From contig CM074804.1 of NCBI GenBank assembly GCA_037447605.1, positions 1,798,001 through 1,862,000 of the forward strand: a stretch of 64,000 nucleotides of DNA. The letters are read 5' to 3'. This DNA is from Zygnema circumcarinatum SAG 698-1b (lineage: Eukaryota > Plantae > Zygnematophyceae). Below, in pieces: positions 1 to 64,000 of this stretch (positions are counted from its first letter, which is position 1; each line of letters opens with the position of its first letter). The notes below the pieces were generated by a model. That model was given only the letters and a program-made list of their open reading frames with translations, ran no database searches and was not told where the DNA came from. The position numbers were made by a program, and so were the translations under genes.

Positions 1-198
1 GGAGAGAGCGAGTGCATTGTTGCAAGACTGCGTGATTTTAGGGTTTTGGTGAATTCCTCTTCTCTCGTAGCACCGCCTCCCACAGAAGCTTCGAAATTAG
101 GGCAAATCCTTCAAGAAGACTCTCCCACCCCGCTACCTTCTAACAATTTTTTAGGGTTTCCAGATTTTCTCACTCCGATTCCTCCTCTCCCTCCCTCC

Positions 199-3100
199 AT
201 GGCGATGACGCTGACGTCACAGGGTGTCGGGGCAGCGCCATGGCTCGGCGCCAGCCTGGCGTCTCGGGGCACTCGAGCTGCTGACACGTGTCCCTCCGAC
301 CCCCCCTCCCGCCTCTCCTTGTACAGCGAGTTCTACGGATCTCCTTCTCTCCCGACGGAAAAGTCCGCCGCCGTCGCCACCTTGTCCGCCTCTCCGTTAT
401 CCCTCCCCACGGAGAAGCACCGGCAGCGAACCTCCGTCATCAGTGCTAAAATACGGAAAACGAAACGGGCGCCCATGGATCCCGACTACCCGTGGCCCGA
501 CAAGTACAAGGCAGAGGAGCACGGATTCCTCGCCTTTCTTTCGAAGTTCCACAAGCAGGCCCCGGCCAGGAAGACCAAGCCGGCCACTCTCCCCTTCGAG
601 AGGGAGCTCGTGGACCTGCAGGGCAAGATTGACGAGGTGGGGCCTCAGGGTTCAGGGCTTGGAATTTACTTTTGAGGGCTTTGGAAGGTAGGGTTAGAAT
701 TGGGGTTGATGGAATGTGAGGCCTGGAGGAGGGGGGAGTCTTTAATGGGATTTTTCGGTAATGAAGAAGGGGGGGAGAGGAGGGTTTGGTTCGGGAGGGG
801 GAGAGGGGGGAGAGGGGAGAGAGGGGAGAGAGAGAGAGGAGAGGGGGAGGTTTCTTGGGGTTTTTGAGTTTGGGGTTTCCGAGTACTGGGTTTCTTGGGG
901 TTGCGGTTTCTGGAGGAAATGGGGGGGGAAGAATTGTAGTGTACAATTGGCGTCAGTGGTTTTCTGCAGTGCAATTTCGGCTGCTTAAACTGCTAAAATG
1001 CAGAGCGGAGGGTAGTGGGCGAGAGCGGTAGTGGTAGTGGTAGTGTTAGTAAATTTTCTTCAGACAGATGAGTTTGATAGATTTCTTTCCTTTCTTTCGT
1101 TTCGTCTTTCTTTCCTCTCAATTTTTTTCTTTCTTTCCTTTTCTTTTCAGGTGCGGAGTTTGGCGAAGAAGACGGGAATGGACTTTAGTGAGCAGATTGG
1201 AGACCTTGAGGCGAAATACGAGCAGGTAAAAACAAATTGAAAAAACTGTCCGGAATTTAAAAATCTAGGTCTCTTTTTTAATTTGTATTCACTGAAGGCA
1301 GTTTTTGCAGCTTCCCGAAATTTTGGAGTCTAGAAGTTGCTGTGTTTGAGTTTGGAGGGGCGAGAGAGGGACAGGGAGAGGGTTGGTATGGTGTGATGTT
1401 GAAAATGCCAGAGGGAGGTCATTCAGGAAAGGCAGGAAGGAGAGAAGTACGGTAGGGAGTGGAGTGAGAGCAGAATTGAAGTCTGGGAGGGAGTGAAATT
1501 TGGCGCTCTTCCGCTATCGTTTCGCTTCGTTTCATTCTTTTGAATGCTTATTTCCGAGGCTCCTGATTTATGTCAGTTCCCACTTGTTCAGATTTCTTTT
1601 GGTTTCCTATTAGTGCCTATTTTCTTTGTTTTCTTTGTGCCAATTTAGATAAAGTTGAGAAATCTATCGTGATTAGAAATTTTATTGAGACGAAAGCTGC
1701 TGTCGTGGTTTCAAGATTTTCAGTTCTTGGTAGTTAATTTCTCGGTGTGTGGAACTCTACATTTAGATTGTGAAGTGTGTGGAATGTCTGTAAATGAAGT
1801 AAAGCAATTAACGGGAGTAAGATAGTGGCTCCTTGGAGAAATTTTCATATTTCAATAGATGAGACAGTGGTGAGAGAGAGAGAGAGAGAGACTGGACCAA
1901 AAACGTGAACGAGAAATGAGAAAGAGAATGGAGTGGGAAGAGAGAGAGAGAGAGTCAGCCAGAGCTAAAAGTGAACAGTGGTTGGAGAAATGCACTGGAA
2001 ACATATGCCCTCTTTTTGGGCAGTTTCCTCATCTTCTAAGTTTCATTGGTCAATTCTAAGTTCTATATGTTAATTTACTCTTTCTCTCTCTCGTTCTCTA
2101 TTTCTCTCTTTCCCTTTCTCTCGCTCTCTTTTCTTTCTCTCACTCTCTCTCCGCTCTCTCTCTCCCCCTCTCGCTCTCTCTCCCTTTGTTGGCTAATTTT
2201 TCTTGTGGGGGGGGCTCTAAATTCAGCTGAAGCGAGATATCTACCTCCGCCTCACTCCCGTGCAGCGGCTGGGAGTGGCGAGGCACCCCTACAGGCCCAC
2301 TTTCTTGGACCATGTGCATAACATTACTGATAAGGTGAATATCCACCTTAATCTTTTTCATTTTCTTGAGACAAAGGCGTCTACAACATCTCATCTGTCT
2401 ACCATTTTTCAAATTTCGTCTCACATTGTTCTCATAACAATGTGTGCTCTAGAACGGTGGGATCGTTTGGTTCTCATGGGAGGGTATGAAGGCGTCCCAT
2501 GGTGGATGCTCAATGTCATGTGAAGAATGTGCGCCATGTTCTGGTTTAACTGATTCTGTTCAACGCACGCATGTGAACAGTGGGTGGAACTCCATGGCGA
2601 CCGCGGAGGCTTTGACGACCCCGCGCTCGTGTGCGGGCTTGGACGGATCGACGGAATGTCCTTCATGATGATGGGCCACCAGAAGGGCCGCTCCACCAAG
2701 GAGAATATCGACCGCAATTTCGGGATGCCTACACCGAACGGGTAGGAAGGGAGGGGAGAGGGGAGAGGGCAGAGGGGAAGGGAGGGTTAGAGGGAGGGAG
2801 GAATGTCGGAGCATGAGAAGGGAGGAGGGGGAGGGAGGGGGAGGGAGAGGGAGGGAGAAATGTCGGAGCATGAGAGGAACGACGAAGATGAGGGGGGGGG
2901 GGAAGAGGGGGAGATGGAGCCGGTTGAAGTTTATTTGTAGAGGTAGGCATGTCCTGAGGAACAGTTGGTGAGATTGAGGGAGGCAGATAGCGAGAGAGGT
3001 GGTATGGAGCAGTTCATAAGTTGTAGCCATGGAAAACCAACAGATTGCTCATGCGTCAACTCCTCAACTCTTGACTCTTCTGCCTCTCACTTCTGTATCC

Positions 3101-4989
3101 CCATTGCCCCCCCCTCCCTCTCCAGGTATCGAAAGGCCCTGAGAATGATGAGGCATGCGGACCGCCATGGCTTCCCCATCATCACATTCATCGACACTCC
3201 CGGGGCCTATGCGGGCGTGGAGGCGGAGGAGCTCGGGCAGGTGGGTGGGAGGGAGGAAGGAAGGAAGAAGCTAAGAAACAAAAAAAGAGTTGTTGGAGTT
3301 CAGAAGGAATTTGGAAGAAACATTGAAGCTCATCTGAACATTACACCATTCCCAATGTCGTAATAGTGCAATGATTTCATGATAGAATTATCCACTACCG
3401 TCGACTCACAGTGGCTTGAAATCCTCATGTTTTAAGGAAGGATCTTGGAGGTTTGGGATGCGCAGGGTGAAGCCATTGCCCACAATTTGCGCGAAATGTT
3501 CGGCCTTCGTGTTCCGTCCATTTCCGTGGTCATCGGAGAGGGCGGGTCAGGAGGGGCGCTGGCAATTGGATGCTGCAACAAAATGCTCATGTTGGAAAAC
3601 GCCGTCTATTTTGTGGCTAGGTGAGCTATATGTCACTTGCACTGAGAGAGAAAGAGAGGGTTAAGAGGGAGAGCGTTCGAGGGGGAAAGGGAGAAAGATG
3701 AAATCGGGCTGTTGAAGTAGTCAAATGCAATTGTACATTACGTGTGAGCCGGAAATGTGGATCGGTTCTGTTTTACGGATTTGGCTTTCTATGTCGCGAT
3801 GCAGTCCGGAGGCATGTGCTGCGATTCTGTGGAAAACGGCAAAGGCAGCTCCAAAGGTGAGGCTTCAGAGCAATATGGGTTTTTTGTGTGTAAAAATTAC
3901 TTCTCAGGTAAAAGGCAACTTGGAGGGAGGGAAGAGCGGGAGGCGCAGAGAGGGAGAAAGAGAGAGAGATAGAAAGTGATGCTGCTTGTGTTTACACGTG
4001 GCTAACCCTAATTTCTGTTTTACTGAAACTGCAGGCCACTGATGCTCTGAAGATCACCGGTGTCGAGCTTCAAAAGCTAAATGTGGTCGACGAAGTCATT
4101 CCAGTACGCTTCCTGCCCTTCCAATAAACTCTAAAATTCAATTGGTCTCTGCGTCCTAACAGCATTAGTGCTCAGAATTTCTTCAACTTCAGGTTTGGCT
4201 CAAAAGGCGTGAAACAGAAATTTTCAACTTTTTCATACTCAGTGTCCCTGGCGCTGGCCCTTCTATTGAAACCTTTTTTGAATGTTTCTGCTATGAAGAA
4301 ACTGGATTTTCAACGCATAGTTGCTGACTCTCAGAGATTGCATGAGTTAGCTGAAAAGACTCACCATTACGCCCACTCCGTCTCCCTCTCTCTTCCACCC
4401 CGCCACCCTCCTCCGTATCCCCCTCCCTTCCCTGTCTCCCTCTCCTTCCCCCTCCCCTTCCCCCTCCCCTTCCCCCTCTCCCTCTCTCTCTCTCTCCCCT
4501 CCCTCCCCCTCTGTGCAGGAACCCTTGGGAGGCGCTCACGCTGACCCAGCCATGGCTTCACTCAACATCAAGGAGGCAGTCATGAGGCACATGAAGGTAA
4601 CCCTAAATCTCCCCTCACCCCAATAAACTTCCAATCCTTCCATCTGTCCCTCACAGACCAACTTTCCCTTTTTGCCTCCATACCTTTCCTCTCACTTGCT
4701 ATTTCTCCCCCTTCTTTTCCCCCTTCTGCAGGAGCTGCTGGCCATGGATGAGAGGCAGCTCATAGCCCACCGCGTAGCCAAGTTCCGGCAAATGGGAGGG
4801 TTTATCGACGCGGAGACCGTGAACCCTCACATTCAGCGCTCGCTCAAGAAGAGGGAGCGCGCGGCGGAGCCTCCCAGCAGGACACGTGTCCTCCCCGCCG
4901 GCATCTCCGCGCTCGACTCCAAAATGTTTGCCCAAGACGCGAACTCCGTCGCCGTCAACGTGACGTCATCGAGCCACATGCAGAACTAG
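199..4989 (+). CDS. accA: Plastid acetyl-CoA carboxylase carboxyltransferase alpha subunit (about 10 exons)
   Basis: Spliced exons (approx. 199-636, 1151-1225, 2227-2333, 2581-2741, 3126-3240, 3467-3620, 3805-3856, 4035-4103, 4519-4596, 4732-4989) give AccA motifs: [96 protein letters not shown]. The N-terminus is Ser/Ala-rich, like a transit peptide. Confidence 0.95.
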
Positions 4990-6139
4990 GGGTGGTGTTC
5001 ACACTGCAACGACAGCAGGGGGCAGCAGTTAGGGGACTGACCGGGAGGAGAGGGAGAGGGTGAGAGAGGGAAAGAAAGAGGGAGAGAGAGGGGAGAAGAG
5101 AGAGGGGGGGGTATACATAGGATTGGCCGGTCAGTGAGTGGGGTCGCAAGACTAGAAAAAAAAAAGAAAAAGAACAAGGGAAAAAAAAGAGTATATTTTG
5201 GTAGTTTTTGCTTCTGTATAATTATTAGTATTAACCTGCTTTTTTGGTGGGGGGAAGGGAGGGAGGGAGGGAGAGGACGCAGGGGGAGAGGAGTTAGGAC
5301 TAGGGCTTTAGAGATTTAGGGTTTGGACGAGCAATTGAACAGAATGGGCCGCCGTCACATGCAACGGACGATGCATGCAAACTCGCTGTCCGTGGGCTCC
5401 AAAGGATTTTTTTTTTTTCCGGCCTGCGTAAATTTTTCTTATTTGTCGAAAGCCCGAGCCTGTCCCGTCCTCTGATTGGAGGTGGAAGTTTTTAGTAATT
5501 GAGTTCGAATTTCAGATGCATGAAAATAATTCCAAGTCTGTCCTCCCAGGGACCAATGATCCTTTTCTGGAATCCAAAGACGCGGCCGGACGTACTCGGA
5601 TTGAAAGGGACCAGGTTTGGAATTTCCTTTCCTGGCTTTATAGCAACGCCACGTGGCCGTCCGTCCAGTGGTTTTGGCCCTGCCCGTGGCCGCGGGCAGC
5701 CCGGCCCTACGCCCGAATGAAAAGGCCCAACCATCTTAAACAGAGAATTGCCAGGCATGAAATCGAGTCCGCCCTGCTACCTACCTCGTGGCGTTCCTCT
5801 GGCCGACGATTCTCCAAATAACATATCGACCGTCCATGTTTAACGAAATCGACGGCTCAAATTCGTCCCGAGCACGATCGACGGCCAGATTTTAACCTCA
5901 ACTAACCGTTGCGCAGAGTATGACATCATCCGTAACTTTCACTACCGTATCATGACGTATGAAATTGTACGAATGGATGTGCCGTACACCAAAAGCGACA
6001 AACATTATGTACGGTATGCCAAATCCACAACCCCGGGCCCTGAACCCCCGCCCTCATCCCCCCCGCCCTGAACCCTCCAAAGCCCCAAACCCTAAAAAAA
6101 TTCGTCCTCTCGGCCCCATTCTTGCGTCCTCCTCCCTCC

Positions 6140-6825
6140 ATGGCAGCCATGGCGGCTTCTCTCACCCTCCCCACTCCCACCTCCCTGTCTCTCCCCACGC
6201 CACGTCTCACCTCCTCCGCCACCGGAATTAGGGTTTCCGCCTTCCCCCTGTCCAGCCATGGCGCCTTCGCCTCCCCTGACTTCTGCTCTCTGGCCATGGC
6301 GGCTCACGGAGGAAGCTTCGCTGCAGCTTCCTCCCCCTCCCGCGGAGTTGTACGGATGGGCGCCACTGAGGCCGGCATTGGCCTCTTTGGGAACAAGGTT
6401 GGCATGATGACCTTCTTCACCGAGAAGGGGAAGGCGCTGCCCTGCACCGTCATCGGCGTCAATCGAGGGAACGTTGTGACTCTGGTGAAGACGGAGGAGA
6501 CGGATGGGTACTCGGCGGTGCAGGTCGGCTATGGCGAAATTAAGGCTCGGAAACTGAACAGGCCGGAAATGGGGCATTTGAGGAAGGCTTTGGGAGGGGC
6601 GGGGGAGGGAGAAGGAGAGGGAGAGGGAGAGGGAGAGAGGGAGGGGGAGGAGATGGGGCTGCGGCATTTGGAGGAGTTTCGGTTGCTGTCCGTGGGCGAG
6701 TACTCTCCAGGGCAGCAGCTGAATATGGAGGAGATGTTTAAGGAGGGAGATTTGGTGGACGTGTCAGGGACCAGCATTGGAAAGGGGTTCCAAGGTGGGT
6801 TGTCCCTCTCTTTCTCTCGTCCTCC

Positions 6826-6879
<54 letters not shown>

Positions 6880-8088
6880 CTCGCTCGCTCTCGCTCGCTC
6901 TCACTCCATCCCTCCAGTTTTTCACCTTCGTACCTACACGCTGGAGTCTTCCTATCACTCTGCCCTCCCCTCCTCTTCCTCTCTCTATCTAGCTCCCCTC
7001 TCTCTTGCCCTCTCTGTCTCTGTCTCTCACACAGACTCTCTACGCGACTTTCTTACAGGCATGCTATATTGCACCTGGTCTACCGCCCTGGACTGTTTAT
7101 TGTGTATGTGCATGAATTATACGAACAAAGTCGATGCAGGGGTGTCTGTTTTGTGGCTGCCAATTCAGCTGTAAAGGTGTAGGGAATGTTGAGATTATGC
7201 ATTTGTATGCGTTTTAGGTCAGTAAGCACTCCCACGATATCCGATGTTTTTTTCATTGTCTGCATTAAGAAACAAGTCACGCACTCTGGGAATGATTGAA
7301 TTGAGTTGAGTTACTTCTGAAGAAGTGTCTATTCTTTATTCTTCCATTGATTTCGATCATTTTGATGTATGTTTTTGCTAAAAGTTTCTGCAGGCGCCTC
7401 CCATTTTCTATTCAGAAAAAATGGCGGTTTTTAGGGGTGTTTTCTCCTTAATTGAACTCTAGTCCCAAAAGTTTGTTACTTTTGTATTTGGAATGGCGAT
7501 CAGATCGCCTTTTCTTGTCCATCTGTACAGCCGAGGTGTTGCGGGATGTCTGATCTACATATTGTCTACGCATAAAATGGGCATGATCTATGTATGGTAT
7601 GGTGTGTATGGTATTTGTTTTTATGCTGTAAATTATCTATGATCTATGTATGGTATGCCCTCTATGAGTCTTTGTTAGAAGATATATACTATCTATTTAC
7701 GGTGTGTTGTATGTATGTATGCACATATGTACGGATGATGATGTATGTATAATGTATTAATATGTGATGTATGTCTGTATGCTTTTGTCTTCTTGCAGGA
7801 GGTATCAAGGCCCACAACTTCGCCCGAGGAGCAATGACTCACGGTTCGAAGAGTCACAGGCAGCTCGGAAGTATCGGAGCAGGAACCACTCCCGGGCGCG
7901 TCTATCCGGGAAAGAAGATGCCCAAGCGGTTGGGAAATGACAAGGTGAAGATCCGCAAGCTAGTGGTAGTGAAGGTGGACACCGAGCTCTCCACCATCAT
8001 TGTGAAGGGCTCCGTTCCAGGCAAGATCGGGAACCTGCTCAGAATTACACCTGCTAAGATGGTGGGAAAGAACATTCCGAAGAATTGA
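6140..8088 (+). CDS. RPL3: Plastid 50S ribosomal protein L3 (2 exons: 6140-6794, 7799-8088)
   Basis: uL3 motifs [42 protein letters not shown]|[34 protein letters not shown] and KGSVPG. Transit-peptide-like N-terminus and a canonical GT-AG intron. Confidence 0.95.
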
Positions 8089-9550
8089 GAAGGGGGAGGA
8101 GAGGGAGAGAAGGAGAGAGAGGGGGGGAGGGGGAGAGGGTCATTTTTATTGAGAGCAGGAGGAGTTCTGCCCACTCTAATTACGAGTTGGTCTTTGTAGG
8201 CGTCATGAGTTCGTTCGGTTAGGGTTGTAGTGGCCATCAGGAAGTTTAGGGTTTATAAAGAGCTTTGTAAAGTTCTTGGTATTTTTCAGCTCGCACATGT
8301 CATGCAGGAAATTCTAATGTGAATTCTTGGGCCGTTTTTTCAACCAACGATGGAGTTTCTCAACATTACAATTCAGTGAGAGATGATGAACTGCTTTTTG
8401 GAAAAAGCCCAAAATATTTCTGATTGACAGTTTGAAGTGTGGTTGGGCTGGGGCCGAACGTCATCGGTGGTACAGTTTAGTTTAATTGTAAGCAACTATC
8501 TAATGTTTTTCGCCATGTACACAATTCTGAATCGATTTTGCTGAAGTTGCGAGCCCTCGTTGGCGATTGCTTACATTAAACTTAACCAGACCCGAAGTTC
8601 AGCCTTTAGGGTTCGTCCCATGGTCCAACTTTCTTCAACTTCTTCAACTTTGCTGATGTGATCTCGCACTTGCGGACGGTTGAAGATGAGCAGTTGATCG
8701 TTTTGGAGTGTGCAAAGCTCTGTCGCAGTTCTCCGGAGCGTCATCCGCTGAAGGAAGCCGAACCGTGAAAAACAAAAAGACCACTTAGACTATCACTATG
8801 ATTCAAAATGACCTAATACGAAAGCTGAACCCATACAGAGCGCACAAGAAGCCCTGACTGACCATTGTACACGAAACTGTATAAAAACAGCCAGTCTGTA
8901 ACTTGGAAAACTCTAATGATCATTCCGACGATTCCTTTCATTCCATTGCGACTACATTGGACGTGGTAAAGTGCGCACTGATGTTGAATTCCTAAAATGT
9001 GAAACTTTTCTTGAGCCTGTAGGCGCTCTAATTGGTGGGGCCAGACTTCGCTTGTCACCATATGGAATTTGTTTTTGGAAAGTGATACGTCAGATTTCCC
9101 CATTACTAGCAGAAAAACAAAAACAACGTCGACCACAATCTCACAAATATCACGGTAAATATAACAAGCTGAGTCCCTCCACTGGAAGAAAACCTCCATG
9201 AAAAGTTCATTTAAAATCGTTACTGTACAGGCCAACATTCAATCCCCCGTCGAACACACCCTAAAAACAAAATTTTATTCGAAAGAAACCACTAGAAGCC
9301 TCCTTGTAGATATTAATCCCTGCTATAATAAGAATTTCAATATAGGGATAATATATCCTAGATCTCAGGGTACACTCGTGCGATAGGAATCATCCTAGGA
9401 GGAAAAAACAGGAAGAAAAAATGCAGTAAAGAATTGGGAGAGGATCGAATGACCCTCTCCCTCTCCCTCTCCCGCTCGCTCCCTCCCCCCCTTCCCTCCG
9501 TTAGAATGTGGGGAGGGATGGGGGACAGGGCAAAGTCGAATAGCGACAGT

Positions 9551-17066
<7,516 letters not shown>

Positions 17067-18573
17067 TGCTCCCTCCCTCTCTCACTCTCTTTCTCCCTCT
17101 CTCCTTATCTATCTCGTTCTTTCTCTCTCTCTCTCTCTCCCTCTTTTTCACTCTTCTCTCTCTCTTTCTCTCTCTCTCTCGCTCACATCGTCAACTTGCA
17201 GCACCGCCTCAACTTCAGGAGCCTCCATTGGAGGTCCTCCTGTTAAGTGTGATCCAATCAGATTTTGCCACGTCTGTACAACTTTGGAGGTGGCAGCCCC
17301 TCATTGGCCAAGTCTGCACACATTTTCGTTCATGGAGATCTGCCCACAGTCCTGTTTCCTGCCACAGCCACATGCCCGCAGTTGAACTGTCGTTAAACTT
17401 TCTAAAATAGGGGATTGAGCATAGATCAGGCCCTGGAAGGGGCCGCCCGGATCTGTGCCGATTCGCAGCAAGTGGTCCACAGAGGGCCGCCGCCGCCAGG
17501 GGGACGGGAAAATCGCTTTGACCGGGGAAGTCCGGGTCTGACGTGGTAGGCCGCGATTGGCTGCGGGGCTTCCTGGATGCTTACGCGGCACGTTGGGAAT
17601 GGTCGCAAATCTGTACAGCGAGACGCGAGTCTAACTGGAACAAAATATCTCCAGCCGTGAGACCTCGAAAGAGAATCCGTCCTTTGCAACGATGAATTTC
17701 CCTTTGAATAGCAGCCTTACAATACTGATTAAGAATTTGTCGATTTGGTCGAGTGGAGGCGCTGTATCAATGAGGGCCCTCGGATTTGTCGGCAGGGATG
17801 TGCGCAGATTGGAACCTGTACGGACAAGACATTGTTGTACGAACGCACGAGCCGGGCAGAAAGGCGACAAATAAAATATCGTGTGAGGTAAGAAGGAAAA
17901 AAAAAATATCTCTGAAAAAGGGAAACCAGTTGTAAAGCGGCTTTTTGCTCCTTTTTCTTTTCTTCCTTTCATTTCACTTTTTTTTCTTACCGTTCCATCG
18001 GCAGAAATCGGTTAAATTTTGAAATAAAGGAACAGATCGCCACGTTGGACATAAAATTGACATGGAGCCCTTCTCGGCCCGCCCTCGTGGCCCCAACTGC
18101 GTACCGCCGGGAGGGCGAAAAACGACAAACCTATGGACAGATTCGGTGGGCGCGTGGAAACTCGTGATTGGTCCGGAGGACATTTTATTTTTTTTCGCTC
18201 CAGATTTGGAATCGGACGAAACTCCTTTGCGGAGTTCCTTGAGTTCCACAAACTGGAACAGTCAGTTTTACATTTCGGTGGTTTTCGTCCATGGACCTCC
18301 GTCTTCCAGTTAAACAAATTTCCACGCTATAAAGACATGGACACCGTACAACATTCCGACACAAGTCCAACTCTACCAAGCAGAAAGTAGACTAGACTCA
18401 CAACTCACCTCCATTTTCTATTAATATCACGCACTTCTTGCTTACTTTTTTATTTCTAAAATCCTGTTGCTGAGTTGTAGTCCTGTAGTGTTCAAAAATA
18501 TAAAATGAATATACAAACCAAGATCCACATGTGAGGTCCACCCTCCCTCCCTCCCCCCCTCCCCCCCTCCACG

Positions 18574-19413
18574 TCACCCGTCCAGCTCCCTCCCGCCCGT
18601 GTTCACACTGTCCGCACGGCTGAGCGATCCGCTCGCGAACGCGCGCACGCCCTCGAGGCGCAGCCCCGCGCGGCCCAGCACGCGCTCCAGCTCCACCTCT
18701 AGCGCAGGCCCCTCCCCGCCCCAGGCCCCGGCGGCGGCCCGCCCCGCGTCGACCTCCACCACCGCGCGGCCGCCCGCCAGCACGCGCACGCGCAGGTTCT
18801 CCGCCGCGCCGATTCCAAGGAGCGCCCGCACCTGCGAACTTTCCCACTCGCTCTCTCAAGGCCTCTGCAAAAGTTCGCGTGTTCTCCGGATATTTACAAA
18901 CTTCATGTCGCAGAAGTATTCAATGCTCGAGAGTTTGGAGATGTAGGGTTCAGCGGAGAGTAGGACGAGTTCTATCAATTTGTACACACAGCACTTCTCT
19001 GGGAGTCAAATCTGTGTCTTGGGAGGAGGGAGGGAGGAAGGAGACAGAGAGGGAGGTTGGACTGACCCCTTCTTCCGCAGCTTCCACTTGGGAAAGGGCC
19101 TCTGTGGTCGCAGCCACTCCGAAATCCAGACGGCTTCGAAGGCAAGGAGCTGCTGCAAGCTCCCAATTCGGAAGTGCCACGTGTCGAGCCACAGCCTGCC
19201 ATTACCACGAATGCAAATAAACGAAGTTCAGCACAACTTGGTTCAATTCTGGCGAAAGCAGTCACGCAAACCTAAGCAATAGAAAGCAGTACATATCCAG
19301 TGCGTGAAAAGCCCTCGAAGATCAAGACTTCACGATCCTTGTCTTGACCCCTTCTCTGTCCCTTAAAATCCCTGAAACCCTAGGATCGAGCTCTCCTGGT
19401 CATTGCAAAACTT

Positions 19414-19511
<98 letters not shown>

Positions 19512-22009
19512 GAGCGTACGCGCTCTCCCTTCCCCCTTCTTCCCCTCTCTCCTCTCCCCATGCTCACCTTTCCTTCCCTCTTATCCCCCTTCCTCCCAGG
19601 CCCTCTGTCTCACTTTTCCCTGTGTCTCTCTCTCTCCTCCCTCTCACCCTGACAGCCGCCTTCGGGAGAGCAGCCAGCGGACTTGCAACTCGAAAGTCGA
19701 GTGCAGCCAAAAGGCCGAGCCGTGTCGGATCTCTCAAATCGTCCGCATTCGTTCCGTTAAACAGCACAACATCTGCACCGCCACAACCTAATTTAACTCC
19801 AAATCGCTAAAATCCTAGAACCTGAATTACTACCCTCCCCCAACACCGGGAGGTTCGAGAGTTTTTGGGTTCAATTAGGGTTTGAGGATTTAATTAGGGT
19901 TCAAGGCACCTGACCCTCCTCCTGTGCGGTCGAGAGCAGCTCTCGCAACAGAGCGCAGAGCAGAGTAGAGGGCAGTCTTGCAGTGGAAGCAGCTGCTCCC
20001 TTCATTTGCCACATACTCTCCCACATCTCCCTCCCTCGTGTCCACCTGCACGAAAGTACTCAAGTATAATCTATTTTTGTCTTGCTCGATTCAAGTCAAC
20101 TACTTAATTCAGTCATTTAAATCTATTTTATTCAGTTAGTTCCTTTCATTTGGATTTCTTTCCTTTTGGTTTTGGCAAATCTTTAACAGAGGATTTAGGG
20201 AGAGCATTGTTTATAAGGTTCGCGAAAGAGCCTGTTAAATGCATGAAGGAGACGTTAAACCTAGAAGGAAGTACGGGTCCAGAAGTCTGGTATGCTGAAG
20301 AGTGCTGAGAGATTTGATGGTAGCAGAGAGAGAAGAGAGAGGGGGAGAGAGGGGGGGATATAGAGAGGGAGAGGAGAAGGGAGTGGAAGACGGATAGGGA
20401 GAGTTAGGGCTACCTCCAACAGAGTAAGGCCTATAGATGATGCGACGTGGCGGGCTGTTTGGAGCTGCACAGCTGGCAGTGCCGCGCTTCGCCCAATGCA
20501 TGCGTAGGTGGTGCCGTGGGGTAACGCCTCCTTCACCTGAGGGAGGGGTGAGGGAGGGGGGGGGGGGACGAGGGCCGCGGGGTGGGAGGCGGAGAGATAG
20601 TTGGGGAGTGAGAGCCGATGGGGGAGGGAACGAGGGGGAAGAGAGAGCCAGTGGGGGAGGAGAGAGAGGGGAAAGAGAGAGGGGACAAGAGGAAATGGGA
20701 AGGCAGATGAACAGGGAGATAGGGAGACAGAGGGGAAGAGGAAGGAACGAGGGGGGGGAAGAGAGAGGGGGAAGAGAGACAGGGGGAGACAAAAAAAAAA
20801 GTCACGCCTTTTCTAATCGTTGTTTAGCGGAAACCAATGACTTGAGACAGGCGAGGGGATTGGTTCTACAGAAGTTCCTGCTGTAGGGTATAAAAAAAAG
20901 ACGTTTTCAACAAACTTGGTTCTCAAACGTGAAGAGTTTTGAGAATACCGAAACTTTCGAACCAGCAAAAAATTAGTTTTAGTAAGCGGAGCGCACCAAG
21001 TAGGCCGCTAATGAGGAATCGACTCCGCCGGAAAATGCGACGATGTTGATTCCGTGTTGTATGCCCAGATTTCGAGTTTCCTGCCAGATATAGTCGCACA
21101 CAGACGGAGGGAAGAGGGAGAGAGAGAGAGAGGCGAGAGAGAGAGCAAGACGAGAAGAGGGCCGCCATGTGAGGATATAGGGAGATGATAGAGAGAGTGT
21201 AGATGGGAGAACGAACGAGGGGGAGAGAGAAATTGAAAATGAGCAGGCGAGAGGGAAAGTAGGCCGGGAGAAGGAGAGGAATTTAAAGCGAGAGGGGTCC
21301 AATTAAACAAGAATTTATTCAATTGCAGTGTCATCTGACCCTTCAAATTTTCTATATTTCAAATTAATAATATAGTGCTGACCTTGAGCAGCCTTTCCAG
21401 CAGATGTGAACACTCTTCCTCCGTCACGGGTATCCCTTCGACCGCTCTCTCGCTAACCCTAAAATTCCTCTCCCATTCTCCGTACAATGAGTTCTCACTC
21501 TTATGGTCTCTAAAGCCTTCCAAAGTATTCTCAAATCTGTCCTTTTCTCTCTTTCTTTCTCTCTTTTCATCATCGCATTCATCCGCATTCTTATTATCTA
21601 AAGATAATTCACCAGAGGACTTCAAAGCCGCCATAGACAAAGTTTCTCTCTCTCCTCTCCATCTCCCGCCCTCTCTCTCTGTCCTCTCCCGCTTCTTCCC
21701 TCTCCTTCTCCTCCCTCCTCTCGCTCCTTCTTGCAAGTTGTTGCAGCGAAATTCCGAAGATAGAGTTAGAAATGAGGAGGATCTAGAAGGAAAATATGGA
21801 TAGGGAGAGGTACAGCGGGACGGAACTGAGCGAGATGAGGGAGAGAGGAAAGATGAAGGCGAAAAGATGGACGAGGGAAAAGCGAGAGAAGCAGGGAAAG
21901 AGGCTGCAGAGAAGGACAGCCACGGCTTGGAAGGAAATATCTCAGGAAAGGAAGGTGAGAAGGTCGACCATGGCGGAGGAGGAGGGGGGCGGAGAAGAGC
22001 TCCCGCCAT
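18574..22009 (-). CDS. LarE-like ATP-dependent PP-loop sulfur insertase (CxxC...C, predicted [4Fe-4S] type) with long N-terminal organelle-targeting-like extension; 7 exons, about 493 aa
   Basis: Exons 22009-21383, 21080-20997, 20536-20414, 20045-19910, 19772-19648, 19195-19067 and 18831-18574 are all GT-AG and in frame. Motifs: IVAFSGGVDSSL (PP-loop), YVANEGSSCFHCK, LFNGTNADDLRDPTRLGLLAA, SPL..LPKAAVRAVARHVALPNWELAAAPCLRSR, QVEAAEE, LRVR, AVVEV, FASGSL. These match the LarE family pattern in order. Confidence 0.85.
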
Positions 22010-22084
22010 GGCTGCCGCTACACGGGAGGGCGAGCCTCCGGTCAACGTAGGGGAAGAAAACGAAGGGAAAGGGAAGCCAATCAC

Positions 22085-22340
22085 GGAACGTCACGTGTGC
22101 ACATATTCCACGTGGATGGCTGTGAGTGGTTCACGCTGGACAGCGCGCTCAATGGCTTCCCTCCTTTCAGGGCCGCCTCCAGAACTATCCTCCAATCCTC
22201 TATCCAATTTTTCGACCACGTGGCACTACCACGTAAGCACATTTGCTGACGTGGGAATTCGCCATTGGACGATGCTCCGCTGGCAAAAAAGTTAGCCAAT
22301 CACAGGATGCCACGTCAAATCAGTTGCAAACGTGACACGA
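22085..22340. promoter_or_regulatory. Bidirectional promoter region with clustered ACGT-core/G-box and CCAAT motifs
   Basis: Divergent ATGs at 22009 and 22397 are 388 bp apart. About 8 ACGT cores (cacgtg x3, gacgtg, ccacgtc, aacgtg and others) and several CCAAT/ATTGG motifs. Confidence 0.55.
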
Positions 22341-22396
22341 CATGGGGCTTTCGCTTGATCGGTCGGCCCTGGACGAGAGCAGGAGGGCCGGAGGCC

Positions 22397-25058
22397 ATGG
22401 TGGCCGCCGGGGGCTGTCCTCCCCCGCGCATCTGCTTCTCTGGGGCGGGGCCGGCGCGCCACGCGTCAACGCAGGAGCAGGCCTGGAGAGTTAGGGTTTC
22501 TGTGGGAGAGAGGCGTCTCCCGGCAAGCGTGCAGCTGCGCCAGAACTCGGAGCAGTCGAGAACTGCAGAATTAGGGCTAGGGTTGGAGCGGAGTAGGAAG
22601 GTGAGGGAAGGGAAGGGGATGGCAGTGATGATGATGATGCCTTGCGTAATGTGATATAAATGGAAGAGAATTTTCTTGATTTGGGTGTATAGGCTTTGAG
22701 AACGGGTTGAGGGAGGTGAGGTATCTTGTGATCAGTGGTAAGTTTAGGGTTACACTTAACCTAGGATCAAGGTTAGGGTTAGGATTAGGAGTTACATGGA
22801 GTGAACTTTAGGGTGAGTGTGGGGGTAAGGGACTACATTTTGGGGTTAGCATTAGGGTCAATTTCAGTACTCAATTCCCTTTTAAAAACCGCCCTTTGGA
22901 CATTTTCTTTTGCATAGACATACTTCAAAAAGTTTTCGCTTTTGCAAGTTGAACGATAAATTCCATCTTTTGAGTCTTTTTTTTAGGCGAAAATTGCTTG
23001 TTTAGTGCTGAAAATGTAGAACGCTTACTTTACAAGGTAAGGAAAATTATCGTTTATTTTGAATTATTCATTGTCAAAAACCAAAATTGGTCATTCTGGC
23101 GATGCTTTGCTCTGCATGCACATGCATTATGCAATAACGTTCCGCAATGCTGCCGATATTTCTCTCCCTGTTCTCCCTTTTGCTTTTAATAAATCGCAAA
23201 AAACTTGGTGTGTAAATTTTTTTTGCTTTCATGTGTGGCATCAAAAGTTTCACCTACAATTCTTAACCCTCTTGCTTGCAGGCTGTCTATGACGACGTGC
23301 ATGTCTGCACTGTACGGCAACGAGAATTTTCCGTGCTTGAGTCTGCACAACTTCTTGATGGACTCAATCGCGTGGCGACACCTGGCGCTCGGACCGATTC
23401 TATTGCTGACGGGGCAGCTGTGCTGGCGCATGCTGACTCAGCATCATTTTCAAAACTGGCATCTCCCATGGAGAGGGGGCTGAGGGAGGAGCAGGAAGGG
23501 GGATTGTGGGAGAGCGAGAGGGAGAGGGAGAAGGAGAGGAAGGGGGAGAGGAAGGAGGGAAGGCTGTCAGATGCACAGAGTGTGGAAGTGGAACTGAAGG
23601 ATTTTATATCAAAATATGGGCAAGCAGGAGTAATGCCGAGAATGATAGATATGAGAAAGCATGGAAGAGTAGATTTGGAAAAGGCTATAGCAAGGATGGG
23701 AGGTTTCGAGCAAGTTGCTGAGAGGATGAAGCTGCAAATGAGCTACCGGAGAAAGCCAAAACATTATTGGGAGAATGTTTCGAATGTGAGACAAGCGGTA
23801 AGAGGGCGAGGCAGACGGGAGTGGGGCCCTTTGTATTGAATGTAAACAAAAGGATGTGCAAATGTGAAATATGTTTGATGGGCCACAAAAGTCGCAGCTT
23901 TTCGGTTGCAGGTTTTGACGTTTCAGGAGGATTTGGGACTGGATCCGGAGTTCATGCCATCTCGAAGGTCTCTGCAGGAAGCCGGTGAGTAATTTTAGGG
24001 CTCGCAGTGTTAGGACTGAAGGCAGAGAGAGATGGAGAAGGGGAGAGGGAAGAGGAGGGTGGGGACGAGGATGTGGGCGAGTGAGAGTCGGCGAGAGAAG
24101 GGAGTAGGGAGAGCAGGGGGAAGAGACTGAGGGTTGGGAGGGAAATATTAGGAGAGCTCAGGGGAGGAGAGGGGGCAGAGAGGGAGATGGAAACGGAGAG
24201 AGAGAGGAAGGAGAGGCGAAAGGGAAGCTGTGGGAGAGGGAGAGTCTGTCCTAGAGGGGACTATGGAGAGGAAGGGAGGACGATGATGAGAGAGGCGTGG
24301 GAGAGACACAAAGAGGAAGTGGGATGGTGGGACTTAGTAGAGAGTGAAGTAGAAATGTAGAGGAGAGGTCCAATAGAAGATGTGAGAGAGACGGAGAACA
24401 GAAGCAAACAGCGAAGGGAGGACACGCTAAAAGCTTGTTCCTCTCTTCTTCCCTCTCAAGCTTGAAAGCTGAGAGGTAGGAGGGAGAGGTGCTCGGTGAG
24501 GATGACGTAGTAGGGAGAGAGAAGTTAGAATGAAAGCTAGAATTCAACAATTTAAAAAAAAAAAAAAAATAGGCGAACCTAAGGGAACTAAGGTATTAAA
24601 GGAAATGTTAAAATCCTAGTGATTCTAATCCTAATGCGTTGTTTTTTCCATTTCCAGGTCGTTATGACTTGGCGCGGGCCCTCGAAAAGTGGGGAGGGCT
24701 CAGGGAAGTGGCGCGTCTGCTAGGGTTGAAGGTGCGACGAACGTCACGCTCAGAAGTGGCGAAGGCAGCCATGGATTCCGCACAAGCCATGGAAGCGATG
24801 GGGGAGAGAGAGATCCTCTCCTTATCTCTCGAAGCTTCTTCACAAGTAGTCTTCTCTAAGAGCAGAAGAACTTCCGACAAGAAAGGTTTAGGTCAAAGTG
24901 GAAGCAGAAGTCCTGAACCCCAGGGAGGCCCCCTCCTAGACGAGGGTTCAAAGCCCATGAAGGCCCCTCTGCCTCCCAGTTCGCGGAAATGGATGAGCGT
25001 GCGGCGGAGTCAGATTAAGAGGAAGGAGAGCAGGGAGGAGGAGGCTGATGTCAGTTAG
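22397..25058 (+). CDS. Uncharacterised protein made of the conserved C-terminal domain of plant At5g08720-like (polyketide cyclase/START-like) proteins, without the cyclase domains; 4 exons
   Basis: Exons 22397-22600, 23282-23797, 23912-23984 and 24658-25058 are in frame. They give ELKDFISKYGQAGVMP..RKHGRVDLEKAIARMGGF..SYRRKPKHYWEN..GLDPEFMPSRRSLQEAGRYDLARALEKWGGLREVARLL. Family assignment is recalled from memory, not searched. Confidence 0.75.
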
Positions 25059-25529
25059 CTCTCTATTTATTTATTTTAATTTCTTTCTCTCAATTTGATA
25101 AATGCCTTCGTTTGTTCTCCTTCTGAAGGGCTTGTGGAGGGGGGGCGCTCCAGTTTGTTGGGAAAAACTAGATTCTTCTGGTCGTGATTATGCATGGGCT
25201 CGATTATTTAGATTTATTATTTAGATTTTGTGCATGCATGATAGACGGTCATTGGTCACACATGGTGCCCTGGGGGCTTTGGCTAGCCCTGTCCCTAATT
25301 GTAAAAAAGATCGGAGGGATTCAGACTGGGAAGCAGTTTCGAAATCAGTACACTTCATTCCGCTGGTGTATAGATAACGCGGGAAACAGAGTACTCCTTT
25401 TGAAGTTTACTTTTTTGAAATTATTTCACTTCTGCCATCTGTGCTGTACCGGTGGACATCGTCAAATTCAAAGTTTAAAACCGTACAATTTCGTACCTAG
25501 ACCTGATCCTTTCGAGTGCCAGCGTGACA

Positions 25530-25870
25530 GTCACGTGCATATGATGTCCAATCACTGCTCTCCACGCTAGACAGAGTTCCACGTGGCTATTTCGAATTGG
25601 CTCTCAACTGTAACCGACTATCCGGCCATCCTGCAACCCGTACGGCTGCCCCTGCCTGTCCGTAGAGTGATACTTTGAACCTTCCCCGGAGATTCTTCAG
25701 CGACGAATCTTGACTCCGCTCTGCCAAGCGGACGGAGGGGGTGCCACGTGGCAAGTTGTAGCACACGTGGCACACCATGGTGGCCCAGGAGAATGCGGCC
25801 ACGTGGCGGGGAGTCCAAGTCCTGCTCGCCGTCTCCCTCGTGGCGGCAGTCGGCGGCGCCACGTGGCATT
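25530..25870 (+). promoter_or_regulatory. G-box/ABRE-like cluster around the MOSC gene start
   Basis: CACGTG occurs six times (about 25532, 25580, 25745, 25764, 25800, 25860), five of them as CACGTGGC. Two copies lie inside the first exon. Confidence 0.5.
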
Positions 25871-28800
25871 ACTGGATGGGCCAGCGCAAGCGGCCGCGGG
25901 GGGAGCGGGCGGCGACCGTGAAGGCGCTGTTCGTGTTTCCCGTGAAGTCGTGCGGGGGCCTCGCGCCAAGCAGCGCGCGGGTCACGGCCACGGGTGGGCG
26001 TACGGACTGGGGGGTAGGGTTCAGGGTTCGGGGCCAGGATTGGGGGCGAGGGCTAGGGTCGAAAGTTAGGGGGCGGGGGTGATGGTTTAGGGTTCAGGGC
26101 CAGGGCTGGGGGCTAGGGTCAGGGTTTAGGGTCGAAGGTTAGGGGGGCTGGGGTGAGGGTTCAGGGTTAGGGTTTAGGGTTAGGGTCGAAAGTTAGGGGG
26201 GCGGGGGTGAGGGTTCAAAGTTAAGGTCTAGGATTAGAATGCAGGGTTAGGGTTTAGGGATAGGGGCTAGAGGTAGTGTTTTAGTTAGGGTTTGAGTTGG
26301 GGGTTAGGGTTATGTTTAGAGGCTAGGGTAAGCGTTAGGATTAGGGGCTATGGTTAGGGGCTAGGGGCTAGGGCTAGGGTTTAAGGCTAGGACTAGGGTA
26401 AGGGTCGAGGTTCGGATGGCGATGACGGTAGGATTTTGGTAAACAGGAGGAGGGGCTTGAATGGAAGGGATGGCATGAGGCGTGTGCAGGGTTTGGATGG
26501 CCAGTGAGATGGCGCAGGGTTGGTTGAGGGTTGGGTTACGGCTAGGTTTAGGATTTGGGCTACGATTAGGGCTTCGGCTACGTTACGGTGTAGGTTGGAA
26601 TTAGGCTTGTGACGTGGCCCTTGTCATGATATGACATACTGCTCATATTTCAGGCATGAATTTCCCTCCGTTTTTTCCATTATCGTTTTCTTACGACCTC
26701 CTTTTTCTTTCTCTCCCACTTTTGCACTCCCTCCCTCCAACCCTCCCCCCCCTCCTTCCTTTCCTCTCCCCCTCCCTCTCTTCCCCCCTCCTCCCCCCTC
26801 CCCCCCTCCCCCCTTCCTTCCTCCCGCTCCTCCCTCTCCCCCTCCCCCCTCCTCCCCCCCTTTCTTCCTTTCCTCCCTTCCTCCCTCCCCCTCCTCCCCC
26901 CCCCCCTCCCCCCCCCAGGCCTCCAGTGGGACCGGCAGTGGATAGTCGCGGACGAGCGCGGTCGCTTCCTCACGCAGCGCCAACACCCGCGGCTCGCTCT
27001 CATCTCCACGGACCTCCCTCCCGCCGCCTTCTGCTCCCTCCCCGGGAGCCTCCCTCCCGATGCAGCTCTCGGTCAGCTCTCTATGCCTTATGTATTGCCA
27101 GCTCAAATTCATCATGTAGGCAGTGAATTCTCATCAATGCAGTAAGTCTGTAGTATCACTTGATTACATTTGTCGTTCTTTAATGGAATAACCTTGCAGT
27201 TCTAGCAACTGCCTTACGCTTCTGAGTAACAGCAGGGTTCATTTGTTGCTGAGCTTTAGATCATTACCATTTGAAGGTCACGCTGAAGGCCCTTCATGCG
27301 AAAGAAGTTCTCTCAAACCCTAAAGTCCTCCCTCCCTCCCTCCCTCCCTCCCTCCCTCCCTCCCNNNNNNNNNNCCCTCCCTCCCTCCCTCCCTCCCTCC
27401 CTCCCTCCCTCCCTCCCATTGTAGTGCTGAGGGGCCCCGGAATGGAAGTGCCTCTTGTGGTCCCCCTGAGGGTGAGAGAGGGAGCGGAGAGAGTGGATGC
27501 GTCGGTGTGGGAGTGGGAGGGACGCGCGATCGACGAGGGCTCTGAGGCTGCCACGTGGCTCTCAGCCTATCTTGGGCGTCCGGCCCGGCTGCTTCGCTTT
27601 GACAAAGGTGGGAGAGGTGGCAGCCATGGCTGCTTCAATTTTTTTGTATTTGTTTAATTTTTCAAGATCAAATGTGCTTTTCAAGTCCCAAAAGCGAAGC
27701 CTTTCAAGACAGAGAAACGCTGAGATATCAAGACGACCTAACGAATTGCTATAATGGCAATAGTAGGCCCAATGAAAACCCCAAAACTTACAGCGTCCGA
27801 AAGTCATGAGTAGTAACTCAAGGTCCAAAAGATAGTTGAAGGATGGCCTTAAAGCCTTTTTCAAATAATTGCAAAAGGGAAGCGGGGGACGAGCCTTATA
27901 TTGTGTAAAACAACTTTCTTCCTTTTTCAGACAAGGAAATCCGTAAAACGAGTGAAAAATATGCGTCGGGCTACACCACCACTTTCACTGACGGCTTTCC
28001 CTTTCTCGTCAGTTCCCAGGTAATGAAAAATGGCTTATCAGGGTTTCAAGAAATGTGGGGCGTTTCTTGGGAATGGTTAATCTTGAGGATTCCATACTTC
28101 AAGAATCTTATGTAGCATTATATTGTATTAAGATATGGAGGCGAATTTGTATTGTGCACTTTTGCAGGCATCTTTAGACTATTTGAATGAGCGAGTGGGA
28201 GAGGGGAAGCTTTCCATCAACCGATTCCGACCAACGTAGAAGCCTCATAAAAGCCCCGGCCCGTAAAACTGGAATTTGAACGCTAAGTAGTGAACCCTAC
28301 TTTCTGAACCTTAATCTCAAATCTGACCTCCTAAACTCCAAATCCAAACCTTAACCCCAATTCTTGGACCCTAAATTTGACATACAAAATCCGAACTCCT
28401 TGTTTCGGACTCTGAACCCTCAAATTTGAACCTGTTTTGAGCTGCCACGTGTGCAGCATCTTTGTGGAGGGCTGTGAGGCCTTTGAAGAGGACACGTGGC
28501 GCTCATTTCTTGTGGGCTCTAACTCCACACGTGTGTTCCATGGGGTCAAGCCGTGCGGCCGTTGCAGGGTACTTCTTCTCACACCTCTCTCCTCTCACTG
28601 TCTCAGTCTCTCTCTCTCTCTATCTCTCTCTTCCTTCTTTTCTTCTCCTCCCTTCTACTCTCCTTTCTATACTCTCCTCACTTTTTTCTTCTCTTCCTCT
28701 TTCTCCCTCTCTTTCCCCTTCCCGCTTCTCTCTCTCCCCTTTCTCCTCCCCTCTTCGCTCAGTTCATAGACTTTCTTCTCTCCCATCCCTTCTCCCTCCC

Positions 28801-29656
28801 TTTTTCTCCCGCTCACTCCCTCGTCGCCCTCCCTTCACTCTCTCTTTTCTCTCCCTCTTTCGTTACTTCTTTCCTCCTTGCCTACTCCCTCGCCGCTCTG
28901 AACCCTAATGTATGAACCCGGAACCCTAAAATGGTTGTGCAGGTCACTGCCACCAACCAGGAAACTGCTGAAGTCGAATCCGAACCGCTGAAAGTGAGTA
29001 CCTAAAAATTAAGAAAATCGAAAGTGTGGCTTAGATTGGAGGTATTTTGAGGTTCAAAAAAAATTGTCTTGTTTGGGGGGATCCTATGGGGTTTGAAGCC
29101 TGCCATTCACCTATGCATTTCTTATGGTTCAGAATCACATGGTTTTGCCTTTGTACGATGAAGGTGCATCTGCGCAGGGATGCCGTAGGGGAGAAGCTAT
29201 GTCTGTTTTTTTGCAAAAAGGGGGAAAGAGAGAGAGAGTGTGAGGGGCGGGGGGGGGAGAGAGAGAGAGAGAGAGAGAGAGACACGTAAAATGCTGGCTA
29301 TGTTTTTTGCGTGTTTGGGCACATTGTACAGACATTGGGCACATTTCGGTCCGGCGAGGATCTCTCCCTCCCAAAGGAACTCCAAAAGCAGGTGAGCCCT
29401 CAAAAGACTGTACTCTATGCCTTTATTGGCTTGAGACTTTCAATTCCCCATCTCTTAATGCGACCAATTCGCCTCTCGTATTCTCCCAACTAAAATATTT
29501 GTGGTGGAATATTTTTTGCAGGTCATATTTGGGATGAATGCGGTGTGTGAAATTCAAAGCAGCTTCTTCTGGAACCCTAAAAATGTTATTTCTGTTGGTG
29601 ACGCCATTGAAGTCATTGACAAGGCGGCGTCCTTGGCAGACCTTACGCCAAAATAG
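25777..29656 (+). CDS. MOSC-domain molybdoenzyme (mARC-like) with N-terminal hydrophobic anchor; 9 exons
   Basis: Exons approx. 25777-25993, 26919-27071, 27425-27607, 27931-28019, 28168-28235, 28457-28568, 28943-28993, 29332-29391, 29522-29656. Motifs VKALFVFPVKSCGG, GLQWDRQW, FLTQRQHPRLALI, FTDGFPFLVSSQASL, INRFRP, GCEAFEEDTW, KPCGRC (Moco-ligand Cys) and FGMN. Confidence 0.92.
26010..26410 (+). repeat. Degenerate telomere-like (T1-3AGGG/CTAGGG/TCAGGG) array in MOSC intron 1
   Basis: Dozens of ttaggg/tttaggg/ctaggg/tcaggg units, e.g. tcagggttagggtttagggttagggtc. Confidence 0.85.
27329..27417. repeat. (CCCT)n tract containing a 10-N assembly gap (27365-27374)
   Basis: Directly visible in the sequence. 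Confidence 0.97.
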
Positions 29657-32489
29657 CGAGTGATACAGACTTGGGAGCTATACCCCCTTTTTTCATTGGG
29701 GAAGTAAGGAGTGTTAAATGTAAGTAAATAATGGTAACCTTATTCTTTAGAGCTTGTTGGCCTTTATTAAGACCCCCATAGTCATGCCTATTTTGGATCA
29801 GAAACCAGTGTGTACCGCACAAACTGTGTACGAGAAGTACGGCAGAAAAAGATCGAAGTGTGCTTGGCAACTCGTGGTTTTTTATCATATGATGGTTTGA
29901 CTGTAAACCTTAATTGAAACCCTAAAAAACCCATCTTTACTACCCAATCCCTGCTCGCAACTTGTGACACTTGCAAAAAACTCCAACCCCGGATGTCACA
30001 ACATTAATCTTATTCGCATCAATACTATAGTACTGGAGTCCTTCCTTATGGGAATCTTGATCTCGACTTGAATGTCCACACACTCTCCATGCTCTTGCTA
30101 GGAAAAGTCTCCCATCGACTCAAAAAAGAACATAAAGAAACACGACGTTGGTTGCCAAAGAGGATTCCTTTACACAAGGTGAAAGCATTCGATTGAGGAC
30201 AAGGCATACCAAGTGATGGAATGAGCTAGAGAGGAAGGGAGAAGGCTGCGAAATAAAAACCTTCAAGCAGAGGCTGTTGAATTGGGTCCATATATGGAGG
30301 GTTCCTCTGTCACAGCTTTTTCTAGCCTCTCTTTAGTGGACTTCCCTTTCTTAAACAGTTTAAGCAAGTGCAATTAGCCAGCACTTCAAATCAGCACTCA
30401 ACAGACTAATCCCCAAACGAAGTCTTTATTTCAACACCGACCAGAAGCATAAGCATCCTACTAACATGACCAGACTAGCGTGGTCCCTACGACTTGAAAA
30501 GGTTCCACAACTCAGAAACACTCGACACGTGTGGTTCCGTCCATACTATTTCGTACATCTCCATATCTGATTGCGCTTTCTTAACCGCACAGGCTTCCCT
30601 CTCAGTGACCCCGCGGCTGTGCCCCTAATCTTCCCCGGCTCCTTCCGGAACCTCAGATCGCATCGGAACCCGGACGAGATACGGCCCGCGGTAACAGAAC
30701 TCGACCTGCTGGACGATAACGGACATGGAAACCGTTAGGGGGGAGGGGGAGAGTGAGGGAGGCCGGGACGGGGGGAGAGTGGGAGGGGAGAAGGAGCGGG
30801 AGAGGGAGAGGGAGAGGGAGAGAAAAAGGGACGAGCGGGAGTAGGTGGGGGGGGTGGGAGAGGCGGCGGCTTCGCCGACGGAGAAGCTGACTTTGGACTT
30901 TGGAGAAAGTCATCGAAAAGCTGAATTCGAAGGCGTTTCAAGGACTGTAAATTTTTTAGATTGTAGAAAATTCAATTTTGGGCCTTAGGTGGAGAAGGGA
31001 ATTTCATTTAGGCATTTCATTTTTGCATTTTAGGTCGTTTTTATGGTCTTTGGCCTCGAGGGCTGAAGGAGGGCTGTGGGTTCGAGGGTACACAGTACTT
31101 TGGGCTGGGGCGTGACGTGACATCTACATGTACCATGTTCGGAGCTCAGTCCCGTGCGCCGTTCCAGTCCAGTTGGTCGCCCTCCATGTGAATCGTTTGC
31201 CGTGACGCAGTTTCCGTTCCATTTTTGACTGAGCGCACATGGCAACTCGAAAGTCCCGAAGACTTACATGGCCCTGATGGAGCTGTCCTCTACCTACCTG
31301 GCTGTACTGAGTTCTAACGACAAATTTAATGTACGGTCAGTGAGCTTTTGGTTTGACAGGACGAATTCTGCCGCCTACCGTACATCCAATTGGAAGGTGA
31401 CAGCACGACGGTGTGCACAAAACGACGAAAATAGTCGCTACGAGATGAGTTGATGACACACGAGCCTGGAAATTATGACGTCACAGAAACCGGCTGGCCG
31501 CGGTAAAAATCATTCGGTCGCCCCTGGAGGCGCCGCAAATCTCTCTCTGCGGATCGTAAATCGGACGGCCGAGAAAGAAGGTTGGGTCCATCGAGCGGTC
31601 ATCATTACGCCACGTTGGATATCACATTTTTATTTTTTTGGGCGGCAGTGTCCTGGGTTTCCCTGCTGGTGACGTGGCGCGTCCTCATTTTCAGGCAATT
31701 TCCGCTATACTGGAGTGAATTTGGTATCTAGTGCGCGGAAATAATTTTGTCTTCTTCCCCGCCCAATTATTATGGGCCCTCTGACCGCAGCCAATCAGTG
31801 CGCTCGGTTGACCTGTGACGTGGCATGACCCACCGTACGTATTTCGTGCAACCACCAGCTGGCAGGCCGGGCGGGCGGCCTTGTCCTGATGGGCCTTGTG
31901 GCCCCCCGGAGGCCATAGGCGGAGGCCGCCGCCGTATGCCGCCGTCCCTCCGCTCCCTCCGTACATCGAGCGAGCTGTCGCGAATTTAGCTGACGGACGC
32001 TGATGGGTCCACAGCGCGCATTTAGCACGCGTCCTCCTCTGGTGATGTCGGTGCCTTATGTAAATAATGTCGGTGGAGGCATCCTGATCATCGTGTCGGA
32101 TCGGATCGGATCGTGTCGTACATCGTGTCGGTGTTCCCTCCATTCCGTGGGGAACGTCGGTCACATCCCGACCGACCCAAGTCAACGCGCCACCGTCCCT
32201 GTCCCAGGCCATGGCGGTTGAGTGCGCCCTCCTAGAAAGCAGTCCCCTCCCCGGTATTGAGCTCTGACATAGAATGGTGCGGTCTCTGGCTGACTCGGCT
32301 TCTTCTCTTGCTCGCCCTCTCCCCCTCCATCTCCCTCTCTCTCCTCTCTCTCTCTAACCCCCCCTCAACCATTTCAGTCTCCCTCTCATTGTTTTCTCGA
32401 TCTCTCACTCTCTCCTCTCCCGCAATCTTGCCCTCACAACCTTCTCTTTCTCTGTCCTTTCCCCGGAAATTCACCATCAGCGAAGCATC

Positions 32490-33126
32490 ATGGCGGCAGG
32501 AAGGAGCCTCCCTTGCCTCCTGCTGCTTCTCGGATCCTTTGCAGCTCTCACATGTGCAGATGTCCCCGGAGGTAAGTTTGGAGACAGGAGCAGAACTGCA
32601 AGGGGATCCACCAAATGTAGGGAAGTAGGAATGCGGGTTTAGGGCTCAGGGTTCAGACGTCATACTAAAGGCGGAAACTAAAGGGATCAAAATTCTTCTA
32701 GGGGAGTTCTGCGGGAAGTCTATGGGAAGCTCTCTCTCGCTCTCTCTCTCATTCTTCCTTTCTTTCTCTCCGTCTTCCACCCTGCACCTCCCTCCTACGA
32801 TATATTTCGGAGCCTGAAAGGAGGTGCGGGAAAGGGGCGAGGGAGGAGGAAGGGAGGAGAAGCGACAGGAGAATGGGGGAGGTGTTAGGAGGCTGAGAGG
32901 GGGCAGAGTGAGCGAGAGGGTATGAAGGGGAGAAAGGGAGAGGGGTGAGAGCAATGGCGTGAATGAGAGAATTTTGGGGAAGTGGGGCGAAGCACCTGAT
33001 GGAGGTATGTATGGGGGCAGGGGCTCCGCCAACTTTAGGGCTGCCAGTATTCGGATTTAGGGCTCAGGGTTAAGAATTCAAATTAAAGGCCTATTAAAGG
33101 GCTCAAATTATTTCGGAGGGACTGTG

Positions 33127-33157
<31 letters not shown>

Positions 33158-36100
33158 AGCAACGGGAGGGTGGGAGAGGTGGTAGACAAAAGAATGAGAG
33201 GCTTAGGTGGAACAGAGTGAGGGAGAGGGACCAAGGGGAGAAAGGGAGAGGGGCGGGAGCGAGGGTTGTGGGGAGAGACGAGCGGGGTGAAGAGCAGGAA
33301 GAAAGAGACGAGGATAAAGAAGCAAAGTTGGACAGTAGAGGGCATAACCTTTTGCTCCCCTTTCTTCCATCCTTGTGTGTGAGAAAGAGAGAGAGCGAGG
33401 GAGAAAGGGGGGGGAGAAAGAGATAGAGAATGCGGCAAAGAGAAACAGGAGGGGGGAGGGAGAGAATCTTGGGAATCGAATCATTAGTCATACTCAGTCA
33501 CGGAGGCACGGCACGTTCGCACGCGCGAACATGTGAATGCGCATCCGACGGCGCACATGCTCACGAGGGCATGCTCAGATCGCACATCCGACGGCAGCGC
33601 GTGATGGGCGGATTGGACCCTTATGCACCTCCACATTCCAAGCAACGGCATACGGAGCCGCTCACTTGACTTGGTCCAGTTAGTCACGCATGTTGACCGC
33701 CGGAAAAAATGAATTCATTCCAATTCTCGAAGTATTTTTTGTTTCGTGCGTTTTTGCCGCATGGTGGTTCTTGTTCGTGTGGAGACACCGGTAGTGGTAG
33801 GGAGGGAGTGTAGCGCATTTTCTTTTCTATGATAGGGAGAGGAGCGCATTTACTTTTTTTCAAAATTGCGTTTTTTTCCGCCGAGCATAGATGGAGATAA
33901 AGCCTTTAGGGACTAAAGTCAAGGCGACCTCCCCAACTGCTCCTTATCTCCCAATGCTGCTGTTGGCCTACACAATGTGATCCCTTCATAAAGAGGCGTT
34001 CACAACCCTCTTTCATCACATTACATTCAGAATCATTACATTATCTACGCTCCATTAAACACTAAATTTCTTTCTAAAGTGTGATCAATCTCTCTCTTTG
34101 TGTGGCAGAGTGTGGATACGATTACTATGATTACTATTTAGGAGCATGCGGGAATGCATGCTGCTCGCAATATGGATATTGTGGGACGGGCGTTGAGTGG
34201 TGCGGGTCTGGCTGCTAACCAGCATATGGACATTGCGGTGAGTGATGGATACGTGAGGAGCAACCGGTACGAGCAAAGCGGAGTTTAGAAAGTCATGTCA
34301 GAGTGGAACGCAGAGTCTGCAGGTGCAGGAGGTTCAAGAGGAGAGGGGGATGAGAGGACCAACGCCTTACCAATGTGATGCCTAGGCGGAGATGGTTGAG
34401 ATTGCATGGGGCGCAATGGGAGAAAATGGAAGGTGCGACTGTGTCCGACTTTCCGCATGCAGATTGTACATGCTTCATTGTCCCTTTTCATCCTGCAATC
34501 GGTATAGGTCATAGCTGTAGGGTCCAGCTAGACAAAAGAGGGTAGAAGGAGAGAGGGAAAGTGACGAAGGAAGGGGGAGTGCAACAGGGAGAGGGAGTGG
34601 GAGTGGGCGAGGGAGTTGGATAGGGGAGAGGGAGGGAGAGAGGGAGTGTGAGAATTGGAGGGAGGGAGCGAGAGAGGGGGAGAATGAGGCAGGGAAAATC
34701 AATCCTTCACTCTTTTTTTTGACCCGCTGAAAACATCCAACCAGGAATGATTTTGCACCCGCAATGGCTGCAAGTTCCCCTGTCTGGAACTTTGACTTTA
34801 AGGTGGTTTTGAACTGATGATATTCCGCTCTCGGTTTCCTAGTAGCATTCAGCCGGATAGCGTCGTGTTTTTTTCATGTTCAGATGTGAAACCTCCAGAA
34901 GGTGTAACCGTTTCTCGCTTTGGGTGAGCAGGAGCATGTGGACCCAGTTATGGTCGTAAGAAATGTTCCGCCAATAAGTGCTGCTCTTCTATCGGTACTT
35001 GTGGGACAGGCGTGGAGTTTTGTGGAAGCGGCTGCCAATCGAAATATGGAAAATGTGGTGAGTGATTTAAAACTGTTGGCACGTTATCGAGAGGCCAAAT
35101 TTACAGCACTGCTAAAAAGAAAGGCGTGTGAACTAGAAAGGAATTTTTACTCGTTAATGTGAAATTTACCCCAGGCACACCATTTAATGCAGTGAAACCT
35201 TTGGCTAGCAATCCTTACAGGACAGCGGAAGTTTAACCTCAAGCCTAGGGGGATCTAAGTGAATCTAGTAAGGTTAATTAAAGAGAAAAGTCGTATGATG
35301 AGGGCTAGGCGCATAGCGAGTGTTTAGATCCATTGCCTGCATCATGAGTTGCACTCCTTTTGAAATCCACCGTCTTATTAAGAAATAATGGACGTTTTTA
35401 CAAACATAAACGAAATTTCCCACATACTTTTCAGATCCTTGTAAGACTTAGTTTTATCATATCTGCTGATTTGATTGGAACTTCACGTTGTGTGCAGGTC
35501 ATTTATGTTGCTATGCAGTCATGTTAGCATGAGATGTTAATTGCTTTCAAATAATCATGCTTGCTATACTTGGATGAGAAGAGTACTCTTATGATTGCAG
35601 ATCTATTACCTCCCCCGCCACAAAGCCCACCACCACGTTCGTTCCCTCCTCTTTCACTACTACCTCCACCGCCTTCAAATCCATCGCCACCTTCTCCCCC
35701 TCCAAGTGTAACATCGTCCCCACCACCTCCAAGTCCGCCAGCTCCTCCACCACTGCAAAGACAACCCCCCCCATCACCTTCTCCAAGTCCACCCCCATCT
35801 CCTCTACCTCTACCTCCCCCTCCCCCTCCCCCTCCTCCATCTCCTCTACCTCCAAGACCACCCCCATCTCCTCTACCTCCAAGACCACCCACATCTCCTC
35901 TACCTCCAAGACCACCCCCATCTCCTCTACCTCCAAGACCACCCCCATCTCCTTTACCTCCAAGACCACCCCCATCTCCTTTACCTCCAAGACCACCCCC
36001 ATCTCCTTTACCTCCAAGACCACCCCCATCTCCTTTACCTCCAAGACCACCCCCATCTCCTCTACCTCCAAGACCACCCCCATCTCCTTTACCTCCAAGA

Positions 36101-39100
36101 CCACCCCCATCTCCTTTACCTCCAAGACCACCCCCATCTCCTTTACCTCCAAGACCACCCCCATCTCCTTTACCTCCAAGATCATCCCCATCTCCTTTAC
36201 CTCCAAGACCACCCCCATCTCCTTTACCTCCAAGACCACCCCCATCTCCTTTACCTCCAAGACCACCCCCATCTCCTTTACCTCCAAGATCATCCCCATC
36301 TCCTTTACCTCCAAGACCACCCCCATCTCCTTTACCTCCAAGACCACCCCCATCTCCTTTACCTCCAAGTCCACCATTACCTTCACCACGAATTTTTGCT
36401 CCACCTATCCCAACTTCAGGACCACCACAATTTCCATCACTTCCGAAAGCACCATCCCCATTCCCTGTAGGACCACCGCTTTCGTCACCACCTCGATCAC
36501 CACCTCCGCCACCAAAATCACCAACATCAAGCCCCACTCCACTGCTACCCTTATCCCCTCCACCTTTGCCTCTACGTTCACCGATACCTCAAACACCTCC
36601 ACAACCGCCACTGCCTCCACCGGTACCCCCTCCATCACCTTCAGGAGCTCCATGTTCAAGTACGAGAAGGCAGCTACCTTGACCCCGTTTTTTGAATGTA
36701 GTTTTTCTTCATTCAATGCTGAATGCAACTATATCGTGATTTACAGTTTTAAACTATCCAGTTTTGCTTATTCTTTAATTCGTGTAATACTCTGTGTCCT
36801 TAAGAACTTGTTGTTTTGCCCGTAAATAGGCACTGAAGATACCCTCTTCAAACTGAAGGCTTCCTTTGTTGACCCCGACACCAACCTTGCAACTTGGAGA
36901 AGCTCGCGTCCTTATTGTAGTTGGGATACAAGTCGTTTGAAATGCAACTCCAACAACCAAGTTACAAGAATGTGAGCAGAAAATCTTCAGAGCCGTTTCG
37001 GCAGTAGTTGCACAATAGCATACGTTGTCTCCTAGACGAGAATAGTTCCTACAAACAAACACAAGTTGGCTTTGTAGGCGTTTTACCCATCTAAATTCAT
37101 TGACCTTGGCTGTCCTTTCAGTCTCAGGTCACGAGCACACGATGTGAAATTTCTCTGCCTCTTCATGGAAAGTAACCTTATGGTCTCATTAGAAAAAAGT
37201 CTGTGCCCTACCGAACCAGTTTGCTCAAAGAGTTCACGTTTTATCCGTCGTCCTCACGCAGGTCCTTGAACGGATTAAGGCTCAGTGGTTTCATTCATCC
37301 TTCCATCGGATGTCTCACTAACCTACAAGTGCTGTGAGTAACATCCCTTCCCTTATCATCTACATAAAAAATATCTGAAAGGATGTAATGCTGGAAACTA
37401 AATGTAATTTGAACAAGAGAGAAAAATTCTCTCAGAGGATTGCTTCAAAACGTGGTCGATGGTCGGATTCGAACCATCTTTGAATTCACGCTGACACGCC
37501 ATTGGTTACGCTAGAAGAATGTTCGAAGATAGATTCGATCAATTTTTTCTTAGTTGTTGCAATAAAGAGAGCAGGCCAAAAGGTGTATTAGCTGAGTTTT
37601 GAGTGAAGAGAACAATGTCAGAGTTGGGTTCACACTCAGGTACGGCATTGATAGGGGCCCCTGCTTGAAAAGGTTCAATTGAGTCTAGACAGTCCCGTAG
37701 TTACGAATAGCAATATACTTTTTTTTCTGGTATGTGCTCTCCTTGACGATCAAAACCTTGGCTCGCAGGGATTTATCCGGCAACTCTCTTACAGGAGGAA
37801 TCCCCTCATCTATTGGCGACCTTCTTGATCTTCAAATCCTGTGAGAAGCGCCCGAGTCAGTCTAGAATCGCAATGGCCTGTCTTTATCTCTGATAGGAAG
37901 CTGCTTGTCGTCAGATTGTATGCCTTAAATTCCATGTTATAGTATGGCTTCTTGTTACATTATTTGTATCCAGTTCGGAGATTCCTCCCATTCGATTGCA
38001 ATAATTCTCGCAAACAATGTTTTCTACATTAGTGAAAAAGAATGACCATGAAATAGCATTCACCCAGTGTTTGTCCATTCAACAGGGACTTGTCGAACAA
38101 TCAACTGACTGGCAGCATTCCTGAATCCCTCGGAAATTTAACGAGACTCGTAAGGATGTGAGTGGCTGTACTGCAACGACTCATTGAGACGCGCCTTTAC
38201 GCTGCTCGCTATTCCATAGACGCAATTGTAAGGAAATGACACTTGCTTCCATTTGCCTGGTACAAACATCTCATGGGAGTTGAAGATGGCGTGTAATGGC
38301 AGGACGTTGTCATCGAATTCCTTAAGTGGCCCCATTCCAGCATCCATTGGTAACCTCAAGTCGTTAGAAACTCTGTAAGGGCTCTTCCTAAAATCAAAAG
38401 TTTGTACCCGCTCTGTTCCCTCTCGGTATAAGACATGATTTATGTGATGCTGAAGAACGTAAGTTCATAAGAGCATTTTCCATCTTCTGAATTCCGCCTC
38501 TCCCCACTTTTTTTCTTTCGTTTTTTTCCGTTTTCTATGGTGCAGAGAAGCAAATGGAAATACTCTCACAAGCTTGCCGGCTACCATTGGTGACTTGAGA
38601 AGCCTAAATACGTTGTAAGTATTCCTCCAAGCCAATGTGTTTTTCTATCTTCAAAACAGCGTGATCGTTTTTGAATGGATCAAATTCTGATACAAGATGA
38701 TACATATTGAACAGATAACTAATTGCAAACAAACCGCAAGAGATCTTTTTATTTTGTTTATTGATTTGTAACATATTTCATACGTTCTTGTGCCAAATTT
38801 GAAGATTGGTGACATAGAGCCATGCCTGCTGGTTTCCATCGCCATGTTCCAATCTTTGCTGTGCAGGAGTTTGCAGAACAACGCAATCACAGGGAACATT
38901 CCGCCCCAGCTTGGGAACATACCCACGATCTCGACCATGTGAGCTTCGCCATCTCTCTAGTCACATTTTCAGTCCTAATTGATTGCTTTACGGAGCAAAG
39001 AAATGTAAAGTCTCCGAGTCCTGAATAATTGGTGTTTGTACAAATGTCCAGAAGTTTCACTAGACCAAACTTGATTAGTTTTCACTTCCTCTGATATTAA

Positions 39101-42100
39101 TACTGAGACTTTATATGAAGCGGGAAAAACTGCTGCCTCGTATGACGTCATATCCTTGATTGATGCCATATCTCAGTTTTCAAATTTTCATTATTGGTAC
39201 GTCGGTCATAATTGCACTTAGTATTCTTCATGCAGACGACTCATGGGCAACTTTTTTTTTTTTTTTTTGCAGAAGGCTGAGCAATAATCTCTTCATTGGG
39301 ACTATCAACTTAAACTTCGTGACTTTCTTAAACATCTCGTCTTTCTTCGTCGAGATTTCGAAAAACTTTTTAACGGGAACGCCTTCCATCTACGTGAACG
39401 GAGAGCTATTGCTCGCAAACGGACAACAGACCTGTGACGACATCTCGTCCAACTGTTTTGGCGGTACACCCCAATGCGACACTCAAGGGCAGAAGTTACT
39501 CTCGTCATGCGCGGCCTTCTGCAACGCCACGCAGCCAATGGGCTCGTGCGGGGGACACGGCTTCTGCACGAACGTGGCAGCCCCGCGATGCATTTGCGAC
39601 CCGGGCTATGAAACCACGAACGCTTCTCCTTTCACTTGTACTTTTGGTGAGCTCAGATCGTCCTTTCATGCATTTGTGTACCCTGACGGGTGTCAGCAAT
39701 TCTACTGTATGAAGGTGCATTTTGGCTCTATCGAATTTTCAGCAGTCTCGGGTGGTCAGGGCAGCTCACTAGAGTCTTTGACGTTGCAGAGTATCGTGGT
39801 GTTGGATTGGTGCCGCCGACATCGTACAGCTCCCCAAGCCTGAACAAGTACTTTCGCTATGCAAGTGCGGGTTACTTGTTTTTAAATCGAAATATCTCGC
39901 CGTCCTGGTTGGTTGCTACAAGCTGGAATTGGGCGAACGCACAGGCAGTGCAGGCGGTGAAGGATCAACAAACTTGCAGTAAGCAACACATGGTCAAAAC
40001 TCAAAACTCAAAACTCAAAACTCCTCGTTTGTAGTTAGCTATATGTGCCCGCCGGTTTCCAGAAGTGGGTTTCCTCGCTGAGCCACCAGTGCGATTGTTC
40101 CCTCCGTTTGTGCTCCCTCTTGCAGATACCTGCTGGCTTTTCGCTGCAATTTCAGCTATTGAGAGCGCTTACTTCATCGCCAATGCGGGGCAGTTGGCAG
40201 TGCCAAACATTGCAGAACAGCAAGTTTTGGACTGTTCCTCTTTGAACAAGACTTGCCCGACCGGGGGTTCGCCGACTGATGCTCTTAACTTTGCGGCCGG
40301 ATTCAACCTCCTTGCAACTGGCGTGTATGGAGGTCCCAGCAACTGCCTTGCTGGCCAGGTATTGTACACAGAAAGGATGTGACTTACTCGCTGTTGTCAC
40401 TTAATTACTTTCTACTTTTTCCAATGTCGTATATATTATGTCGAGGCAAGCATGGGTGTAGTGCAGATTCTTTACAATAATACAAAATTGTGTATGATTT
40501 CCTTCCGAAAAAACTATAGTTAAGGTCAATCTACTATCTCCATTCCAAAAAGAAAGAACCAACATTGTGTATTCGTTTATGGACCAAATAATGTACCAGC
40601 ATGACACATGCTACTCCCCAAGCGTCGGAATACATAAGACAAGCTCTATTTGCGTAGAGTCATTCAGCTTACCATCGTGTTCTTTGGACAAAAGGTTCAT
40701 CTCTCGTTCTTGGTTTATTTCCAAACATTTGGGGACGGATCTCCGAAAGTATTTTTTTTTTTATGGGTTTTTTTTTTTTTTTAATCCTCGTAGGCGAATG
40801 GCGGGATCCGCATTTCCTCCTACGAGAAGGTCCAGTACCAGAGATGGATCGGCCTCCTCCTCGCCCTCCAGCAGCAGCCCGCCATTGTCAACATTGAAGC
40901 GAGCAGCACGACCTTCATCAACTACAAAGATGTGCGTCACGTCACGTCACGTCACTGACGCATTTTCTTACAAAAGAAGAAACAAAAAAATGGGCGTTAG
41001 ATCATGGCATGGTGTTTATGGCATCCATGCGCAGGGCCTTAACATGGACTTTTTTATGATGGTGAAGTTCCTTCCGTGACGTGACTCGTGTGATGGATTC
41101 CTTTCAGGGAATATATGACGACGACGATTGCTTCTCCGGCGGGGTCGACCACACGGTGGTGGCGGTCGGGTACGACCTCACATCAACTCCGCCGTATTGG
41201 ATTCTCCGGAATTCATGGGGACCCAACTGGGGGGAAAACGGCTACATTCGCATAAAGATCGCGGGAGGTGCCGGCATTTGCGGAATCAACAGTCTCCCCG
41301 CTCTCATTCCGATTGTTCAACCATCGGGTGAGGGAGATGGCTGTCACAATCAAGCTTGAAACACGAGCTGGCAAATGTCAGCGAAGTAAAGAAGGAGAGA
41401 TAGAATATCTTTTTTCCAATCTTAACCCTGATTCAGAGAAAGAAAGAGATCAGTTAGAAACGCGGGCCCTATCGAAACTCAAAAAACCCCGCAATTCCAT
41501 GTGTGAGCAAGAACTCTTGTCAGGTCTCACTTCATTGTTTGAGAAGTTCCTTTGTAAGCATCTTGTCACTTTACAACACGTGTGAAAGACTAACACGCTC
41601 ATATGAGGACCTTTATGAGAGGGCAGTGGGTTGTACGAGCACTCTCTTCAAGCAGTCCGTTCTTATTGTATGTGGACAATCAATTGCGCCTGTATCCTGA
41701 AAAAGAGTGATTATGCCAATGGTGTTTGAGGGTTTGCTTGCAGGAACTGATCCTTGCTATACAAACAACTTTGCAAGGAAGATTCTCAAGAACGAGTGCG
41801 GTCCTGGCCGCATGAACCCTTGCGGTAGCGGAGTGTGTACTCCGAACGGGATCACAAACCTTTGCGAATGTGGAGAGAATTTTGTTGCCGTGACGAACTC
41901 AGATGGTTCACAAACATGTGCTCCAGGTGAGGATGGGTCCTACATGCAGTCCTAAATCACTGTAATGCTAAAAAATTTATGAACAGTAGAACCTTTCAAT
42001 TTTTTTTTTTTTGACAGTTTGACACTGGCAGAGGCGCACTAAGCTTGGTGAATGATTGGAAAAACCAAACCTACGATAAATCTATTCTTCTCTTCCATAC

Positions 42101-44110
42101 AAAACCTTCCTTTTTGGGCTCCATGCAGCCTCCCCATGTACCTTCTCCTCTCGCAATCCATGCGGTGTGGGGATCTGTGCCGACTCTTCCACTCCTCCGA
42201 GCTCATACGTGTGCTTCTGTCCCGCTAACTATGTCGCCGATATCGTTGACGGCGTCCTCACTTGTTTGCCAGGTTCAAACTTCCCTCCTAATGTAGCTCT
42301 CTCATGCTTCTTGTGCTTATACGAATTGAAGATCTGAAGATCTTTCCCTCGATTATGTTTGCTCGCTTAGTCAATCTACAAATGAGCCGTGAATGATTGA
42401 TGGAGTATGACAGCAGCGTTTACTCGTCTTATCATTGGACTCAAGAGGTAGCTGTACTTCCTTTTTCTTCGATGGCATACATTGGCGGTTGATGCAGATG
42501 CATCTGCTGGAGACCTTCCAAAGTTCTTCACGGTCCCGCCGGGTGTCAACTTGACGTGCTACGATATATACACTACGTATGGGATCAACAAAGATGCGTT
42601 CTTAAAGCAGAATCCAGTGAGTCTGGTTGTGAAATGCATCTTCTGCATAAACGTACGCACATTTGCTCGCTAATGGTTTGATATATTCAGAATTGCATTT
42701 GTACGGATACGCATAAGATACGAATGGTAATGTTGGTTCTGGACATTTTTTTTTATGTGTCTCCCTGTGCAGAAACCACGCGATGTATTTCCATGCAGTG
42801 CAGCTTCTCATTGGATTTTGTAAAATTTTAACTCATGTATGCATTTCTGTACTTGCAGAACATTGACTGCTCGACGACTCTGCCAGGAAACACGCTTCTG
42901 AACGTCACCAACTACAGTAACTGCTCCTTGGTCTACGCCGTCAATGAAGTTAGCTCATAACTCTGAAAACGCGATCGCCTTTGGAAATGGCAATGTTTGG
43001 ATGACGTATCAAGATCGATTTCATGTTTCTGCACGCATTCTTGTGCCTGACACTTGTTTGCACTTAGAACATCAGACTCTTAGTTTTTAGGTAACGTGTT
43101 GTTGTGGTTATGTTTGAGACTTAGAGTACCTCAGATACTTTGCGCTGCACGAGCCTTCCACAATGGAGGAAAGATGATGTTTTGACTGAACTGCCTTCAT
43201 TATTCTGCTCAGGGCGACACATGCTCCAGCATCGCCTCCACCTTCAATGTCACATCGATCGCAGGACCTGGCTCGACGAATCCCGACCTTGATTGCCTTC
43301 AACTCCGGCCCTTTCAACAGGTAAGACATTGAATTTCGAAATCCAGTTTTGTTAATTCTAAAAATCCAGTGAACCTTGTAAAGCCTTACCAGATAGGAAG
43401 GTGGCGCACCTCGTTCTCATAGACGAGTGACCTGCCTGCAGGTGTGCATTGAGAGGGGCAACATGGAGGTGGTGGGGCCATGCACATTTCCCTATGATGT
43501 GTTACCTGGCGAGTCATGCCTCTCCATCATCCTCGAGAAGCTTGATGGCGACATACGCCTCTTTTATAAACTCAACCCGGGAGTGTATTGCGGACGGCTT
43601 CTCTTTGCCACCAGCAGCGATATACAACTCAGCCAACAGGTAATGATGATTCGTGAATCAGAAACTACCCTTGTCCCTCTCGCGCTTTCTTCCTCTTCGG
43701 TCCACTCTCTCTGTCCCTCTCGTTTCTCCCTGTCCTTCGCTCCCCTCTACACTCTCTTTCTCCCACTTCTTGTCCTGCCGCCACCTTCGTCTCCCGTCTC
43801 CTTCTTCGTTTCTCCCTCCCCCTTCGTTTCGCTCCCCTTCCCTGTGACCTTTTTATCCTCCTCTATGCAGGTCTGTCTCGCGGCAGATGAGTTTGGAAAC
43901 GGAGCCTGGTCCTGCGCTGAATTTCTTTACAAGCTAAATATGATCGATACCTGCGCAAGCCTCAGTCTTTGCTACGCAAAAAAATTGTCCTTCAAAAAGT
44001 TCAACAAGTTCGCATGCACGACAAGAAATTTGAAAGCAGTTCTGGCAGGAACAAACGGTGGGAACATATGCATGCCAAGATCTGTGCCTTGTTCTCTAAA
44101 ACCTTATTGA
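32490..44110 (+). CDS. Secreted modular protein: signal peptide, hevein/CBM18, Pro-rich extensin-like stalk, LRRNT plus LRRs, EGF, papain-family C1A protease, 2x EGF, 3-4x LysM (about 1357 aa)
   Basis: Phase-compatible GT-AG exons: 32490-32571, 34932-35057, 35601-36659, 36830-36971, 37262-37333, 37769-37840, 38086-38157, 38303-38374, 38546-38614, 38867-38938, 39273-39646, 39790-39978, 40126-40358, 40794-40931, 41108-41327, 41744-41926, 42129-42272, 42498-42616, 42859-42948, 43213-43320, 43442-43639, 43871-44110 (4074 nt, open frame). The linkage of the first exon across the long first intron is the least certain part. Confidence 0.8.
34109..34237 (+). pseudogene. Hevein/CBM18 exon with in-frame TAA (pseudo-exon or null allele)
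   Basis: AG..GT-bounded 129-nt phase 1-1 exon reading [42 protein letters not shown]. The TAA at 34216-34218 sits where the intact paralogous exon has CAA (Gln). Confidence 0.8.
34932..35057 (+). other. Hevein/CBM18 chitin-binding domain exon (intact)
   Basis: [42 protein letters not shown] has 8 Cys in hevein spacing. It is not shown in the ORF track. Confidence 0.88.
35840..36370 (+). repeat. 27-bp coding tandem repeat, 19 copies, encoding PPRPPPSPL
   Basis: Unit cctccaagaccacccccatctcct(t/c)ta. The Arg codons run from 35855 to 36341 at an exact 27-nt period. Confidence 0.97.
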
Positions 44111-45803
44111 GGTAAAAAGTGTATGACACAAACTTGTTTATCACTATAGGGGTACTTCCATATTGATAGTAATAGCCTAAAGACAAGTGAGTGTTGTGAG
44201 TCCCAAAGTGTGCGTGTTATTGTCCTTTCGGTTCTCTATACAGGTAAGAGGACTTCTGTGTTAGTTTCTTGGACCTGTTTGTTTCAAGGGGGGTGGAGTA
44301 TGAAGGCTGGAATGAGAGAGGTTCAGCTGTAGTGTTCTGGGGAGAGAGAAAAGCACTCTAGCTCTCTTTTCATCTGGCATGGTGCAGTGGTTATACTTTG
44401 AGTGTTTTGGTAGCAGCCGGAATATCAGAGTTGTAATTATTGCTAAACTTAGGCCGTAGAGCTTTCTCTAAAACCTCTCGTGTATGCATTTGCTGTGAGA
44501 CTGTAAATTGGCTTGGCCTGTTGCCTGAATCATTGAATTGTGGAGGGTGGTAGCACCACAGAGGGTGGCTCCGCTCGAACATTGCACACTTCGAAAAAAA
44601 TTGTGGAGATATCAGCAGCCACATCCGTAGAATGTTTCAAGAAAGTAACATGAAGTGAAGACATTTTAATAGCCCTAACAGTGCGAGTTGACGAATTGCC
44701 TGCTTCCATTTGCCTGTTGATTATTTGGCAGTTCTATTTCCGTTTAGTGACAACACGGAGTTGACCTTATGTGTGTCGTGTCATTATGGAGTGAATTTAA
44801 TGTATTGGTTATGGAGCAAAAACATGACAGGTTTGTCATCGATATAGGAACCACTCGAATGTCAGTACTGTCCTAATAACAAGGCAGACAGTAGAAAACA
44901 TCGGCAGTTTGTTTGCAGCTCGCCATCCAAATCATCGTACCTCTGCTGTTCACAGATGCGAATCTCGCAAGTGCACGGAACAGAAGTACAGCGTCGGACA
45001 GATCGCCTGGATCAGCCACAGGACTAATAGTTCCAACCATTTCATGGATAGGCGGAACCAGCCAACCATTGGCAATGGTGACCCAATAATTGACATTCGA
45101 CGACCATGGGTAGGGTTTTTGGGGTTTTAGGGTTAAATCCAGTGCATGGCCATGGTCAGCATTTGTGAACCAATCCTAGCGCACTCGAAACTGTTGCAAG
45201 AAATCCTCAAGTTTCGGAGAGTTGATGGTAACATAAGGACCATCCCATGAATAGACATGACAACGTGACATCATACGGCATGACATGACATGACATGGGA
45301 ACATCGCATAACAAAACTTCTGCAGTTACATGACGAAGGGAGGCATCCGATTCGCCCCCCTACACTCCCTCTGCATATGCTGGAGTCCAGCAGGGAAACA
45401 ATAATTGCAATTAAGTGAATGACGATCTAAGGCTTCACTTGAACTCTCCAAATAACCCCCACCACCTCTACCTAATGTGCATTGTCCTACCAACCTCTCC
45501 CTCTCCCTCTCCCTCTGCCTTACCTGCTGCGCCCGTTCTGCACACTACCCGACTAACAAACGGCTCCGGCAGACGCCATGTACAAAGGGAGGGCAAGCCC
45601 CGGAAAAGGTACAGTACCATAGCTTCTAAGCGGAACTGAAGGCCTATGTGGACCATGGAGGTCCATTCAGTCGGTCCAGCACCGCACTCCAATCCAAACT
45701 GCTGAGCATGTTCTCTCGTTTTCAGATCAGTTTTCCCTATAGTTTTGGAGGCTCTAAGCAACCAGGGTATCTTAGGCAGACAGACTTTCCTCCCTAAAAT
45801 AGC

Positions 45804-48800
45804 CTACACGCCCCCTCCCTTCATCACGAGAGTGTAGGGCCGGGACGGGCCGTAGTACTGCGTATAGGCGACATAGGCGAGTCCCAATATCACGATCCCA
45901 ACAGATAGCGCGGCAGCAAAAGCAATCCAGCCAGAGAGAACCAATCCATCGGTTGAGACAGCCTGCTTGGAGGACACCTGCAACTGAGAGAGAGGGTGTG
46001 AGTGAGAGAGTGAGAGAGAGAGAGAGATGAAAGTTACAAGTGGAGTATTTCACTAGGGTTAGAGAAAACGAGTGAGGGAGTGAGAGAGAGATGTAGGTTA
46101 CACGTCGAGAAATTCATTGAAGTTAGAGTAGAGAGAGAGAGGGCTGAAGGTTAAAATTAGGGAATTTCAATGGGATTAGGGTCACACTTGGCCTAGAAAT
46201 AGGGTTTACTGTCAAAAGTTCAGAATTAGGGTTATTTGCGAGACTTAGAACTCCGGTTAGGCTTCGATCTAGTAGATTAGAAAGGGATTCAAATCTAGGA
46301 TTGCATATAGAGCGAATAAAGACTACAGTTAAGGTTTCAATCCAGAATTAAAGTTCCCATCGTCCAAAAATTAGGGTTCTAAATAGAGTTAGGGACAGCC
46401 TTCAGCACAAGGCAGAGTATCAGAAAAAATCTATCTTTTTGCATCCTAACCATAGCAATTCACGACTTGGAACGCGCTTCATTCTTAAGCAACAAGGGAC
46501 GGCACTCACTGCGGCAATCTTGTCGAGAGTCTCCTGCAGCTTTGCATCGTCCAAAGCTCCTCCCACGTGCGAGCCCTCCCTGTAGACGACCTTCACCAAC
46601 TTCTTGCAGTCCGGGTCGAGTGTCTTCCAGTCCTGCTGCAGGAGGCACTGTCCGTACACGCCAATCACGGCGCCATTGATTGGCTTCGCCTCCTCCGACT
46701 CGCACTTCGCCTCCACCGTCGCATCGCATGTCTTGGTCAACTCAGCTCCCTTGCTGTACTGCCAGAGAGCCATCCGTACAGCGTAGGATACCTGCAAAGG
46801 GAGGTACAGAAAATAAACATCATTCCTCAACATATCAAGTAATGTATCAAGACTACAACGTTTAGTTCACTTTGGATTCCATTGCACATGCTCATGTGCA
46901 AACGTGCAGTGGAAAGTGTTTCTGAGTCGAGTAAATTTCTGCACTTGAGGGCCATCTTCCTGGCTGTCAAAGATTTTTTGGATGATGTTTTCAGTTTTAT
47001 TTACAATTAGGACAAGGGCTTTAAGAAAGTAGGGTTTCAAAGTGTGTGAGGTTCTGGGGTTCTTACTCTATGACTGAATTCTCATCTGTGCAGTTTCATC
47101 TTAACTCTTCATATAGAACTATCTGCAAGTAATGACATCTAGACAGGTTTGCATCTAGCATGATCCCATTCCTTCACTTGCAGATTCATTATGATTCAAC
47201 AAGCGCTTGAATGATTCCTAAACTACATATCGTTTATAGCATTCGGCCCTTCCGAATCTCACTTCTCTACATCATGATTGAGTCCTTACACATTTTACTC
47301 CACCTATTTATGATAACACCTCCTCGTTGTCAGTCAGTAGTACAAGCGGTTTCTTATGAAGGCATTGACTTCTTTAAAGTCTTTCTTTCTTTAATTTCTT
47401 CTTCTGAAGAAATTAACTGTTGCACAATCCGCTCAGAACTGAGCGACTGTTCGTTCATATTCTTACTGAAGACTACAAAAATAAAATGAATTATTTAGCT
47501 TCTCAAGGATGATGTTTTCCTCCTAATTTAGCCAGCCTAAATGCATCCTTATTCCAACGAAGTTAGGAAATGCTGCCCATTCCAGCTTAAAGTCTGAGCT
47601 TCATCCTACTTCTCACCCTACAAATAGACTGACAACATGAACCCAAATGTAAAGAGATACCAATGTCCCCAACCACATCAAAATTGAGCCAGATTTAAGA
47701 CCAGAAGTTTAGACATACCTCTGTAGCACAGGATGCTGATAGCTTCTTGAACTTCTTCACCATGCACTTCAGCACAAGAGCATGACCCTCTTGTCCTTTG
47801 TCAACCCCATTGCAAAGATCAACCACATCCTTTTCACACTCTTTTCGAACTCGCACATCCAAGCGGTAGTCTGAGGAGTGCCGAATCTCCTGCAGATTCA
47901 TCTCCGCCTTGCAGGCTGCCCCCATTCCGAGCTCTTCCAGCTTCGACTGCAAACATTTGAAGGCGTGACCGTCGGCAGGAGGTACATCTTTGCAGAAGTT
48001 CTGCAGCTCTGCATGTGCACGAATGAAGAAGCAGGTTAGGGCAGATTAGCTGGCAGATTAGGTATAAACAGCTGCTGAATGAAGGAATGTCTGCAACAGT
48101 CGGAGATCCTGATTGGATGAACAGAGATTAAGGATGATACCCCCAGCAAGTGTTTGCATAAACAGTGAATGTAACCGAGTGTGCGATAGCCGAAAGGAAG
48201 AGGAGAGTTTGTATGGTAATATGTTCTGCAATGTGAGGGTACTTAGCAGAAAAGGGTGATGTGTAATATGCGACTTCACCCACCCGTAAGGTCAGAAATG
48301 CTTCATGCGATGAGAATTAGAGCAAATGTGTTGACTAACCTTGACCGCAGGCGTTCATCAAAGTAGGAGTCAGCCTGATATCTGAAGACTGCAACCACAG
48401 CAGAATACAACCCCTCACTCAGTATTCTCTACCTTCCCTCAACATTCCTGCAATAAATTCATTATCATGCTACTAAAAACATTGAGGTAATTGCTATGAA
48501 CTGTGTCCAGCACAAACCGAGTCAAACGAAGGTCTGGACATATAAGGCAAGTGGAAAAAAGAAATTCCAGAAAGAATACCAAATGCAGAGTAAGTCGGTT
48601 TTAAAACTGAAAACTTCATCCCACTGTCTCAAACCACTGATTTTAAACCAGATGGGCTCGTTCCCTACCTCCATGATGCTGAATCTCTCCTCCTCTGCCT
48701 TGCAAGCGTCCGAAAGCTGATCGCGATTCTTCCTCAGACAGCGGAGGGATCGAGTGTGGTCCTTACTGACTTCACTGCAAAATTTGCCTAAGTCCACTTT

Positions 48801-51800
48801 GCAGGCATTTTGCAGGGGAATATCGAGAGAAATATCAGTTACTTCTGCCTTCTCGAAGGAGAATACCTCTTTTTTACAGGCTTCCGATTCTATTTTGTCT
48901 TTGTTCTCCGACAAGCACTTTAGAACAGTTCCTCCGCAGGTCACAGAGCCGACTTCAAGGGCTTTTTCGCACGCTCGAAGGCACATCTTCTGGACATCGT
49001 TGAAACATGCTTTGTTCAGCCGATAATTTAGACGATAATCTGCAAAGAAAGAAGAGGCAGTTCATGAAGCAGTGTCGAATTCCTTCAGGGTTTGAAGGGA
49101 CGGAAGTGTTCAAAATTCAGTTATAAGATTAAGCTCGGAAATGGAGGGTTGCTGACTCTAGCAGATGCAAGCACTTAAAAATAAATAGGAGCCAATTTGA
49201 AACACTATGGAAGGTAATGGATTATATCCCCTTTGCCACCTCCCTCCCTTTCCTCCCCCTTCCCAATTCCCACTCCCAGATTCTATGCTCCCGAATCCTA
49301 GATTATGATTAACATCCAAAACTGCGAGTTCTCGATAGCTCAGAATACTTAATTAACATTGATTGCCAAAAAATGACCCATGCTTTAATCCATTCATCGG
49401 ATAATATGAGACAATGGAACTTCAGCAAACATATCTCAGAAGTAGTCTGCCCCTCTCATAGGAAGCGCTTCCATACTTCCTGCTCCATTAATTACATCAT
49501 CGACTTTTCATATAAAAGTGAGACCTACTCTTCTTCCTGAGCATCAAACAGTCGCATGGTGACTGCTAGGTATGGAACGAGAGGGAGAGTGTTGGAGAAA
49601 GAAAGGAAAGGAGAAAGGCAGAAAGGAGAGGAAAAAGGCATGAGAGAAAGGCTGAGAGAGAAAAAAGGAAGGTCTGAGGAGACAACAAAGACAAGGCAAA
49701 TGGGGGAGAGAAAGATGAGGGAAATGTGCAGGGAAAGAAAGGCGGAGAGTGGGCGGGTGCCTAAAAGTCTCTCTATATTCATATGCGCAAAAACATAGCA
49801 AGTAGAAGTAGTAATAAGCTAGTATGCACATCCAACAAGGGAGGGAGAACAAAGCCCTTCGACCAAAATCCTTCCTGTAGATAAGTAAGGTAAGTATAAG
49901 TATGACTTTACCTGATAAAAAATTGTTTAAGAATATTTTACTGGCTATATTTCTAAGAAAATGAACAATATACACACCTTCGGCGGACCTAAGCTGGTCT
50001 CGCTTGATCTCCTTCTTGCAGTCATCGCCCATGTACGCATCTCCAATGTTCTCTTGCAAGCACTTGATAACAGATGCATGGCCTGCAATAGCCCACCCAC
50101 AAAGGCTTCACATAATATTAGCAATAAATCACAACAAAAAGAAATAATTCCATTCCAATATTTTCCAATTACACAACCGACGCATTAACACAAAGATGTT
50201 GCCCATCCCTCCTTCCCTCCCTCCCTCTCTCCCCCTTTCAGTGACAAAAGTGCAGAGCCGCTCACCTTGCGGAACATCACTACAGAAGCGCTTCTTTTCA
50301 GAATCGCAGGCCTGCTTGACGGGGAACTTGAAATCGATATCCTCCGCCATGCGAACTTCCTGCACAGCATAGACTCAACTCTTGTCAAAACAATTGAATG
50401 CTTTCCACAGGCGCTCCCAACCACCAGGATAATTCACCACAATCTAAGCATTTCCAAACAAAGCCTGCATAGTAGAGCTTAAAATCGCAAGAGGAATGAA
50501 CGAAAGCAGAATGGCTTCAGGTAGTTCTAATGAGGTGTCCAATATAGATATTGCCATACAAAAATCTTCACAAAAAGGGGCGGGGGGGGGGGGAAACCCA
50601 ATAGTGAGATTCCCGTCACCTGCTCAAAAAGAGAAGATCTGCAGACCTCCTTCAGCTGCTCTCTGTGGTCTTGAAGGCATCGAAAAACTTGCGCCATTCC
50701 ATCGGGCACATCCTTGCATATGGTCTGCCTATCAGCTGGAAACAGTTACCCATCCCATCCTTTTCGTACTATCACTGCCTTAGGAAAGCAGATATTCTAA
50801 TGCTAGTGAAAAGTAATGTACCGACTACGGAATAAATAATCAAACCCAAAAAGACGTAGCATGTAGTATAGTTTTGAAAGTGGGTGATGCTTCGAGCCTG
50901 ATCAAAGCATAATTGTGTTCAGAGAAGCTATGCTATTGAGCTGATAATCTACATTTTTATCCCCCATTTTCAGTCTCCTTCATGCCAGTATGCTTCTGAG
51001 CTAAAAAAATACATTTTCCCCCCCAAGTTTTCAGTCTCCTTCATACCAGTATGCTCCTGAGCTAACAATTCACACTCTTAACCCCCATTTTCAGTCTCCC
51101 TCCTACGGGAGATTTTTCTTACCATGGCATGCATCTGCCAGGGGTTTGTCAAAGCGGATATCTTCCGCCGCCCTCTTTGTGAGCTGATGCACCTGCTGCT
51201 TGCATTTGGGGTCCTTCAACTCATCTCTGTAGTCCTGAAGACATTGGATCACTTTTGCATCCCAATTGGCCACATCTGTGATGTCCTCCGCATCGGGATA
51301 GCATGTCTGAAGAAACAGGCATAAAGCAATCAGTTAGTCAAGCAGATCAACTGCAGGCAGAAACTTCAACCACTATTTTAGAGAAATGCAAAGATGCAGA
51401 AAGGCAATTTTCCACATAGAAGGAGAGGGCAACCTCCGAAATATCCTGCTTGCAGAATTTCCGCAAACTCGAGTCCAGTCTGAAATCCGTTGATCGACGC
51501 TCCATCATCTTGTCAAATTCCACCTTGCTGCCAAAAAAAAAAAAGGAGGCAGAAAAATCCACACCCAACTGTGAGTGCCTCACTTTCGAACTATAAAAAA
51601 AATCCAGTTGCCACCAAAGACCACCACATCATGCAAGGAAAACAAATTTATGCAGAAAAATCACCCATTTAAAATTGCAGCATGTAAAAGTTACCGACCA
51701 GTCCGCACTGAAGTCGGGGTCCAAGCGATGGATCTCCAAGCAGTCCTTCACTCGCGCATCTCCAGGTGCCACGTCAGCACAAAACTTCCTCTTGTCGGGC

Positions 51801-54788
51801 AAGCAGGCTGCACAGTTTCACACAAAAAATCCTTCTGCTCAGAAACTGGGAAGATAAGCCCCTCCCCCATTCCTCCCCCATACCAGAATTCCTCGCTTTA
51901 GAAGTTGCCCTGCTAGCTAAAGTATAGCTTCCTTGTTGACATGAGGAAGTGAAATGGAAGAAGACTACAGTGAGAGGATGCCGAATGAGACCGTACCTTT
52001 GAATAAGCGGATATTCAGTCTGACGTCATCCACATTCTCCACTTCCTGCCGGAAGAGCTCAGCTTGGCAGTCCCATGCTAACTTCGCTCGATTTGAGCGC
52101 TGTAATCAACAATCCAGAAGAAGTACAAGATCACGAAAAGGCTTCCCCACCCTAAAGACAAACAATCACTACTTCGACATTGGATCTGTGTGTTTCATAA
52201 CAGATGGAAATGTGGATGTGTGGATTAACATTGAATGTGATGGTTTCAGTGAAGCGAAGGGAAACCCCACATGACTGTCCCTTCTAGCTTACGTCTAAAG
52301 AGAGTGTTATTGGTCCAGCAGCCAAATTCTTGGCTTAACTGGTTAGGCTCCTTCCATTTCCTGATTTCCCACGTAGCAGAAAATGGGGCGATGATGACAA
52401 TGATGAATCAGTTAACCAAGGAAGGAAGAGTTTTAGGAAAGGGAAAACTAAGCTGCATGCACTAAGCGACAACTAAAGCCCTATGAGGGGCAAAGCCCCA
52501 TTTTTTTCGTGATGAATGGAGGGGCTAAAAAAGCTTACCAGACATTCCTGAATGCGGCCCTCCCCCGGCCTCACCGCACTGCATAATCGTTTGGCCTCTG
52601 ACGAGCACAACTGGTTCAGTTGAGGATCTAACTTGAAGTCATCTGCAGCATCACGCTGAGCACGGAAAACCTCCTCCTTGCAGACTTCAGAGAGAGTATC
52701 CACCTGGTTCACTTCCCTGCATAATGTACAAGAGCAGCAATTTAACTTCACGGACAGGAAGATACCCACATACTCTCCCTCTCCCTCTCTCTCCCCCTCT
52801 CCACCCAAGCAGAAGAAAGGACTTAGGAATATCCACTGGACACTAGGATTCTTATTGAAATAAATACTCATGCAAAGCCTGGTGAAGGTTTGAAATTTTT
52901 GAGAAACTGAACGCCAAAAATCATTAGCAGAAAAAAGTTTTGAATCAGCAACCACCTCAAGCAGGCTACGATACTGCCGGCTTCCGGGTACAAAACGTCA
53001 TCGTCACAGTTTTTGGCAATGTCTTGTTTGCATGCAGTCTCTGCATGACCAAGTTTCCAAGTACACGACCGAGCACTTTGGTCAAAAACAAACCAAAACA
53101 TTTTAAAATAGGTGGGTGTCGTTCGACATTTTTTAAATTATCAATACAGTTTTGAGGAGAAGCAGTGCCTGGACCAGATATCAGATCTCAGAGCAACAGC
53201 ATGGGACGTCAAAAAAGACACTCTGAAAGTTAGTTAGCTAACAACAAATTTGCGTCACCCCACCTGACCACGTTCTAGTCGGAGAGAGATGCATAATGGA
53301 GACAATAAGCTTTAGTGAAATATTTGAATGTATGGCCCTTACGCATTTTTGCGTCCATTGAAATGTCCTTGTACATCTCAATTTTGAAGGCACGGACTTC
53401 AGCTTTGCAATCCTCCGAGATAAGAAGGCCTGCACAAAACTTAAGCTAAAATTCGTCAGGAGGAAAAGCTCTTCTATTCTCTTGACAACCCGTTTTGTTT
53501 ACAAATAGTGAAAAGTAAAACAGGGCAACATATTCCAGCTCACCATCTTGAACTGTGGCTTTCTCTTGCTGAATCCTTTTCGAGATGCAGGTCAAATAAT
53601 TATTGGCTCCGCGAGTCATGCCTTTGCAGTAGTCTGCAATTTCGCTGCGGCAGCTCCCTGAGCCGCACAAACCAAAACAGAATCCGATTTACTGTCAAAA
53701 CAAGATACTGGAGTCAAATATGTACATATAAAAGTAAAGCCAAGATTGATAATTTGTACTGCATAGCATGGAAAGTACAGAGAGATTGACCCTTAATCTC
53801 AAAAATATTAAGCGAAGAATTCCTTTAACCAAGTCAACAAATTTTGCGAATAGCGACTGGCAGATCCACAGAAAGAGAAGCTTATTCAAGCGAACTAATG
53901 CTGACAAAGTCAAATTCAGTACCCTCGTCAAGAAGAGGGAGAGCGAGATCGGCGAGGGGCAGAGGGAGAAAGAGAGAGCGGGAGAGAAGAGTGAATGAGA
54001 GTGGTAGCTGAGACAGTAGTTCAGACACCCTCCCAACTCTTTAGCAAAATGGAGAATTTATTTCCACAAATAAACATTTCGAGAAAATCGCTATCGTCAT
54101 CACCTCTTGCAGAAATATCGTCCTCCGAAACCTGCTTTCGGGCCTTAGGTGCAACTTTCGGTTCCTCAGATTCTTGCTCCGACCCTTCCTCCTCTCCTCC
54201 CTTTTCCTCTCCCGCATCTCCTCCCCTCTCCTCTCCTTCTGTTCCGCCCATTTTCTCTCCTGTCGTCTCTCCTTCACTGTCTCCTCCGGTCTCCTCTCCC
54301 ACCTCTCCTTCATCTCTCCCTTCTCCATCTCTGGTCCTTCTGTTGACGTTACTCCTTTTAATGCCCAAATCCCCCCCCTTATCGTCTCCGGTGTCCATAT
54401 TTTCCACGTTTTCCACATTGTCTTCTACCTCATCCCCATCCTTCTGCGCATTGGATGAAGTGAAAACCGCTAATCCTAAAAGCAGCAAGAGAGCGACTCC
54501 AAGGAGATACCGCTTTCCCTGTAACGCAGCAAACCCTAACGCGATCAGGCAATGCAACAACTGTCAAATAGAACAGGACATGCAAGAAAATAAGGAAGCA
54601 CAAGTACTGCATCGCGCTGGATCTTTTCAAAACAAGTACATCTGTACGATAATAACGATAATTAAAACGGGAATAGCGATAAAAATAATCTGGATTCTAC
54701 ATAGTGCATTATTCTGGACTTCCGATTAAGAGAAAATGAACGATCTATCAAATGGATCGCATTTCTTTACGCGTCCTGATCCATGCAT
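45804..54788 (-). CDS. GLG1: Golgi apparatus protein 1 (GLG1/MG-160/CFR-like; cysteine-rich repeats, type I membrane protein)
   Basis: Hydrophobic N-terminus and acidic linker (54560-54103). Many Cys-rich repeats: DFKLDPQLNQLCSSEAKRLC...GEGRIQECL, DFRLDSSLRKFC, DIDFKFPVKQAC, DYRLDVRVRKEC. Last exon 45977-45804 has a TM helix and cytosolic tail YTLVMKGGGV*. The start ATG (54788, MHGSGR| spliced to 54560) is uncertain. Confidence 0.88.
50938..51103 (+). repeat. About 61-bp degenerate tandem repeat (about 2.7 copies) in a GLG1 intron
   Basis: gagct...ccccattttcagtctccttcat(g/a)ccagtatgct(t/c)ct recurs three times. Confidence 0.85.
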
Positions 54789-57050
54789 TCCTTGTCTGGA
54801 CCGTTAAGTTTAACTGAGACTAAAACTAGAATTGCAACTGCAACCAAAGCATGTGCATAGCTGCAATCCTGTAATGCGAGGCTCTCACCATCTCTTCCCA
54901 GCAGGGGGAGCACCAGGCCGCTTTCCTCCCTTCCCTTCTTTATTCTGCCTCCACTTTTATCAAAGCAGATAGGGAAATTTATCACTTCCTTTCTCTCTCT
55001 CCCTCTCTCTCTCTTTTTCTCTCTATCTACCCTGTATGCTTTTCCTCTTCTCCCCCGTGTCTCTCTCTCGGTCTCTCCCTTCCCCCCTCCCTCACTCCCC
55101 GCGCACTTCACTCTGCTCTCTCCTCCTTTGACAGACGCGAACTGCGGCCACCTACTGCAGTTCCATGTTGTCAACCGTTGAAACTGTACCTGGGAACGGG
55201 CTCACATGGAACAACAAACTTGCTCCAGAAAAGTCAGGGACACCCAGAAACCCTCAGAAAGCAGAAAGCCTCCCTGGAAATATATTCAGAAATTACAATC
55301 CATACTTTGCAAGTTCGTTGAGTATGAGAAAGTAGCATCAAACCTCTGCTTGCGATGTACTAATTATTAAATATTCGACCAATAACTGCAACGACTGCTC
55401 TCTATGGCCCCCTTCAGTTACCAGTTCGAACCTACTTAACTGCTGACAACATGGAAACCTGTTCCAAAAAAAAGGGTTTGCAAACTGAAAATTTTCCAAG
55501 TTTTTTGGGGACGAAAAGGAACGTTGGGTGCGGTCCCTTGCCCTCGGAGGCCGGTCCCGCGCACTGTCGGGCAGGCCCTGAAATTCCGGGCAGCGGCCAC
55601 CCGTACGGACGCGCCACCTTGAGGGTGCCGCCCGCCCGCAACCACTCCCTGGGGCCCTGACCGGGGCAGAAAAAAACAAGGGCGAGGTCGCGACAAGCGT
55701 GTGAGTCCCCATCCCCGTACCGCTCGAATCTGGCCACTCAGGGATTGCCACGTGTTCAAACTGCTGACGTTGTTGACGTGGTTGGTCTAGATTGGCTCCC
55801 TTGCGACAGCATGTCCAGGAGGGTTACGTCTGTACCGTACGAACTTTTGGAGTTTTCCGTCGGATGCCGTACAAACGTTGTCAAAAAGAGTTGACGAATG
55901 CCGTACGGTACGGCCGCCGTTACTAGAAAACCTGAAATGCAATTACATGCACGTGGGCTGCTTGCTGGTTTTGCTTCAGATCCAGTTCTGTGTGCGGCAA
56001 CAGCGAACTCTTCAGTCGCAGGCCAAGTCGAGTAACCGTTCGGACGTAGTCACATGTGAACTGTTTACCGTGAAAGAGCGTCGAACGGAGGGTCAGCACA
56101 TGTTCGAACGGCGCGCGATGTGAAGACTGCGGCGCATGTTCTAACGATCTATTATCGAATTTCCTCGTTCCTTGCTCCTTCGGCGCCAAGGGCAATCAAG
56201 ATAGGAGCCCCAAAACCCTAGAAACCCTAAAAACCCTAGAAACTACGAAACTACTAGGAGCAGAATTAGGTGCTTAAAATTCCAGTGCTCTGAAGGTCCG
56301 TACAATGAAGGGGTAGGGTTCTTTTTTGAACTGTACCACACCCGTGCCCGACCTTCTGACTCTCCCACTCCCTCTCCCTCTGCCTTTCCCCATGCCTCTC
56401 CCCGTTCTTCTCCCTCTCCTCCTCTCCCCTCTCTCCCTCCCTTCTCCCTGAACCGCTTCCTCACTCGTGACTACTCTTTCTCTCTCTCCTCTTGCTCGAC
56501 TTCCTTCTCCCATTCCTCTCCCACTCACTTTCCCTCTCCGTTCCTCTCTCTACGTATCCTGCCTCTCTCTTCCTCTCCGTCTCCCTCTTTCCCTCTCCCC
56601 TGTCCTCTCCTTCGACTCTCTCCCTCTTCTTCACTAGTGCAAAAACAAAGACACGCAGGTTGCCGTGCATAGAAGGCCTCTGGATTCACATAGACCTGCA
56701 GCCACTCCGTCTGAACCCTTCCCCCTGCTCCTCTCCCCTCTCTCCCTCCCTCCCTCCTTCCTGTCGCCATTTTGCCAGTCCAGCATCCCCTCCGGATGCA
56801 GCTCACTCACGCGACTTTCTCCCTCTCACGCTGCTCCTTGAAAGGTCCTCATCTACATAGCCACCACCTGAAATGAACCAAAATGCTTTTCTTGAACACA
56901 CGGGCAGTGCCGATGTACAGCTCCGGACCTTCACTCTCTCTTTCTTTCTGATCAGAGAGAGTGATGCCGTTCCCTGCAGAGGTCAGAGCCTCTCCTTTTC
57001 CAAAAGCAATCTTTCCTTTTCTCCCTCTTTCAGAAGGCTCTCCTCCCCTT

Positions 57051-59372
57051 CTACCTCCTCCGCTCGAGCCCTGCAGCTACCGGCCTCCTCTGCCTACTGC
57101 CTGCCCCCGTCCTCCCACCTCCTCCCTCTCTCCCTCCCTCTCTCCCTCCTCCCTCTCTCCCTCTCGAACCCGGCCTCAGCCTCCCCCCCCCTGAAAACAA
57201 ACTTCCTGGAGAGAGCGACCTATTCGCTGGAGGAAGCTGCGGAGATGCTCCTCTGTTCTCCTCCTCCTCTCTCTCGTTGAAAGCGAGCACTCTCCTCTTT
57301 ATATCCTGCTTCTCCTGAGCCTCCTGCTCCTCCTTCCGCCTTGAAGCTTGTGCAAGAGAGCTGTCTGCAGGTACAAATATCTGCCTAGCAACAGGTTTCT
57401 TGTCTCCTTTCTTCAATATGAGTCGCAATGCTACCTGCCGAGTACTGCCTACCACTCCCTCCTCTCCCATTCCATTACCTCCTTCGGGACTGGACGGCTC
57501 TCCCGCAGTGCCACGTGGCGTCTCCAAGAGTGTCATAGGGATAGACATATTGAGATTAGGGTTTGGTCTCTTTTCAAGCTTTCTTTCTGCAAGGCTCTCC
57601 TGCATGAGAGCTCGGAGCTCTTTTTCAAAGGAAGCTTCCTCTTCCGGATCGACTTCAACTGCTCTCTGTTGAGTCAACTTCACTTGATCGTCCTCAGCAC
57701 TTAGCGCGCCGGCTCCATCGTTCTCTCCCTCTCCCTCTCCCTCTCCCTCCTCCTCCTCCTCAGGCCCTCCCTCCCGCTCCTCTCCCTCCTTGTCCTCCTC
57801 CTGCTCTTCATCGTCATCGTGCCCTTCCACACTCCCGCCGCTCTCGTCGTCACTCCCACTATCTCCCTCCTCTCCCGCTGTTGTACCTTTCTGTACTGAA
57901 GCTTTATCTTCACTCAAATTGCCCCCCGCGGGCTGTTGTGAAGGCTCTACCACTTGTGAAGCAGCATTTCCTGCAGCAGGAGGAGGAACTTTTCCTTCTT
58001 GACTTTTTTGAATTTTTAGTGTTTCTGCATTCTGCTCCTCCTCTTCCACCTTAGCAATGGCTGCCTGAGCCTCTTCAAAGGTGCTAAATCGCACCATCTT
58101 TGGTCGAAGCTCTGCAAACAAATCCTGTTCTCCCACCTCCCCAGTTCATTTTTAGACAAGTCCACAACCCATATATGCAAATTAAATTTTGAACTCAAAC
58201 CCCTTACGATTTAACCATACTTCTAAACAATACCCGTTAATCAACCCCAAATTCAAGATGCTGGTTGAAGATACGTTTTGGGTTCAACATGTAAACTTTT
58301 ACCTGCAGATCAAACTCGATATCCAGTGGAACATTGGGTTTGGTCAGAACATAGCGTTGGAAGTGAAGGAGGAAACGGTCGAGTCGACGCTTTGACGATC
58401 CACGATCGAAAAATTGGCCACAAGTTTCGAGCAAAGTGATGATGAGTCGAATGCGAAAACAGTCGTCAAGAGGGTCCAGAATTTCTTGCTGCATACAGAA
58501 ATTAGCCCCCTAACTTTGTTACATATAAAAACATAAATTCAACGCCTCGAGAATGTCTACAAATACCTCATCGTTAGCCTTCTACCCACATTCCAAGCTT
58601 CTTGGTCCTCTGCAATCAGGATATTATGTATGTGAAATTTCCAGTACGGAGCAGAGCCTTGTTCGGATAAACCCAAGGCAAGTGTGAGAAGTACATATAA
58701 CTCACCTCCTCTGTCCCGTAGCCATAGTAGAGAATCAGATAGAGAGTGTCGAAAACAATGGGCGAGTCCACCAATCGATAGTTGTACAGCTCTCCCAAAA
58801 GACGCAAAATGGCAATTCGCCGCTGCTCGTTCCCGTACTCCGCACTCTCCAGCCCAGCCCGGACCTCCTCTAATACCTGCCAAATGAGCGAGGGAGGGAG
58901 GGAGGGAGGGAGGAACGAGGTAGAGGGAGTGATGAGAAGAGGTAGAGGATGGGGTAGAAAGGGAGAGAAAGAGAGAGAGAGGAGAAAGAGAAGCTCCTGG
59001 GGCTTGCCTGGTCCAGAGAGAGAAGAGAGTAGGGGAGAGAAAGAGAGGTTGAACGGGGGGAGGTGATAGAAAGGGGCTTTGTCTGATACAGCGAGATAAG
59101 AAGATGCCTGGTTCAGAAAGAGAAAGTAAGAAAGAGAGGATAGTGGAGAGGGGGGGAAGGTGAGTGAGTGGGGGCTTCTCTGGTTCAGAGAGATAAGAGT
59201 ATGCCTGGTCCAGAAAGAGAAAAGAAAGAGAGAGAGTGAGGGGTTGAAGGTGAGAGAGTGGCGGCTTTCCTAATTGAGAGAGATAAGAGTCTGCCCGGTC
59301 CAGAAAGGGAAAGGCCAAGGGGAGGGAGAGCGAGAGGATGTTGGGGAGGCGGAGGTGAGAGAAAGAGAGAGT

Positions 59373-59460
<88 letters not shown>

Positions 59461-61271
59461 CTTTGGCGCTCACCTGGTCCACTACCGCCACCGCGAAGGA
59501 GTCGTGGTAGCGGCTGAGGCCCGCCGCGAGCGAGGCGAGGAGGTGCACGTGCGCGTACCGCCCGCGGTGTGCGCGCATCACGCTGCGCAGGACGGTGGGC
59601 GCACACTCGCGCCAGGGGAGGCGCCGGAGCTGACGGAGGACCTTCTCTATGCTGTTCCGTTCCAGGTCCACATAGAGAAGCTTGCGGATGTACTGTTGTT
59701 CCAAGGCCCCATAACATCATCATCAAGATTGTTAGGACAGATCATCATTAACATGAAAATGAATTGTTAACAACATTATCACTAACATCATGATGAGCAA
59801 CTTAGTCATGATCGTCATTCTTCCCATTTCTGAGCCGCCTCTCTGCCTTCACTCTCAGCAAGAAGGTCAAGTGGGCCTACAGGAGATGCATGCATACATA
59901 GAGTCGTCAAATCGTGGGGTCATGCATGCATCCATGGTCAGACTTCATTGTTTCACTACGTTCTTTCCAACTGTACTAGTGACTTTAGGGTTTTAGAGTT
60001 TTTTCCAACCAGCATGAACTGGACATCCTCATCTAGACCACTACTTGACCATCACATAGAACAGCAAGTCGACTTTCAAGCTCACTCATCCCGGCATCTC
60101 TCCGTCTCCCTCTCCCTCTCCTCTCCCTCTCTCCCTCTCCCTCTCCTCTCTCCCTCTCCCTCTCCCTCTCCCTCTCCCTCTCCCTCTCCCTCTCCCTCTC
60201 CCTCTCCCTCTCCCTCTCCCTCTCCCTCCCTCCCTCTCCCTCTCCCTCTCCCTCTCCCTCCCTCTCCCTCTCCCTCTCCCTCTCCCTCTCCCTCTCCCTC
60301 TCCCTCTCCCTCTCCCACCTGATGCAGAGGAGGCCTGTCCTTCACAATCCTGGCTGACCGCTCCGGCGGGCGGCACTGAAAATACGCGTTGTCCACTAGC
60401 GTAGCTTGCCTTGCGTCCAAATTTTTTGCATTTTTTAGCCTCATCATAGTGTCCAGCATATTCCCCATTCTTACGGAAGTTTCCGGACTCCGCATAAGGA
60501 ACCTTCCGCATGTCTCCAATAAAGCACATGCGACATCGATGCTGTGATGACTAAAGTCATCCAGACATGCCTGCACATACCCATACCCATAAAACATCAT
60601 ACCATTACATCATTCAAGAGGCAATACTTTAGAACAAAAATCAGGACAAATGTTATTCATATTTTCACATAGAACTGAAGCAACAATGGTGGCTTGTTGC
60701 AGAACATACCTTAAGAATGCCGAAAATAAGACTCGACGAGGCAAGACGAAACTTGCAAAGCTCTCCAAGGAAGCGGATATTGCGTATCTTTGACTCGATG
60801 TTAATTTGGTCCTGTTCACATTATTTCCAAAAGCATGAAACGTTTGCATTACAACAGGCTCAAGCCTCCACCTCCTTCACTCAAACATCACTCATCAAAC
60901 TTTGAATTTACATCACCCCTTTGCCCGTACCCGCGGTTAAGAAACGTTCTCAGAATTTTAAGGGCTTTCGAATCCTCTTTGAGTATACCTTGCGAGCCAT
61001 GAGAGAGAAAAATTCTTCTTCCAATTGCTGTATAAGAGCAGGAGGAATATCCTTCATACAAGCTCCAAGTGTGGCAACTATTCGTGCATAATAAGGAAGG
61101 AGCTCCAACATGGTTCGAGGAGCTGCAAAAAGAGCCCTTAGAAGCTTCCGTCTGCTGCTTTTCGAGTTCAAATAGCAAAAATCAACCTGCTCCCAATACA
61201 ACAAATGTCATAGTACATCTCAGATTCTTGAAGCTTTCCAAAGGGAGGGGGGGAGGGAGAGGGGGAGTGGC

Positions 61272-61303
<32 letters not shown>

Positions 61304-62228
61304 CACACCGAAAATTGATCCGCCAAGTCTCTGCTAACGCACAGAGTGAGTCGCTGAAGCAAAGTTTCCAGAGAGGCAGCCTCCGCTCCCTTCCCTTTCT
61401 CTTCAACTCCTTTTTCCGTTTCCTTCTCCTTCTCTTCCTCAGCAGCTTCCTCTCCCTCTCCCTTCGCCCCTCCCTCAGTGCCTGACCCTGCACCTTTCTG
61501 TGTTCCCTGTTCCGTTCCCGGTTCCTGCATAGAATTATCAGTCTCAGTCAAGACAGAATACAGTCTGCTCCAACACATTTATAGGGCTTCTGACAGGCCA
61601 TGCATTTACTTAGAATGAGTTTAATGATTTCCAGGTTGCTTCAAAAAAATGAAATTTATTGGTCCTTGGAGCTCCTCAAAATCAAGATACAAACCTCTTT
61701 TCCTTTCTGATGGTCGGTCCCTTTGGCCGGTTCCGGCTCTCCCAACAACACTGCAGGCACAAACGCCCTACTCCCCTCTCCCACCCCCCTCTCAGTCCCA
61801 CCTTCCCCCCCGCTCTCTCTCTCTCACACACACACACAGCTCCGTCCTTTAATCCCCACATACACCATACATACTGCCCAAACTCACGAGACACCATAAA
61901 TCATGCTATAAAATCCGAGCAAAAGCTGAACATATCCCCCATATCCTAACCCTAATTCCGGCGTTTTTCCACCTTCCCAACCATAAGGAGACCGACCCCA
62001 TCTTTCACGACCTCAAGTCGGGAAGACTCTCGTAGAAGGCTCTCGTATCCTCGTCGTCCCATAAGGGGTCGCCAGGTGGCACTTCGCGTGTGCCCGTAAC
62101 CCCTCCGCCCCCCTCCGCCCCTCCGCTCATGCGAGTGAGATGGTCATCTTCCGGCATTTCAGGGGGCTCTTTATCCAAGGCTTCCGCTAGTCTGCAGAAG
62201 GAGGAAGGAGGGACAGTGAGAGGGGGAA

Positions 62229-62284
<56 letters not shown>

Positions 62285-63858
62285 GGGGAGAGAGAGAGTG
62301 AGCGAGTCGAGTGCTTTTACTAATCTGCAAGATACTTAGAGAACAACAGTCAGAGAGGGAGGGGAAGGAGAGGGGGGGAGAGAGGAGATAACGAGAGAGA
62401 GATGGAAAAAACAGCGGAGTGCAGGATCATCATAAGTATTTGGAAAGTTGGTTTCTAGGGCTAGGAGCTTCCGCTAATCTGCAAAAGGAGAGCGGAAGGA
62501 CAATGACGGAGGGGAGAAGAAGAGGAGAGAAAGATAGAGAGACACGAGACCTTCAGCTAATCTGCAACATCCATAAGGAACATCAGGCCGAGAGGGATTA
62601 CGCGAGGAGAGTGAAGGAGAGAGCGAGCTAGAGGCCGAGAGAGAGAGAGAGAGAGAGAGCACAGAGGGAAGCGAACATACGAGGTGACAGAGCGGAGCAG
62701 CTGATCGTACGACTTTCGAAGTCGCTCATAAGCGGAAGAGACCTCCTCCGCCAACTCCCCTCTCACAGCGAGCAGTCTCGCGATGGTTCGGTCCTGATCG
62801 ACCAACGCCTGCACATGGCCCGTAATAGAACTCTTCTCGGCTCAGGAAAGAAACAAGAGAACGATTATTGGCAAGCAAAGAACTGAAGGTTTCAGAATTC
62901 AGAATTTTTTATGTGGGATTTGCGGGTTATGTAGGATTGTCCAACTTAGGAAAGCTAGCCTATTCTAGTCGCATAGGCTTAAGCAAGCAAACAATACACC
63001 CTGAGGGATTTAGAAGTTTGAAGAGTTAAAGAGAAGGGCCGCACCTCATGCTCTGAATGCAGTAAGGCCACTGAAGCATCATAAAACGCAGTCACTATTT
63101 TCATCAGTTGCCGTTTTTGTTCCGTCGTAATGCTCAGATCTGCATACACCTGCACCCTCGAAATGCATACACACACAACTCAAATCTGCAAACTATTTAT
63201 CACACGGTAAAACTGTAGGATATGTTTTTCTATTCTGAAAAGATTCTGTTACTTTTGATATATCCGTGACGAACCCAAAACAAAATAAAAAAAAACGAAT
63301 TTGATATGTTCTCCTAAACTTCAAATTTTTTTTCGCTGTTCCAGACCGTGGATCGTTACAGAACTTCATTTCTAAACTTCCCCAGAACATTCTTCAAAAC
63401 CTTCCAAAACCTTCCAAAACCTTCAAAACATTTCTTAAAACCCAACAAGTCCAAGGTTTGCTCTCTCCCACCTCTGCATCTGCTGCAGTGACTGGCAGCC
63501 CCAGCATTGGCCTCCCATATCTCACAAAAGTGAGCACAAGGGTAATGCTCGCATGCGCCGCCTCTCTGTCCTTCTTACTCAGCTGCTCCGCATTGCCCAC
63601 CTCCTTCACCACTCCCACTACCACTCCCGCATCTTCAAATACTCCGCAGAGGTACAATTCGCAGAGTAGACGGAGGGTGCTTCTTTTGCGCATAGCACGC
63701 GCTGTGGTGCTGCCACCTGTCCCTCCGTCTAACAGGTCTTCTGCAGCTGCGAGGGAGGCAGCAGCTTTTCCAGAGGGAGGGGGGGCGAAGGCTTTGGCAA
63801 GGCTAGCAGTGAGGGAGGGGCCGAAGTCGCGGTAGCGCTGGTGGAGGAGAGAGCAGAT
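57051..63858 (-). CDS. UPF2: Regulator of nonsense transcripts UPF2 (partial; 5' exons lie beyond the window end)
   Basis: MIF4G motifs [111 protein letters not shown], followed by an acidic region and Upf2 C-terminal region. The exact C-terminus is ambiguous. Confidence 0.95.
59000..59315 (+). repeat. About 90-bp degenerate tandem repeat in a UPF2 intron
   Basis: gagataagagtatgcctggtccagaaagaga-like core recurs at about 59005, 59092, 59190 and 59278. Confidence 0.7.
60105..60316 (+). repeat. (CTCTCC)n hexamer microsatellite in a UPF2 intron
   Basis: Near-perfect hexamer run directly after the donor. It produces the spurious EGEGEG ORF extension. Confidence 0.95.
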
Positions 63859-64000
63859 CTGGAGGACAGAGAGGGAGAGATAGGGAGGGAGAGGGGAGGG
63901 GAGTAAGGAAGGGAGCTAAAAGGGAAGGCAGGAAGGGAGAGGAGGGAGAAGGGAGAGAGGGGCCAGAGTGACAGTATCGGTTGTGGAGTGGGGAAATTCT

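What the first reader, a model, noticed from the sequence alone, without database searches (positions are those of the whole stretch)
32490..44110. Secreted chitin-targeted protease chimera: hevein + extensin stalk + LRR + EGF + papain + LysM in one polypeptide
Seen in sequence: 22 phase-compatible exons give one open frame of about 1357 aa. It has a signal peptide ([23 protein letters not shown]), a hevein domain, (PPRPPPSPL)19, a plant LRRNT ([22 protein letters not shown]) and about 8 plant LRRs. These are followed by an EGF, a C1A protease, two EGFs and 3-4 LysM domains ([55 protein letters not shown]). There is no TM helix or kinase. Established knowledge: hevein and LysM bind GlcNAc polymers (chitin, peptidoglycan), and LRRs and papain-like proteases are core apoplastic immunity components, normally in separate proteins. 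Inference: this is a wall-anchored sensor-effector that binds fungal, chytrid or bacterial walls at both ends and delivers a protease. I know of no described protein with this full architecture.
Basis: partly seen in the sequence, partly recalled or inferred. Interest (0 to 1): 0.92.

Follow-up and report, generated by a model that had tools for sequence, protein, structure and literature searches.

The report
Hevein-LRR-headed algal papain-LysM protease gene
This is a real, transcribed gene of a green alga close to land plants that strings sugar-binding and receptor-type modules onto an apparently active papain-type protease; it is one more variant of a large unstudied algal family, and a premature stop in an extra early exon may make this copy a dead allele.

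Summary
Largely confirmed. The 22-exon model gives 1357 aa with all GT-AG introns. Single spliced contigs from four studies join the stalk end, LRRs, EGF, protease, EGFs and first LysM, so the fusion is real from the stalk onward. Catalytic Gln/Cys/His/Asn are intact; there is no I29 prodomain.

Three corrections. (1) A second hevein exon (34109-34237) has normal splice sites and an in-frame TAA. The long protein exists only if it is skipped, which I could not test (about even odds). (2) The in-frame hevein lacks two of three chitin-binding aromatics; the canonical hevein is the broken one. (3) The stalk has no Tyr, so it is not a cross-linking extensin.

The protease-EGF2-LysM4 body is shared with dozens of Closterium, Mesotaenium, Spirogloea and Netrium proteins carrying variable heads. 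The scan already found several such genes elsewhere in this genome. C1A+LysM in algae is mentioned in PMC6362431. In Netrium, heveins sit between an I29 remnant and the propeptide tail, so heads occupy the prodomain position and may be cut off on activation. No relative with hevein plus LRR was found. Verdict: a new head variant of an undescribed zygnematophyte family, probably a LysM-tethered extracellular defence protease. Function is untested.

The parts
32490..32571 (+). Exon 1: ATG, signal-peptide-like N-terminus (27 codons)
   Evidence: only stretch with KD19 near 2; not covered by reads
34109..34237 (+). Hevein A exon, phase 1-1, 129 nt. Canonical chitin-binding residues (Ser, Tyr, Tyr, Trp) but in-frame TAA at 34216-34218 (codon 64) and a 9-nt in-frame duplication. 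Must be skipped for the long ORF
   Evidence: PF00187 E 7e-6; splice scores 8.2/9.7, like RNA-supported sites
34932..35057 (+). Hevein B exon, phase 1-1, 8 Cys; Ser19 kept, positions 21/23 Ile/Thr, position 30 Phe (degenerate binding site)
   Evidence: 75% identical to hevein A exon over 68 nt
35601..36659 (+). Pro-rich stalk exon (352 aa, 58% Pro, no Tyr) with a 27-nt tandem repeat at 35837-36375
   Evidence: 3' end joined to the LRRNT exon in 4 runs
36830..36971 (+). Plant-type LRR N-cap (LRRNT_2)
37262..38938 (+). Six single-LRR exons (37262-37333, 37769-37840, 38086-38157, 38303-38374, 38546-38614, 38867-38938), phase 2-2
39273..39646 (+). Last LRR(s), Cys-rich cap and EGF-like domain; best match is the ectodomain end of an algal LRR-EGF receptor kinase
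39790..39978 (+). Conserved short pro-segment (G-L-x-P ... F-R-x-x-S) and start of the mature C1A domain with the oxyanion Gln
40126..41327 (+). C1A catalytic domain exons 40126-40358 (catalytic Cys), 40794-40931 and 41108-41327 (His, Asn)
41744..42272 (+). Two EGF-like exons (41744-41926, 42129-42272)
42498..44110 (+). Four Cys-type LysM modules over five exons (42498-42616, 42859-42948, 43213-43320, 43442-43639, 43871-44110); the fourth is degenerate; TGA stop
   Evidence: contig lengths in X10 and X20 imply splicing through to the stop
44111..44713 (+).

Best explanation
A secreted papain-family (C1A) zymogen of a zygnematophyte family built as variable head + short pro-segment + C1A + EGF2 + LysM4. 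Shown: one spliced transcript from stalk end to LysM, intact catalytic residues, no I29, no membrane anchor. Inferred mechanism: the head (hevein, Pro-rich rod, LRR-EGF module shared with receptor-kinase ectodomains) has replaced the I29 part of the propeptide. The kept G-L-x-P segment blocks the cleft until it is cleaved in the wall or mucilage. The mature C1A-EGF2-LysM4 then docks through its LysMs on GlcNAc polymers (chitin of chytrids, fungi or protoplast-feeding protists, or peptidoglycan) and cuts proteins at that surface. The head mainly positions the proenzyme or binds a protein partner; this copy's in-frame hevein probably binds chitin weakly or not at all. For this gene all of this needs hevein exon A to be skipped in at least part of the transcripts.
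For: Joints in four studies, on single contigs. 50 of 51 family-invariant positions kept, including Q/C/H/N. About 90 relatives share the body and differ in head (LRR, legume lectin, hevein). In Netrium P0096 (and by alignment Logan P0090), heveins lie between an I29-like stretch (PF08246 E 1e-4 in P0096) and the G-L-x-P motif. That motif aligns with the propeptide tail of an ordinary I29 proenzyme and with the Y-L-G stretch of pro-triticain. Propeptides inhibit by running through the cleft, anchored by their N-terminal domain (PMC7863939). LysMs of a Mesotaenium relative match horsetail, fern and Volvox chitinase LysMs and Ecp6. The AlphaFold model of that relative has a papain fold and four LysM-like units.
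Against: No activity, binding, localisation or induction data. Exon A has splice sites as strong as RNA-supported ones, so inclusion with a premature stop is as likely as skipping. The window's own LysMs score weakly and LysM4 is degenerate. The position of the pro-segment in the cleft was not measured (no model coordinates available; pLDDT about 65-80 there).
Confidence: 0.45

Rival explanations
1. This copy is a recent null allele (transcribed pseudogene). Hevein exon A is normally spliced in, its CAA-to-TAA change stops translation at codon 64, and at most a short secreted hevein-like peptide (about 40 aa, 7 Cys, full chitin site) is made. The family mechanism holds for paralogues but not for this gene.
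For: Exon A donor and acceptor score 9.7 and 8.2, in the range of RNA-supported sites. Canonical hevein first and degenerate hevein last is also the pattern in Netrium P0096, suggesting A and B were both used. A single base change explains the stop, and the family appears large and redundant in this genome (AI notes).
Against: The remaining 1357 codons have no lesion and keep 50 of 51 invariant residues. The exon is symmetric and skippable in frame. Fully spliced downstream transcript is present in four studies. Exon A also carries a 9-nt duplication, which may mean longer disuse.
Confidence: 0.35
2. A non-defence role: wall or mucilage remodelling, adhesion, filament fragmentation or conjugation, with LRR and lectin heads recognising the alga's own glycoproteins and LysMs binding endogenous GlcNAc glycans.
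For: The in-frame hevein has lost its chitin aromatics. Heads in relatives include legume lectin and LRR rather than chitin binders. The family is strongly expanded in conjugating algae. A Volvox chitin-binding cysteine protease is induced by the sex pheromone as well as wounding (from memory, paper not held).
Against: LysMs of a relative are closest to antifungal chitinase LysMs. Rapid head swapping on a constant effector body is typical of immune arms races (inference).
Confidence: 0.15
3. The stretch is two or more adjacent genes (lectin/LRR gene, protease gene, LysM gene) merged by the reader.
For: Only the untested 5' part (exon 1 to the stalk repeat) could still belong to a separate transcript.
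Against: Single contigs run from the stalk exon through the protease to the LysM exons in four studies. The stalk exon is one open reading frame across the repeat. Relatives have the same LRR-EGF-C1A-EGF-LysM fusion.
Confidence: 0.03

Closest known systems
Zygnematophyte C1A-EGF2-LysM4 proteins (Mesotaenium ME000166S01720, ME000065S09001; Closterium CLOP_g11113; Spirogloea SM000013S26461; Netrium EP00270_P005659); unnamed, undescribed
   Same: Same pro-segment, protease, two EGFs and four Cys-type LysMs, colinear, 35-60% identity per exon; many also carry LRRNT-LRR-EGF
   Different: Hevein + Pro-rich stalk + LRR head together was not seen in any of 148 fetched proteins. Netrium has I29 remnant + 3 heveins and no LRR.
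Algal C1A peptidase + LysM proteins noted by Van Holle and Van Damme 2019 (PMC6362431); Volvox carteri pheromone/wound-induced cysteine protease with three chitin-binding sites (Amon et al. 1998, from memory, not held)
   Same: Papain domain fused to chitin-type binding modules in green algae; the C1A+lectin combination is reported as not retained in vascular plants
   Different: No LRR, EGF, hevein or stalk described for them; relationship to this family was not tested (no chlorophyte hit at E<1e-60)
Plant papain-like cysteine proteases (papain, RD21, maize Mir1-CP, tomato Rcr3/Pip1)
   Same: C1A fold and catalytic residues, secreted; defence roles of these enzymes are from established knowledge
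   Different: They have an I29 prodomain and at most a granulin tail; this one lacks I29 and carries about 1100 aa of extra modules
LRR receptor-like kinases/proteins and LRR-extensins (LRX)
   Same: LRRNT + plant LRRs; the LRR-cap-EGF exon best matches algal LRR-EGF-TM-kinase proteins; Pro-rich segment
   Different: No TM or kinase; the stalk precedes the LRRs and lacks SP4/Tyr cross-linking motifs
LysM-GH18 chitinases of fern and horsetail (PDB 4PXV, 5BUM) and Volvox chitinase LysM (5K2L)
   Same: Cys-type LysMs of this kind target an enzyme to chitin
   Different: The effector is a protease rather than a glycosidase; four LysMs at the C-terminus

Membership tests
Peptidase C1A (papain family) | Catalytic Cys, His, Asn and oxyanion Gln in their motifs | tested here: met
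Peptidase C1A (papain family) | PF00112 above the curated cut-off; papain fold | tested here: met
   (36.6 and 67.6 bits vs 20.7); fold shown on relative P0024
Cathepsin-L-like C1A zymogens | I29 prodomain with ERFNIN/GNFD motifs | tested here: not met
   No PF08246 hit; only about 45 aa between EGF and the mature domain
Peptidase C1A (papain family) | Proteolytic activity, E-64 sensitivity | not testable with these tools
   bench test
Hevein / CBM18 | Cys pattern and PF00187 | tested here: met
   hevein B 39.8 bits vs 27.8, 8 Cys
Hevein / CBM18 | Chitin site Ser19 + aromatics 21, 23, 30 | tested here: not met
   hevein B has S/I/T/F; only the stop-bearing hevein A has S/Y/Y/W (PMC10136942)
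LysM | LysM sequence profile and fold | tested here: inconclusive
   Single exons fall below the Pfam cut-off (domains are split by introns) but are colinear with the four LysMs of relatives
LysM | GlcNAc-polymer binding | not testable with these tools
   bench test
Extensin / LRX | Repeated SP3-5 with Tyr cross-linking motifs | tested here: not met
   0 Tyr, 2 SP4 in 352 aa
LRR-RLK / RLP | Transmembrane helix, with or without kinase | tested here: not met
Zygnematophyte C1A-EGF2-LysM4 family (undescribed) | Pro-segment G-L-x-P..F-R-x-x-S + C1A + 2 EGF + 4 LysM, in order | tested here: met

The most novel reading that the evidence does not exclude
The family is a set of recognition-gated zymogens in the sister group of land plants. 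Exon-shuffled lectin and LRR heads are inserted into the papain propeptide in place of I29, so that ligand binding by the head releases the cleft-blocking segment and switches on a LysM-tethered protease at the intruder's surface, a plant-lineage analogue of horseshoe-crab Factor C/G. In this gene, alternative use of the stop-bearing exon could additionally yield a free secreted hevein peptide.
Probability: 0.15. Interest if true: 0.85.

Novelty: new variant of a known kind. Interest (0 to 1): 0.5.

Why it matters
How the algal sisters of land plants defend themselves outside the cell is largely unknown. A large, expressed, undescribed protease family with a constant protease-LysM body and swappable recognition heads, reported lost in vascular plants as a C1A+lectin combination, is a directly testable candidate for an algal extracellular immune arsenal. 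The position of the heads inside the propeptide suggests a testable activation mechanism. This particular gene adds one more head variant to a family the scan has already found repeatedly, and it may be a null allele, which limits its individual weight.

Tried and rejected
My first model put a false intron inside 39790-39978 and broke the frame; corrected. A TAR=Gln genetic code as the explanation of the TAA is unlikely: 41 Gln codons in the gene are all CAA/CAG and two neighbouring terminal ORFs end in TAG. A search for a truncated exon1+hevein A peptide found no candidate; this is uninformative, as this organism's proteins seem absent from the collection (best hit to the LRR-EGF exon 38%). 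No paralogue or further hevein exon in the 64-kb window. The ESM Atlas gave no usable feature hit and only partial LRR or papain structure matches. The Zygnema genome paper and its supplements do not mention this family. The Volvox paper is not held. Contig depth was not used as an expression level, as the tool advises. The joined 1357-aa model was not sent to any search or fold tool, per the operators' note; all searches were exon by exon, and the structure was predicted for a Mesotaenium relative (P0024) instead.
Full report
Observation. Reading 31000-46000 and checking exon phases gives 22 exons from ATG 32490 to TGA 44110. All introns are GT..AG and the frame is 1357 codons with no internal stop. 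Pfam scans exon by exon confirm hevein, LRRNT, LRRs and Peptidase_C1, with weaker EGF and LysM hits. The stalk holds 19 nonamer repeats. No hydrophobic helix follows the signal peptide in the exons scanned.

Transcript evidence. Fourteen runs hold about half the words of 38500-44200. Four of them, from four studies, were laid on 36580-42579. Coverage is essentially confined to the exons, and 13 GT-AG joints match the model exactly, from stalk to LRRNT through to EGF to LysM1. Two joints next to poly-T tracts were dropped by the tool but are implied by record coordinates. Single contigs carry the chain: the X20 contig (3730 nt) runs from 36340, inside the tandem repeat, to about 600 nt past the stop if spliced as modelled. 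The idea of separate LRR, protease and LysM genes is therefore refuted. The 5' part could not be tested because the one call was used.

The extra exon. Between exon 1 and the modelled hevein lies a second hevein exon, 34109-34237. It is phase-symmetric and 75% identical to the other over 68 nt, and it has TAA at 34216-34218 where hevein B has CAA. Its splice sites score as well as RNA-supported ones. It keeps Ser19 and all three aromatics, whereas the in-frame hevein B has Ile and Thr at positions 21 and 23; these aromatics make the chitin contacts (PMC10136942). A non-standard code is unlikely. Either the exon is skipped, giving a protein whose only hevein is degenerate, or it is included and this copy is a null allele making at most a short hevein peptide. 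I put these at about even odds.

Family. The LRR-cap-EGF exon finds algal LRR-EGF receptor kinases and Mesotaenium LRR-EGF-C1A-EGF-LysM proteins. Searches with those found 35 and 91 proteins. The named ones are from Closterium, Mesotaenium, Spirogloea and Netrium, plus unnamed transcripts, with heads of LRR, legume lectin or hevein. One hit (P0111) is an ordinary I29 cathepsin. The window's exons align colinearly to the family profile, including four LysMs, and keep 50 of 51 invariant residues. None of 148 fetched proteins has both hevein and LRR motifs, though the searches were limited in length and in candidates scored. Earlier notes of this scan describe at least seven other loci of the kind in this genome, with hevein arrays, ricin-B, PAN/FTP or LRR heads (unchecked AI notes). 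Literature: C1A+LysM proteins are noted for algae and said not to be retained in vascular plants (PMC6362431). I found no paper on this family. A Volvox pheromone- and wound-induced cysteine protease with chitin-binding sites is recalled from memory only.

Mechanism. The protease has Q, C, H and N but no I29 domain. A conserved pro-segment of about 45 aa begins with G-L-x-P. It aligns with the tail of an ordinary propeptide just after its last helix, and that tail matches the Y-L-G stretch of pro-triticain. Papain propeptides inhibit by running through the cleft, anchored by their N-terminal domain (PMC7863939). In Netrium P0096 the order is signal peptide, I29-like stretch, three heveins, G-L-x-P, C1A. 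So the variable heads were inserted into the propeptide, and in this gene the head has replaced I29. The simplest reading is a zymogen whose head is removed at activation, leaving C1A-EGF2-LysM4 tethered by its LysMs. In a Mesotaenium relative these LysMs are closest to chitin-targeting LysMs of fern, horsetail and Volvox chitinases and Ecp6, and its model shows the papain fold and four LysM-like units. The stalk lacks Tyr and is better seen as a glycosylated rod than as a cross-linked extensin anchor. Chytrid parasites and protoplast-feeding protists of such algae are documented, which makes a defence role plausible. Activity, ligand, processing and induction are all untested.

Verdict. A real, transcribed multi-domain gene and a new head variant of an undescribed but widespread zygnematophyte family that works like a lectin-tethered papain. 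It is a C1A member by catalytic motifs, but not a canonical I29 zymogen, extensin or receptor. Interest 0.5.

Noticed in passing
window 34109-34237: If exon A is included, the product is signal peptide plus a hevein-like peptide of about 40 aa with a complete chitin site and 7 Cys, resembling short 6-Cys hevein-type antimicrobial peptides; the mRNA would be a likely NMD target.
   Followed up: partly
window 39273-39646: The LRR-cap-EGF exon matches algal LRR-EGF-TM-kinase receptors (P0001, P0003) better than protease-family members, suggesting ectodomain exchange between receptor kinases and these proteases.
   Followed up: partly
P0096 / P0090 (L004): Netrium and an unidentified Logan transcript keep an I29-like N-terminus with heveins inserted before the propeptide tail; the last Netrium hevein has also lost its aromatics.
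   Followed up: partly
P0029, P0032, P0033 and other Closterium relatives: 15 of 78 fetched relatives with the motif have Ser in place of the catalytic Cys, including legume-lectin-bearing Closterium members: probable pseudoproteases within the family.
   Followed up: no
P0051: Filed in EukProt under the vampyrellid amoeba Leptophrys vorax; probably a transcript of its algal prey, not evidence of the family outside Zygnematophyceae (inference).
   Followed up: no
whole window: Organism is probably Zygnema circumcarinatum (inference): 1177 windows on 71 pieces, DNA runs of 69-109 Mb contigs, and same-label 2017-2018 runs lacking the DNA, which fits the SAG 698-1a/1b species mix-up. Neighbours look like housekeeping genes (Pfam: accA, MOSC, MIF4G/UPF2-like, Cys-rich GLG1-like; plastid rpl3 and ZEP-like by eye).
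   Followed up: partly
window 32601-32672 and 33019-33090: Old internal duplication (76% over 72 nt) in intron 1; non-coding.
   Followed up: no
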